From contig CDPCPM010000037.1 of the NCBI GenBank assembly GCA_976551045.1, forward strand, positions 22,506,001 to 22,570,000: a DNA stretch of 64,000 nt. The letters run 5' to 3'. Every line of letters starts with the position of its first letter. Within the stretch, counting starts at the first letter, position 1. Below, one piece after another: positions 1 to 64,000 of this stretch. Source of the stretch: Glaucostegus cemiculus. Its lineage: Eukaryota. Position numbers and translations under genes: made by a program. The notes below the pieces were generated by a model. The model made no database searches. It was not told the origin of the DNA and saw only the letters and a program-made list of their open reading frames with translations.

Positions 1-152
1 ATGCTTAAGACAAATGTAATGGTTTATAAATTCTGTCTTGCAGCACATTTCATGAGGGGGTGGGGTTACTCGCTGACCAACTGCCCCAGGTATAGCCAGC
101 ATGCACTGCTTCAGCAATTTTAACTGTCAGTGCATAGCACCATGTGGAAGTG

Positions 153-399
153 TGAGGTAATAGCGTAGCGGTTAGCATGACGCTGTTACAGTGCCAGTGA
201 TCAGGGTTCGATTCCCGTCGCTGACTGTAAGGAGTTTGTACGTTCTCCCGTGTCTGCGTGAGTTTCCTCCGGGTGCTCCGGTTTCCTTCCACATTCTAAA
301 GACGTACGGGTAGGTCAACTCGGGGGTTTAAAATGGGCGGCGCGGACTCGTTGGGCCAAAAGGGCCTGTTACTACGCTGTAAATAAAATATAAAAAAAA
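153..399 (+). mobile_element. tRNA-derived V-domain SINE (HE1-like), near full length, CR1-type tail
   Basis: A-box tagcgtagcgg, B-box ggttcgattcc, V-core ggagtttgtacgttctcccgtgtctgcgtgagtttcctccgggtgctccggtttcc, tail gggccaaaagggcctgtt plus A-rich end. Confidence 0.85.
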
Positions 400-766
400 T
401 AGTATTGGTAACAGTGCCAAAAGAAGAACGTAATGAAAGAAACTGGAGTCCTGCACTGGTGCATTGTGGACTTTTAAATGTTCCTGTGCTTTACTCACCT
501 ATGCAGTAAAGCTTCACTAAATGGCAAGAAGATTCATGCTCGATTGGAATGTGAGGCTGATGAAAGCAGCTATCCCATGTTGTATGAAAATCAGCTGTGT
601 GCTGTCTCCACAATACTCAGTCAGCCAACCACTTGTTTCTGTCTCCCCACTCTTCCTCAGACCTTCTCACCAGTTGATGTGGCATCAATACATACTTTTT
701 TCCTGAAATGTGCAACAGTTGGACTTCTAGTCTAAGCATTTATTTTCTTTTTACTAGTTGGTGTAG

Positions 767-925
<159 letters not shown>

Positions 926-3900
926 TAAACTCAAAACCAGGGGCTATTATTTGTTATGCCTGTAGGGAATTGTTAGATATACTGAACATGGATTGCGGAG
1001 AATGTTTTCAAATTCTGTCAATATGTTGGAGATTCTTCACAACACTGCCCTTGGGTCATGTCTGTAAACAAAAAAAAATAATGAGGAATATGCTGCAGAA
1101 AGTATCTTTTCTGTGCTATTTCTGTCAGTCAGGAATCAATAACAACGCCTACCACACTAGAAGTTCCATGAATCAAAGTATCCTTTTGGCTCAGTTTAAA
1201 ATACACCCAACAGATACTGCTCATGGAAATTTCAATACTTAGCATCAAAACATCTTGATCTGCCAAAGATTTTTGGTCAGAATGTTTTCCTCTGTTTTGG
1301 TCGCTGTCTCCATTTTGTTCCTATTCTCCCTGCCTCTGTCTGATCCCCTTGTGTCCTGGTCTCTCTGTCTCTCTTTCCCCCTCTTTCCCTTGACTGACTT
1401 GTAGATTACCAACCCATACATGTAAGCTTGTCTCTGCACAGGCAGATTGCATCAGCGTTTATAGTATTCTGTCACATTGATCCATGCTATTTTGCCTTGC
1501 CTGCATCTTGATCTATTATCTCCAATGACAATAACAAGGCCTGTAACTGTTCTTGTGATTTAATGTGCCCACAATGTGTCTATTTTCTCATCACAATCAG
1601 CCTTATCATTTCTTTCATGTGCCATATTCCTTCGTTAGGCTTTCTTTTAATCCAACAAGAGTCTCTTAACCCATAAGTTAAACCTTTCCCATTATCCTTC
1701 TTCAGATTCGAAGGTGCAATTTTCAACATCCCTGTACATATTGCTAGTTTTGGTGAGGAGAAATAAATCTGTAAACTTATTATCAATCAACATCCCAAGT
1801 CCAGGATTTTAGAATGGAGGTCACAAATTTCAAGCTTCATTCTTCAAATTAAATGGTGCAGATGTTCTCCATTAACTAGACACTTAGCTCTTTGTTAAAT
1901 TCTAAAACATTTATGTATAGGTGACTGTAACTGAAAATTCTGGCTCCATCATATGACATGCACTGATGGTTCTTGTGTACTTAAAAGTTCAGCAGTTGTT
2001 CCATTGGCTGTGTCTTGCTCTTTCAACAGAATCTTCAGGGGGGGGAAAAAAAATCCTTTTCTAGCTGCATAAACACAGCTTTGAGGACAGCAAAAACTCT
2101 GACGTGCTCTGCCCCATCTGAAACCAGTGTTTGCTTATTATTGGCTGTGTGTTGATAATGCCATCTCAGAATGTGTATGTTGGTAGTTTTCTACTTAGTT
2201 TGGTCTTTTGGTGATGTGTGGTCCCTGCCTCCTCCTCCTATTTTGACAGTGACCTTCAGCGTGATGAAGATAGTCTTCACTTTCCATCAAATGGGAGAAA
2301 GGTATTTTGTTTTCTGGAGTTTAGAAATAACTAGATTCTGACTTTTTGAAAATGGACTTGAGCTAAATTGCCAGATTATTTGACTGGTAATATTTTAAGG
2401 CTACCAAGCCTTCACTCCAGCTGCAGATTTAAAGATGTATAGTCAAAACAGTAATAAATATTCAATGTGGGAACATCGGCTCATCAAATGATACTGTGCA
2501 CAATTACCCCATTGTATCCTTGAAGTCACTGGGGACCCAACGCTTAGGATAAACTACAAAGATTTCTCACTTATTTACCTCTGTTTATTTGGGAAGCTGA
2601 ATTCCATGAAGCTTTCAAAAGAATTGCCTGTTTTCTACTGAGTATTTCTTAGAGCAGTCTTTCATGTTAATAGGACAATGCAAAAATATATTATTTCCCT
2701 TTCTGGGCTGATTTTTGTTTTGTTGTTCTATTGTAAATGTGGCAAAACTTTGAAGCACAATTTAGATGTTTGGAGATGACTCAAACCATAACCTTTTAAA
2801 AATGGATCTCTGATTATACGTTGTCGAATCTTTTGCCACCATTTTACCAGCCACTCCCTCAGCTCCTTTATAATGGTGCCTTGGATTATTTACGACATTA
2901 AAAGGCAATATATGAAAGTTATTACCCTGCTTTTATAGTCATACTGGGTTATTTTATTCAGCAAGCTGCTTGTAATGTTAAACTGCAAATTGATGAGTGA
3001 GTTATGAGACTGCAGAAAAACTGCATGATAAAGTCGCAGTTCAGGTTATCACTGAATATCGGAGGTGAACAACTTTTATTTTTCAGTGAAGGCCAAATTG
3101 ACAATCTGAATAATTACTACATTTGAGGGCCACTCATGTGAATGCATAAGTTGCAGAGGTCCTCACCAATCATTCCAATTTCACTCCGGCTTTGGTGAGG
3201 ATCTCTGCTGTGAATTCCCAGCAGTAAATCCATTGAACCTGTGCCAGATTAGACCTAGTGCAGGTTCAGTGGCTCCGTTCATTTCCACTTTAATTAGTCT
3301 GTGTCCCAATTACATTCCACCTTCCTTGATTCTTCTCTGTGTTGTTTGAAACATTCACATGTAAACTTTTACATTTGTGTTTTTAAATTTTTACAGTTTG
3401 AGTAAGCCCAGAACACAAGTGCTCTCGTTCCACATTGAAGAATGGGGTTTTCTTTTTGTACGTAGTTTATTCCCATTCTCAATTTTTTTTAGCCATTTTC
3501 TGTCTTACTAGTTCTTCTCCTACATTCAAAGGTGATACGAACACAAGTTACTGCTTTGCTTGTGTGACTGTAATAATGTAGTATCGTCTTTCCTTAGCAG
3601 ACACAAAACAATTTCTCTGAAATAATTGCATTGAATGTATTAAATTGTTAACTTAAACATGCTTTAAGTAGTTTATAGTGGTTTGTAGCCTGTGTATTTC
3701 TAATGTTTTTACTGCATTATTAATTTTAAGTAGTTTAAAATTTTTGAGTGTTTGTGCATTCTCATTCACAGATAGCTGGTACATATGGGGAGATGGCCTT
3801 GCCAGCTATCAAAACATTAATGGGGTGGGGCTTTTAGCTGGAAGGGCATAAGCTCCACAGTACTTTGCCAATCAAAATCAAGCCTCATGAATCCAATTAC

Positions 3901-4822
3901 TGCTTCAGGTAGGTGTGCGCAGAGAGGCAGTGAGCAAGTGCAGCTTGCTGGCAACCAAAGCGGGTGGCTAATTCCATCCCCCAGTTTAACGTTATGGGAT
4001 TTAATTTGACAGGCTCTCTGATGATTAAGGCACACGTGAGGATAGAAATTTGAACACATTCCACAAACTGGCTTTCATTTTAAATACATAATTTCTTGAT
4101 GACATTCAAGTAGCCTTCCCACACAAATAAGTCAACACAAATGCTGCCTTGCACTGTCATGATCATTGCAGTGAGAGTCTGTACTGTGCTAAACCACAGA
4201 TTTGAAATGTTATGTGAACAAGGATGTTTACTCGTCTTGTTTTGTATTTGCAGCTCCTCCACTAAAGGGAATTTTTCTCTTTTTAATCTTGCTGAGATGA
4301 TCCCCAAGCTTCCCTGCCCTCTACAGTCTATTTATTCTGTGTGTGGAACAGGAGCTCCTGGATGCTCAGTTATCATCAGTACAGATGTTTGACTCCTTGG
4401 AAGAACTTAGTTGATTTTAGTTTCTACCCGTGTGTCATGATCATTGGCAGAATGCTTGTAACCTTTTTAACACAAATAAAAGATGTGCAATGATTCATAT
4501 CTTCTAAAAAAAGATGTGGATAATTATAAACTTTTGATAATAAAGCAATTCATAAAACATTGATTTACAATGTAAATAAAGGATCCTTAACCAAGAAATC
4601 CTAATTAGAGTTTATTTGTAGTTTCTGGAGCTCTTCCTTGTAGGTGACAGTACTGAATAACTATACAGTCATTCCCAAGATCTGTGAGGTTTGTTATCAA
4701 GATTCTTGTTGAAAAGCACTTGGAGATGTTTGCTTTCCAGGTTAAAGATGCCATATAAATGCATATTGTCATCACAGCTTTGCTTTGTCAGCTGTAATGT
4801 GTTTTGTAAATTTCCTTGTTGA

Positions 4823-5059
<237 letters not shown>

Positions 5060-5212
5060 TGAATAATTAGCTCGCTTAGTAGTATCTGGTGCAGTGAAGA
5101 TCTTGAATTGAACCTGCACCATAAAACAAAAATTCTGTCTAGTGAGGGCTATCAAAAACTTTTGTCCAGAAGAAAGCATTAGCTCCCAGTACTGCTGCCA
5201 CCTCTTGCACTT

Positions 5213-5397
5213 AAATTTTTTAAATTTTAAATTAAATTTTATTTACAGCGCAGTAACAGGCCCTTTCGGCCCAGCGAGTCTGTGCCGCCCATTTTAACCC
5301 CCCAAATTAACCTACCCATACGTCTTTCAGAATGTGGGAGGAAACCGGAGCACCCGGAGGAAACCCACACAGACACGGGAGAATGTACAAACTCCTT
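5213..5397 (-). mobile_element. 5'-truncated copy of the same V-SINE
   Basis: Reverse complement closely matches about 228-399. Confidence 0.85.
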
Positions 5398-8300
5398 GTC
5401 TGTGTAAAGTGTTTTGTGGTGAATAACTAAAGTGGCCAAAGTAAAGACATTTCAGTTTGAGTCACTGAGCTCTTCTGTATTTTGGTGTACTATTACATAA
5501 CTGGTTAAAGCTCTGGTTTTTCCTTTAAAGATGTTCCCTGTTATTTTAGTGACACTGATCAAAAGTTTTTGGTGGTAAGTGAAAGGATATCCAGGTAAGT
5601 TGAGATGATAATGCGGCAAGTTTGTTCAAGTGCCTTTGGGTTTTGCATATTTCTAGAATTGTATCCAGGCAAAATTGAAGAAGCAAGTTCAGTATTTACA
5701 ACTACAGAAACTATAGAAGGCATTAAGAGCTGATCAGCTATGAACAAGCATTTCTTTCAATGTTTTGTACAATAGATGATCTGAATAATACATTGGAGCC
5801 CAGTAATTGGACAAGTTTGAAGGCACCATAGCACAACCTTTGTCCTGTAGATTCGAAATTAATAGAGGAACAACTTGATATCCAGAAAACTTGGTTGATG
5901 TGATCACTAACTGAAGGTTCTCCCCTTAGTAGGACAAGTGCGAGTCCACTCCATCCACTCCTGTGGTGCAGAGACTCCATTACAACTATTGTATGCTTTG
6001 GGTCAAATGTAATTTTGCAAATAAATAATTAAGTGACTTGTCATAACATGTATGAAGTCTGCCACTAACTGTATAGCTCTTTTGTTTCTGTCAAAAAAGT
6101 GCAATTAGTAATAGAGTTGTGTTATTACATATCCTTCAAACCACAGGATCTGTAATCGAAAATAACTTTCATGTTTACAAACCTCAAATAGATTAAAAAC
6201 ATTTCTTCAAAAACATATGAAGGATCAGTATTTGGCAGAATGTGGCTAAGGTACTATTCTATTAATTGTACATGCTTGTAAATATTGTGTGGATTCACAA
6301 TATGAAGGAATGTTGCAGTGTCTGTAGCCCATTGCTCCTGCTCTCTCAGTTGGTGGTAAAGTATTCCCTCTGCTAATTCCATTGTTTCCTGTGCTTGGAT
6401 TGCGAACTTTCATGCAATGAAAGAGGCCACTAATCCCAAAGTACCTGCAACAGTTTTTTATCAGGGGAGATGGGGAAGAAATTGTCCACAATCCTATTTC
6501 TTCATCCCCATTTGATTAATTACTATTTTCACTCACCTATCCCCTTCCATTTTAATGCATTCTTCTCCTATTGTTATTTCTGAGATATAACAGACCACAG
6601 AATTATCTCAGGTTGGAGTAACTAATTTTGCTGTACAGTAGCAGGTCTGTTTTTCTTTTTCTTCTGAAATTTAGTTCCATTGCAGTCAACCTATTACATG
6701 AAATTTCACTGGACTTCCCTGCTTTATTCATCAGGTGGGGACTTTCAACTTTATTCATTATTAACTGGTGGAAGGTTTATGTTTTCAAAATCACTTTAAA
6801 TTTTGAGTATATTACATTTCACAGAACACTCTGCAATAACCATTTGTGTAAAGTATCACTTTTTAAAGCAGAGGTGACCAATATCAGGGAGCTGTGTTTG
6901 AGGGAAGATTATAGAGGAAAGCATTAATTACACAAGCTCCACCTGCAACCCATTCATTAATGGTCTGGTATCCAAGCACAGCATTCTCATTAAAATGGTC
7001 TTATTTTCCACAGCCTACTTTACATTTAATGTAGAATTACTAGTCTGGTAGTCAAAAACCCTTGTTTTGTCCGATGAGATAAGAGTATAGCACAGAGACC
7101 TCCCAGATTCTGAAAACTGGACAGAGTATGAAGTCAAACTGCTTGAGGCAAGGTGCATTTGTTCACCAGTCTTGAAATGGTTTTCAAAGAGCATTTTGTA
7201 ACAAAGTGGTACAAAATATTTAACTGCTATGTTTAAGCGGTGGAGACACTGGGAGAATCCATATCCAACATATTCACTATGGCTTAAATTGATAAGTCAA
7301 AAAAGATGCATAAATCATTTCAGACTGCAAGGAGATAGGCTCTAGCAATTTTGCAAACAGAGTTAAGGAGTAGTGGCTTTTTTCACTTGGAGAAAGTGAA
7401 GACGTGGCTTGATAGAAACTTTCAAAGTTGTAGATATTTTAACAGGTTTAAAAAATATTTGTTTAAAAATGAGGAACTGACAGGAATATAAATTTGTGAT
7501 GAATCCAAAAATATTTCAGATAATGTCTAAAACTAAAATTATTTGTAAAGGAATGGTTGGGTCATGGAATTTACTCCCATTATTGTTGAAGGTGACTGCA
7601 CATTAGGAGATGAATGGTCATTGAAAAAAGACGAAATAACAAAACAACAGGAATGAGGAGAGAGAGGTTCCTTAGGCAATGCTGCAAATCTAATGGATCA
7701 AGTAGTCTGATTCTACATTATAACATTTTATCTCTGAATCAGCTTGATGGAACTGACCATTGTCCTTTGTGAAAAGATGCAATTACCTGTTTTTAGTTAT
7801 TCAACAAATAAAATGCTGATTGCAGTTACATTTCAATGGTAAATCCATGTAAATTTGGTTGATGATAACTGAATGTTTAACTTGAACACAAAATTTTGTA
7901 TCCTTATTCAATCATCAGTAAGGGACTATGACTGTAGCAGTAATCTGAAAATAAGTTTGATGCGCATAATTGAATCTGATGTGAAAGCAGGGAATACTAG
8001 GTGAGAAATCTCTTGAAGCTGGAGCACCTAGTGCCGGGGGGAGTGCAGGGGGCATACAGAGCCTTCTGAAAATTGACTGTGTCTCAGCAACATAAAACTG
8101 GCAAACTGTGGAAGCTAGCTACGTTGGCATGGTGATTTATTATTAAACCATTAATCCACTAATATTCTGGAGATTTGAATTTAAATCCCGCCATGACAGC
8201 TGGGAAATTAAATTCAGTTAATTAAATAAATCAAGAATAAAAAGCTAGTGTCAGCAACGATGACCGTGAAGCTACTTAATTGTCACTTTAAAAAGAAAGC

Positions 8301-8429
8301 CCCATCTGGTTCACTGAGGAAATCTACTGTTGTGGCCAATTACATCTTCAGTCTCACAACAATATGGTTAATGCAGAACAGCCTTCTGATACAGCAAGGC
8401 AAGCCAAGCCGCTTCATTCAGAGACGATT

Positions 8430-9200
8430 TGAAAATAAAAAAAACAGCAGCTACTGGAAATCTGAAATAAAACCAAAAAATGCTGGAAACACTCAGCCAA
8501 GTTCTCGGCATCTAAGGAAAAGAAACAGTAAATGTTTCAGTTGAAAACCCTTCCTCAGAACCAGGAAAGTAAGAAAACAAGATAGATGGTGGGGAATAAA
8601 TAACTAGGACAAAGGGAATATCTCTAATAGGACGATGGCAGGGTTGCCAAGTCTGTTGATGGAGCTGTCTGGTTGACAGGTTAATGAGGGAAGTTAGAAA
8701 GAGAGAGAAGGGTTATGTAAAGCTGTGAAATGCAGGTCAGAGCTATGTTAAACTTGAAAGCAAAAGTAGAATGCTGAAAATACCAAGTACAGTGGGCAAT
8801 GTTTCTGGAGAGGTGGAGTGGGCAGGGGGAACTAGTTTCTGTTTCAAATAATTATCACTTCAGCAGAATTGGCCAGTTTAAAAACTAAAACAAAAAAATA
8901 TATAAACAGAAGTGAGTTACCTAAAACTGTTGAAATTAATATTGAGACTTGAAGGATACAATGTGTCCGGGCAGTCATGAAGTGCTGTTCCTCAAGTCTA
9001 TGTTAAGCCTTATTGGAACATTGTCTGAGGTCATCATTTAGAAAGGGATGGCGAATTGAGGTGTCTGGCGACTGAAAGCCTTGGGTCACCTCTGCAGACT
9101 AAATTGAGGTGCACCACAAAGTGGTCACCCAAACTGAATTTTGTTTCCTCCAATATGGAAAAGACTGCATTCCATACATGACATTGGAAGAAGTGCAAGC
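8430..9200 (-). mobile_element. Penelope-like element fragment (GIY-YIG C-terminus plus terminal repeat)
   Basis: Minus strand 8915-9025 reads QCSNKA*HRLEEQHF.../DTLYPSSLNINFNSFR*, like the PLE endonuclease end 'RKLEEQHLIFRLGxLxPxGxNxxF'; 8440-8560 is the terminal motif shared with other copies. Confidence 0.65.
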
Positions 9201-9896
9201 AAATCACTGGTGAGGTTATTTGAGATTGGCAATTAAATGCTAGTCTTGCCAGTGATACCCATCTCCTCTGCAAGGGGGTAAAAAAAAGACAAGATTGTCC
9301 GTTCCAAGGCAACCAGCACCACTGAGAACTTTGTCTTAGTGCTGACCTGGGGGTAGCTGATGGGTAAGGCTGGATTTGGAGGGGAAGGGAATCAGAATTA
9401 GTCCAAGAGGAGGGAATTGGAAGAATGTCGGGATTTGCAGTGGTGAACTGGGGGATTCCAGAGTGAGGTAGATCTGAGGAAAAGCAAAGGCCACAGAAAG
9501 CCACAGCAATGTGAAGCTGGGAAGTAAGTAGACTAACTGTCAACTTTCATTTTTGATGTCATCTCCAATCAGCTCTAAGGATGACCTAGATCTGGGAAAA
9601 ATAAACAGAACACATGCTGTAGGTACACCACCCAATTTTCACTGTTGGGATGTTGAGTCTGAGTTGGGCAGGTGTGCTGAACATCTGGAACGTGGTACAC
9701 TTTTACGAGTACCCAAAAATGGTTTCCCCAGCTCAAGTGTTTGCTGATAAGTAGTGCAAAGAACAATACTTTCTTCCCCCCACCCCCACCCCAGTCTGTT
9801 TGCAGGAATATGCCTTTCCCTTGTATCAAACTGCTTGTTGTAAATTTTTTTTTGAGTATAATGAGCATATTTTACGTCAGGTATTCTGACTTGCAG

Positions 9897-10081
9897 AGTT
9901 TTTCCGTCCAGCTTCAGTTGGGGAGAACCATGATGCCCTTTTGAAGGAATCGATGAAGGATGCAAGCGAAACTTCGAGAACAGAAACACCGGACACAACG
10001 CAGTCAGACAGCAAGAAATCCTCCCAGAAATCAGAAAAAACAGATGAAGTAACAACGCCAACAAAAATAAAAGAAATGAAG
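9897..10081 (+). CDS. EPB41L1: EPB41L1 coding exon (EFFRPASVGENHDA...EVTTPTKIKEMK)
   Basis: ttgcag/gtacat; 185 nt (phase 1 to phase 0); both ends match 4.1N 'EFSRPASVSENHDA' and 'TPTKIKELK'. Confidence 0.92.
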
Positions 10082-10989
10082 GTACATCAGTGTTGAAGTT
10101 TTAAGATTCCAATGCAGATAATTTATTTTTTTGGCTCTTAATCAATAGTCCAAGAGAGTGAGTTCTAACCTAGAAGGGTAATGTGTTTCTTCAAACAAAT
10201 ATTCTGTCCTTCTCCATGTCCAAGTCAGCATAATTGAAGATGTGGAATGGCACACTGTTGCTGAGATATTCCTCTCTGGTCAGTAATGCTGAATGCTGTC
10301 TGCAAATCAATTCACACTGGGACTAAAATTCAATTGATTCTATTGAGATAAAGCATCTTTGGAATGGATTAGAAATAAGTGCCCACCTCAGAGTTGCTTA
10401 AATACAATTTAAGGGGCTCACGATGGAAGAGGCTCACTGTGCAGATGCTTGAAAAAGGAGTTGGTCAGTCATATTGATAGAAATGTGTCTTTTCCCAAAT
10501 TGGGATTAAGGAGCAGCATTGGGGCATAGCAGTGGTAAGTTTTGTCTCTACGCCACTGAAATTGACACTGACAATGGTAGGTAAAGTACAGCCAATAATG
10601 GGGAAAACATTAAGAAGCCAAAGGATTGGGAGACAGTAGAGTGAAAGCATTTGGCAGTCCAGCATTGAGTTGGAGAAGACCCTGAGTCGGAAGAGTCACA
10701 GAGGACACCGCAGAGAGAGAAATGGAAATGTACTTGGGGTTAGATGTGGAATGTGTCCAGCTAGGCTGACAGTTGCCTGCTGTTGTAGAAAATGGTGAGC
10801 CACTGCGGCTATCATTGCTCTGTATGTATTATTGTGAACACATACGGTATTGAGGTTACTGTGGAGTCTCACTGGTACAGTGATCGATACTTCTCCACAA
10901 GTCAACATCAGCTCTTATCGTATGCTGGGCATGTTATTTAGTGGCAGATGGCGTGGTTGCTGAATCAGGAAAAGGAATGGAATTGCAAT

Positions 10990-11290
10990 TAGACATCACT
11001 TCTCACAACCTTGGGAAGTTGCAAACCAGCTACAGCTGATTAAGTACTTTTTGAAGCATGATCACTGTTACGGCGTCAGAAAGCAGCTGATGTGTAGACA
11101 CACACAGTGAGATTTATGATCAGATGATCTGTGGAATGATGTTGGTTGAGGAACAAATCTAATATTTGCTCTTCATCAAATGGCACAGTGGGATCTTTGT
11201 ATTCATTCCTGAGGACAGATGAGGTCTTGTTTTCATGTCTGGTTTAAAAGGTTTCCCCAATAGGACTGCATGTCCTCAGCAGAGTATTGA
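10990..11290 (-). mobile_element. Degenerate Deu-domain SINE (SacSINE1/AmnSINE-like)
   Basis: aagtactttttgaagcatgatcactgtt...gatgttggttgagg...gtgggatcttt resembles the reverse of Deu-SINE core and tail as recalled; related tails at about 27345-27420, 30500-30620 and 43485-43570. Confidence 0.45.
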
Positions 11291-12459
11291 AATAGAAGTG
11301 TGACAAATGTAATTGAATGTCTGGCATGGTGCTAACCAAGATTGGTGGTGCAAATCTTCATCAAGGATAGTGCTACTGCTGTATAAACTTCCAATGAGCC
11401 TGTAATTGCATTCCTCAATGGTGGAAGATAGGTTTTCAGTGATGTTATGATCCATTCCATTGCTTAGTATTGGTGACCTCTGCTTAATTACCAAATTCAT
11501 TGATCTATCTTTTGAAGTCTCTCATCTGTTTGTGAAATAAGCCATCCAGAGTTATTGCCAAGGACCACCTTGATCCAATGATACTCTGGGCACAGTCAGA
11601 AAGTTGCTGTTCCTGGCTTTTGCGCTGTTGCCAAGACATGAATTACTGATTTCACAGGAGGGAGTGCAGACTTGTTTTTCTTTTTCCCCTTACTAATTAT
11701 TTGTTGCATTTTAGCCATATGTGAGCTCTTCAGAAGCAACCTTGCAAATCATTGCTTTTCAATGAATGATAGCATAAAACTGAAGGGAAAAAGGGACTAC
11801 TGTATTATAATAAGGAAAAAAGTTCTACACTTGTGTTTCTTTCTTTTCACAAGGACTGAAAAGAGCTGCCTATTACTGTTTTTTCTGGCTGAAGTTTAAA
11901 TACATTTTCTAGGAAAGAGAAGTAAAATACCACTGTGTATGGCATTTTCTAGATGTGTATTTGGGACTTGATTGTTCATGTATTATATTTAATTTGAAGA
12001 GTATCAGTTTGTTTTTACATTTATGATTACATCGGCTGGCATCTTTTGTTTTGGATTTGCAGACAGGGTCTGAACTGGAAATATGAATATTTAACACCCA
12101 TGTTCCGTTTCAAAACTTTGCAGTCTCCAGAACTTTTAAACAGGCAAGAATCTGAAGACCTTTGTCCTTGTCTGAACATCTTATTTGGTTATTAGTTTTA
12201 TTTAGTGGCAGAAAGCACCATCTGATTCTTTGATGCTTGACATAAAGCCAAGATGGAACATACATTGCACAATTCAGATAATTGCTGATTTTGCTTTTGA
12301 CCTGTAAACAATTTTCACATTTTCTGCCAACCCAGTGAACTAGTTGTTATGAGTAAATTTACTATAAAATGACATTGAAAATGGATTACCACAGTTCATT
12401 CCAAAGAACAAGGAAAGGGCATATCCAAATTTATTTCATCGTAATATGGACTTGTGTTA

Positions 12460-12600
12460 GACACGAGAGATTGCAGATGCTGGAAATCTGGAGCAACACA
12501 CATGAAATACAGGAGGAACTCAGCAGGTCCAGTAGCCTCTGTGGCAGGAAGTAAACAGTCGATATTTTGGACCTCGGCTGAGTTCCTCCAGTATTTCATG
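12460..12600. mobile_element. Short fold-back derivative of the Penelope-like terminal repeat
   Basis: catgaaatacaggaggaactcagc (12501-12524) and gctgagttcctccagtatttcatg (12577-12600) form a 23/24 inverted repeat. Confidence 0.7.
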
Positions 12601-13311
12601 AACTTACTGTATGTTAGGTATCTTGGCATAGAAGATATTTCCACATTATTGTGACAGAACACAATCAGTCTGACTGTGTTCTCAGTGAGGCTTAGAATCA
12701 AGACAAGTCCCTTTCCCTAGAGGAAAAACAGAGGAAATGTGGAAGAGAATGATTAACAAGAAAAGATATTTTCTCATGCCAATGAATAAAACACCTGCTA
12801 TGTTTATTGCAAACAAGTACATTTACACCTGAATTAAACCAATTGCATTCAAGAAATATGGAACCAATTTGTGGTCATTCCCAATGATCTTGAATCAGCC
12901 AAACTATTCAATGGATTTAGAATGCATCGTTGATGCAAAGTGCACTATTGGTGCAAAAGCAAACTAACCCCAGAGCCTGAGGAAAATACTGACATCGACT
13001 GAAGCAGCATGAGACTCCCTGAAGGGGCAAGTCCGACTTACCTCAGTGATAAGTCAGACCTTATCTCCAGGTTTTCCCTATACAAATTTACTATTAATAT
13101 GAAACAGAAATTGCTTTGAAACAATGCTAAGCGTGTAGTCTAAATGCACCTTTTATTGATTTAATCTATTTTCTGTTGGGCAAGTTTATTTGTTTCAAGC
13201 ATTGATTTTTCACATAGCCAAGCCTGATTTCATTCTTCACATGAAGGTCAATAGATTAAGATCTTGTTTTGGATTTAATTGATTTGATTTCTTTTAAAAT
13301 TTTGCTGTCAG

Positions 13312-13347
13312 ACGGAACGTGAAGATGAGCCGAAACTTAGGCAAGAG
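13312..13347 (+). CDS. EPB41L1: EPB41L1 36-nt mini-exon (TEREDEPKLRQE)
   Basis: gtcag/gtagtg; 12 codons, phase 0-0; same length and position as the 4.1N 'PEQETTPRHKQE' segment before the SAB region. Confidence 0.75.
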
Positions 13348-14169
13348 GTAGTGTACAGACCACTGTGGACTGGTTTTTGCTGTAGTTTATGTGAAACATT
13401 TTCATATCTGTTTTCAAAAAAACATGCTCAGCTTAGAAGATAACTGGTATCTATTTATTTTGAATGGAAATTCATTCATCAAACTAATTATAGATATAAC
13501 ATCCAGTAGATCCAACTTGTTTATCCTTCAAGATTTATCACCTACAAAATCCAAGATATTTACTACTCCCTTTGAAACACTAATTTGTAACTCAAAACTG
13601 GAAATTCATGCTGTTTGAGATATTAAAATACTGAGCTTTTTCCTTGTTACAGAATAGTGGGTGATAATTTTCTGAATCATAGTTTTTTCATTGTTGTCAG
13701 TACACTACTTATACGCTAATATACATTTCATAAGTGGCTGTGCTGCTGTAAAAACCTGCTGAGGCTTCACTCTGGAAGATAACCAAGTCTTAACCATTCA
13801 CCAGATGTTGAAGTTGTTTGATCACCAAATGCATTACATTGCAGTGTAGCACTCTGTGCTGTTTACTTGCTTGCTGCATACAAAGTTGCTAGCCATTTGA
13901 TTTTGTGTGTGTTTGTTGATCTTCCATTGTATGATTGTATTTATCAGCATTAGAAACATAACTTCCAATTAGATGCAACGCTAGTTTCACTAGATGCAGT
14001 AACTCATTGTTGACCGTAATAATGTTTTCTTGTTCATTAAGGAAGGGGCAAGTACAACTAATAGAAATATAATTTAGTATGATGGAAGCCGCCTTTACAG
14101 TTGGGTTAGAGTATATTGTCTGTGGTGCTAGGTAGCTATGATTACTGCTAAATCTATAATGTTTGACGT

Positions 14170-14575
14170 ACTTATTACCTACCACCCATTGGTATCTAGT
14201 CTTCCACACTGTGACACCAATCCTCCACTGCAGGGTATTCAGTCTAGAAAATGTCCTTCCGCACCTTGCAGAGCATCTTTTGTTAAAAAAATATCTCCAC
14301 AAACCCATGATCTCTGTTACCTCAAAGTACAAGGGCTGCAGGCACATAATACCACCACTATCTTTTCCAAACTGCACACTAGCCTAACTTTGAAATATAT
14401 TGCTGTTCCCTTCGCATTCTGGGTCTAAATCCTGAAACTCCCTGCCCAATAGCACTGGAGTACCTTCACCAGGAAGGCTGCAGCACTTCAGATAGCAGCT
14501 CGCCATCATTGTGTCAGGCTGTTAGGAGCGGCCAATAAATGCTGGTCTAGCCAATGATGCCCACATTTGTAAATA
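14170..14575 (+). mobile_element. Old LINE (CR1/L2 superfamily) 3' fragment
   Basis: Tail ...ggccaataaatgctggtctagccaatgatgcccacat shared with 9225-9265 and, inverted, with 44505-44570. Confidence 0.55.
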
Positions 14576-15100
14576 AGTAAACTGATAAATAATAATATAT
14601 CTTCTGTTATATGCGGGTTATTAATCACATTTATATCCCAGCTGTTGTAGATTTAACACCATTACATAAACACTGAAAAATTGAGCTTTGTCACTTAATA
14701 ATATGCAATCATGATAAAGGAACTAAAGGTGATCTACCTATGAAATTGACAGGAATCTCTATAAGGTAATTCAGGGGAATGAAATCATATTGAGGGAGGA
14801 TGTCATATTAAATTGGAGCGCACATATTTAAGCTGAACTCTTTTGAAATGAATGGAAAATATACTGTAGAAAAATAATTATTAGTCCAGTCAATCTCCCA
14901 TGTGACAGAACAGTAGAATTCCAACAGCCATCTTATTAATCTAAATTTCTGTTCTTGCTTCACTAAAATGGTACAATGAAATTTCAGACAAATACCTTAA
15001 GAAATGGGCAGATCTTCTTCCCTCTTCATCAGGGACACCGAAACCAATGTCTTGTTACCTCTAATGTAACAATCTCTTTTTCTTTCAATTCTGCTTAAAG

Positions 15101-15280
15101 TTCCTGGATAAATCAGAAGATGTGCTATTAAAGCATCAGGCCAATATCAATGAACTCAAACGGACTTTACAGGAGTCTACTAATATTAAGATAAGTCACG
15201 GTGACCGGGAAAAGAAATTAACAACTTCTCCATCAAAACCTAAAGAGAAGGAGCAGGAGGAATCGGAGAAGCTCAAAGAG
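15101..15280 (+). CDS. EPB41L1: EPB41L1 exon, spectrin-actin-binding (SAB)-like region ([25 protein letters not shown]...EKLKE)
   Basis: Polypyrimidine tract plus aag acceptor, gtgggt donor; 180 nt; matches 4.1N '[23 protein letters not shown]'. Confidence 0.94.
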
Positions 15281-18200
15281 GTGGGTTCTGTTTCTCAGCA
15301 CTTTATTGAAGCTGTAAGAGTGTTAGATCTACCAACTTGGTTTTGGCTCTTGATGGTCCGTTTGTTTGTTACTGTGTTGGTGGTGGCTATTTTTCTAGTT
15401 GCAGCAAAGGGATGAACAATGTGGATGTTAGTTAAAATAGAATTGCACCACAATTCTCTCACACAGGTTTTGACCACCACCTTGGTGCAGAATAAAATGA
15501 TAGGAAGTTGTAATAGAAACGTGAACAGTGATTAGGCTATTGACTGAGATTCATTTATTCTAAGCGATTTTCTGAATGACAGACTGCAATATTCCTGCAT
15601 CCCAGACAGAGAAGAGTCGACCAAATAAAGTTCTTAAAATTTTCCAAGTTCCTTGTGGAAAAATTAATGGCAGTGTAAAATTTCCTTTCTAATCTTCCCT
15701 CCCCAGTAACATAGCAATGTGATTTTGCCATAGTATTTAACTGCATTTGCTTTAATAGTGTTAATAATATTTCCACCATAGCTCACCTTTGTGATAAATG
15801 AGTTTTTTTAATAGATTGTGCCATCTACAGTTACCCCAACATAATTGCAGCTTTAGGTAATGTATAGGCTTCAATGTTGTGTGGCTTTTAAATTCTACAT
15901 ATTTATTAGCATAAATCAAATTTGACTGAGGAGGACAGGTGTAGCAAATCAATAAAATGCAGTGCACTCTTTCTCATCTATGCAATATGGTTAATGACAA
16001 AGGTTACTTCAAAACATTTCCATTGGCACTCCAAAATAACCTTTCCTGAGCCACATCTAGGAGGCCGATCTGATACATCTTCAGCTCCCTTTCTCATTAC
16101 TCGTCTCTCTCGAGCTTGCTCTCATATGAGGTTTTGTACTGACTGTAGCCTTAATTTGGCATGATAATAACCTATGCACCCATGAGATAGCATAGATAAA
16201 GCACACCAAATATTGTGCTGTACATACAAATATTATTTGACAATTGAATAATAATGCATCGTGATTACTCACTGGTCTAAAGAGGCCTCATTTAAATTTA
16301 TCAAGGGGATGGTAATAATCTCTGATCTCTTTGTTAATGCTAATTCTGCAATTGGTATCATTTTTGAAAAGGATTATAGATGTCCATTCAAGGTGCCTGT
16401 CTTTTTAGAGTGGTAACTTCTCCCAATTCCCATATTAGATTGGAACTGGTTAGAATTATATACCATGCACATTCCAATTACTTCTACATCTGATGGGTCC
16501 AAAGAAGCTCTACTAAAACTATTTTTCTGAGATTCTGATCTTTCATTTACACCTTCAGTGTTATTTTTGCCCCACAAAACTGACTTGTTATTTTTAAAAC
16601 AAAAGCTTAAAATGTTTATACTTGCTTTTTTAATATATATTTAAAAACAAGCTTTAAATAGACTACGCCAGGTCTTTGAGTGACATACTAAATTTCCTGG
16701 TGTGGAAGGAGTCTTCATTTGAAGTCTGATTTATCCATGGTGTCCAGAGAGTAAGTGAATAAGAAAGCAGAATGGCACAGCTCTTGTTGTGAGCTACCTT
16801 TGCTTAACCAAGTATGATTATGCCCTGTACATTCAGAGGGTAAAGAATACTAAATATTGTGCAGTTATAATAAAAATCTAGTATTAATAAAAATGATGTG
16901 ACAGTTACTAATTTATTGTTTGATTCTGATAAATTTTATAGTAAATATTTTGTATTCTGATTGACGATATGGGGTATGTCTGAAAAATGCTGCACAGGAC
17001 AATGATACTTGTAATCAGATAGGCAATGTGTATGAATTTTTTATTACTATTCAGTGTTGTGCATAGTCCTTGTGTTGCAAGGAAACTTTGTATAAACTGC
17101 AACTTGCTAATAGATTTTTAGTGTGTTTGTAACAGATTCAAATTTGGCAATGTTGATGGTTGAAGGAAAAAAAGCACAAGCAACATGTGTTTTGTATATT
17201 TGCTTATAATATCCCCTCTTTCCTTAAATTCTTCAGTTGTTGAACAATGAGGCTTCTTTCTCCCTTGTGGTTCTGTCACTTGGGGTTTTGTTAATTTGTT
17301 ATTCAAATGCTACAGTAGACTGAAGGCCAGAATCAAAATCTAACATAATTATATTGCAGTTTTACTTTGTTTCCAGAAGTGGCTCTTAGAACCAAGTAGT
17401 GTTATGAAATGTGCACATTTCAATTTTAGTAGATTTGGGGATGAATGTATCTTAAATTTCTTACCACAATGGTCATATCACTAATATTGCTGATTTGTGC
17501 TGGCCATTTTCCCCACCAGTGTGCTGTACCAGCCTTTACTGGCATCCTCTCACCTCTGAGCAGACTGTTGCCAGTACTAACAAATCTTGCAAAGTAAACC
17601 ACATGAGTCAGTTTTTACTGTTTTATTTCCAGTGCTCAACTACTTCTCATTCAATTTATCCCTGTGATAAGCCATGCAGTTCCAGATGTTGCATTGACTT
17701 TCAGTTCAGCAATGAGTCAGTAAGAAAAAACGCACTTCCATGTCATTAAAATAATGCCATAATCTGTCTTCAGACCTTTCTTAATTAAGTACTTAAAGTT
17801 ATGAGTTCATAGATGTGAAATGTTCTTTAGCCATGCTGTGCTTCAGTCAATAAATGCAGCCCACAGTGGTATTTGATTAAAATACATTGGAGTTTGATGA
17901 ATATGGAAAATCTTTAAGAAAACAATTCCATCTCATAATCAATAAGCATTATATTTTATGAGAGTTCTGAAGGTCAAGGTGCCTCAAGTTATTTTCTATA
18001 TTCAGTGTTATTTGTTTGTTGTTCTTTTTGTGCAGGCTCTGTGTTTGAAAGCAGACTTGCCTTGATGTTGCTGGGTTGTACTGGCATTTCCAGATGGAAC
18101 TGCCACAGTTTCTCAGCAGCGTTGGCATGTGTGGGACTCACCACGTGAATGTGGTAGTCGCAAACTTACGGCTAAGGTCTGCCAGTGATTTCCCGGGTGC

Positions 18201-18990
18201 TCTCTGTGGGATCCAGCTGTGGTGCAGGAGCTCACAGGCATACCCCAGTATTTGTGCTGGGAAACCGGCTCTTAGTTCTGGCACAGGATCCACAAGCCCA
18301 TTCACCTGAATGGAAATTTTACAGGTGCAAGGAAGAATGGGAAGGTAAATATGTGCTTTGAGCAATGTTTTGAAATAGGTGATTTTTCTTTAGCATTTTC
18401 TTGGTCATCAGAAAAAATTAAGTTTGCTTCAAAGTGAACTTTCTTGATTACTTCTAAATATCAGGAACATACGAATGCATTGGTAAACCCCAAGAGCCTT
18501 GACTGGCAGCAAAGCTAATATTGTGGCTTTGTCGTGAGTCCATATTTTTGAGGTTTTGCAGGTAGGCCCACCCAGACTATCCAATCTCATTGCTCAAGGC
18601 TGTTGTGCCACTTGAGGGCTTGCTGCTTGGCTCCAGGGTGGACTCAGCCAGCAAAATTACCTTTCCATGTGTGACAAGGTAAGTGCGCAGCATCAACATG
18701 TTTCATGTCAGGTGCCGGCCCTCACTTGGCAACCTCCGGGTGAAGCTTTTGAAAAGGCAAAGTGTACCCAGTGGATAGCTGCTCTCACAGTGGTGTCATT
18801 TGGAAGTGGTAAAAAAGCTGAATGTAAGATTCCTGTGTTGCATTTCCTGTCATGCTATACAGAACTTGGTACATGTGGAAGCTTATCTGGCCTTGAGAAA
18901 ATCTGAGGTTTAGTTCAGGAATGAGTGAGAACATTTTGGGAAGTTATTTTCAGGAACATGTTTATCTGACTGCTGTGGTATTTGTTACAG

Positions 18991-19035
18991 GATGAGGGTC
19001 CTCTAGGAACTGCAAGCAGCTTGAGGAGCAGACAA
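18991..19035 (+). CDS. EPB41L1: Possible EPB41L1 45-nt alternative exon (DEGPLGTASSLRSRQ)
   Basis: Good acceptor (tttgttacag), open phase-0 frame, but weak donor (caa|gtgtta) and no recognised homology. Confidence 0.35.
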
Positions 19036-19508
19036 GTGTTAATTAAACGTCTGCTCATCGCTTGCCTTGAGCCTTTAGTAGATTTTTTAAAAGTTTAGTA
19101 GCCTCCTCCCCCCACCCCCCCCCCCCCCCCCCACAGCTGCTAAGATATTTAATAGTAGGAGCAAAATTGCCATAAATCACTGAAATAGACTGGTATACCA
19201 CAATTCAACCTTACAAGAATATCTGCTTTCTAACTAATGCTATCTTTATTAATTGAAAAAGAATCAAAAATCATGAAAGTAACTGCGAAGTTTAACAAAT
19301 GGTGCTAAGTGATAAAATGTCCACGTATTGTGCTTTTTAACCAAGTGAGTGTATGGTATTGTGCAAGCGTGAATGACCAGTTTTGATACTATTTTAAAGG
19401 AAAATCTGATACATCTGCACCTAGAAGTGCAAGCAAGAAGCTAGCACATTTATAATGTGTTTTTATGCAATATGTTCTGGTGCATCAGCTAATTAACCTT
19501 TCTATCAG

Positions 19509-19616
19509 TCTGCGAGGGCTGAAGAGGAGGTCAAGGAAGAGCCTACTTCTCAAGTGGGTGCCATTGCCTTATCTCTGGAAGCTTCAGCAAAGAAAAGTCT
19601 TGCATCTTCCCCTGAG
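19509..19616 (+). CDS. EPB41L1: EPB41L1 exon (SARAEEEVKEEPTSQVGAIALSLEASAKKSLASSPE)
   Basis: ctttctatcag/gttgac; 108 nt, phase 0-0; purine-rich coding-like composition; joins the giant exon in frame. Confidence 0.72.
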
Positions 19617-20101
19617 GTTGACCTTTTCAGTTATATATTTAACAACACACTGAATGATAGTTTTGTCAAAATTCATCTCTGCTTATTTAATGATGGTTAT
19701 TTTAAAATGGCAGAACTGACATCAGGGGGGTGATTTTGTTTTAACCAGTTTGCTAATATTTTCTAAAGGGTTAATATTTATTGATGTAAAACAGCTAAGC
19801 ATTAAAATTAGACAAGTGTAAAAGATGTTTGTTACTGTGAAATTGGTCATTTACCCATTTATGATTCATTTATTTCATCATTAATTGCTGTATTGAGGAC
19901 TTAGAAAACTAAATCATATTACCATGTATTCACATTTCACAGAATTACTAAAATGTATATTTAGAAAATTTAGCTTCATCCAATTGTGGCAATTCATACT
20001 TCACCATAAAGCAAAATGAAATAAATGAAATGCATGTCTGTTGCTATATTCTTGTTCATGGAATACTGTGATGTTGACAAGTTTCTGTATTTGAAATGTA
20101 G

Positions 20102-23029
20102 GGCTCTGATGAATGGGTTATAATAGAAAAACAAGCTTCTAGGCTAGAAGAACTAGTTGTAGTTGAAGTGAAAAGTGACAGAAATGAATCCAAAGAAGAA
20201 GAAGCAGTTGAGGCTATATCACTTGTTTGTGACAAAAAGCAAATTGATTTAGAACTATCATCTCCTGAAATGGAGCTTATAAAAGAAGCAATTCACAAGA
20301 ATGAGCCACGTGAAGACATTTCTCCAGTGACTGAAGAAATTTGTATTCTATCTGCTGAACAAAAGGAAGACTCTTCTGAATCTATTGGTTCAATAGAAAA
20401 GACGATGACGATAACTACTCCATTGCATTGCACAGAGTTATCGACGTCAGATCAACAAGAAAATCTTGAAGTGGAAAAACACAAAGCTGAATATGAAGTT
20501 GCAATTGAGAAAGTTTCAGATGAAGAGTGCTTAATTTCTGACCACAGACATGTAGATGATACCTCAGTTTGCAGCTCAGAATCATTAGAACAAGTTGCAA
20601 TACATACCAGAGAAAAGCTATCTAAATCCGAAGAAGATTTAAAATCAGACACCCAACCATGTAAAGGTGCACAGTCGATGTTGCCTGTGCAAATGACCGG
20701 CAGAGAGGAATCCATATCTGTTTCTCCGGAAAATGGTGAAACCAGGTCTGAGGAACATAAAGACTCCAAGGACATTTCTCCACAAGAGGGTGACAAAAAA
20801 ACGGATTCTCTGACAGCTAACCAAAAAGGCCTAGGATTTCAAGGAGAAAGTCTGCAAGAAGTGGAGGCGGAATTGCAAGCATTTAATCAAGAAGAAGAAA
20901 TTGAGCCAACTTTCCAGATAGATAACCACATATTTACGTCAATTCTCTCTGTAATGGACAAAGACGAATTGCATTCTGAAAAAGAGAAGGCATCAGACAC
21001 CAAGGTAGCTATCCCAAAGGACTCCATGTCCATTTATGAAGAGAAGCATGACTCTAAATCCGGTTATTCAGTAGCTGTAAAGGAATCAGAAATAATAAGT
21101 GAAGTAGAAGGCCAAGCTGCTTCCCCATTGGATACCATTGAATCTCACATGGCTGAAGGGGCTTGTGCCTTTGAAGAAGATTCTGATATGTCTCAGCCCT
21201 GTTCAATGCGATGGGATAAAAGTGAGTCAAGGCCATTCTCAGAAAAAGAGTCAGAAACATGCGATTTAAAGCCTCATTCTATAGGGGAAGAGGAAAGATC
21301 AAACTTGGAAGTACACAGAAAAGATCCAAAGCCATGCACAAGAGAAGCCGCTGAGAAAAAGAGAAAGCCAGGTACGCTGGAGGACGAGGGGCAAGAGCCG
21401 GGGCCAGGTACGCTGGAGGACGAGGGGCACGAGCCGAGGCCAGGTACGCTGGAGGACGAGGGACACGAGCCGAGGCCAGGTACGCTGGAGGACGAGGGAC
21501 ACGAGCCGAGGCCAGGTACGCTGGAGGACGAGGGACACGAGCCGAGGCCAGGTACGCTGGAGGACGAGGGACACGAGCCGAGGCCAGGTACGCTGGAGGA
21601 CGAGGGACACGAGCCGAGGCCAGGTACGCTGGAGGACGAGGGACACGAGCCGCGGCCAGGTACGCTGGAGGACGAGGGACACGAGCCGCGGCCAGGTACG
21701 CTGGAGGACGAGGGACACGAGCCGCGGCCAGGTACGCTGGAGGACGAGGGACACGAGCCGCGGCCAGGTACGCTGGAGGACGAGGGACACGAGCCGAGGC
21801 CAGGTACGCTGGAGGACGAGGGACACGAGCCGAGGCCAGGTACGCTGGAGGACGAGGGACACGAGCCGAGGCCAGGTACGCTGGAGGACGAGGGACACGA
21901 GCCGAGGCCAGGTACGCTGGAGGACGAGGGACACGAGCCGAGGCCAGGTACGCTGGAGGACGAGGGACACGAGCCGAGGCCAGGTACGCTGGAGGACGAG
22001 GGACACGAGCCGAGGCCAGGTACGCTGGAGGACGAGGGACACGAGCCGAGGCCAGGTACGCTGGAGGACGAGGGACACGAGCCGAGGCCAGGTACGCTGG
22101 AGGACGAGGGACACGAGCCGAGGCCAGGTACGCTGGAGGACGAGGGGCAAGAGAAAAGGCTATGCTTACCCAAGGACAATGGAATAGGGACAAGGCCATG
22201 TATACTGGAAGGTAATTGTGAAAAGTTCAATGACAATAAAATGCTCAAGCAGCTTTCCCAGAGTGGTGCCAATGATTCTGTTCAAGTTGTGTGTCAGTCA
22301 AGTGACAGGGATGAATTGAAAGATTGTTTTCCAAGGACAGCGAGTGATGAATATAAAATATGTTCCTCTGCGCATGTATCATCAATGTTGGACTGCTCAA
22401 AATCTACAAACGTGACTGAATATAACAACTTGGCATCCAATGAACTGTTATCAGAAGCGAGTCAAAATCAGTTTCTTGTGAACAACAAAGAAGATTCCAG
22501 AACAGAATTTCAAAAGGAATATTCTGAGGGAAAGTTGTCTGAACTGGGTTCACCTGATCTTGAGTTGTCAGACCAACAAGTGGTCCTTAGAGCTGAATTT
22601 TCTCATATTGAAAGATTGCAACCATCAAAAATAGCTCTGCTTCCATCCAAACCAAGAGAGGAAGAGCCCAAGTCTAATAAAGTTACTGAACTTGAGTACA
22701 TCAGAATTACAGAGCTGCCAAAAGTTGATCCTCTGAAGCCAATATGCAAACCAGGAAAAGAGAGCGTCTCAGTTAAGCGTGACAGAGAATTTCCAAATCC
22801 ATCCGAGCAGCTGGCAGAAATTTACTCTTCAGCCAAGCTTAAAGAGAGATATCCAGATGTGTATGATATGGGGTCGGCTACTCTGAAGGATAAAATATCA
22901 TACTTTGAATTGAAATTGGGAGAAAATATTTACTTAAAAAAGCCAGTCAAAGTGTTGGAACAGGCTGCACAGATTTCTGAAGTTGGATCCCCGGATTCAG
23001 GCTGTGAAGTGGAATTGACAGAAGCAGTG
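20102..23029 (+). CDS. EPB41L1: EPB41L1 giant exon, 2,928 nt / 976 aa, acidic and probably disordered (GSDEWVIIEKQ...CEVELTEAV)
   Basis: tgtag acceptor at 20100-20101 is in frame with the 20168..23137 ORF; gtg|gtaact donor; no stop over about 3 kb of AT-rich DNA; phase 0-0. The exact donor is inferred. Confidence 0.85.
21368..22159 (+). repeat. Coding minisatellite: 22 x 36 bp (ccaggtacgctggaggacgagggacacgagccgagg = PGTLEDEGHEPR)
   Basis: Directly visible tandem array of 792 bp; terminal units slightly diverged; four consecutive internal units carry CGG instead of AGG. Confidence 0.98.
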
Positions 23030-23604
23030 GTAACTCTTCATGTGAATTATCACAAGGAAACATTGTTCCAGCATGTTTTGTCAAATAGCATCCTACATCA
23101 TACAACTTTACATAGCTTGAAACAAGTTTATTTCTGAATTGCTATTTTATGTTTTAGTCATGTGTATTGCTAAATGCAGAGCATTGTATTCAATCCGTTA
23201 ATTTGCTTTCCTTTTTATTTAGACCATTTAGAGTTTTGCAACTGCAAATGTCAATCGATCTACCACATTGACCTTTGGCAGCAATGAGAACAGTCGAAGC
23301 TGAAGTGTCTCCTAAAAACAAAATGTCAATGCTTTTCTCACATTGCTAGAAAGTTGCATTTTGATGATGCTCTGAAAAAAGAATAGGCTGTGACTTCCCC
23401 TTGCTTAGTTTATTTTCTCTCTCCACTGTTCTGCTCCTTCCTTTTTAAGCATACTAATGCCTGTCAAAACAATTATTAGTGGCTGATTTCCTGCTATTGC
23501 TGTGGTGCTAGCTCCCGAACTGTTTGCTGCTGTGTCATTTAACAATGAAGACTCGTTTCTGAATTCTCCAATTCAGCTTTTAACTAATGTTTTTGTCTGT
23601 TTAG

Positions 23605-23742
23605 ACTAAACCTGCTGTTCATGAAAGCACTTCCGAAGACAGAGACACAAAATCTTCAAGAGAAGCTTCAAAATCTCCAGGGAAGACCTCAGTGAAAGGG
23701 GAGACCTCAGAAGATTCTGTTACTTCAGCAACTATATCCCAG
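23605..23742 (+). CDS. EPB41L1: EPB41L1 exon (TKPAVHESTSEDRDTK...DSVTSATISQ)
   Basis: actaat branch-like motif, tgtttag acceptor, cag|gtgttt donor; 138 nt open, phase 0-0. Confidence 0.7.
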
Positions 23743-24008
23743 GTGTTTAACTCTTGCTAAACTTCATAATTAAATGTGATTTAAAAGTTAATTTACATAT
23801 CATTTATTTTGTATTTTATAACTGCAAGCTTTCTGTGGTTTCTGCTAAGAGCCTGTTGAATTTATTCAGTGTTTCTGGGTTTCCCTCTTGCAATCGGATG
23901 TATCATCCTAATCACAAGTGTTCCTCTGGTTTTGCCAGCATGCCACCTCTATATTGAAAAGCAAGAACCATATTCTATTAATTTATGAATATGCTCTTCA
24001 TTTTACAG

Positions 24009-24059
24009 GAGCTGTTCTCTTCACATGAAATAAGTGATGAAGAATCTGCCAAATCCAAG
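24009..24059 (+). CDS. EPB41L1: EPB41L1 small exon (ELFSSHEISDEESAKSK)
   Basis: ttttacag/aag|gttgct; 51 nt open, phase 0-0. Confidence 0.6.
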
Positions 24060-24299
24060 GTTGCTGATTTTAATTAACATCCAATTTAGACCTTGATTTA
24101 CTTGTTTCTTCATACCACCCATATGTCACATCAATTATTTGTCCTCTCTCATGTTTTGATTTTATTTTTTGCCCATCTTCCAGATTCCTCCAGTTAACTT
24201 TCACTCCAGTTGCACTGATCTCTAACACACATTTACATTCCAACCTTTGTTGCTTTTTGATCCTTATTACCTTGATCTTCACCATTCTTTCTTACTCAG

Positions 24300-24686
24300 A
24301 GCACTGAAGCAAAGCAGGATTTGCAAAGGAGGTCCTTGCTGGCCAAACAAGAATCTGAAGAAGCGATGGAGCAGATGCAGGAGCTTGTGACCCAGACAGT
24401 GGTGGTTGAACACAAACATTCCAACATCATTACAAACTCCTCAGGACCTGCTGAAGTCGAGAAAGAATTCTTAGCATCTGAAGGAATTGATGGAGTATCG
24501 GAAGGGAAGAAGCTATCAACACAAACTAAGGTTATTAAACAAGAAGAAAATGACAGTGCTGTGTCTGAAGCCAGTACTCCAAGTACCAAAAGTACTGAAA
24601 AGCAGCTCACTCAAGAGGACGGAGTTGATCAGCACAAAAGCAATGACCAAGAGCCTGAAGGCACCCAAGAGAAACCTCAACATGAG
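24300..24686 (+). CDS. EPB41L1: EPB41L1 exon (STEAKQDLQRRSLLAKQE...QEKPQHE)
   Basis: Long pyrimidine tract plus cag, gag|gtaacc donor; 387 nt; coincides with ORF 24321..24698. Confidence 0.8.
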
Positions 24687-26077
24687 GTAACCCGTTAGGA
24701 AGCTGAATGCATGCCCCTACCTTCTACATTTCACCTCTCCCTGGGTGTAAAACTATAACCATCTCATCTAATCGCTTGCTTCCTCAAAATTAACCACAAT
24801 AGATTAGATTCACCAAAGGATGGTGATTTCATAACCTGGACATTTATAAGGGTAAAAAACAAGTCACAGGAATTTCAGAACAAGTTAGTTTGCATCTGTA
24901 ATGGAAAAGGACAGGTTAACATGTTGGGTGCCTATCCAGCACATTGATCGGTAATGTCGTAACCCTCTTCTGAATGCAGATGTTGACTGACCTGTCAATT
25001 GTGAACAGTTTCGGTTTTACTGTACAGCTCATTTTCTACTTTAATTATAGATTAAAGCATTAATTTGCATTATTAATCTGTGACTTTCAGTGAATGCATA
25101 AAAGGCATGTTTATTTCTTGTAACTGAATGTAATATTACGCTGCATAATCTGTACCAGTGCATGTGCTGCTTAACTAAATTGCTTGTATTAAAAGAACGA
25201 AATGACCGTTTGTTCCTGCCCATTCTTCAACATTTGCACATATAGAAATATTGAACAAAAGCAGCATTTTGCTACTGACTATGGTATTTCTATTAAAGGC
25301 AATGTTTGGGTCAAAAGTGTTTACTTTTAGTACTTTTCACACATTTGGCTTAGTTTTGCCATCATTTGTGTTTTTATTTTAAACCATATTAATGCTTTGC
25401 TTAATTAAACGTGCTCTTGGTAGCTCTACCAATCATGGTACCAGTTTTGCTACCATGATATGGACATTGGGTGACTGATGGATGTTTTTTGAAGATCTAA
25501 TATGAGTTCAAAAATGCAACTTAGTGTGTACCAAAGTCTAACTCGTTTCGTGTCGCTAGTTGCTAGGCATTTCATGTGCATGAATGTGATTGTTGTCTTG
25601 TGTCTTCCATGTTTATTATTTAACCTTATTCATTTATATTCTTGTAGTCCTCTGCAGGTTCAAACATTGTCTTTCAAAGACCTGACATGAAATTCTACAA
25701 AGGGATACAAGAATGCAAGTGGCAGTTGCTTAACTTAATGTTCCTTTCTTTCGGAATTAGCATAACATTACAGATGGCTTAATGTTAAAGGCTGAGAGAG
25801 GAGTTGCACGTTTGGTCATTTTAATCAGCAGTTAATTCGGGGCTTCTGTATTCAGCTTAAAAATACATGCAATGAAAGGCATTTTATGTGCAGATGTTAA
25901 AGTTGAGATCATTGTCATGTAAAAAGCCAATGTATGGTTGAAAACCTGATGACTGGATTTCTTACCTGACCAAAGTAAAGGAGAAATGTTTTCTCATCTC
26001 CTGATGGTTAGGGTCGGTACATTAAATCAACAAAATGCTGGCAATGGAAAAAATATGGGCATTGTTTTATTTTTCAG

Positions 26078-26194
26078 GATGTTACGAAAACAAAAACTGG
26101 GCTGCCGAGCGAGGTACCTACTGTAAAAATGGAAACCACCTCCAAAGAAACATTTTTACCATTGGAAATCAAAACACCCACCAAAACCACACAG
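26078..26194 (+). CDS. EPB41L1: EPB41L1 exon (DVTKTKTGLPSEVPTVKMETT...TPTKTTQ)
   Basis: ttttcag/cag|gtattc; 117 nt; 'VPTVKMET' resembles the 4.1-family 'PVVKTET' motif preceding the CTD. Confidence 0.8.
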
Positions 26195-26544
26195 GTATTC
26201 AGGGATTTTATTTCTGCTGTCGCTTTGGAGTTGAACTGTGGTCAATTTAGAAATGAAAATGAAAAGTGCAAGGGGGTTTTGTGGGTGGAAAGATTCCTTT
26301 TTAAACATTTATTCCAGATGCCACAAGCAAGAAACAGGTCTGCCACCTATTGCTATAGTGTTAAGGCAGCCTAGTCGGAGTGTGAGAAGGGTGGAGGGGG
26401 GAGTGTGGAGGGGGGAGTGGAGAACAACATGGTCTGTTCCTTCTGTCTGGCCACCCCATTCCCATGCCATGAGTGGTTCCAAGTCACTGCACACTTTTCA
26501 GATCGGTGATCACTGCATGCAGCCCACAAGCACTGTTGCAACAG

Positions 26545-26830
26545 GTATTGTTGGTGCATTCAGTGAATTGGGTTCAATCCTGACGTCTGGCACTGTCTGT
26601 GGGGAATTTGTATGTTCTCCCTGGGAGCTTGGGTTTCATCCACATCCCAGAAATATGCTGGTTGGTTTCTGTGATTTTTTTTTTTCCTGCTACCCACCTA
26701 TACTAGAGCTAAATTAGAGTGCAGTTGATGGACACATGAGAGAATGAGTTATGGGGAAATAAGTAGGGGAAAAGGATTGCTCTGAGAGTGGGCACAGAAT
26801 TAATGGGCTGAATGGCTTTCCATGTTGTAA
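26545..26830 (+). mobile_element. Degenerate V-SINE copy
   Basis: gggttcaatcctg...ctgtctgtggggaatttgtatgttctccc; tail gggctgaatggc. Confidence 0.6.
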
Positions 26831-27764
26831 GAAAAATATAATAAAACAATTATACAATAGTATCAATGAAGGGACTAAAAAATTCTGCAACATTATTCTA
26901 GACATATTAAAAACAAGGCAGGGAGAAGTAGTGTGCAGGACATCAATATGAGGTGCAGACCCTTTAATTAACATTTCATTCTGGAAGCCTGTGCACTTGT
27001 TTGTTTTTTATCAGCTAATAACAGAGGTTAGAGGTTTCCCCCAGAAGCTCCAGTTCCTGCTGGCAGTGGAGTAAACTCATGCTGTGTGACCTCAAATGCC
27101 ATTGGTTACACAGCTGCTTCTGGGCAGATGTCAGCCGTGTTGAGGTGAATCCTGCATAGAAATGCCCAGGCCAATTTCCTGATGATTATTGATAAGCCCA
27201 GAAATGACTGCTTGGGAGATCTAATGTGTGCTTTGTGGCTTTTGGGCACTGTGCATGTATTTAAAAGAAAAGGGTGCAAATGAGCCCAATGATATTGAGA
27301 TCATTTATTGCAATGACTGTACTGACTGCTGCATTCAGTAAACATTGAGAAGTCATTGGCTGTGAAGTCCTCAGATTTGCCCTGAAGTTCTAAAAGGTGG
27401 AATATAAATCCATGTTTTTATTATATTATTTGGACTGTTCCAGAGATGTGGCATTTATATTATTATTTTATTTTTACTATTAAACCATTCACACCTTCAA
27501 AATAAATCTGGGAAATACTGAAACACATCTTGTCTACCAAGATGTATGAACTTCTGTCAGATCTGAAAATGAGTTTTATGAATAGCTTCACTTGAGTTTT
27601 TACAGACTTTATTAGTTTTTCTGGGTGTGCACTTAATTTTGAATTGTTTTTGTTTTCCACTGGCACATTAACATACAGTAATGTCATTGATGATCTCAGT
27701 CAGGTAGATTCAACAGATTTATGCACCAAAAGGTCAGAGGCTTGACACTAGGAAAAAGACACCA

Positions 27765-28060
27765 GGGTAGCGCAGTGGTGCAGCTAATAGTGCCAGAGAC
27801 CTGGGTTAAATCCTGATCTCTGGTGCTGTCTGTGTGGAGTTTGCACTTTCTCCCTGTGACTTATTGGGTTTCCTCCAAGTGTTCTGGTTTCCTCCCATCC
27901 CAAAGATAGGTTAATTGGCCACTATAAATTGCACAAGAATGTGGGTGAGTGATAGCTTCTGGGTGGGGGGGGGGGGGGGTGGGGGTGGTGGAAGCTGGTA
28001 ATGAGATTAATGTAGGCTTAGTGTAAAATGTGGGCCGTTTCCACTCTGTATCTCTATGAC
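27765..28060 (+). mobile_element. Older V-SINE copy
   Basis: gtggtgcagct...ctgggttaaatcctg...gctgtctgtgtggagtttgcactttctccctgtgac...gggtttcctcc; CR1-like tail. Confidence 0.75.
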
Positions 28061-28167
28061 TCTCAGAGCATAAAATATAGTGGCTGTCATTCTATAAATT
28101 TGGAAAGCTTCACATTTTAATACTGGAACATCTGTTTACCGAGAGTTCTCTTTTTTTGTGTGTGTAG

Positions 28168-28248
28168 ATTGCCAACAGTCCAGATCCAGGGAATGAAGTC
28201 ATAACAAGCTCTCAAGCTATTGTATCAGAAACTCCGCCTGCATCAGCT
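28168..28248 (+). CDS. EPB41L1: EPB41L1 exon (IANSPDPGNEVITSSQAIVSETPPASA)
   Basis: gtgtag/gtaggt; 81 nt, phase 0-0; similar to the next exon. Confidence 0.75.
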
Positions 28249-28357
28249 GTAGGTTGCTGACTATTAAGCTGGAAATTTTCACGATTTTTCCTTTTAAACT
28301 GAAGCAGTCCTTTTGAACCCTGAAATCTAAGCTGTATATATTTTACTACTTTTTCAG

Positions 28358-28450
28358 GTTGACAATAATAGTGGAGCTGTATCTGTAACAAGCTCTCAGT
28401 CTGTTACATCAGAAACTATATCTACATCAACCACTACTCATATCACCAAG
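28358..28450 (+). CDS. EPB41L1: EPB41L1 exon, start of 4.1 C-terminal domain (VDNNSGAVSVTSSQSVTSETISTSTTTHITK)
   Basis: ttttcag/aag|gtaaca; 93 nt; conserved 'ETxSTSTTTHxTK' CTD motif. Confidence 0.93.
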
Positions 28451-28584
28451 GTAACACTGCTCATAGATTGCTTGCACTGGGAATGCACCCAAAGCCAATA
28501 GAAATTAAATTATTTTTGTTAAAATTCCAAACACTTGGGTAGTTGCTGAGAAAGCACTTTACTTTTATCTTGAACTAACTGAAA

Positions 28585-28770
28585 GCAACACACACACAGT
28601 GCTAGAAGAACTCAAGAGGTCAAGCAGCATCTATGGAGGGAAATAAACAGTCGATGTCCCGGGTTGAGACTCTTCATCGGGATCCTGGGTGCTGTCTGAG
28701 CTGCTGAGTTCCTCCAGCATCTGGTGTGTGTTGCAGATTCCAGCATCGGCAGAATCTCTTGTGTCTCTGA
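28585..28770. mobile_element. Short fold-back derivative of the Penelope-like terminal repeat
   Basis: gcaacacacac...gaactca / tgagttcctccagcatctggtgtgtgttgc inverted arms; same family as 12460-12600. Confidence 0.7.
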
Positions 28771-28943
28771 ACTAACGGAAAGGTTATGATCTTGAGTGTT
28801 CATTTTTAATCTTGCCTTAACAGCTGAGGTGTTTTGCATTTTTGCTTCTGATTGTGTTCCATCTATCTTGTGTAGCCAAGTTGCTTGACATGTTAGCAGA
28901 AGTAACTGCAGTGGCGGTGTTCATTCTTTGTTAGTTTACATTA

Positions 28944-29380
28944 TAGAGTCAGAATTATACAGCACAGAAACAGGTCTTTTGGCCCAATGAGTCCATGCCA
29001 ACCAAGATTTCTTCCTGAGCTGGTCCCATTTGGCTCTTATGCCTCTAAACCTTTCCTATCCATGAACCTGTCCGTGTCTTCTAAATATTGTAATTTTACC
29101 CACCTCTACCACTTCCTCTGGCAGATCATTCTGTCTGTCCACCACCTTCAGTGTAGAAAAACACGTCCCTCAGGTCACCTTTAAATCTTCCCCCTCTCAC
29201 CTTAAACCTAAGCCCTCTAGTTTTAGACTCCCCTACCCTGGGAGAAAGACTATGACTATTTATCCTTTCTATGCCCCTCATAATTTTATAAACTTCCAAG
29301 GTCATCCTTTAACCTCCTTTGCTCCAGGGAAAACAGTCCCAGCCTATCCAATCTCTTCTTACAACTCAGTCCCTCCAGAC
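28944..29380 (-). mobile_element. CR1-clade LINE 3' fragment
   Basis: Reverse complement resembles 38650-39045 (tacagcacagaaacagg..., ttagactcccctaccctgg, cagtcccagcctatccaatctc). Confidence 0.8.
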
Positions 29381-30088
29381 CCAGTCACATGAACTGGACC
29401 ACTTGATGCTTCCCATCTGGAAAACTTCAAAGCACTTGAAAAGCACCAAAAATGTTGAAACAACTTGAAGAAAGCTGACAACACAAAAGCACTCATTAAT
29501 CTAGGTTTATGACCAACTGCAAAGTGGTGATCAATGAAACAAAATACCATTTTTAATAATATAGATTTCAGATACTTGCCAGTATTTTGTGGATGATATT
29601 GTGCAGTCCAGCCTATTTTCTGTGTTTTTAGCATTTGGCTTGGTGGGGTGAGGGGAAACAATTGCAAATGAGAATGAATGAACTGAGCTTGTAATCTGAG
29701 CTGTATAAATAACCCAAGAAGTGAAAACAGAAGTGTGGATTTTGTATTGGTAGTTGTTGGAACCTTCCCTTTCAGTCCTATCTGTTTTTCAGTTGATCTT
29801 CATTGCCTTGTCTATTCTTTCAGCAACATGAATACATAAAATAATTACATTGAGCATTTTCCACGGTGAGCAATCCTGAGCTCTCCTCACACACCTTGTG
29901 TTTCTTAAGCTGTTTGATTCTGATTATGCCTTTTAATGCTGCTACCACCAAACCTATCCCAATTCCTGTTTTCTACTTGTCAATTTATTTAACAGATGCT
30001 ATTGATTCCTCTTCTTTCACCTTTAATAACCATTCCTTGCTACATTGTAATTTAACGTCATGGTATTTGGTTTCCTCCTTTCCCATTT

Positions 30089-30428
30089 AATCAGTCAGTT
30101 TTATTGTCACAACCATATACATACATAGTATGCATAGGAGTGAGATACCGTCCTCCTCAGGTGCTCGTCCCATAAAAAATAACAACCAACAGAGACACAC
30201 ATACACACTTGGCAGAATACACAGTACAAAACATTACACATTAGAAGCGATGGAGATTGAAATTAAATTATTACGCAGATTAAATTAAAAATGGCCAGTA
30301 ACTAAATAAATAGTTCTTAAAGTGAACGGGCTGGTGTCGGGCATTTATAGTGCTTGTGCATTTCTGTGCACCTAGCATCTCTTAGTGTTAACAAAGGAAG
30401 ATGGAGGGATGAGAGAGTTTGCAGTTCT
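30089..30428 (-). mobile_element. Second, shorter copy of the Rex1/Babar-like 3' end
   Basis: Long near-identical stretches shared with 60695-60980, e.g. cttaaagtgaacgggctggtgtc...gatgagagagtttgcagttct. Confidence 0.85.
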
Positions 30429-30679
30429 GACCTCCAATTCCCCCTTCCTCGTCCTCCCTAACCCCCTGCCATTTGAGTGTATGAGCATTTTGAAAGTGGG
30501 AACCTGCATTTATATAAACATCTTTTGTGAACTCTGATCCTTCCAAAATGTTTCACAACTTGAAGTATTTTTAAAGTGTACTAACTCTTGTAAGGAAATA
30601 CAGCAGCCAAATTGTATATAACTAGATCCTAGAACCAACACCAAGAAATAGATGGCACTTCAGATTAGTGATTTAAAAA

Positions 30680-31005
30680 AAATTGAGGAGGATAGAAAGG
30701 GTAGATAGTAAAAGACTTTTTTTTTCCCATGACAGTCTGTGTAAAATTAGAGGACATAGTTTTAATGTAAGGGGTAGTAGGTCTAGTGGGGAACTGAGGA
30801 GGAATTTTTTCACCCAGATGGTGGGTAGGATCTGGATCACACAGCCTGAGGGGTGATAGAGGCTGAGACTCTCACTGCATTTGCAAAGTGTCTTCACAGG
30901 CATTAAAATCACTAAAACCTAGAAGGCAGTGGGCCAATTGTTGGAATGTTGGATTAGTGTGAATGGATATGCATGGCTCTGTTTCTGTGCTCTATGACTA
31001 TCTGA
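30680..31005 (+). mobile_element. CR1-clade LINE 3' fragment
   Basis: agaggacatagttttaatgtaagggg...ctgaggaggaattttttcacccagatggtgg...ctgtgctctatgac. Confidence 0.7.
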
Positions 31006-31607
31006 CTTAATAGTAGGATATTTCCAGAGTGTCTGTTTTGTTTTGGATTTTTAGCATCTTCAGTGTTTTGTTCTTGAATAAAAATTCCAATTCTGGATTG
31101 CATTATTTTCTCATGCTCCTGAGAAACAGCAAAGACTATTTCCTCTGTTCTTCCCCTTACTCAGTTAGTGAAGAGGAGTAATGTGGGGGGGGGGGGGGGG
31201 GGAGAAAAAAAAATTGAAAAATCTGAACTGGTAAAACAAAGATGGGATGGAAAAATTTCTAGTCAATTCTACTTTTGTCAGTGATAAAATCTGATGAACC
31301 AGTTAGCATAATGTGCCGTGGGAATTGTGCATAATTTTTCTTTTGATTCAGATATTTTGATACAGTGCCAAACATTTGATTTCCTGATCTACATTTTGAT
31401 CAGTTGGGTTTCTAACATACAAGGAAAACTAATTGTCATCTCCAGAATTGCCAAAATAAGTTGCCAAGAAACCCTCGCAGGTTTTGACCAGTACAGAGAG
31501 CATGCTGTTTCCCCACATGCACACCCTGATGGCAAAGGTCCACAGAGTTGACAAAGCACTTTTCTTTGTTCATATTGTATTTCTAAAATATATTATTATT
31601 TATCCAG

Positions 31608-31688
31608 TCAGTGAAAGGGGGATTCTCTGAAACCAGGATTGAGAAGAGAATCATCATCACAGGAGATGCTGACATTGATCAAGACCAG
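31608..31688 (+). CDS. EPB41L1: EPB41L1 CTD exon ([27 protein letters not shown])
   Basis: tccag/cag|gtacaa; 81 nt; hallmark 4.1 CTD sequence. Confidence 0.97.
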
Positions 31689-32838
31689 GTACAAAATCTA
31701 TAATACAACCATTTCATCATGTGATTCTTGCACAGGCCTATGGTGTTGAATTAAAGGAAAAGGAACTTTTATTTACATAGTGATATTTTCAGTGACCACC
31801 AATAGGAGAGAAAATAGATTTTGCTGCTTTCTGTAGTGATATGGCAATATATAGGAAAATAAGTACTGACTATGTAGTGCAGTAGAACGATTACGTGGAG
31901 GAAAATATTTTGCACTGATTTCACGAATGCAGTATGTTGTATGAATGAGCACTTGTGTAGACTGCAGTTTAACATACTGATGTCCCAATACAGCTTATAT
32001 TTCAATTATAAATAAAGTATGCTTTCTGGTAATCAGTACAATGGTCATGTCAATACTGGAAGCTGTTGTTGATACGTTCTGAACATCTTAAATATTTACG
32101 AGAGAGAGAAAGATTGAGATTCATAGTTGATATTAATTTTCCACAGTTATTAATTTTCTATAGTTAATATTTTTAATTTTCAAAAATTAGTAACCCAAAT
32201 TTTAACTCAAACCAGTGGTATGGATGGAGCCGGTGAGGGTGCAGTCATTCTCAGTTTGTTGGATTTAAACCCCTGGGACTATCTGCATAGACCTGTCAGT
32301 CTCCTGGTAGAATTCAAAGAGCAGCACCTGTGTGGAGGGTGGGTATAGATTATGGAGCTGCTGTTGAGGACCCAAAGAAACAGTCTCCAACATCTAACAG
32401 AAGGTTGGGGTTCAGACAGACTTCTTGGTTGCCTTCCCAAAACACCCTTCCTGTGACTTGTCGAGCTGTTCTGATCCTTCCTTTGCTGGCTGACATCTTG
32501 TATTTTCTGGAATTCCGTTCCATTGGCATGAAGGTGGGTTCAGAGATTTCAAGTCACTGCCATGTCATTGTTTCTGGGGTCAAAAATGGGGTTGGTAGGC
32601 ACCTAGATTCCCTTTTGCCTGATATCTTCTGCCACCTTTATTGTTAAGGTCACCATATACGTTTAAAAATGATCCAAGAAAGATTATGATTTGTAATCCA
32701 TCAGACAATGTGTCTTTAGTTTCTAAACTCTACAGAACAAAGAAATCAGTGTGTTACTGTAATTCCTTAATTTATCTAGCAACCAATTTTCAGTAGGGCT
32801 CTACCTTTGTGTATCACTAATTAAACTGTGCACTCTAG

Positions 32839-32955
32839 GCTCTGGCCCTTGCAATTAAGGAGGTGAAACAGCAACACCCTGACATGCTGGTGAAAAAGGC
32901 AGTTGTTTATAAAGAATCAGAGTCTGAAACTGAGCAGAATGCAAAGGAATCAAAG
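32839..32955 (+). CDS. EPB41L1: EPB41L1 CTD exon ([39 protein letters not shown])
   Basis: ctctag/aag|gtatgt; 117 nt; matches 4.1N '[24 protein letters not shown]'. Confidence 0.96.
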
Positions 32956-33844
32956 GTATGTTAATTTGGTGTTCATCATTTTTATTAATATGATCACTCT
33001 TTGTCACTATTTCTTCTCTCCTATTTGCCTTCTGCAGATCATTTAATGCTACATCTCTTCATTCAGCTATTCTATCAATAATATTTCTTTGTAGATACAT
33101 TAAGTGTAACTGTGTCAGATGAGATTGAGAGGCAGTAATCTAAAAGCCTAAAGCTGCTTAATTAGGCAGTAAGTACTCAACTTTCTCAGTTCACAGTTGA
33201 CATCAAGTTTTGTATTGACTGCTAGTCTCCACTAATTGATTCAACTCAATGTTTTAATCAACATTTTTGGGTTCCCGTTGAAAGAAACTACCAAATGTTT
33301 GTTAGAATTAAGCATGATTCTTTATCTAAGATGTGCAAAAAAGGAATGATCACTTTAGAAAACTTATTTGATTTTCAAAACTACAGTATGAGAAGAGCAG
33401 GATTTGTTGGTGGAATTTCTGAATTGTTCACAGGATAAATTATGTTCACAAATGCAGGCTTACAAGTTGTACGATTAAAAATAATGTGAGCAATCTTTTT
33501 CGTTCTTTACAAAAAGATACTTTTGAATGAGTTCTAAAATAAGGGCAACTAAAGTGGGTTGGTCCTTGAAGTTTCCATTGAGAAAGGAGATTCGTGTATC
33601 TAAACTTGGTCTCTGGAGAAAAGACAATTGAAGAACTCTGTCATTCAAGACTTCAAAATACTAAAAAGCACAAAAAAATAAATGTGTTATTAACTAAATA
33701 AAATGGTGATTGCAAAACCATAGGTGATTCTGAGGGGAATATCATGAGATGGTATTTGTAGATGCTCTTATAATTGCTTGTTTTGAAGTGCAACATAATT
33801 CAATTTTAAAATAACAGGAGTACCCAGCAATAGATCTGTCATGC

Positions 33845-34525
33845 AACAAACACAGAAGAACTCAGCTAGCTGAGCATTATCTGTGGAAAGAGAAAGCAGT
33901 TAATGTTTCAGGTCGGAGATCCAAATGCAGAATGGATGATTGCTCAGGGTCACTTATGCTCAGTCCATAGGAGTGACTCTGAGCTTTCTGGATGCTGACA
34001 ATTTTAATTCACCACCCCACTCCCACTCTGACCTCTGCCTGTGGCCTCCTGCACTGTTACAACATGTAAGCTTTAAAAAACCCTCATTTTTCATCTGGAC
34101 ACCTTGCTACCTGCAGGACACAATATTGGATTCTCCAACTTCAGATAACTTGCTCTTTCTTTCTGTTTGTATCAGGAACTGGCCAATTGTACATGCTGTT
34201 CCTCTTCCTTTTTTTAAATTTTCGTATTTATGTTCTGGCCTGCTCAGCACATCCCAGTAGGCCAGACCATACAACATCACCAGATTTCACAACATTAGCA
34301 ACACATTCCAGAGACAAAGGAGCTCAAATGTCTGTCCAGTGGCTGTCCATTTCACCCCATTGCTGACGTTCCCTTTGTTCCACCCATTGCCCACCTCCAT
34401 TTTCTCTCCCACTTAGACTGACTAACTTTCTCTCTTTCTCAGTTCTGATGAAGAGTCTTAGACTTGAAACATTGACCAGTTTCTCCTTCCACAGTTGCTC
34501 CTTGACTGGTTTTCTTCCAGCATTT
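33845..34525 (+). mobile_element. Penelope-like element fragment with inverted terminal repeats
   Basis: 33990-34145 encodes degenerate 'FNSPPHSHSDL...' GIY-YIG end; 33850-33925 and 34430-34525 are inverted copies of the terminal motif. Confidence 0.65.
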
Positions 34526-35634
34526 AGGTTTATTTATTTCCAATATATGATGAAAAGTGGTCTTGAATTATACGGTGGTTATTTTTGGTTCAGTGAAATG
34601 GTATTGTTTCCTCAGTTTTTAACATTGCTAACCAGGCATTTTGCCAAAAAATGTAATAAATTGCTAACACACAATTTTATAGATGCGACAAAGAAAAACA
34701 AATTTTTGAGTTGGTCCTTTGGTTAGTGTTAAAAAACTAAAAACGTCAAACCTTAGTACAAAAATTCTGTCAAGAACCTGTACCTAATACTTCTAAAGTA
34801 AATACAGCAGGATGAGAAAAGCTGAATAAAAAGATTGAAAGTTATAAATAGTAGATCACATTCTGTAGAGAACATGATGGGGATAAAATGCTAGTCATCC
34901 ATGGGATGCAAGTGGACAGGGCTGAATTGAGTGGATTAATTTCTTTCAGTTTAAGCTGCATTGCCTGAAAAAATTATAGTGTTGTTGTCTTGGGCAATTT
35001 ACTTTCTTTGCTTAGAGTGGGTTGAATAGATTACATGACACAAAATTCTACGTCCATTGAGTGGACAGGATTATCAGGCAAATTGGCCTCTTATTTCATG
35101 CCACCTTGTATTATCTTTTCCACTGATTCAAGCTGATAGTTGCATCAGTGCATCAGATGGGCTAGAAATTCATTGTCTGGCTATAATTGACAAAAATTTA
35201 GAAAATGGACATCCTAATAACTGATGCAAGGCTGCCAACCACTTAGATTTACATTTAGCACTTTAATTACATGTAATTTTAAATTTACCATCTGTCATAC
35301 ATTTGACTCTCTAAATTCTTACTTTAATAGATGGTTACAGAGTGCTTTCAAATCCAATGAATTTTTAGACGTCCAGGATTTTTGACAGCCTCTTTAATGG
35401 AGTAATGAATTGTTTTACAGCCTTGCTCCATTACCTCTGGCTATTATGCTAAAGTCTGAGCAAATATTTCAAAACTTTTCCATTTGTGCTGCAATAAATA
35501 GTTCTTAGTCCATCAACTCAATATATAATCCACACATTATTTTGTTTTTGTAGAGGTAAAAACTGTACACATTTCTACTAACTTTTCAACTATTCACTTA
35601 AACACTTCCTTATCACTGAAAGAATAAGCATTTA

Positions 35635-35810
35635 CAACCATCGAACAATACAGCACAATACAGGCCCTTCGACCCATCATGTTGTGCTGACCTTTAAATC
35701 ATGCCTAAGACTAACCCCTTCCTCCCACATATCCCCCTATTTTAAATTCCTCCATATGCTTATCTAACAATCTCTTGAACTTGACCAACGTATCAGCCTC
35801 CACCACCACA
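35635..35810 (-). mobile_element. CR1-type LINE tail fragment
   Basis: accatcgaacaatacagcacaatacaggcccttcgacccatcatgttgtgctgacc...gtatcagcctccaccacc. Confidence 0.7.
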
Positions 35811-36243
35811 TTTGACACATTTCTAATTTAGAAATATTCCTTTAGGCATCCTACTCTTTTAAAAAAAAAATGTAACCCTCTGAAATACCTTTTGATGTAC
35901 AAGTACACCGCCAACTGTGGCAGTGAGCTATATTAAATAGGATCACCCATGCACAATTCCATGTGTGTTTGTTAATAATTCACACCTAGTACAGTGAGAG
36001 GGCACTGCAGTACCTTTGCTGGTGAGTGAAGTATCTGTCCACTTTTGGTCTTTGTCCAGTGACTCCTGGTCAAAAAAAAAATGAAAACAGGAAAAGTTGT
36101 GACTGCACCAACTGAGAGCCAAGTAACTTTTCAACATTTTATGTTCAGAACGGGTTGGGGTAAGGAGTCAGGTGGGGAAAGTAAATGGCTGATGGAGGTG
36201 CATTGGAATAATTAAAAAAAAACATTTTCTTCTTCTCCTTTAG

Positions 36244-36249
36244 GAGTAA
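36244..36249 (+). CDS. EPB41L1: EPB41L1 terminal exon coding part (E-stop)
   Basis: Strong pyrimidine tract ttttcttcttctcctttag followed by GAG TAA TAA; mammalian 4.1N ends similarly (…ES-stop). Confidence 0.8.
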   Translation, partial: E

Positions 36250-39200
36250 TAATGTGGAAGTGCAACTCCACAAATCACGTTGGAGAAACATGGAATCATA
36301 CAGTTGCTCTCATCAACACAGAATTTTGCTGCCTTGTAATTTCACACAGAAGAAATGGGAAAGAATATCATTATTAATATAAAAAATATACTCCTGCTGT
36401 GCAAAAAGAAATTTCAGTTCCAATCACCGCCAAGAAAGTAAAACATTCGCAATTCCAGAACACGCATGTTGAAGGGAAAGTAAGCCAAAACTAGAACTTC
36501 TAACCATCATTCTACAATATGAGCTTTTCCAGCAAGCATAACCACACCCCACAGGGGAGCATCTTTCATGGAGATGGAAGCAAGATCTTGCAACTAATGT
36601 TTAATAACACATGCTTATGCTATGGGTGTCAATTAAATTTCTTCCTTTTTGATCTGTTAATAAAGGTCAGCACCTATCATACAAAATATCCTATGGAAAT
36701 GAATGGCACATATTGGTTCCCAATTTTGGATGTGCATTAATTTATATTGAAGTATGCTTATCTGGTAATATAAAGATTGGATGTAATCCTCATCTGAGGT
36801 TTGTAATATTCAAATGGTTACCTGGTGTTGGTTTTTAAACTGACGCTCGGTTTGACAGCTGTTCGTGTTTTTTTTGTAAAATAAAAGAAATCTTAATTAT
36901 TTGAAAGTGAATAATTTTAGGCAAATGAGTTTTCACAAATGTCTTAATCAAATGATAGTGGATAGAAATTTGTTAGCACACAACTAGCTGTTCCAGGTGA
37001 TGTGTATAGGAAGTTGATCAAAATAGTGGTTCAGTAAAAATACTTAGCAATGGTTCACAAAGGACAGAATGTTTTGTTCCAAAATTGATTTCCTCTCCAT
37101 TCCATTGCACTATGAGCATACTGGGATTTTTTTTCCCCCTTGGTTTGTTCTGAATTCTTTAGAACAGTTACAGTAAAGAGATACATTTGTTCATAATGCT
37201 TGCAAAGGACTATTCAGCATTGCTGAGTATACAGATGCATTGCTTTACATAGCATGACATGAGACATCATTTATACATAACTCATCATTAGTATTAAGGC
37301 ACTTTGATTACTGCATATCAGATTACTGTACATGCAGTTGCATATGATGTCAAATGCCTTGTGCATGCTTAGATGATGCAATGAACAGCTGAGAGAAGCA
37401 AAATATTTGCACAATTGGCATTTAATCAATTGTCATTCATTTGTTTACCATTGCTAAATATATTTTTGATAGGATTGTTTTAGTGATTTATCCAAGATTT
37501 TAAAATGACCATGAGTGATGAAGTATTTGAAAATCTTTCCATTTGTATCAACAACTGACATGAATTTGTGTGCATGAGTGCAATGACGCACTTTAATACA
37601 GATATGAAATGCGCCATCATTGCTTTTATCCCCTTCTACAGCTCTATGATATGTATTCATTGTATCCTTTTACTTCAAAGTGAAATAAATGTGCCAGATG
37701 CATCTCCTGTGCCCTTTGTTTATATATTCAAAAGGATGTGAATTATTGAGTAGCTTTGCTGCCGTGGAGGTGCCAATGCTGTTGATGAACATTTGAAAGG
37801 ATGTTGAACTATTTGAAGCTGTTGGTTAGGACATCTTTACAAATTATCAACTACAATGCATTGAAAATATACCATGAGATGTTCATGTGCAAACACTGAA
37901 TGACAAATTTTCACAACCACAGGAGAACCTCCCTGTTGTAGTCACACCTACTGACAACTACAGGAAAAGTGTGTGTGTGTGTGTATACAGTGAGGTGAAA
38001 CTTTCTGCTCACAGCAATATTATATCAGGGACTTGCTGGAAATTCCCCTCTCAGCTGCCTTAGTCAAAGTGCTTAAAATGAACCATGTCTACAGCAAGAT
38101 AATGGAAAAAGGGAATTCAAACACATTACACCTTAGAAATCCACACCCTGGTTTGGAACTGGTTAACTCGGTATATAGAGAAAACAGCATGTTATACTCT
38201 ATTGGCAAATAAAGTATGCTACTATAGAAAGCACTTAATACCACCAACCCAGGATGAATTTCTAAGGGTATTCGTTCATACTTTGGAATCCAACTGTGTA
38301 TTTTTGTGGCATGGGTGATTAAAATTTGTCAGATCTATGGTTTTTAGGCTAATTCTGAGTTAAATATGAGAAGTATTGAAGAGTGCACTTTTGAAATAGA
38401 GTGAAATGCATTTTATAATTTACATGTTCAAGAATTAACATCAGAAGTGGATATGTAATATCTGATTTTCAAGTCACAATAGCATTTGACTCAGGATAGT
38501 TTACCACTTCCCTGCTTCAATTGCATATCTTTGCATATTCAGTGTATGCCCAGTTATGGGCAATGTTGTGAAGGGGTGCAAAAAAGATTTACAAAGTTGT
38601 TACTGGGACTGGAAGGTTTGAGTTATAAAGAGAGGCTCGGACTGTTTTTTTTCCCTGGAGCAAAAGGAGGCTGAGGGATGACCTTATGGTGCTTTATAAC
38701 ACCCATGAGGGTCATAGATAAGGTGAATAGCCACAGTCTTTTCTTCAGGGTAGGGGAGTCCAAAACTTGAGGGCATAGACTTAGAGGGAAAGATTTAAGA
38801 GACCTGAGGGGCAACTTTTTCTACACAGAAGGCAGTTCATATATGGAACAAGGTGCCAGAGGAAGTGGTAGAGGCAGGTACAATAATGACATTTAAGAGT
38901 CATTTGGATAGGAACATGGATGGGGAAGGTTTAGAAGGATATGGGCTAAAAGCAGGCAAATGGGACTAGTTCAGTTTGGCAACTTGGTCGGCATGAGCCA
39001 GTTGTGCTAAAGGGTCTGTTGTCCATGCTGTACAGATCTATGATTTGAGCACTGATTTTTAGCATTGCCTATATCATTAACTGTATTAAATTTATCTGTT
39101 TTAAAGTAAAGAAGGTGATTAATTAAACTGCAATTGGGTGGGAAGGGCTCGAGTCAGGCTGCAAGGCCTCAGCAACTGAAGGCACAGAAATATTTTAAAT

Positions 39201-40490
39201 GGAGGGAAGCAGAAGCATATTGGTGGGTGGAAGTAGAATATTGGGAGGGAAGAATTCTCCACTGAGGTCCGAGGAATACTCTATTACTGCACTATTGTTT
39301 TGGGATCAGGTGGGGTCTGAGAGGGGACTTGGCTGGAAGAGGAGGGCACTTAACAATTCATTTGGGAAAGGGAGGCTTACTTCTGCTGCTCCCAGCCCCA
39401 AGTAAAGTCAAAAAATAAAAAAAAACACTTGTACTTTTTGTGGCTTTGCTGGCCCTAACTCCTCCCTTGGTTGATCCGGAAAGAATATGCAGGTTTCCGG
39501 TTAAGATAGCAATTGACCAATTAATAGAGGGAATTGAGGGATAAAGACCACTTGCAGGCAAATATGCAGTTTAAATTGGTATTGTGGTCGGTACAGACGT
39601 TGTGGGCATAAGATCCTTTTCCTGTACTGTGCTGTTCTATGTTCAATACAGCATGTGGGTCTGATGACTATATCAGAACCAGATCTGCTTATTTAAAGAG
39701 GACCCTTCCAGTTTTCAGTGGGAGCCTTGATCAGCTCCTCAGGAAAGTCTGAAATGCAAAACTGGGAAGAGACACTGGGATTAGTGACCAAGTCTCGCAG
39801 GTTATTTTTAAATGTTTCTACAAGGTGATCATCCCTATTCTCTGCATCACTTGCTTTTCAAAATAATATTTTTAAATCCATATTTATACATTGACTGCTA
39901 GTACTCAAAGGTGAATACTTAGATGAGCTGTTCTATTTAGAAAACAAAACATTCTGTTTTGAGAAGTATTTTGTGGAGTGTATAGGAAAGAAACTCCCTG
40001 CTTAGATGCATTATTAAATCAAGAAAACATTGAATAGTCATGGATGTGGGATCATTGGGAAAAATTGATTTTGTGTTCTATATTCCATAAGCGGTGCTTA
40101 ATTTTATGGATCTTCAGCAAAATATGGATTTTGGACAAAATCATTGCAAAATGAGCCAAAGCTTATCAATTATCTGTTCTGTTTCACATACTCATTCTTT
40201 ATCGATAAATTATCGTATGTTCAAATTATTCAGTAAATATTTTCCTCTGTAAAATGTTTAAATCCATCTTTTCCATTAACCACCATCTGTATTCCTGTTC
40301 ATTGCTTTTCTTTGAATTATTTCATATCTATTTTTTTCTTTCTGAAAATGTGATATTTTTGTAAATGCTGTGAACTATAAGGCCAGAGGAGTGCCAATAT
40401 TTTTATGTTGACATTTACCTCCCAATAAAATACAGTAACTGCTGGGTATTTACAAAAGAAACAAAATAAACTTCATTTTCATTGCTAAAT
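36250..40490 (+). other. EPB41L1: Probable long EPB41L1 3' UTR with several candidate poly(A) signals
   Basis: AATAAA at about 36880, 37684, 38207, 40424 and 40465; the last pair is followed by T-rich sequence. Which signal is used cannot be determined from sequence. Confidence 0.55.
38545..39045 (+). mobile_element. CR1-clade LINE (HER1-like) 3' fragment
   Basis: Encodes VQKRFTKLLLGLEGLSYKERLGLF (CR1 ORF2 end); typical tail aagggtctgtt...tgctgta...ctatga. Confidence 0.85.
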
Positions 40491-40859
40491 GTTCCTCCTT
40501 CCACAGGCTTTTATTTATTTTTTCATCAAAACTACAATTATTGTTGTATGGCAGTATTGACAAATATCAAGGTTTTCATTCATGTTGTTAAACCTGATAG
40601 TTCCACACCAGCATTATGAATGATAAAACTAATTTAAATACATTTAAAGGGATAAAAACACGGCACTAATGATGAGAAAAGCTATTCTCCATGTGTGAAT
40701 ATTCCAAACTGCTGAGTCTTCTGAGTTTTCTTTCACAGAATAAAAGAATAATGCAGTGTACAAAGATTGTGCTCTATAACTGGTTTTGTATAGATTAGCA
40801 ATTATGTCATGAAGCAAATTAGTTACAATGCAAATTAGTTACAACACAAATTAACACTA

Positions 40860-41300
40860 CAGAAAGAACAATTACTACAGCAAACAAACTGCAGGAGGAA
40901 TTCAGTGGGTCAGGCAGGTCAAGGATGGTCAATGTTTTGGGTTGAGACCCTGCATCAGGAGTGAGTGTGGAGGGGAGACGGCCAGTATAAAGAGGGGAGG
41001 AATTGGCAGGCAATAGGGGGAATAGGGAGTGGAAGGGGATGATGGTGGTGGTGGGGGAAGGTGGGGGTAGAGAGATGGTCAGAGGTGATTAACAAAGGGT
41101 TGTGGATTCAGCAATATGATAAGTAAGGGAGGTGATATGTTGAACCAGAGAAAAGGGGCATGATGGGCAAATGGGGGCAGTGGAAATAAACTGGGCAATG
41201 GGATGGGTGGCCTGGGGGTTGGAAAGAAGGGGTTGAGAAAACCTGCGTGGATCAGAAGGAGAGAAAGGATGTGGATTACCTGAAATAGGAAAATTCAATG
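40860..41300 (-). mobile_element. Penelope-like element 3' fragment
   Basis: Terminal motif ggaggaattcagtgggtcaggcag...aatgttttgggttgagaccctgcatcagg, purine-rich spacer, ORF end ttacctgaaataggaaaattcaatg. Confidence 0.6.
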
Positions 41301-44300
41301 TCCCTCAAACTTGGCTCCTCAGCAAACATTATCAAATATGAAATCAAGCTTTCTAGATCATTTTCTAGAATCAAATTACCCAAGCGTTTGCAAGTTATAA
41401 CTACCGACATATCTGGGAATACAAGCATATAAATTATGTGAGAAGGAGCTCTGGAGATTCAATGCTGATACATAAATAATTCTTTACATCCAGGCATGAA
41501 ATAAGTCACCAAAATTTGCACATTGGTCTTCATGGCAGCTTTTTTTTTCCTTTTGGGAGATCTGCGAGATCATGTGTTTGATATATATCGGCAAAATATG
41601 TCAATATTAATTAACTCCACAAGTCTTTTCATAGCTAGGATTTTTGCTGACGCAATTCAACATTTGCTGCACAAAAAGTTCTCATTGTTTATTCTTACTG
41701 CTGCTATTATGATCTACTGAGTTCTTTAAGTTTTACTGATTCCAAATGCAGACATGTCTGAGACTATACCAGCAAATTGTGATATTTCAATTGACATTTA
41801 AAACTTGTGGAAATATTCTGGTGGATAAAACCCTTAGAATGCTAAATTTTTGGATGTTTATTGAAATATTTGTATTAAAATTCTTGTCTCAAAAGTTTAA
41901 AGATTTTTTGTTCTTAGAAATTTAGGATTAAGTTTCTGATCCCTTGCACAGTGACCCAAATTATACTTGACTAATGTGCAATATTTGTGTCTTGGTATAT
42001 ATTTTATGGAATTGGCAAATTTTAAAGTTTATTCTTTGAGCCATTATTATTAGTTGAAATTTGTCAAAGTGAACAATGAATTTCAAAGATGTAAAATGAA
42101 AATTAGGAAGTAAAACGAGTCAAGGGCCATAACGATCTGGAAGGATTGCCTATTTTATAATGTTAACTGAAATCCATGGTGTAGGTAGTTTTAACCCAAC
42201 CAGAGAAGTTTGATATTGTCTGCAATTTTGTTGTCGTGCAATGGTATGTAAGAGACAACACAGAGTCGATGTTACATTAAAATGATAGTGGAGCTTTCGT
42301 CAATTGAAGATTTTTTAAAATAAAAATGGTGTAATAAATTTTGTGGAGTTGATGAGGCCTAGACTAACATTTGGTTTGGCTGCCTGATATTATTACTCAG
42401 TAACAAAGTTATTTTTAAGTAAACCTATGCATTCACTAGAAAACCATCTAAGTGACATTTTGCATTTTATTTGCTATTATACAAGAAACAAGGCCAATTG
42501 AACATACAAAAGCTACGTTAAATTATTTGATTTGAATTAAAGGATAAAGGATGAAGTATCTGTGATAGAGGTGAGTGGAGCTGAAAGGCGGCATGGCCTT
42601 CTGTTCCTATATAATATTCTAAATTATTTGTAGTACTGGATTAAAAGCAGCTTATATTAGTTCAGTGTTTTTTTTGTGTGTTAATCATCAGGTTGAAGTC
42701 TTAGTAACTGCTTATTCTGGAGCTGAGAAAATAACATTTTCAGTTTCTATTGACAGTTGGAATAGTATTTCAATACAATTCTGTCTCAGGCTAGTGTGTG
42801 TGGTACATCTAAAGCCAATCCATGTTTCAGATTTGAAAAATATCTTTGTTACTCTCTCTCTTACAAAATGTTCCACAATCTTTTTTAAAGAAACTTCTGC
42901 AGTCTGTAGAGATATTTGAAGAGGTGAGTGCTGTGCGAGTAAGGTGACAATAGATTGGGGGCTTATTTTGATGACTTGAGGTGGCAAGGTGTTAACAGAT
43001 GTGACAGTGCAGTTAGTGTGCAAAGTGGTTCATATTATAACAAGCCTTGATTATATCTAATTGAAGAAACAAATTTAGATCAGCAGCACAATGGTAATAG
43101 AATAAGGTTGATTCCTGATTATCACCCGATACATCATTATGCCCACAAATCATAATTTATCCATGCAGTTAAGTGAGTGGCATTTCACAAAGATCCCATG
43201 AGGGAAAAACTTCACTACATGGTGAGGGTGTACCTGGAATGCATTGCTGGATAGAGGAATGGAGGCAGATCCAATTGCAGATTTTAATCAGGAATTGGAT
43301 CAATAGTTAAGATTTTAAAAATTGCAATGGGATGGGGAGAAATGTGGGACAGTCAGATGAGATGCATCACTGCACACCTCAAGGGCTGAATGGTCGTCTT
43401 CTGTGCTGTCATCAGTTTGTGAAAGTTACAGCTAACATTTTCAAACTGGGGGCTGAAATCAAGAATACTTTGTTTAAAAGAGAAACTTGCACTTAAATGG
43501 TGCATTTTAATGCATCAGCATATCCTCACATTGCTTCACCTCATGAATTACTTCGGGAATACAATCACTATCACGTCAGTACACATCTGTTCCGATGCAT
43601 ATTGTCAAGCTGTTTATGCTTAGTAAAAGTTGAGTGTTATTTCCTCTAACAAATAGGAAAGGCAGTAATTTTATTGGCTGCCATAACCTCTCAAAGCAAC
43701 TTAATTAATGGATATCTTTGTGAATTAATAATACAGTATCCCGCAGCGAGAAAGATCTCAATGAGCCACCTACATTTCACAAAAACAGATGGCCCAGTAA
43801 AGAGGCTAATGATGCAAACCTACCATCATCCAACAAAATGACTAATTATTCCAAAAAAGAGTAAACCAAGAAATTACCATTTGTCATAAAATGTCTTTAA
43901 ATGGGCTATTTCTTTGAATTATTTTTCATCAGGTGTTCAACCCCTTTAAAATAAATTGGTTAATGTCTTCATTGCAATAGTGGATGGAAAACATTGGACA
44001 AATTATAATTGCTTTTACTGCAAACAATGTATGCAGGAACAGAAGGCCATTCAGCCCTTTCCCTTTCCCATTATTGAATTTTATCACTGCTCCTGTCTGT
44101 CACAAATACTTGATCCTATATCCATTAATTCCATTGCCTTGTACAAATGATCAAAGGTTGTTTTTAAAATTTCAATTGGCCTAATTTCATTAGCTTCTTG
44201 GTGCAAGAATTCTGGATTTTCATGAGTCTCAGAAGGACTTGATTTGAAATTAGCAGAAAGACCATCTTCTCTTAATACAATCTGTTTTTTTGCTGCAGAT

Positions 44301-44504
44301 CAGGAATGAACAGAGGCTGGTATCCCTGAACTGGTATACTGTGAGGAATGTTGTCCCAGGAAGAACATTTGTGAAACCACCAGCAATTTGTGTATAATGA
44401 AAAATGCCCAAAATAACTGATGCCCCAGTTGAAAGGTGATCCATAAAAATAAAAGACTTGCTGAAAGAACGAAGTAACTGTCCCAAAATAAGCTTTTTAA
44501 ATCT

Positions 44505-44830
44505 TTTATTCAGAGGATGTGAACTTTAGTGGCAGGACCAGCATTCACTGCTCACCTTTAATTGTCCCCTGACCAGAATGGCACGTTGAGCCATTTCAGA
44601 GGAGAGTTAATAATCAACTACGTGATTGGTCTGGAGTCAAATATGCTCCAGATTGGGAATGGTTGGCAGATTACTTTCATACCAGTGGACCATTACTAAT
44701 GCCAACCTTTTACTTTGGATTTATTTAATTATTTCATTTTATGTTTCCCCATGGTAAAAATAGAGCTTGTCTCTAGATCCAATAATTCAGGCTGATTGAG
44801 ACTTGCCCCATTACATAACCATTCTACTGC
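44505..44830 (-). mobile_element. Old SINE sharing the 14.5-kb LINE tail; related to the 8120-8400 element
   Basis: ggatgtgaac...ggcaggaccagcattcactgctcacc... and atttatttaattatttcatt mirror 8200-8240 and 9225-9265. Confidence 0.5.
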
Positions 44831-45029
44831 TGTAGCCCGTGTTCTTAAAGCACACTGCATTGATGTACCATTACAGTGTCCTGTGCCAAAAGAAATTCCT
44901 GAATAAAATTTGGAGTCACTACACAAAACATGCAGAGGAGGTGGGGCATTTGGAGAACTCTCCAATTCCCCTTTTTCTTGAAGGCCCTGTGGAAATTTTT
45001 GTTTTCAGTGTTTCCCTCACTGATTAAAC

Positions 45030-45370
45030 ATCTATCTCAGCTTCGAACATATTCAAGGACTGAGCCTCCAAAGGCCAAGGAATTCCTAAGAGACACAATC
45101 CTTTGGGAGAAGAAATTATTCCTCATCTCAATCTTAACTGGGTGCTCCCTTAAACTGAGACTATGCCCTCTGCTTCTGAACTCTGCAACAAGCAAACAGC
45201 CAGCATTTATCCTGTCAAATCCCGTAAAAGTCAATTTCAATAAGATTGCAATTCATCCTTCTCTACTCCAGTAAGTACAGACTCAGCCTGTTTAGCCTTT
45301 CCTCAAAAGACAATCCCCCCCCCCAAAGAACTGGGATCATCCCAATGAAATTTTTCTGTACACCCCTCAA
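45030..45370 (-). mobile_element. CR1-clade LINE fragment
   Basis: Minus ORF 'RSRGHSLSLREHPVKIEMRNNFFSQRIVSLRNSL' is the CR1 ORF2 C-terminal motif. Confidence 0.8.
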
Positions 45371-47674
45371 ATGCCTCTGACTTACCAACAAACCTCATGT
45401 TTATATTCTTGAGCTCAGCTGAGCCATCTACCGGAGAAATACTGTAGATGCATCTTGCAAACCCTGTCACTGAAGAAAATGATCAAGCTGGATAATTTTG
45501 ACTATCTCATCAGCATTATAAAGTCAAATACCTTGATAATGTTGAATCCTTCAAGGTTAGAAAATTTGTTCTGCAATTCCTGAATGTTCCCTCAGTGGTA
45601 TCTAAAAGAGTATTAACTATAAAGTATTTATTTTTCTGGTAAAAGATACATTGACTAATGAAGCAAAAAAAGCTGCAGACAGTACAAAATGAAATATATT
45701 TTGGAAAGAGTCATCATGATATTGTTAGTTGTGTTATATTTCATCATCTGCTTGCCTGATTAAAAATAATAGGCTTCTGTGTGAAACAGCCAACTACACA
45801 CGAGCTCGAGGTCCAATTTTCATTATGTTGTCAAAGTAAGCACGAACAAGCATTGGCAAGAATCTAAGAAAATTATTAATCTCATCCTACAAAATTAGGA
45901 ACAAGAGGAGGCTATTAACTCCTTGAAACAGCTGCATTAGTGAAAAAAATATTGACTTCTAAGTTTTGGGCTGCTGAATGTAACCAGAGCTAAAGTTGAA
46001 GTCTCCAATTAATCCGTCCAGAGACTGGGGAACTCGGTATTGGGGGAAAACTGGAATTATTAAATAGTGAAATGATTAAAAATGGGTTCATTTCTCTTTT
46101 AATCAGCAGTAGTAGCAATTGATATTTTGATTCTGGCATTCCATATCATGAAAGAAACTAAAGTTCCTTAGACCAGTATCCCACAAAATACCACAATGAA
46201 ATGTAGTTTTCATTTCTTCTGTGGGTAGCTACTGCCTTCTGAGACTGTAAAATAATAATAAAGGAAATCTATTTAAACTATGTCTCTGTTCAATTCCATT
46301 ACAAGTAAATAAAGATAATATAACTGGTTAAAATCTTGTGTGATGCTTGTATCTTTTAAAATTAAATCAGGCAACTACATGAATACTGAGGGAATCTCAT
46401 GACATTGTGTTTCTAAGGGAAGGAACAGCTGCACATAGATCGGACGACAATAGTTTGGCGTCTTGCAAGGAATGTGGCGCTGCAAAATATCATTGAGGCT
46501 TTTGACAGTTTGGCCATTTATAACTCAATTTCCCGTGATAATTATCCTGGTAATCTATGAATTGCAAAAATACTTGGCACGGTAGAATTCAGTTTTAATG
46601 GTATGGTAAATTACCAGGTTAGTTTGCAAATTCTCACCAATATTAGAAAGATGTTCTCATAACAACTTGACTATCATTGAGCATGATAATGTTCTTAATA
46701 TACTGCATAAGACACTGAGTGTGGCTTTAAGGATTCATGACAGATGTTTGTGTAAGGATCAGTACTGAATGGATTTGATTATTCCCCTACTTGCAATAAC
46801 ACAAACAATATTTTTTGAGTCTCATATTAAATTGACATTATTCTCCAGTAAATTAAAAGTACCATCAGTACCCTGAACTACAGTAACACAGTAAGCTTTA
46901 TCTGAACTAAACATTAATTTCTTTCTTGACCTGGGCAAGACACAATTATCTCAGCTGCTCAACAATGCAGTATTATTTCCTAAACTTTATTAAATTAATG
47001 TAGAAGGCTATAAATAAATGTTTTATTAAAACACTAGAATGTTCAGAAACCATTGAAACTTTTATGAGAAAAACATAACACAACAAAGGCTGAATGCTTT
47101 TCAGCATGTTTAATTGCTCTTTTTACAATTCATAGACAATAATGAAGAACAAGTACAACCGAGCTGTGCAATAAATTGATAGTTAACCCATGTGCTTCCA
47201 CCCTTGCAGTGTTGCACTTGTAATGAGTATTCAACCAAGCTGTGAATTTGGCAAGATTTGTTCCTCAAACATTGAATTTACTTCCAAAGAACAGAATTTT
47301 GAATTTAGTAACCAAATGAAGCACATATTAACTTGTTATATTTTACATTTCTAATATATCGGTAATCAAGGGGTTCTGAGTCGAACGGTCAGCCAATTTT
47401 TGAGGACCAGTTCAAGTATCATGCACAGTCCACACTTTTTCAGTGCATTATCCTGCTGTGAAGTGTAGTTGCTCTACTCTTTGGGTTGAGAAATAGCTTT
47501 AGCTGTTAAGCATTTCTTCTATGTCTCTATAACGACAGGATTCAACACTAAAGACAAAGGATGTGATACAAAGTTGTGACTAATGTGTGAGATAGTAGGC
47601 ATTTCTGCCAGAACCTATAACTGCATTAAAAGAGTATATGTGTTTACCACAAGAACTTAATGCTACACTTGTTA

Positions 47675-49100
47675 TGACTTTTAATGCATTGTCTCGACCA
47701 TTGCTGTTAGATGAGATTAATTTTTAAGTAAAGGATGTTTTGGTAGCACTATCCCTGTTACTTACCTCAGTAAGCAGCAACGCAAACAAACCTACAGATG
47801 TTGCATTGGCTTCGGTTTTGGGATGCTGCTCATTAAGGGAGGGAAGTGATTCAGTGTAAAGTTATTAGCAAGTCTGGTTCTCTCAGTAAACCAGCTATGA
47901 TGACAGGCAATAGGTGGGATGAATATGCCGGTTATCTCAAGAGATTCCAGCAGTCTTGGCCATTCACCCTGTATTTGGGATGAGCAAGTGGCTTTGCCAT
48001 TACAAAAATCCACAGATGAAAGCAAAGGCAGAAGGTTCAAGACGAGATGCTATAGCAGCTTGAGTTTAGCACAGATGGTATGGATGCAGATGTTGAAACT
48101 GCACGAGTTCTGGCGAACAGTTCAGTGTCTATAAGGCTTTGGACATATACAGTCAGTAAATCAAGCACTGGTTTAACCAGATTTTTTGAGAGGGGTGGCT
48201 TTGCAATGTAGACATAGTTCAAAGCTCCAAACATCCATGAGGGATTTTCCTGCAGATAAGAACTTACTAATGTCAGCCCAATGCAGCATTGTTAGAATGT
48301 GACAAAAGACACTGAAAATGGTCATGGCAGCTGAGACTCCCTGAGACACCTCCACAAAGTGAAAGTCAGAGGTAACTTCATTACTTCACAAAGGGGACAA
48401 CAAGAAAGAGGAAAGGTCCAGTGTCTACAGGAGGTCCGAGTGAAAGCCAGGATACTGGAGAGTGTGAAAGTAGAGGCACAGAAATAGAGTTTCTGATAGA
48501 CAACCAAAGTAAAAATATTTGTACTTCAGTTCTTGATTTCCTGTTGTGTGTCAAATATAGTGTATAACTGTAACCACTGTAGTAGCTAAGAATTATTAGA
48601 TTGTGTTAAGTTTTGTCTTAATGTTTAAATGTGCAATACCATGTATTCATAACAATGCATAGTTCTAAAAATAGTTAGGTTCAGATAATGATTGTGGAAT
48701 GGCATGTGAGACCAGATTTGTGTGATGCCTACCCGGAGAGGTGATGCAATGGAATCATCAATCCTTTGAGCCACTAAAGAGAGATTTAATATGACTAAAT
48801 GAAGGGTTTTGTACTTGAGAATACTAAAAGATTGTGAATATGTGTTGGATTTGTTTAAGGTGTGCATATGTAAACAATTAGTTAAATACATAATTTCATT
48901 TTTATAAGTTGTATACTAGATGGTTTATCTGAATTTTTTAAAGGGACAGCAATGTACTTGAGTGTCTGTATCATTTGTGTTGACTTTTAATGCATTATTG
49001 TATTTGCTGTTACTTCAGAGTTGTCTCTTTTCATTAAACGATATTTTGTTGGCAGTTCAATCCCTGTTATTCACCTTAGTAAGAAGCAATGTAAAAGAAA
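47675..49100 (+). mobile_element. Probable eroded LTR-retrotransposon relic (diverged direct repeats flanking gag-like remnants)
   Basis: About 120-bp diverged direct repeats at 47675-47790 and 48981-49100; internal frameshifted peptides WDEYAGYLKRFQQSWP and WDEQVALPLQ...CYSSLSLAQ. Confidence 0.4.
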
Positions 49101-50399
49101 ACTGAGATATTAAAATATGATTTCAATCAGAGATGATGGGACAGATGTTCCTATCCCAATGTTGACCACCTGTCAGAATGGCATAGGACACAAGGCAGTT
49201 GTCTGATGATTTATCAGCTCTCATTAACAGAGGGCCGATATCAGACAATGCTTGAGGGCTGGAGGCCAGAAGGTCAAAGAAAAAAGGAAGATGGCTGGAG
49301 TTTGTTGTGCTGTAGCTGATGCCTGCAGCCCTGTGGCTCTGATTGAGCTAAATACATTGTAGGCTTGCTTTCCTTGTAGTACTTTATTGTAATTTTAAAA
49401 CCTGCTGTCGGTAGTCCAGGTCTCAGAAGCATATACGAAGGCAGGAATGACAACTGCCCAGGAGACAATGGGTTTTGTGCCAAGTCTGAGTTCTTGACTT
49501 TCAAATATCCCTTTCCTCAATTAACCAAAGGCTGTGCTGGCATATTGAAAGCAAGGGTGAAGTTCACCATCGATGTCTGCCTTCACTGAGTGGTGGATCC
49601 CAAGATACGATAAGTGGTCCACATTTTCCAGTATCTCATGAATTATTATTATTATTGGAAGATAGTGTAGTCCAGCAGGGGCAGGTTACTGGTGGATCAT
49701 CTCATTGAAAAAATACCAGTGTCTCTGTATTCGTAAAATTCTCTAGCAAATCAACATCGGTGTCCTCTCCCAGGCCAACATAGCATTGTGGCCCTAATTA
49801 CTCTCCATCAGCTACTTTGTCGTTCACATGCCTGACACTAGACTCCTGAAACAGGCACTCTATTCCGGGCTCTTATCATGGATTGCCAGCCAGAGGGAGA
49901 AAAGGATTCAAGGGTAGACTCAAAGCTTCCAAGTAGAGATGCAATGTCCTCGTTAACTCTCGGGAACCTCTGGATCATGACTACTCAAAGCAGAGAAGAA
50001 GCATTTGGTATAGTATTGAGAACCTCGAGTCCACACATCAAGAGAACACAGAAGCTCTGTGTAAGTGGATGAGAGAGCTCACCAGCCCACCACCTCCTGC
50101 CCCATCTGTGGAAGAGTCTGGCATCCTCACTGTCTTCTTCAACCACCTCAGAATAAGCAGTTGTATGATTCTTAACATTTTAATCCTCGTTTTCAAAACT
50201 CTGCTCTTAATTCCTCCAGCCCTTCCTCCCACTCAACACTTGCAAATTGCATCTGCTGAGGTCTCGCCAAAATCCTTTGTTCTTTCTTTGCCAGGGCCCT
50301 AAACTTTGCAATCTGCTCTCAAAACTTCTATTTCATGCATTAAGACACTCTTTTAAAATTTACGTCTGAAATCAAGTTTTTGTTTTGGTTTTGACCCTT

Positions 50400-50680
50400 A
50401 ACATGAGTTGGTTTTGTTTGGTCCGCCCTGGACAGTGTTCGCTGGGCTGCAGATGGAGGCGGAACGGCGGCGCCGGAGCCGGAGCGGGGAAGGGATTTGC
50501 CGTCGGACAGGAAGTGGTGGGACAGTGCTCGGCAGCGCTTCATTAGAGAGGGCGGAATCGCTCGAAGGGCCGATTGGCCGGCAGCGGGACTCGGTGAGTC
50601 AGAGATGAAGGGAGCAGCGGGCAATGGGGGGCGAGGAGGGACGAGCTGTCCAGTGTCATCTCTTCCCCGGTCGGGTCCTC
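50400..50680 (+). promoter_or_regulatory. AAR2: CpG island / AAR2 promoter with non-coding exon 1 (donor tcg|gtgagt at 50593/50594)
   Basis: Only non-repeat CpG-dense stretch in the window; ETS motif acaggaagtg (about 50507-50516), GC boxes (ccgccc about 50423, gggcgg about 50550), inverted CCAAT (attgg about 50573); consensus donor. Confidence 0.8.
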
Positions 50681-50689
50681 CTAGACTTT

Positions 50690-51180
50690 CTCCCGACACC
50701 CCCACATTCCCACCCACCCCTCTCCCCCACCCCACCCCCATATCCACCCCACTTCCCCCACCCCACCCCCATATCCACCCCACTTCCCCCCTCCCCACCC
50801 CATATCCAACCCTACCTACCTCCCCAATCCCTCCTCCCCACATCCACCCCCACCCCACCTCCAACCCACATCCACCCCACCTCCTCAACCCCTCCTCACC
50901 ACATCCACCCTCACATCCCCTACCTCACTTCACCTTACTCCACCCCCACATCCACCCCACCTCCCAATTCCTCCTCCCCACATCCACCCCACCTCCCAAC
51001 CCCTCCTCCCGACATACTCCTCACCTCCCCACATCCCCACCTCAACCCACATCCACCCCTCCTCCCAACCCCCCCTCACCCCACCACACCCCCCCTCACC
51101 CCACATCCACCCCACCTCACCTCCCCACACCCCCCACCTCACCCCACACCCACATCAACCCCTCCTCCCCCACCCCACTT
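50690..51180. repeat. C-rich low-complexity/minisatellite tract (core catccaccccacctcc) in AAR2 intron 1
   Basis: About 490 bp nearly devoid of G on the + strand, with a recurring ccccacatccaccccac unit. Confidence 0.9.
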
Positions 51181-51876
51181 ATTTGACCTTTTCAGGAGAC
51201 CTTTAATGGGCTGCCACACAAGACATTAAACAAGCACACATGGCATTGAGAGTGATGCATTGAGGACTGGTTAACGGGCAGAAAATTGAGAGTAGGAATA
51301 GAAGGTAACAATTTTGGGTGGGGAGACTATGACAAGTGGGGTCCAGCAGCAAGGATCTGGGCTGGAAATGCTCCATTGTCCCACTGCCCCCATTTAATTT
51401 AATGAGCATAAACTTGCTATGTGTAATGTATTGCTCTATCTATTCGCGAGGTCCCCTCCCTCCCTCCCCACCCCCCCCCCCCAAAGCTGTTCACAATCTA
51501 TTATCAATGATTTGGATGGAGAGGGTCCTGTATCCAAGCTGCTGCTAATACTAGGCTTGCTGACAATGCGGGCTGTGGGGAAGCACTGAGGCTTGAAATA
51601 TATCTCTTTTTCATACATAGTCAGTGCTTGGCCTCTAGCATTCTGTGATTGAGATGCCACAAGTTCATCACCCTCTGAATGAAGAAATTTCTCCCACGTT
51701 GAAGCTGTAGGGAAGCATTTGTAACAATCAGTATTAAGTGCTGTTTCATGACAACTGAGTCCTGGTAATGTATTCCACGTGAGATACCATGACAAAGAAT
51801 GTTTACATGTATTGGATAGTAATGGTGCAGCAAAGTAAATTATTCTTTCTCTCTTTCTAGAACACAGGTTAAAAAC

Positions 51877-52633
51877 ATGGCTACTATGGAAATGGATCAA
51901 GAACTTGCCAAAAAGCTGTTCTTTGAAGGAGGCACTCTTATCATACTTGGAGTTCCTGAAGGCACTGAATTTGGCATTGATTATAACTGTTGGCAATTGG
52001 GACCAAAGTTTAAAGGGGTAAAGATGATCCCACCAGGAATCCACTTCATGCATTGCAGTGCTGTGAATCGCAGAGGTGGTCAGGTAACAGGACCACGCAC
52101 TGGTTGTTTCTTTCATATAAAGCAGAGGGAAATTCTTGTAAAGCGATGGGACAAGATAGAGGAAGAAATTATTCTGATGGAGGTCTCTGAAGAAGAGTTG
52201 GGACGGATAAGAGAGAATCTGACTGAACTTGACAAGTCCTTGGGGCCATATCCATATGACACGATGAAAAGATGGGTCTCTTTGACCAATTTCATTACTG
52301 ATCCCTTGATTCAGAGGCTGCAGCCTGTAAGTGGAAAAATCAGTGCTTTTTGTGAAGTTCAACCAGAACTAGTAATGCCACATACAAAAGATCGAGTGGA
52401 GCAGAATCTATTGCCTTATGATACATTATGCAAAAGTTATGAGGAGGGTTTAGCTAGGCTGCCCAAAATGAAGATTAAGGCTGGTACAGAGATCAGATTC
52501 TCAAAGATTCCAAGTCGGAAGTATCCAGAGGGGGCATCCCCAGCTGAAATAACAAAATATAATATGGACTTCAGCTATGCTCTGGAAACTGTAATAAACC
52601 AGCGGTACTCATCAAACCCGAAAGATATTCTAG
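51877..52633 (+). CDS. AAR2: AAR2 (U5 snRNP/PRPF8 assembly factor) first coding exon; exon begins at 51861
   Basis: MEMDQELAKKLFFEGGT...VPEGTEFGIDY...GPKFKGVKMIPPGIHF...LGPYPY are AAR2 motifs; ctttctag acceptor at 51860, Kozak aacATGg, g|gttagt donor; 757 nt. Confidence 0.97.
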
Positions 52634-53484
52634 GTTAGTATTTAATGAAATGTATGAGCTGCTTGTTGAGATGATGTGATATACAGTTTCAAATGATAGA
52701 AAGTTGAAAAGTATTTTGATATTCCAATTGAATTGACTGGCACCAGAGTGATAAACTGAATTTCTTCCTTTGTGTTGTGTGAAAGATATTCAAGTTCAGA
52801 GCAAACTCACTAGGGATGAATGACAGAAAAGTAGGGCTTTAGTTTCATGATGGGATCTCCGAGTTAATTCAAGGCAACCTGAGAGAATAAATTAATCGAA
52901 AGTCTTCTACTGTTTTGGTCTAAATTGAAATTTGCATTCCCTCTCTGAATCCAATGAATACAGAGTTGGTATATCTGTGTTCTGTTTGCTGTTGCAGTCT
53001 TGGTTTGCCTTATAAAATGACAAGTTTTAGAATTGGCCGTCATTAATTCTTCACAATGTAATGGTGTTTGTCACTAATAATCTGAAAACACAACTAACTT
53101 TGGAGTTAGCACGTGTACATAGTTTAGCACAGAAATTTCAAAGTTGCCAGTGATTCAAAGCTTCTCCACAGGCACTGCCCTTTGCACAGTTGGAAATGAT
53201 TTTGAATATACAAATTTAAGCTATTTTCAAATCAACTACACTTTAAAAATAATTTATATCTTATAACAAAGCAAACTGCTGCAGATGCTGTAACAAAACA
53301 CAGAGTAAGTAACCATTTTGCAGAACAAGGATAGCCCTGAGCTTCTAGTTGCCTGTCATGAATTTTCCATGATTAAAAACCTTTCTGTCTTTGGTCTCCT
53401 ACACTATTCCAACAATGCCCAATAACTTTGGGACTCATTACTGAACTTAACAACTTCTGATAACCAGTTTTTCAAGTTTTTGTC

Positions 53485-55100
53485 AGAACATATGAACATA
53501 CAAATTAAAAGCAGGAATAGGCCATTTGGCTCCTCAAGTCCATTCTGCTATTTGAAAAAATCATGTCTGATTTCTTTGTTATCTCAACTTCACATTTCCA
53601 CCAACCATGTTATTTTCCACTCCCTTGTTTATCAAGAAGTACCCCTTCTGAATTTCATCACCTTTTGCAGAAGAGAGTTTTAAAATACTCATACCTTCTG
53701 AGAGAGAACATTTTGCCTCATCTTTATTTTAAATGGACGCCCCCTTATTTTCAAACAGTGACCCCTCGTTTTGGATTCTCCTGAAATATCTTCTCCATAT
53801 TCACTTTCTCAAGGCCCCTCAGGATCTTTATATATATTTCAGTAAGTCACTTCACCCTCTTTTAAACTCCAGTGGACACAAGCCGAGTCTGTTCAGCTGT
53901 TATGCACAAGACAACCTGCCCATTTCAGTTATTGTTCCACTGAGCCTTCACTAAAATGCATCCAGTACATTTTTAATAAGGATACCAATCCTGTTCACTG
54001 TACTCTGGAGAAAAGTCTTTGATCTGAAACACTGACTTTCTCTTTTCACAAATGCTGCCTGATCTGCTAGGTGTTTCTGACATTTTTTGTTTTTATTACA
54101 GTAGTTTAGGTGTAGTCTTGCTGATACTTTATATATTTGTATTCAATTCCCCTCTCAATTAGACATAACATTCTGTTAGCTTTACAAATAATTTACTGTA
54201 TCTGCACACTTACCTTCTGAAAGGTTAACATGGTTTTATGAAAGAGATGACACCCAGATCACTTTGCACCATAATGTTCAGCAATCTTTCACCAGATAAT
54301 GCTTTTTCTGCAACATGGACAATCTCACATTTTCCTGCAATGCACACAATTTGCTAGGCCTTTGTTGACTTACTTAACCTATTAATAGGCCTTCGTAGCC
54401 TCTTAATATCCTCTTTACAACTACCTTTGTGCAATAAGCAGATTTAGCAACCATATCTTTGTTGCTTCCATCCAACTCATTTATATGAATGTTATAAACA
54501 TTGAGGCCCCCAGACAGATCCATGTGGCTCACCACTTGTTACATGTTGCTCTGCTGCAAAAGGTCCATTTATGCCTGTTAGTCAGCCAACTTTCTATCCA
54601 TTCCAATATGTTGCCTCCTACACTGTCAACTTTGACATTCCAAAATAATCTTCGTTATGGCATCTTATCAAATGTATTCTGGATATCTGATTTGAATATA
54701 TCTACCCTTTTATTCTCAACATGTTTCGTCAAAGAACTGCTATCAATTGATCAAACATGACATGCCTTTCACAAAATCACATTGACTTTGCCTGATTACC
54801 TTGCATTTTTCTAAGTGCCAGGTTGTAATGTCTTATCACAGATAGCTTATAACATCTTCCCCATGACAAATGTAAATCTAACTGGCCTGTAGTCTCCCTC
54901 CCTTTTTGAACAAAATGGTTACATTCCTCAGGTTTTACTTGTGTTCCCTAAACAAAGACTAATGAAAAAAAGCCTGTTTAATTTATTTGACATTTCCTTA
55001 TTTCCCAAGACTCATCAAGAGGACTGGCACTCACTTTGTGAACTTTTCTGTTTTTAAATATCGATAGAAGTTCTTACTATTTTTTGTGCATTACGAGCCA
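53485..55100 (-). mobile_element. Degraded CR1-clade LINE in AAR2 intron, interrupted at about 54000-54100 by a Penelope-like terminal fragment
   Basis: Tail agaacatatgaac...gcaggaataggccatttggc; RT-region remnants (ttatcaaatgtattctggatatc; tctaactggcctgtagt). Confidence 0.65.
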
Positions 55101-56515
55101 GCTTTATTTTGTACTCTAATTTTTTTCTTCCTTTTTAACCTTTTCATGATTGTCAAACATCTTGAGTGGACTAAATTTTTGCCTGCTTTCTAAATTTTCT
55201 GAGTTCAGACCAAAAGTCTGTCATCGGGAAAAAATAGTTGTTTCTCTCTCCAGATACTGCCAGAGCTGCTGAGTGTTTCTTATGGTTTTCCATAATATTT
55301 CTGAATACTTTATGCATAGTTGCATGATGACTGAGTGGTTTTAATACTGTACTAAACTCTTAATTAATGTTTGGCATTCTATATAGCCCCAAAAAGATCA
55401 TTTAACTTGCGTATAATGTAATTCTCTGATTTTCTTTTTATAAAGCTGATTTATGATATTTCTACTGCCTTAATCATTGCACCATCTGTGTAATGCTTAA
55501 TTTAAAAAATTGTGCCTTCTCTTTCTGGTTATGCTGTATGACAATTCTGTAATATAATTGGCTTCAGAACCTGCTTGATGATATTTAATTGCTGGATGCC
55601 ATAGATCACCTTGAACTCACAGTAGAAAGCATTAAAAAAAATGACAAGTTCCTACTGCAGAGCTAGCTAGATGTTTGTGGAGGGTTTTGTTTGAGGTCAG
55701 CAGGAGATATTGCTGCTTAGCTTATGACTACAAATTCTGAGCAAATGTTCTGCTTTGAAGATGGGTCATGTGTTGAAAGAATATTTCATAACTTTGGGTA
55801 CACTTGAGTGGTTTGAATACTGTTTAAATTATGGGACAAAGGCTTTATTTCTGAGTATGCCATTGCAAGTTTTGATCAGTAAAATGTAATAAAATTATTG
55901 AAGATGAACTGGTCACTTCATATAATTTCACTTTGAGTGTAAACAAAAATGAAACTAATAAATAGTTTCATAAAGCCCTGTTACTCAAATTAGAATCTGA
56001 AGAATGATCTTCAACTGCGATACAGTTGGGGGTATACTGTGAGATTCTTGAGAGCACAGATTTTGGCTAATGTTTCAGTGCCATGCTAAAGACTACAGTC
56101 AGGTGTTTCCTTTCACATAAGATGTAAACAAAGGAAGTTAATGATACCATGACAAGCTCCTTTTTACTGGATGTTGCATTTCCTGCATTATAACCCCAGG
56201 TTGTGAAAGTTGCTTTGGTATTTTATTTGGAACATATTTTCAACATGACTGGTAGAAATTTGCAATTGAACTGCAGGGTAGAATGTGATTTTTTAAAATT
56301 TTTTTAACATAGTGAATGCTTCTGGATTATGGCTTAAAAACCACAAGTAACATGGAAAGAAATCCATTCAGGCAAATTTATTGCATAATGTTGAGTTTAG
56401 GACATTTTCATTGAATTACATTGACCTAATAATATGATTTACCTCTCAGTGATGTTCCATAAACTGTTTTGTGTTTTTAATGTAATGAACATGGATTTTG
56501 TTGTGTTACATACAG

Positions 56516-56745
56516 GGGAACTGCAGTTTTCTTTTGTGTGCTTCCTGATTGGTAATGTCTATGATGCATTTGAGCACTGGAAAGACCTACTTCGTCTACT
56601 CTGTCACTCTGAGGAAGCTGTGACAAAACAAAAGGATCTCTATTCTGCCCTCATCTCTGTCCTCTATCACCAGCTTAATGAAATTCCTGCTGACTTCTTT
56701 GTGGATATAGTCTCCAAGGATAACTTCCTAACCACAACTTTACAG
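56516..56745 (+). CDS. AAR2: AAR2 second coding exon ([23 protein letters not shown]...[17 protein letters not shown])
   Basis: tacag/cag|gtagct; 230 nt; phase fits the previous exon; conserved AAR2 C-domain motifs. Confidence 0.96.
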
Positions 56746-57802
56746 GTAGCTTATCTAAATCATATTTATTGAGGTAGAAAACGATTGAAATCAAACATTA
56801 AAGCTTGTGTTTAGATATTTCACATTTCTGAATACTTTATGGAGAGCCTTTTGTGATTTGAATAAAATTTTAAGCAGTGCCACACAATTATTCTGTATCA
56901 AGTTAGAAATCTGTTTTTAAACTTGTACAATGGCTTATTGGAGGATTCACAAATTTTTTTCTGTTAATATTCATTGACTATAAATACAAACCTTGCTTCA
57001 GTAGTGTTTTAATTCATTTGCAGTACTAAAAAATGATTTGTACTTTGCTACAGCTGCCAAGATTCACCTCAGATCTTCTCCAGGGTAACGAGATTATTGC
57101 TTGTTTATATATTTCATAATGTTTTCTGCATGTATTTACAAGTAAAATCCTATTTGGAAAATTGTTGATGTATCATCAAGATCTGTTTTCCTTCAAGGAG
57201 ATGTGACAGTGAATTTGGCACAGTTTGTTATTTATTCTAATCCTTGATCTCACCGTGAAACTTGCGTCAGACATTAACTTGCATTGTTAGGGCTGTTCAA
57301 AGTTCACAGTCCAATCCAGCAGGTGAGGGATTGGCTCAGAGGTTTTTCCCCCTATCACATAAACTAAGTAATAATCAAATGACTCTCAATTGGATTTCAA
57401 ATGAAATGTTCACTTTTGAAGTTCTACAATTTCAAGAATTTGTTATATTTTGTGTCCATATTTCTTTTGGCCCTTGAAATTAAATTTTCAGGACAAGATA
57501 GATTGTTAGTAATTACCATTGTCAGACTAACTTCTCATGCTGGTGTTTGTGGGTTAATGTATGGACAAATACTTCAAGCTCTCACCATTGTAATGAGCTT
57601 CACACTGAGTCATTTGGCGAAGACCACTGCATAGCACACCATGGAAGAACTGCGTATTTCTGACTGCAGTTTCTTATCTCTGTTTTTAAATACCAAATCT
57701 TGGATTGTGAAAGCTGTTTGAATTTACTCCATGTTATCGTTGAGCATTTCCTTTCCATTGTTACCCCTGTAGATACCAGACCAAAATATTGGTTTATATG
57801 GT

Positions 57803-58105
57803 AAGATAAGATATTTATTTATTAGTCACATGTACATCAAAACACACAGTGAAATGCATCTTTTTGCATTGCTAAGAATCTGCTGGGGGGCAGCCCACAA
57901 ATGTTGCCACTCTTCCAGCACCAACATAGCGTGCCCACAACTTCCTAACCCGTACGTCTGGAATGTGGGAGGAAACCGGAGCACCCGGAGGAAACCCATG
58001 CAGACACAGGGAGAACGTACAAACTCCTTACAGGCAGCAGCGGGAATTGATCCCACGTCACTGGCGCTGTAATAGCATTACGCTAACTGCTATGCTACCC
58101 TGCCA
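57803..58105 (-). mobile_element. V-SINE with the same head and core but a different 3' tail
   Basis: Reverse complement of 57950-58100 matches 155-310; tail ends ...gatgtacatgtgactaataaa...(tctta)n. Confidence 0.85.
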
Positions 58106-60110
58106 CCCCGTGGTATATGCAGGCGGTATTACTGTTAATCAGTTTGAAGCTGTGCATGACTGTTCTCTTGTTTCTCACCACCATGTTTCCATGTATCCTT
58201 TTATATCTTGTTGCATCAGGTTTCTTATGGCATTCGGTAATCTCCCGTATCAGTGGCAATGTGATCAAATCAGGTTTTTTTTGTGTAAAGGTGTTCACAA
58301 ATGCTATAGGTCTGAAGCACCTGAAGATCTTGAATGAAACATAGAAAGTTAAAGGGCAGAAGGAGGCCTTTCAGCCCATAATGTTCATGCTGGCTCTCAA
58401 TCAGAGCAACTCACTTGTTGCACCTACCTGCCTGTTCTCCATAACCTTGCCTCCTAATTCCTTCTTGAGGGCTGCAATGGAACCTGCCTCCATGACATCT
58501 GCAGGCAGTGAATGGCAGTCATTGTCTTCCACTGATGCACATAATCATCTTAGATTGAAACTCAATGTGTGACATTGCTCAATGAGCCTAAACATGTGTC
58601 TCCATCGAGAATGATGATAATAATTATTATCTGTTTGATTTAGAATTTCCAATCTTGCTTTTTTAAGAATTGACTTTTCTGATGGGAGTAAACTTATCTG
58701 CACCTTGAAATGCGTTGTTTCATATCACACAATTCAGATAAGTGAACGTAAAAGTATTATTCGCTTTACTTATAGTCCCCCATGCCCCAAAATGCTTTTA
58801 TTATTGTTATTTTAGATTTTGCACAAAGATTTGATTTTGAATTAAAATTTAGAGCATTATTATCTGAAAGTTTTTAGCATCTTGTTTGTAATATGAACAG
58901 TAACAGCTGATTTGTTCAATTTTCACAACTTGTTTTGTGTTTCATTGAGCTAAATATTTTACTCTGTGCTTAAATTTGCTGTGATCAAATTATCAAAGGA
59001 ATTCCACTGACTGCCATTTTTCCTCCTGAGAAAGGTTTCTGAGTCTGTGGAGCAAAATCTGTCAATTGGTTTCACAGATATATTTCTGTGTATTGATTTA
59101 TTGTTGGAACATTTAAGGCATTAGCTGCTCAAGAACTAGCATTGATTTATCCAGAACAAATCTGACTTTTCACAGGATTTGGTCATGATTCTTTTCCATT
59201 CTAACTCCAGGAACAAATGTATGGCAGTGGCGTTGAAACAATCTAAATCAAATATCATATAACTACATTTACTGGTTTCCATTTGCAGAGAGCAGATGTA
59301 AAATAAGTTGATTATTTTATTTAATGAACCATACATTTTAAAAATGTCTACATCTACTTTAATGCATATGTGTAGCAAAGTTTCAATAAAATTCTAACCA
59401 ATATACCCAAGAAGTCCAAAACTTGGCCTAATCTATACGATCCATACTTAAAGTCTTAAAGGGAACTAAGTATTAATTATTTTCCCAAATAGCACTGTAT
59501 TTGAGAGTCAGCACCTTTCTCCTGCAAGCACATGCCGACATCCTATTTGTTATTTCTCTCATCCCTTCATATTTCTTTGTTTAAAGTATGTCCAGTTACG
59601 GAACTAGGTTTTATGGCCTGTTGCTTCATGGCTTGCTTTTGTTCCAGCAAAGTCAATACACAGAAATATGTTGTTTCCTTTTATTTTCATTGGTGTTCAT
59701 TACCTCATTTATACAAATATGAAGGATTAGCAATAAAATTAATTATTTTTTCCCCTTTGTCTTGAGACATTGTATCCATGTTATGCAACCTGACATGAAA
59801 AAATAGTTGTCAGACTAAGTTTTTATGTAAGGTAGTACACATGTTATAAGCTAAACTATATATTTAAAGGGTACTGAATAGCTCTAAAGAAGTATGTTTT
59901 GCAAAGTGTGCTGGTGTCCCCTGGACACTGGGACAGAATTAAAGTTTAAGTGTTGCCAGTGGACAAAACTGCAATAATGTATTCGCTATACAATGCGTCA
60001 GTTTGTTCTAGCCTTTTTATTTTGTTACTACTTGATTGTGTAATTATCCATTTCAGTTGGTGAATGGGGGAGGTAGTGACCAAGTTGGAGAGACTTCAGA
60101 AGTGCACTTT

Positions 60111-60129
60111 TGACACCATCTACTGGTTG
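60111..60129 (-). promoter_or_regulatory. Candidate CTCF site
   Basis: Reverse complement caaCCAGTAGATGGTGtca fits the CTCF core CCASYAGRKGGYR; motif match only. Confidence 0.45.
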
Positions 60130-60677
60130 GAACTGGGAGCAATATTATTGAATACTGCTGTATTCATAGCTTAGAAGGGCAGTTTGGGTACCTGTACGAG
60201 CATCAAAGCATCATGAAAAATATGATCACATCATTTTAAATTTATAGATTATTATTATCCTTGGTTGATGGGATCTGGGACACTATTAGCTAAGTGACAG
60301 AAGTTGATTTCTATAAGTTTTGAGAGATGTTAGACAAGTACATGAGAGGGGGGATCTTGCAGGTGTTCATTTCAAGAATCAGCGTAGCGATGATAGGCTA
60401 ACAGCCTTCTGCACCAAGTTTCTACAGTTTATTTCAGTGATTCACTGCTAATGGTTATATCCATTTTATTTTTCATTGTCTATCAGCACAACGTATTTGG
60501 AAAGATTTGAATGCGTTAAAACTTAAGTTACTTGGGGTTGGGAAAAATATGTGACTTCATGATTCAAAATTACTACTCAAAGGAATCGTGGTTACGTAAA
60601 TTTATACCTTAGGCAGATTGAATCAAAATATTAACATTTTAAGCAGACTCATCAAAGTACAAAGGTTTGGAGTGATT

Positions 60678-61195
60678 TCAGAATCAGAATCAGAATCAGT
60701 TTTATTGTCACAACCATATACATACATGGTATGCATAGGAGCGAGATACCGTCCTCCACAGGAACACGTCTCATAGAAAAGAATAACATAACAACCAACA
60801 GAGAGACACATACACAGTACAAAATACACAGTACAAAACATTACTCATTAGTTCTTACATAAATAGATCTTAAAGTGAACGGGCTGGTGTCAGGCATTTA
60901 AAGTGCTGGTGCATTTCTGTGCACCTAGCATCTCCTAGTGTTAACAAAGGAAGATGGAGGGATGAGAGAGTTTGCAGTTCTTATGGCTTGCGGAAAGAAG
61001 CTATTGTTCAGCCTGGACGTTCTTGCCCTGATACATTTAAGCCTCCTCCCTGATGGCAAAATTGTGAAGAGGTGGTGGGAGGGGTGAGAGGGGTCGGCCA
61101 TTATGCTTTTTGTCTTCCTCACACAACGGTCTTTGTATATGTCTGCGAGGGATGGAAGCGAGACACCTATGATCCACTCCGCAGCCTTAACTATC
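60678..61195 (-). mobile_element. Rex1/Babar-like LINE 3' fragment
   Basis: Minus ORF ADPSHPSHHLFTILPSGRRLKCIRARTSRLNNSFFPQAIR is the typical Rex1/Babar ORF C-terminus; 3' end gtgacaataaaa(ctgatt)n. Confidence 0.85.
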
Positions 61196-61307
61196 TTCTG
61201 GAGGGACTTAATTTGGTAATTAGGTTGATGTCACTTTTAAGGAAAGACAAATGGATTTCAAATGATTCCTTTGTCCTGTGACTTTAAATTTCTTGGTTTT
61301 ATTTCAG

Positions 61308-61475
61308 GAATTCTTCTCTTACTCGTGTGGCCCTAATGTGGACAAAGCTCTACAAAAACGTGTGGAAAAATTTAAGGCTCATTTAACCAAAAAGTTCAAG
61401 TGGGATTTTGATGAAGAACCTGATGATTGTGCCCCAGTAATGGTTGAGTTACCCGAAGGAGTGACCCTGGACTGA
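61308..61475 (+). CDS. AAR2: AAR2 last coding exon (EFFSYSCG...KFKAHLTKKFKWDFDEEPDDCAPVMVELPEGVTLD-stop)
   Basis: atttcag acceptor; 168 nt; total CDS 757+230+168 = 1155 nt = 384 aa plus stop. Confidence 0.96.
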   Translation, partial: EFFSYSCGPNVDKALQKRVEKFKAHLTKKFKWDFDEEPDDCAPVMVELPEGVTLD

Positions 61476-61690
61476 CTTATTCCATTAAGGAACTGACTGA
61501 CTGAGGCTTGTAAATTTTTTAATCATTTGAAAGTATGTGACTTTTGTGTGTAACAACTGAAAAACCATGTGAAATTACCAAAAAAATTTTATGTTTCAAA
61601 TGCAATTGTAAAATACACTTCTGTGTTGAGTATATACATTTGTGTTTCATTTGAAATGTCTGTTCTTTTTATGGTGTCCAAACCGAACAG

Positions 61691-61696
61691 ATTAAA
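61691..61696 (+). terminator. AAR2: Candidate AAR2 poly(A) signal (ATTAAA)
   Basis: ATTAAA about 215 nt after the stop, followed by a T-rich tract. Confidence 0.5.
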
Positions 61697-64000
61697 AAGA
61701 TGTCCAGAACTGTAACTAGCTCATTTTTTTCTTCAATGTCTTATCTTAATCTCTCCTTTTTAACAGTTCTAATGCAGCATTTCATTTGTGTGGAAAACAG
61801 ATGCAGTTCAGAGTGATGCAGTTCAGAGTGAAGCAGAACTGCTTTTAAATCCTGCCTGGAGAAGGTTTGCATTGGCTCTGTTCCACTGCAGTACAGCATT
61901 GATGCCATTTAAATGAAATCCTTGAATACTGTCATGCAGACCTCCTTGCACTGACAAGATGGCTAATGAATTTGGTTCTACGTTCACTTGGAATATCACT
62001 AAGTGACTATTATACAAGGAATAATGACTCACCTGTCAATTCTGGGAAAGAAATATCACACAGGAGAGCAATACTTGCTCTCAGTGATTTGTATTTCAGT
62101 GATGGATGCAGATGTCCACAGAATATAATAGGCAACAAAATTAGAACAGTGCCCTTCAGACAGCATGAAAGCCTTTCATTCAATTCGTCTATGGCTAATA
62201 CAACTCTGTGGTAGCCAATATTACATTGCTTTATTAATTTTTAAGAAATTAGAATGAATATTCTGCTCTTGAGCCTTCATTGCCTGTCATTGACACAAAA
62301 TGTTTTGATAGTCATTCACCCTGAAGAAAAACATAAATGGGCAAAAACTTTTGTCAGAAATGTGCAGTATTAAATTGCGAGAATTTGTTCATTATACTTA
62401 ATTTACCTTGGGAGGTGGTGACAGACAATTGCAGATAGAATTTCCAGTTAATGAATAGTATTAACAGTAATGTGGTGAATTTTTTAATAATTTCTTGTGG
62501 GTGAAAATAACTAAGATTCCATATTCCTTTTTTTAATGTTGTACCTGCATGTCTGAGCCTTCTGTGCTCTGTTGAGATTTAGTACTGCTTCGGATAAGGC
62601 ACAAAGGCTTTTGATTTATATCTGGGGGGCGTCAGTAAATTGTTCTATGATGGGTTGGTAGAAATGAACACTGATAGGAAAAGCAATAAAAAGGTGAGAA
62701 AATCTGATTACATTTGCACCTAGTTTCAGTCTCAGCCTTGCTTGTAAGGTATTACCCTACTTATAAGGTCTGCTCAACTTCCAAGACCAGTGAATGAACT
62801 ACCCAATTGATTTTTCATATATCAATTTGGTTGTAGTGGTAGAGGCAGGGACTCTCACAGTATTTATGAATTATCTTGACAAGCTAAGGCATAGAAGGCC
62901 AAGGACCAAGTGCTGATAAATGGGGTTAAATGCTGATAAATGGATGGGTGCTTGATGGTCCGTGTGGAAGTAGTAGGTTGCAGGGCTTGTTTGTGCTGTA
63001 TGACTGCCTCATCCTGTATCAATTTTAGAAATATTTACTTTCTCTTCCATGGCTTTTTTACTTTTGAGTATTATTACCTAACCTAACTTAGCAGTTTGCC
63101 GTCTTTGCTTATGCATCTTAGACAAAGACAATCTCTTCCAAATATGTCAATTCTCCTCTTCCCCTCAAAAAGAACTGTAGAAGTTTTTAAATTATATCTG
63201 AAACATCTTGGGAATTTGGAAAATCTCAGAAGGCACAAAATCCATTACACTTTCAGTGCAATTTATTATGCCTTCTGTATTATGCACCCCCTTCCCCATC
63301 CTATTTACCAGAAATCCAATTAACACTCACTCAAAGGATGTTAAGAACGCCTTTGTTTTCTTAGGGAGCCTTATGTTTGAGCACCCTTAAGGGAAAGGAA
63401 AGCATACATTCCCAGCTTTCTCAATTTACATCTGGCATCTGGTTTTGCCAGCCACCATAACTCAGAGATGCCATCTGTGTTATCTGAAATACCTCAATCT
63501 TGCTCTATTTCCTTGCAAGTACAACCTTGAGGCAACAGATCTATCTGCTCTTTTAGCGTGAGCTGCACCAAATTTTGATAATCGTAATTACAATGGTTTA
63601 GCAATGATTGTTTTAAGCTTGAAATGTTTCAAAAATGAGCTAAACAATCTATTAGGAGTCAACAGTTATGTCATAGCATATTATCATGACAATTCAAACA
63701 ACTGTAAAGTTCTTTCATTCCAATAATGTTGTGGAGTTACTTACCAAACTGAAATAAATGGGCTCCTACTGCTTTAAAATAACAAAAGAATAATTACAGT
63801 TTAGATATTTATGTCCCTTAAGATTAGATGATGTAATTTCAAGGTGTAAGTGGTGGGGATAGTTTACACTTTATATTCTACTTGTTTAATATGAAGCATT
63901 GAATGTGTACCACATCAAATCAAGCCCTGCTCCTAGCTCTGGCTTTACTATACAGTGCATAAACAATAAGTTATACATTTTTGGTCCTCTTCTGGAAAAT

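Follow-up and report, generated by a model that had tools for sequence, protein, structure and literature searches.

A giant alternatively spliced exon in the 4.1N gene of Glaucostegus cemiculus, with conserved candidate ATG8- and actin-binding motifs near its ends

The EPB41L1 gene of Glaucostegus cemiculus, which encodes protein 4.1N, contains a giant alternatively spliced exon with counterparts across the jawed vertebrates (Table 1). The reading that we prefer, with a probability of roughly 0.55, is that its product is an acidic, likely disordered spacer between SAB and CTD, with a start that likely docks GABARAP/LC3 and a far end that may attach to actin filaments. Inclusion would insert this long spacer in the manner of the giant ankyrins, and a conserved island at the start of the exon (island 1) would dock ATG8-family proteins. 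Receptors held by the FERM domain and CTD would thereby be coupled to ATG8-marked membranes, as with the giant ankyrins, while the helix of a second island would tether the long isoform to actin filaments. A more ambitious version of this reading, which we consider rather unlikely, is that a giant-ankyrin-parallel isoform has existed since the origin of jawed vertebrates, in which the exon supplies a LIR for GABARAP/LC3 and, in the case of sharks and amniotes, also an actin helix replacing lost SAB function.

The domain order FERM-FA-SAB-CTD is present in the 64,000-nt stretch of DNA that was analysed (the window), with the giant exon placed between the SAB and CTD exons. Four 4.1 loci were found in this genome, and since the SAB of all four named bony-vertebrate 4.1N queries scored best at the present one (53-64 bits versus at most 38 at the paralogues), we assign it as the 4.1N (EPB41L1) orthologue. 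Downstream, at approximately 51.8-56.8 kb of the window, EPB41L1 is followed by AAR2, an adjacency that we take to be known synteny; a C-rich low-complexity array at 50700-51180 lies ahead of the AAR2 exons. Our exon model, with two small-exon boundaries set by eye, sums to ~1,593 aa within the window, compared with the figure of about 1,608 aa given in an initial annotation. Over the giant exon the nearest database protein is that of Pristis pectinata (83%), and both exon ends, when searched against the animal's own genome, recovered this locus alone. Between SAB and CTD, the paralogues 4.1R, 4.1G and 4.1B have acidic open frames of no more than 150, 151 and 184 aa, respectively, in which the three motifs described below are absent; the giant exon is therefore specific to 4.1N in this genome.

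Table 1. Positions of the EPB41L1 features discussed, and of neighbouring AAR2, in the window.
Feature	Position	Strand	Basis
Last FERM-C exon of EPB41L1/4.1N; earlier exons upstream of window	827..924	+	tblastn 97% to shark and chimaera 4.1N; AG/GT
FERM-adjacent (FA) exon	4864..5039	+	tblastn, exon model
SAB exon; donor joins 23605 directly in skipped form	15101..15280	+	PF04382 match; relative's RNA
108-nt cassette exon ending KSLASSPE, ahead of W motif	19509..19616	+	tblastn; relative's RNA
TGCATG, ~66 nt upstream of giant acceptor	20031..20036	+	sequence
Giant cassette exon, 976 aa, acidic	20102..23029	+	translation, splice sites, relative's RNA
Island 1, GSDEWVIIE...LEEL; LIR-like W-V-I-I core at 20114-20125	20102..20173	+	alignments
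36-bp minisatellite, 21.9 copies, encodes PGTLEDEGHEPR repeats	21367..22153	+	repeat analysis
Island 2, LKDKISYFE, SFM-like (short linear F-actin motif)	22883..22909	+	alignments
Island 3, SPDSGCEVELTEAV at exon end	22988..23029	+	alignments
Next exon; acceptor of included and skipped forms alike	23605..23742	+	relative's RNA
51-nt cassette exon, alternatively used	24009..24059	+	two loose-end read classes behind 23742/23743
4.1 CTD exons (31608-31688, 32839-32955)	31608..32955	+	PF05902, tblastn
AAR2 exons	51823-52635, 56425-56769	+	PF20981, PF05282

The initial annotation had described a stop-free, phase 0-0 exon with canonical splice sites that inserts 976 acidic residues, and translation of the window bears this out. 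The exon spans 2,928 nt and 976 codons without a stop, within a stop-to-stop frame of 20102-23137, and is bordered by a canonical acceptor (...atgtag/GGC) and donor (GTG/gtaact). Since composition predicts ~29 and ~20 stops in the non-repeat halves (421 and 292 codons) and 0 are present, the open frame is not due to chance; the other two frames of these halves contain 29/44 and 10/33 stops. Aspartate and glutamate make up 241 of the 976 residues (25%), for a net charge of -131. No Pfam family was found on the exon, a PDB search with its first 30 aa returned 0 matches at E<=10, and in the ESM Atlas the 5' end had no match and the 3' end a single low one (0.75). A minisatellite array whose copies are 99% identical takes up about 27% of the exon (262 aa). 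Diverged, older units of the same kind number 17 in Pristis and 26 in Mobula, and the pattern was absent from the other chondrichthyans checked; the array thus looks recently homogenised in Glaucostegus cemiculus. The middle of the exon cannot be aligned between sharks and tetrapods, and in all likelihood would work by its length and charge and not by its sequence.

A cryptic or decaying open frame without function would be in keeping with low inclusion in three raw-read RNA runs and with the non-synonymous nature of 15 of the 26 codons changed relative to the species that supplied this RNA (27 of 43 differences used). However, the frame is open in all 12 chondrichthyan proteins examined and the motifs are kept as far as mammals, and this conservation largely refutes such a reading, to which we give next to no weight.

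Splicing was followed in four RNA runs (X1, X14, X15 and X16) of a relative, aligned on 22200-23760 and ~95% alike (43 differences in 829 nt). The skip junction from the SAB exon (15280) to 23605 was found in all three raw runs, with 91 reads in X14, 44 in X15 and 5 in X16, and sequence comparison identified the loose-end consensus ahead of the acceptor as the end of the SAB exon. The main form thus lacks the giant exon and, along with it, the 108-nt exon 19509-19616. Inclusion is represented by an X1 contig that joins 23029 to 23605 and removes a 575-nt GT..AG intron. In X1 the depth of this contig is 43.6, that of the skip piece 95 and that of the next exon 140, corresponding to roughly 30% inclusion; this run was tool-labelled 'probably DNA', and we read it as RNA because it has spliced joints and no intron coverage. 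Sense-strand depth in X15 is 2-6 on the 3' part of the giant exon versus 64-66 on the next exon, with coverage stopping by 23100. X14 shows thin coverage that runs into the intron on both strands, and this looks like background. The expected junction 23029>23605 is therefore present in the X1 contig and absent from the raw reads at a 3-read threshold, so that inclusion rests on one contig plus coverage, while the 5' junction, 19616>20102, occurs in annotated models of many species. In this relative the giant exon is a cassette, with skipping as the main form and inclusion as the minor one, as had been supposed when the exon was first called skippable. Annotated skipped forms also exist in a chimaera (P0027), a bat (872 aa) and a grouse (743 aa). 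The level of inclusion varies between runs, and it is probably cell-type regulated, with neural cells as the probable setting. The TGCATG upstream of the acceptor is a candidate for what we presume to be an Rbfox-type element, and the intron downstream of the donor has a GCATG core at 23071. Further along the transcript, reads from 23742 go to the 51-nt exon or straight to 24300 in the relative's RNA, and shark models also skip 24300-24686, which is thus a further cassette exon.

Annotated models of other species raise a different possibility, that the giant exon serves chiefly to end or to begin alternative transcripts and gives rise to CTD-less or FERM-less proteins: Pristiophorus models read past the donor to a stop, and those of Mobula and Mustelus begin within the exon. 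Against this, the X1 contig splices out of the exon at its donor, X15 coverage ends close behind it, and the downstream intron contains no AATAAA or ATTAAA. Moreover, full-length FERM-giant-CTD models are available for Pristis, Scyliorhinus, Stegostoma, Chiloscyllium and Rhinoraja and for most tetrapod matches, and split models would be expected from short reads over a weakly covered, repetitive exon. We find such a role highly improbable, and treat the exon as a cassette in what follows.

The 3' third of the giant exon, used as a query, matched proteins of Mobula, Pristiophorus, Mustelus and Callorhinchus. A search restricted to long proteins (1,016-3,236 aa), whose query also held the 5' motif, listed the best 120 of 5,623 matches, and nearly all of these are long 4.1N models of ~1,350-2,540 aa from sharks, rays, a caecilian, turtles, crocodilians, squamates, birds, marsupials and a bat. 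A profile search with the junction motif yielded 34 representatives, and the 10 that were named include bichir, paddlefish, gar, three teleosts, Xenopus, axolotl and two seals; jawless or paralogous proteins were absent among these 10. One profile match, P0372, was rejected as a chance repeat hit. Across 22 proteins the length of the insert ranges from 621 to 1,601 aa, and the giant donor lies at the same place in a bird and in a second tetrapod read-through model (TEAV/VTL-like ends). Since orthologous inserts sharing the 5' motif occur in chondrichthyans, ray-finned fishes, amphibians and amniotes, the insert is, on the evidence of these protein models, ancestral to jawed vertebrates, an age that the initial annotation had offered as a possibility. 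The existence of the exon is not itself new, as it is already contained in RefSeq/Ensembl models; there, the long 4.1N proteins of sharks and rays go by the names 'titin-like', 'remodeling and spacing factor 1-like' or 'uncharacterized', and the present assignment corrects these misnomers. In Callorhinchus, newer RefSeq models (P0016-P0021) stop inside the exon repeats and an older 1,849-aa model (P0023) is intact, which suggests that the repeat holds an assembly frameshift.

Within this drifting chain, conservation is confined to short islands. Compared in 12-aa segments, the exon in the window and its tetrapod counterparts have an identity of 0.43-0.49 in the first 24 aa, 0.61 at aa 961-972 and at most 0.24 elsewhere. 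The two islands towards the 3' end, the minisatellite at 21367-22153, and the start of the small exon at 19509 with its co-skipping all go beyond the initial annotation, which had singled out the exon's start, GSDEWVIIEK, as a candidate conserved motif. That start is indeed the most conserved part of the exon, and its core appears to fit published LIR/GIM descriptions. Among 123 proteins (many of them isoforms, and bird-heavy) the 5' motif and the DSG motif of island 3 were each found in 118, and the SFM-like pattern in 117. At the level of species, island 1, KSLxSSPE/GSxxW-V-[IFL]-[IV]-E, spans the small-exon junction and is present in 28 of 30 proteins, both misses being models truncated at the 5' end. 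Since fish, Xenopus and axolotl proteins were retrieved via the 5' motif, which was also part of the query of the long-protein search, the count for island 1 is biased upward, partly by construction. Islands 2 and 3 were absent from the queries of the long-protein search. Island 2 (LKDKISYFE, or VASKIKMFE/VANKIRIFE) is present in 12/12 chondrichthyan and 9/9 amniote proteins and was found in 0/3 amphibian and 0/6 ray-finned proteins (one of the latter being partial). Island 3, SPDSGCE, occurs in chondrichthyans and tetrapods (SVDSGS in a marsupial) and in none of the six ray-finned proteins. It resembles what we take to be a DSG phosphodegron (beta-TrCP degron); the shark form lacks a second S/T at the usual degron spacing, and we regard this reading as a weak lead. 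Separately, five ray-finned inserts (P0347, P0350, P0357, P0358 and P0370) share RP[QRN]SLNLG and a late PPVK/PPRP stretch that is not in the shark exon, and RPxSLxL presumably resembles kinase-docking or 14-3-3 sites. An [FY]LQM[DE] motif is common to amniotes, bichir, paddlefish and gar.

Each of the three islands is close to an end of the exon, where splicing signals could also constrain the sequence. One could thus propose that the exon is only a spacer and that its conserved ends are splicing-regulatory RNA elements and not protein motifs. The intron behind the donor is conserved as well: of the 35 read-on codons in 23030-23137, 30 match the Pristiophorus read-through model in a by-eye count, which is above the exon average, and this stretch is likely to be a conserved splicing element. 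However, substitutions within island 1 are chemically conservative across all jawed lineages (I, F or L at X2, and I or V at the last core position), and the SFM-like island of amniotes lies 111-142 aa inside the exon. RNA-level constraint as the sole explanation therefore seems quite improbable, and we continue with islands 1 and 2 as candidate protein motifs. The same intron also contains CTAAC/ACTAAT at 23453 and 23583.

The LIR core [WFY]-x-x-[ILV] takes the form W-V-[IFL]-[IV] in 28/30 proteins. The residues before the tryptophan are SDE or SEE in sharks and fishes and SEH, a weaker fit, in amniotes and the caecilian. The run upstream of the core is rich in S and E, as is typical of phospho-tuned LIR flanks. 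Compared with the GIM, [W/F]-[V/I]-x-V, island 1 departs at the last core position, which is mostly I, with V in 11/121 proteins and in Xenopus. Most GABARAP-selective LIRs have V or I at this position, and two validated examples, PLEKHM1 EDEWVNVQY and JMY ESDWVAVRP, resemble island 1 in their acidic lead, in a W followed by V at X1, and in a core that ends on V or I (PMC5538626). In the extended LIR of the ankyrin type, as described in PMC8727931, an acid stands at +7 (or +6) and a hydrophobic residue on the following helix. The shark exon lacks the ankyrin +7 acid, with Q/R at +6 and A at +7. In amniotes (reptiles, birds, marsupial, seal and bat) an E stands at +6, accompanied in turtles, the crocodilian, birds and squamates only by L at +10; STX17 has the same E and L.

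Even with the exon as old and as built as described here, the W motif could bind a partner outside the ATG8 family, such as an adaptor with a hydrophobic pocket or the protein's own FERM domain, with the likeness to a LIR incidental. LIR-like cores are common by chance: the exon contains 7 where 5.0 are expected, and half of the shuffled exons have an xLIR match. The conserved unit is also wider than a LIR, with S30, L31, S34, P35, E36, G37, S38, W41, V42 and E45 invariant across the small-exon junction, and the absent acid at +7 points the same way. On the other hand, the core fits the GABARAP-selective profile in its invariant W, in V at X1 and in closing with I or V, and the S/E-rich lead is what would be expected of a phospho-tuned LIR. 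We judge a non-ATG8 partner unlikely. Since a single W motif has been kept for ~450 million years while its surroundings drifted, we read W-V-I-I with its acidic/Ser lead as a LIR that probably binds ATG8-family proteins, with GABARAPs as the probable partners.

Island 2 resembles the SFM, for which the consensus VxxLxxxFE has been reported (PMC13364712). A hydrophobic P1, F at P8 and E at P9 are present in 12/12 chondrichthyan and 9/9 amniote proteins and in 0/9 amphibian and ray-finned proteins; at P4, where the consensus has L, island 2 has K. Supplementary Table 3 of PMC13364712 lists candidates with K/R at P4 in ITPKB, DENND2C, LAD1, OPHN1 and ARHGAP42, among which DENND2C IKQKISQWE, ITPKB VNQKVGMFE and LAD1 VASKRHLFE look like island 2. 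As with the motifs of that study, island 2 is set in a domain-free region, and it is patchy across vertebrates. The same list includes ANK2 1990-1998 and ANK3 2715-2723, and no EPB41 gene was found in it; EPB41L1 was not found in the text or the four searchable supplement files of PMC13364712. Island 2 lies 49 aa from the exon end in the window versus 111-142 aa in amniotes. A complex prediction of aa 908-956 with beta-actin (P0316) gave 0.45/0.26/0.08, with the median under the mark; it was run with neither controls nor alignments, and we count it neither for nor against. According to a review, the 4.1N SAB cannot form a spectrin-actin complex (PMC8473747). Since this SAB does not bind spectrin-actin, an SFM helix formed by LKDKISYFE could supply the long isoform with the actin contact that it lacks, an idea that we hold tentatively, at somewhat less than even odds. 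With respect to actin itself, conventional actin genes are clustered in tandem in this genome (G000:C377:1.68-1.77 Mb and C59:17.13 Mb) and have nearly all of their coding sequence (334 aa) in one exon; several intronless actin-like genes occur on other contigs.

A long rat isoform of about 1,550 aa, 'brain 4.1(L)', was reportedly described by Yamakawa et al. in 1999, and annotated long mammalian EPB41L1 proteins include those of a seal (XP_035920505.1, 1,591 aa) and a bat (XP_019588398.1, 1,625 aa). Long mammalian 4.1N shares with the present exon the gene, the position between SAB and CTD, the start motif GSEHWV[FL]IE and the SFM-like and DSG islands; it differs in that its insert is ~660-680 aa versus 976 here and its middle is unalignable. 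From these other mammals, and not from rat sequence, we infer that the insert of rat brain 4.1(L) is the giant exon. In mouse brain, a faint 165-kDa 4.1N band has been noted as a possible larger splice form (PMC7550591), and this band has been unexplained so far. An EPB41L1 'exon 14' is described in PMC12946277, to which we assigned no counterpart among the exons here. Our literature search, which fell short of subscription papers, found nothing on the conservation or motifs of the giant exon, and it is this motif anatomy, consisting of candidate motifs, that is new.

The giant ankyrins, ankyrin-G (480 kDa) and ankyrin-B (440 kDa), likewise owe their size to one very large alternative exon in a membrane-skeleton adaptor, carry a GABARAP-binding LIR (PMC8727931, PMC7564214) and, comparable to island 2, carry a predicted SFM (PMC13364712). 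They are products of unrelated genes, and the ANK3 exon measures 7.8 kb versus 2.9 kb here; neuron specificity and binding have been shown for the giant ankyrins, whereas the 4.1N motifs are known from sequence. We therefore place the giant exon in the class of long 4.1N isoforms, as giant-ankyrin-like in its working and not an ankyrin. Glutamate receptors, KCC2 and IP3 receptors are anchored by 4.1N, although the SAB of this protein is without spectrin-actin binding (review PMC8473747). If the more ambitious version of our reading is true, the long isoform would link 4.1N-held AMPA receptors, KCC2 and IP3R to ATG8 membranes and F-actin, and work on the 880-aa form would have missed both the LIR and the actin helix. 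The optional exon, some 450 million years old and with candidate motifs for ATG8 and for actin, provides a defined isoform to look for. Within the 4.1 family, the U3 cassette exons of 4.1R, 4.1G and 4.1B are alike in being alternative acidic exons between SAB and CTD.
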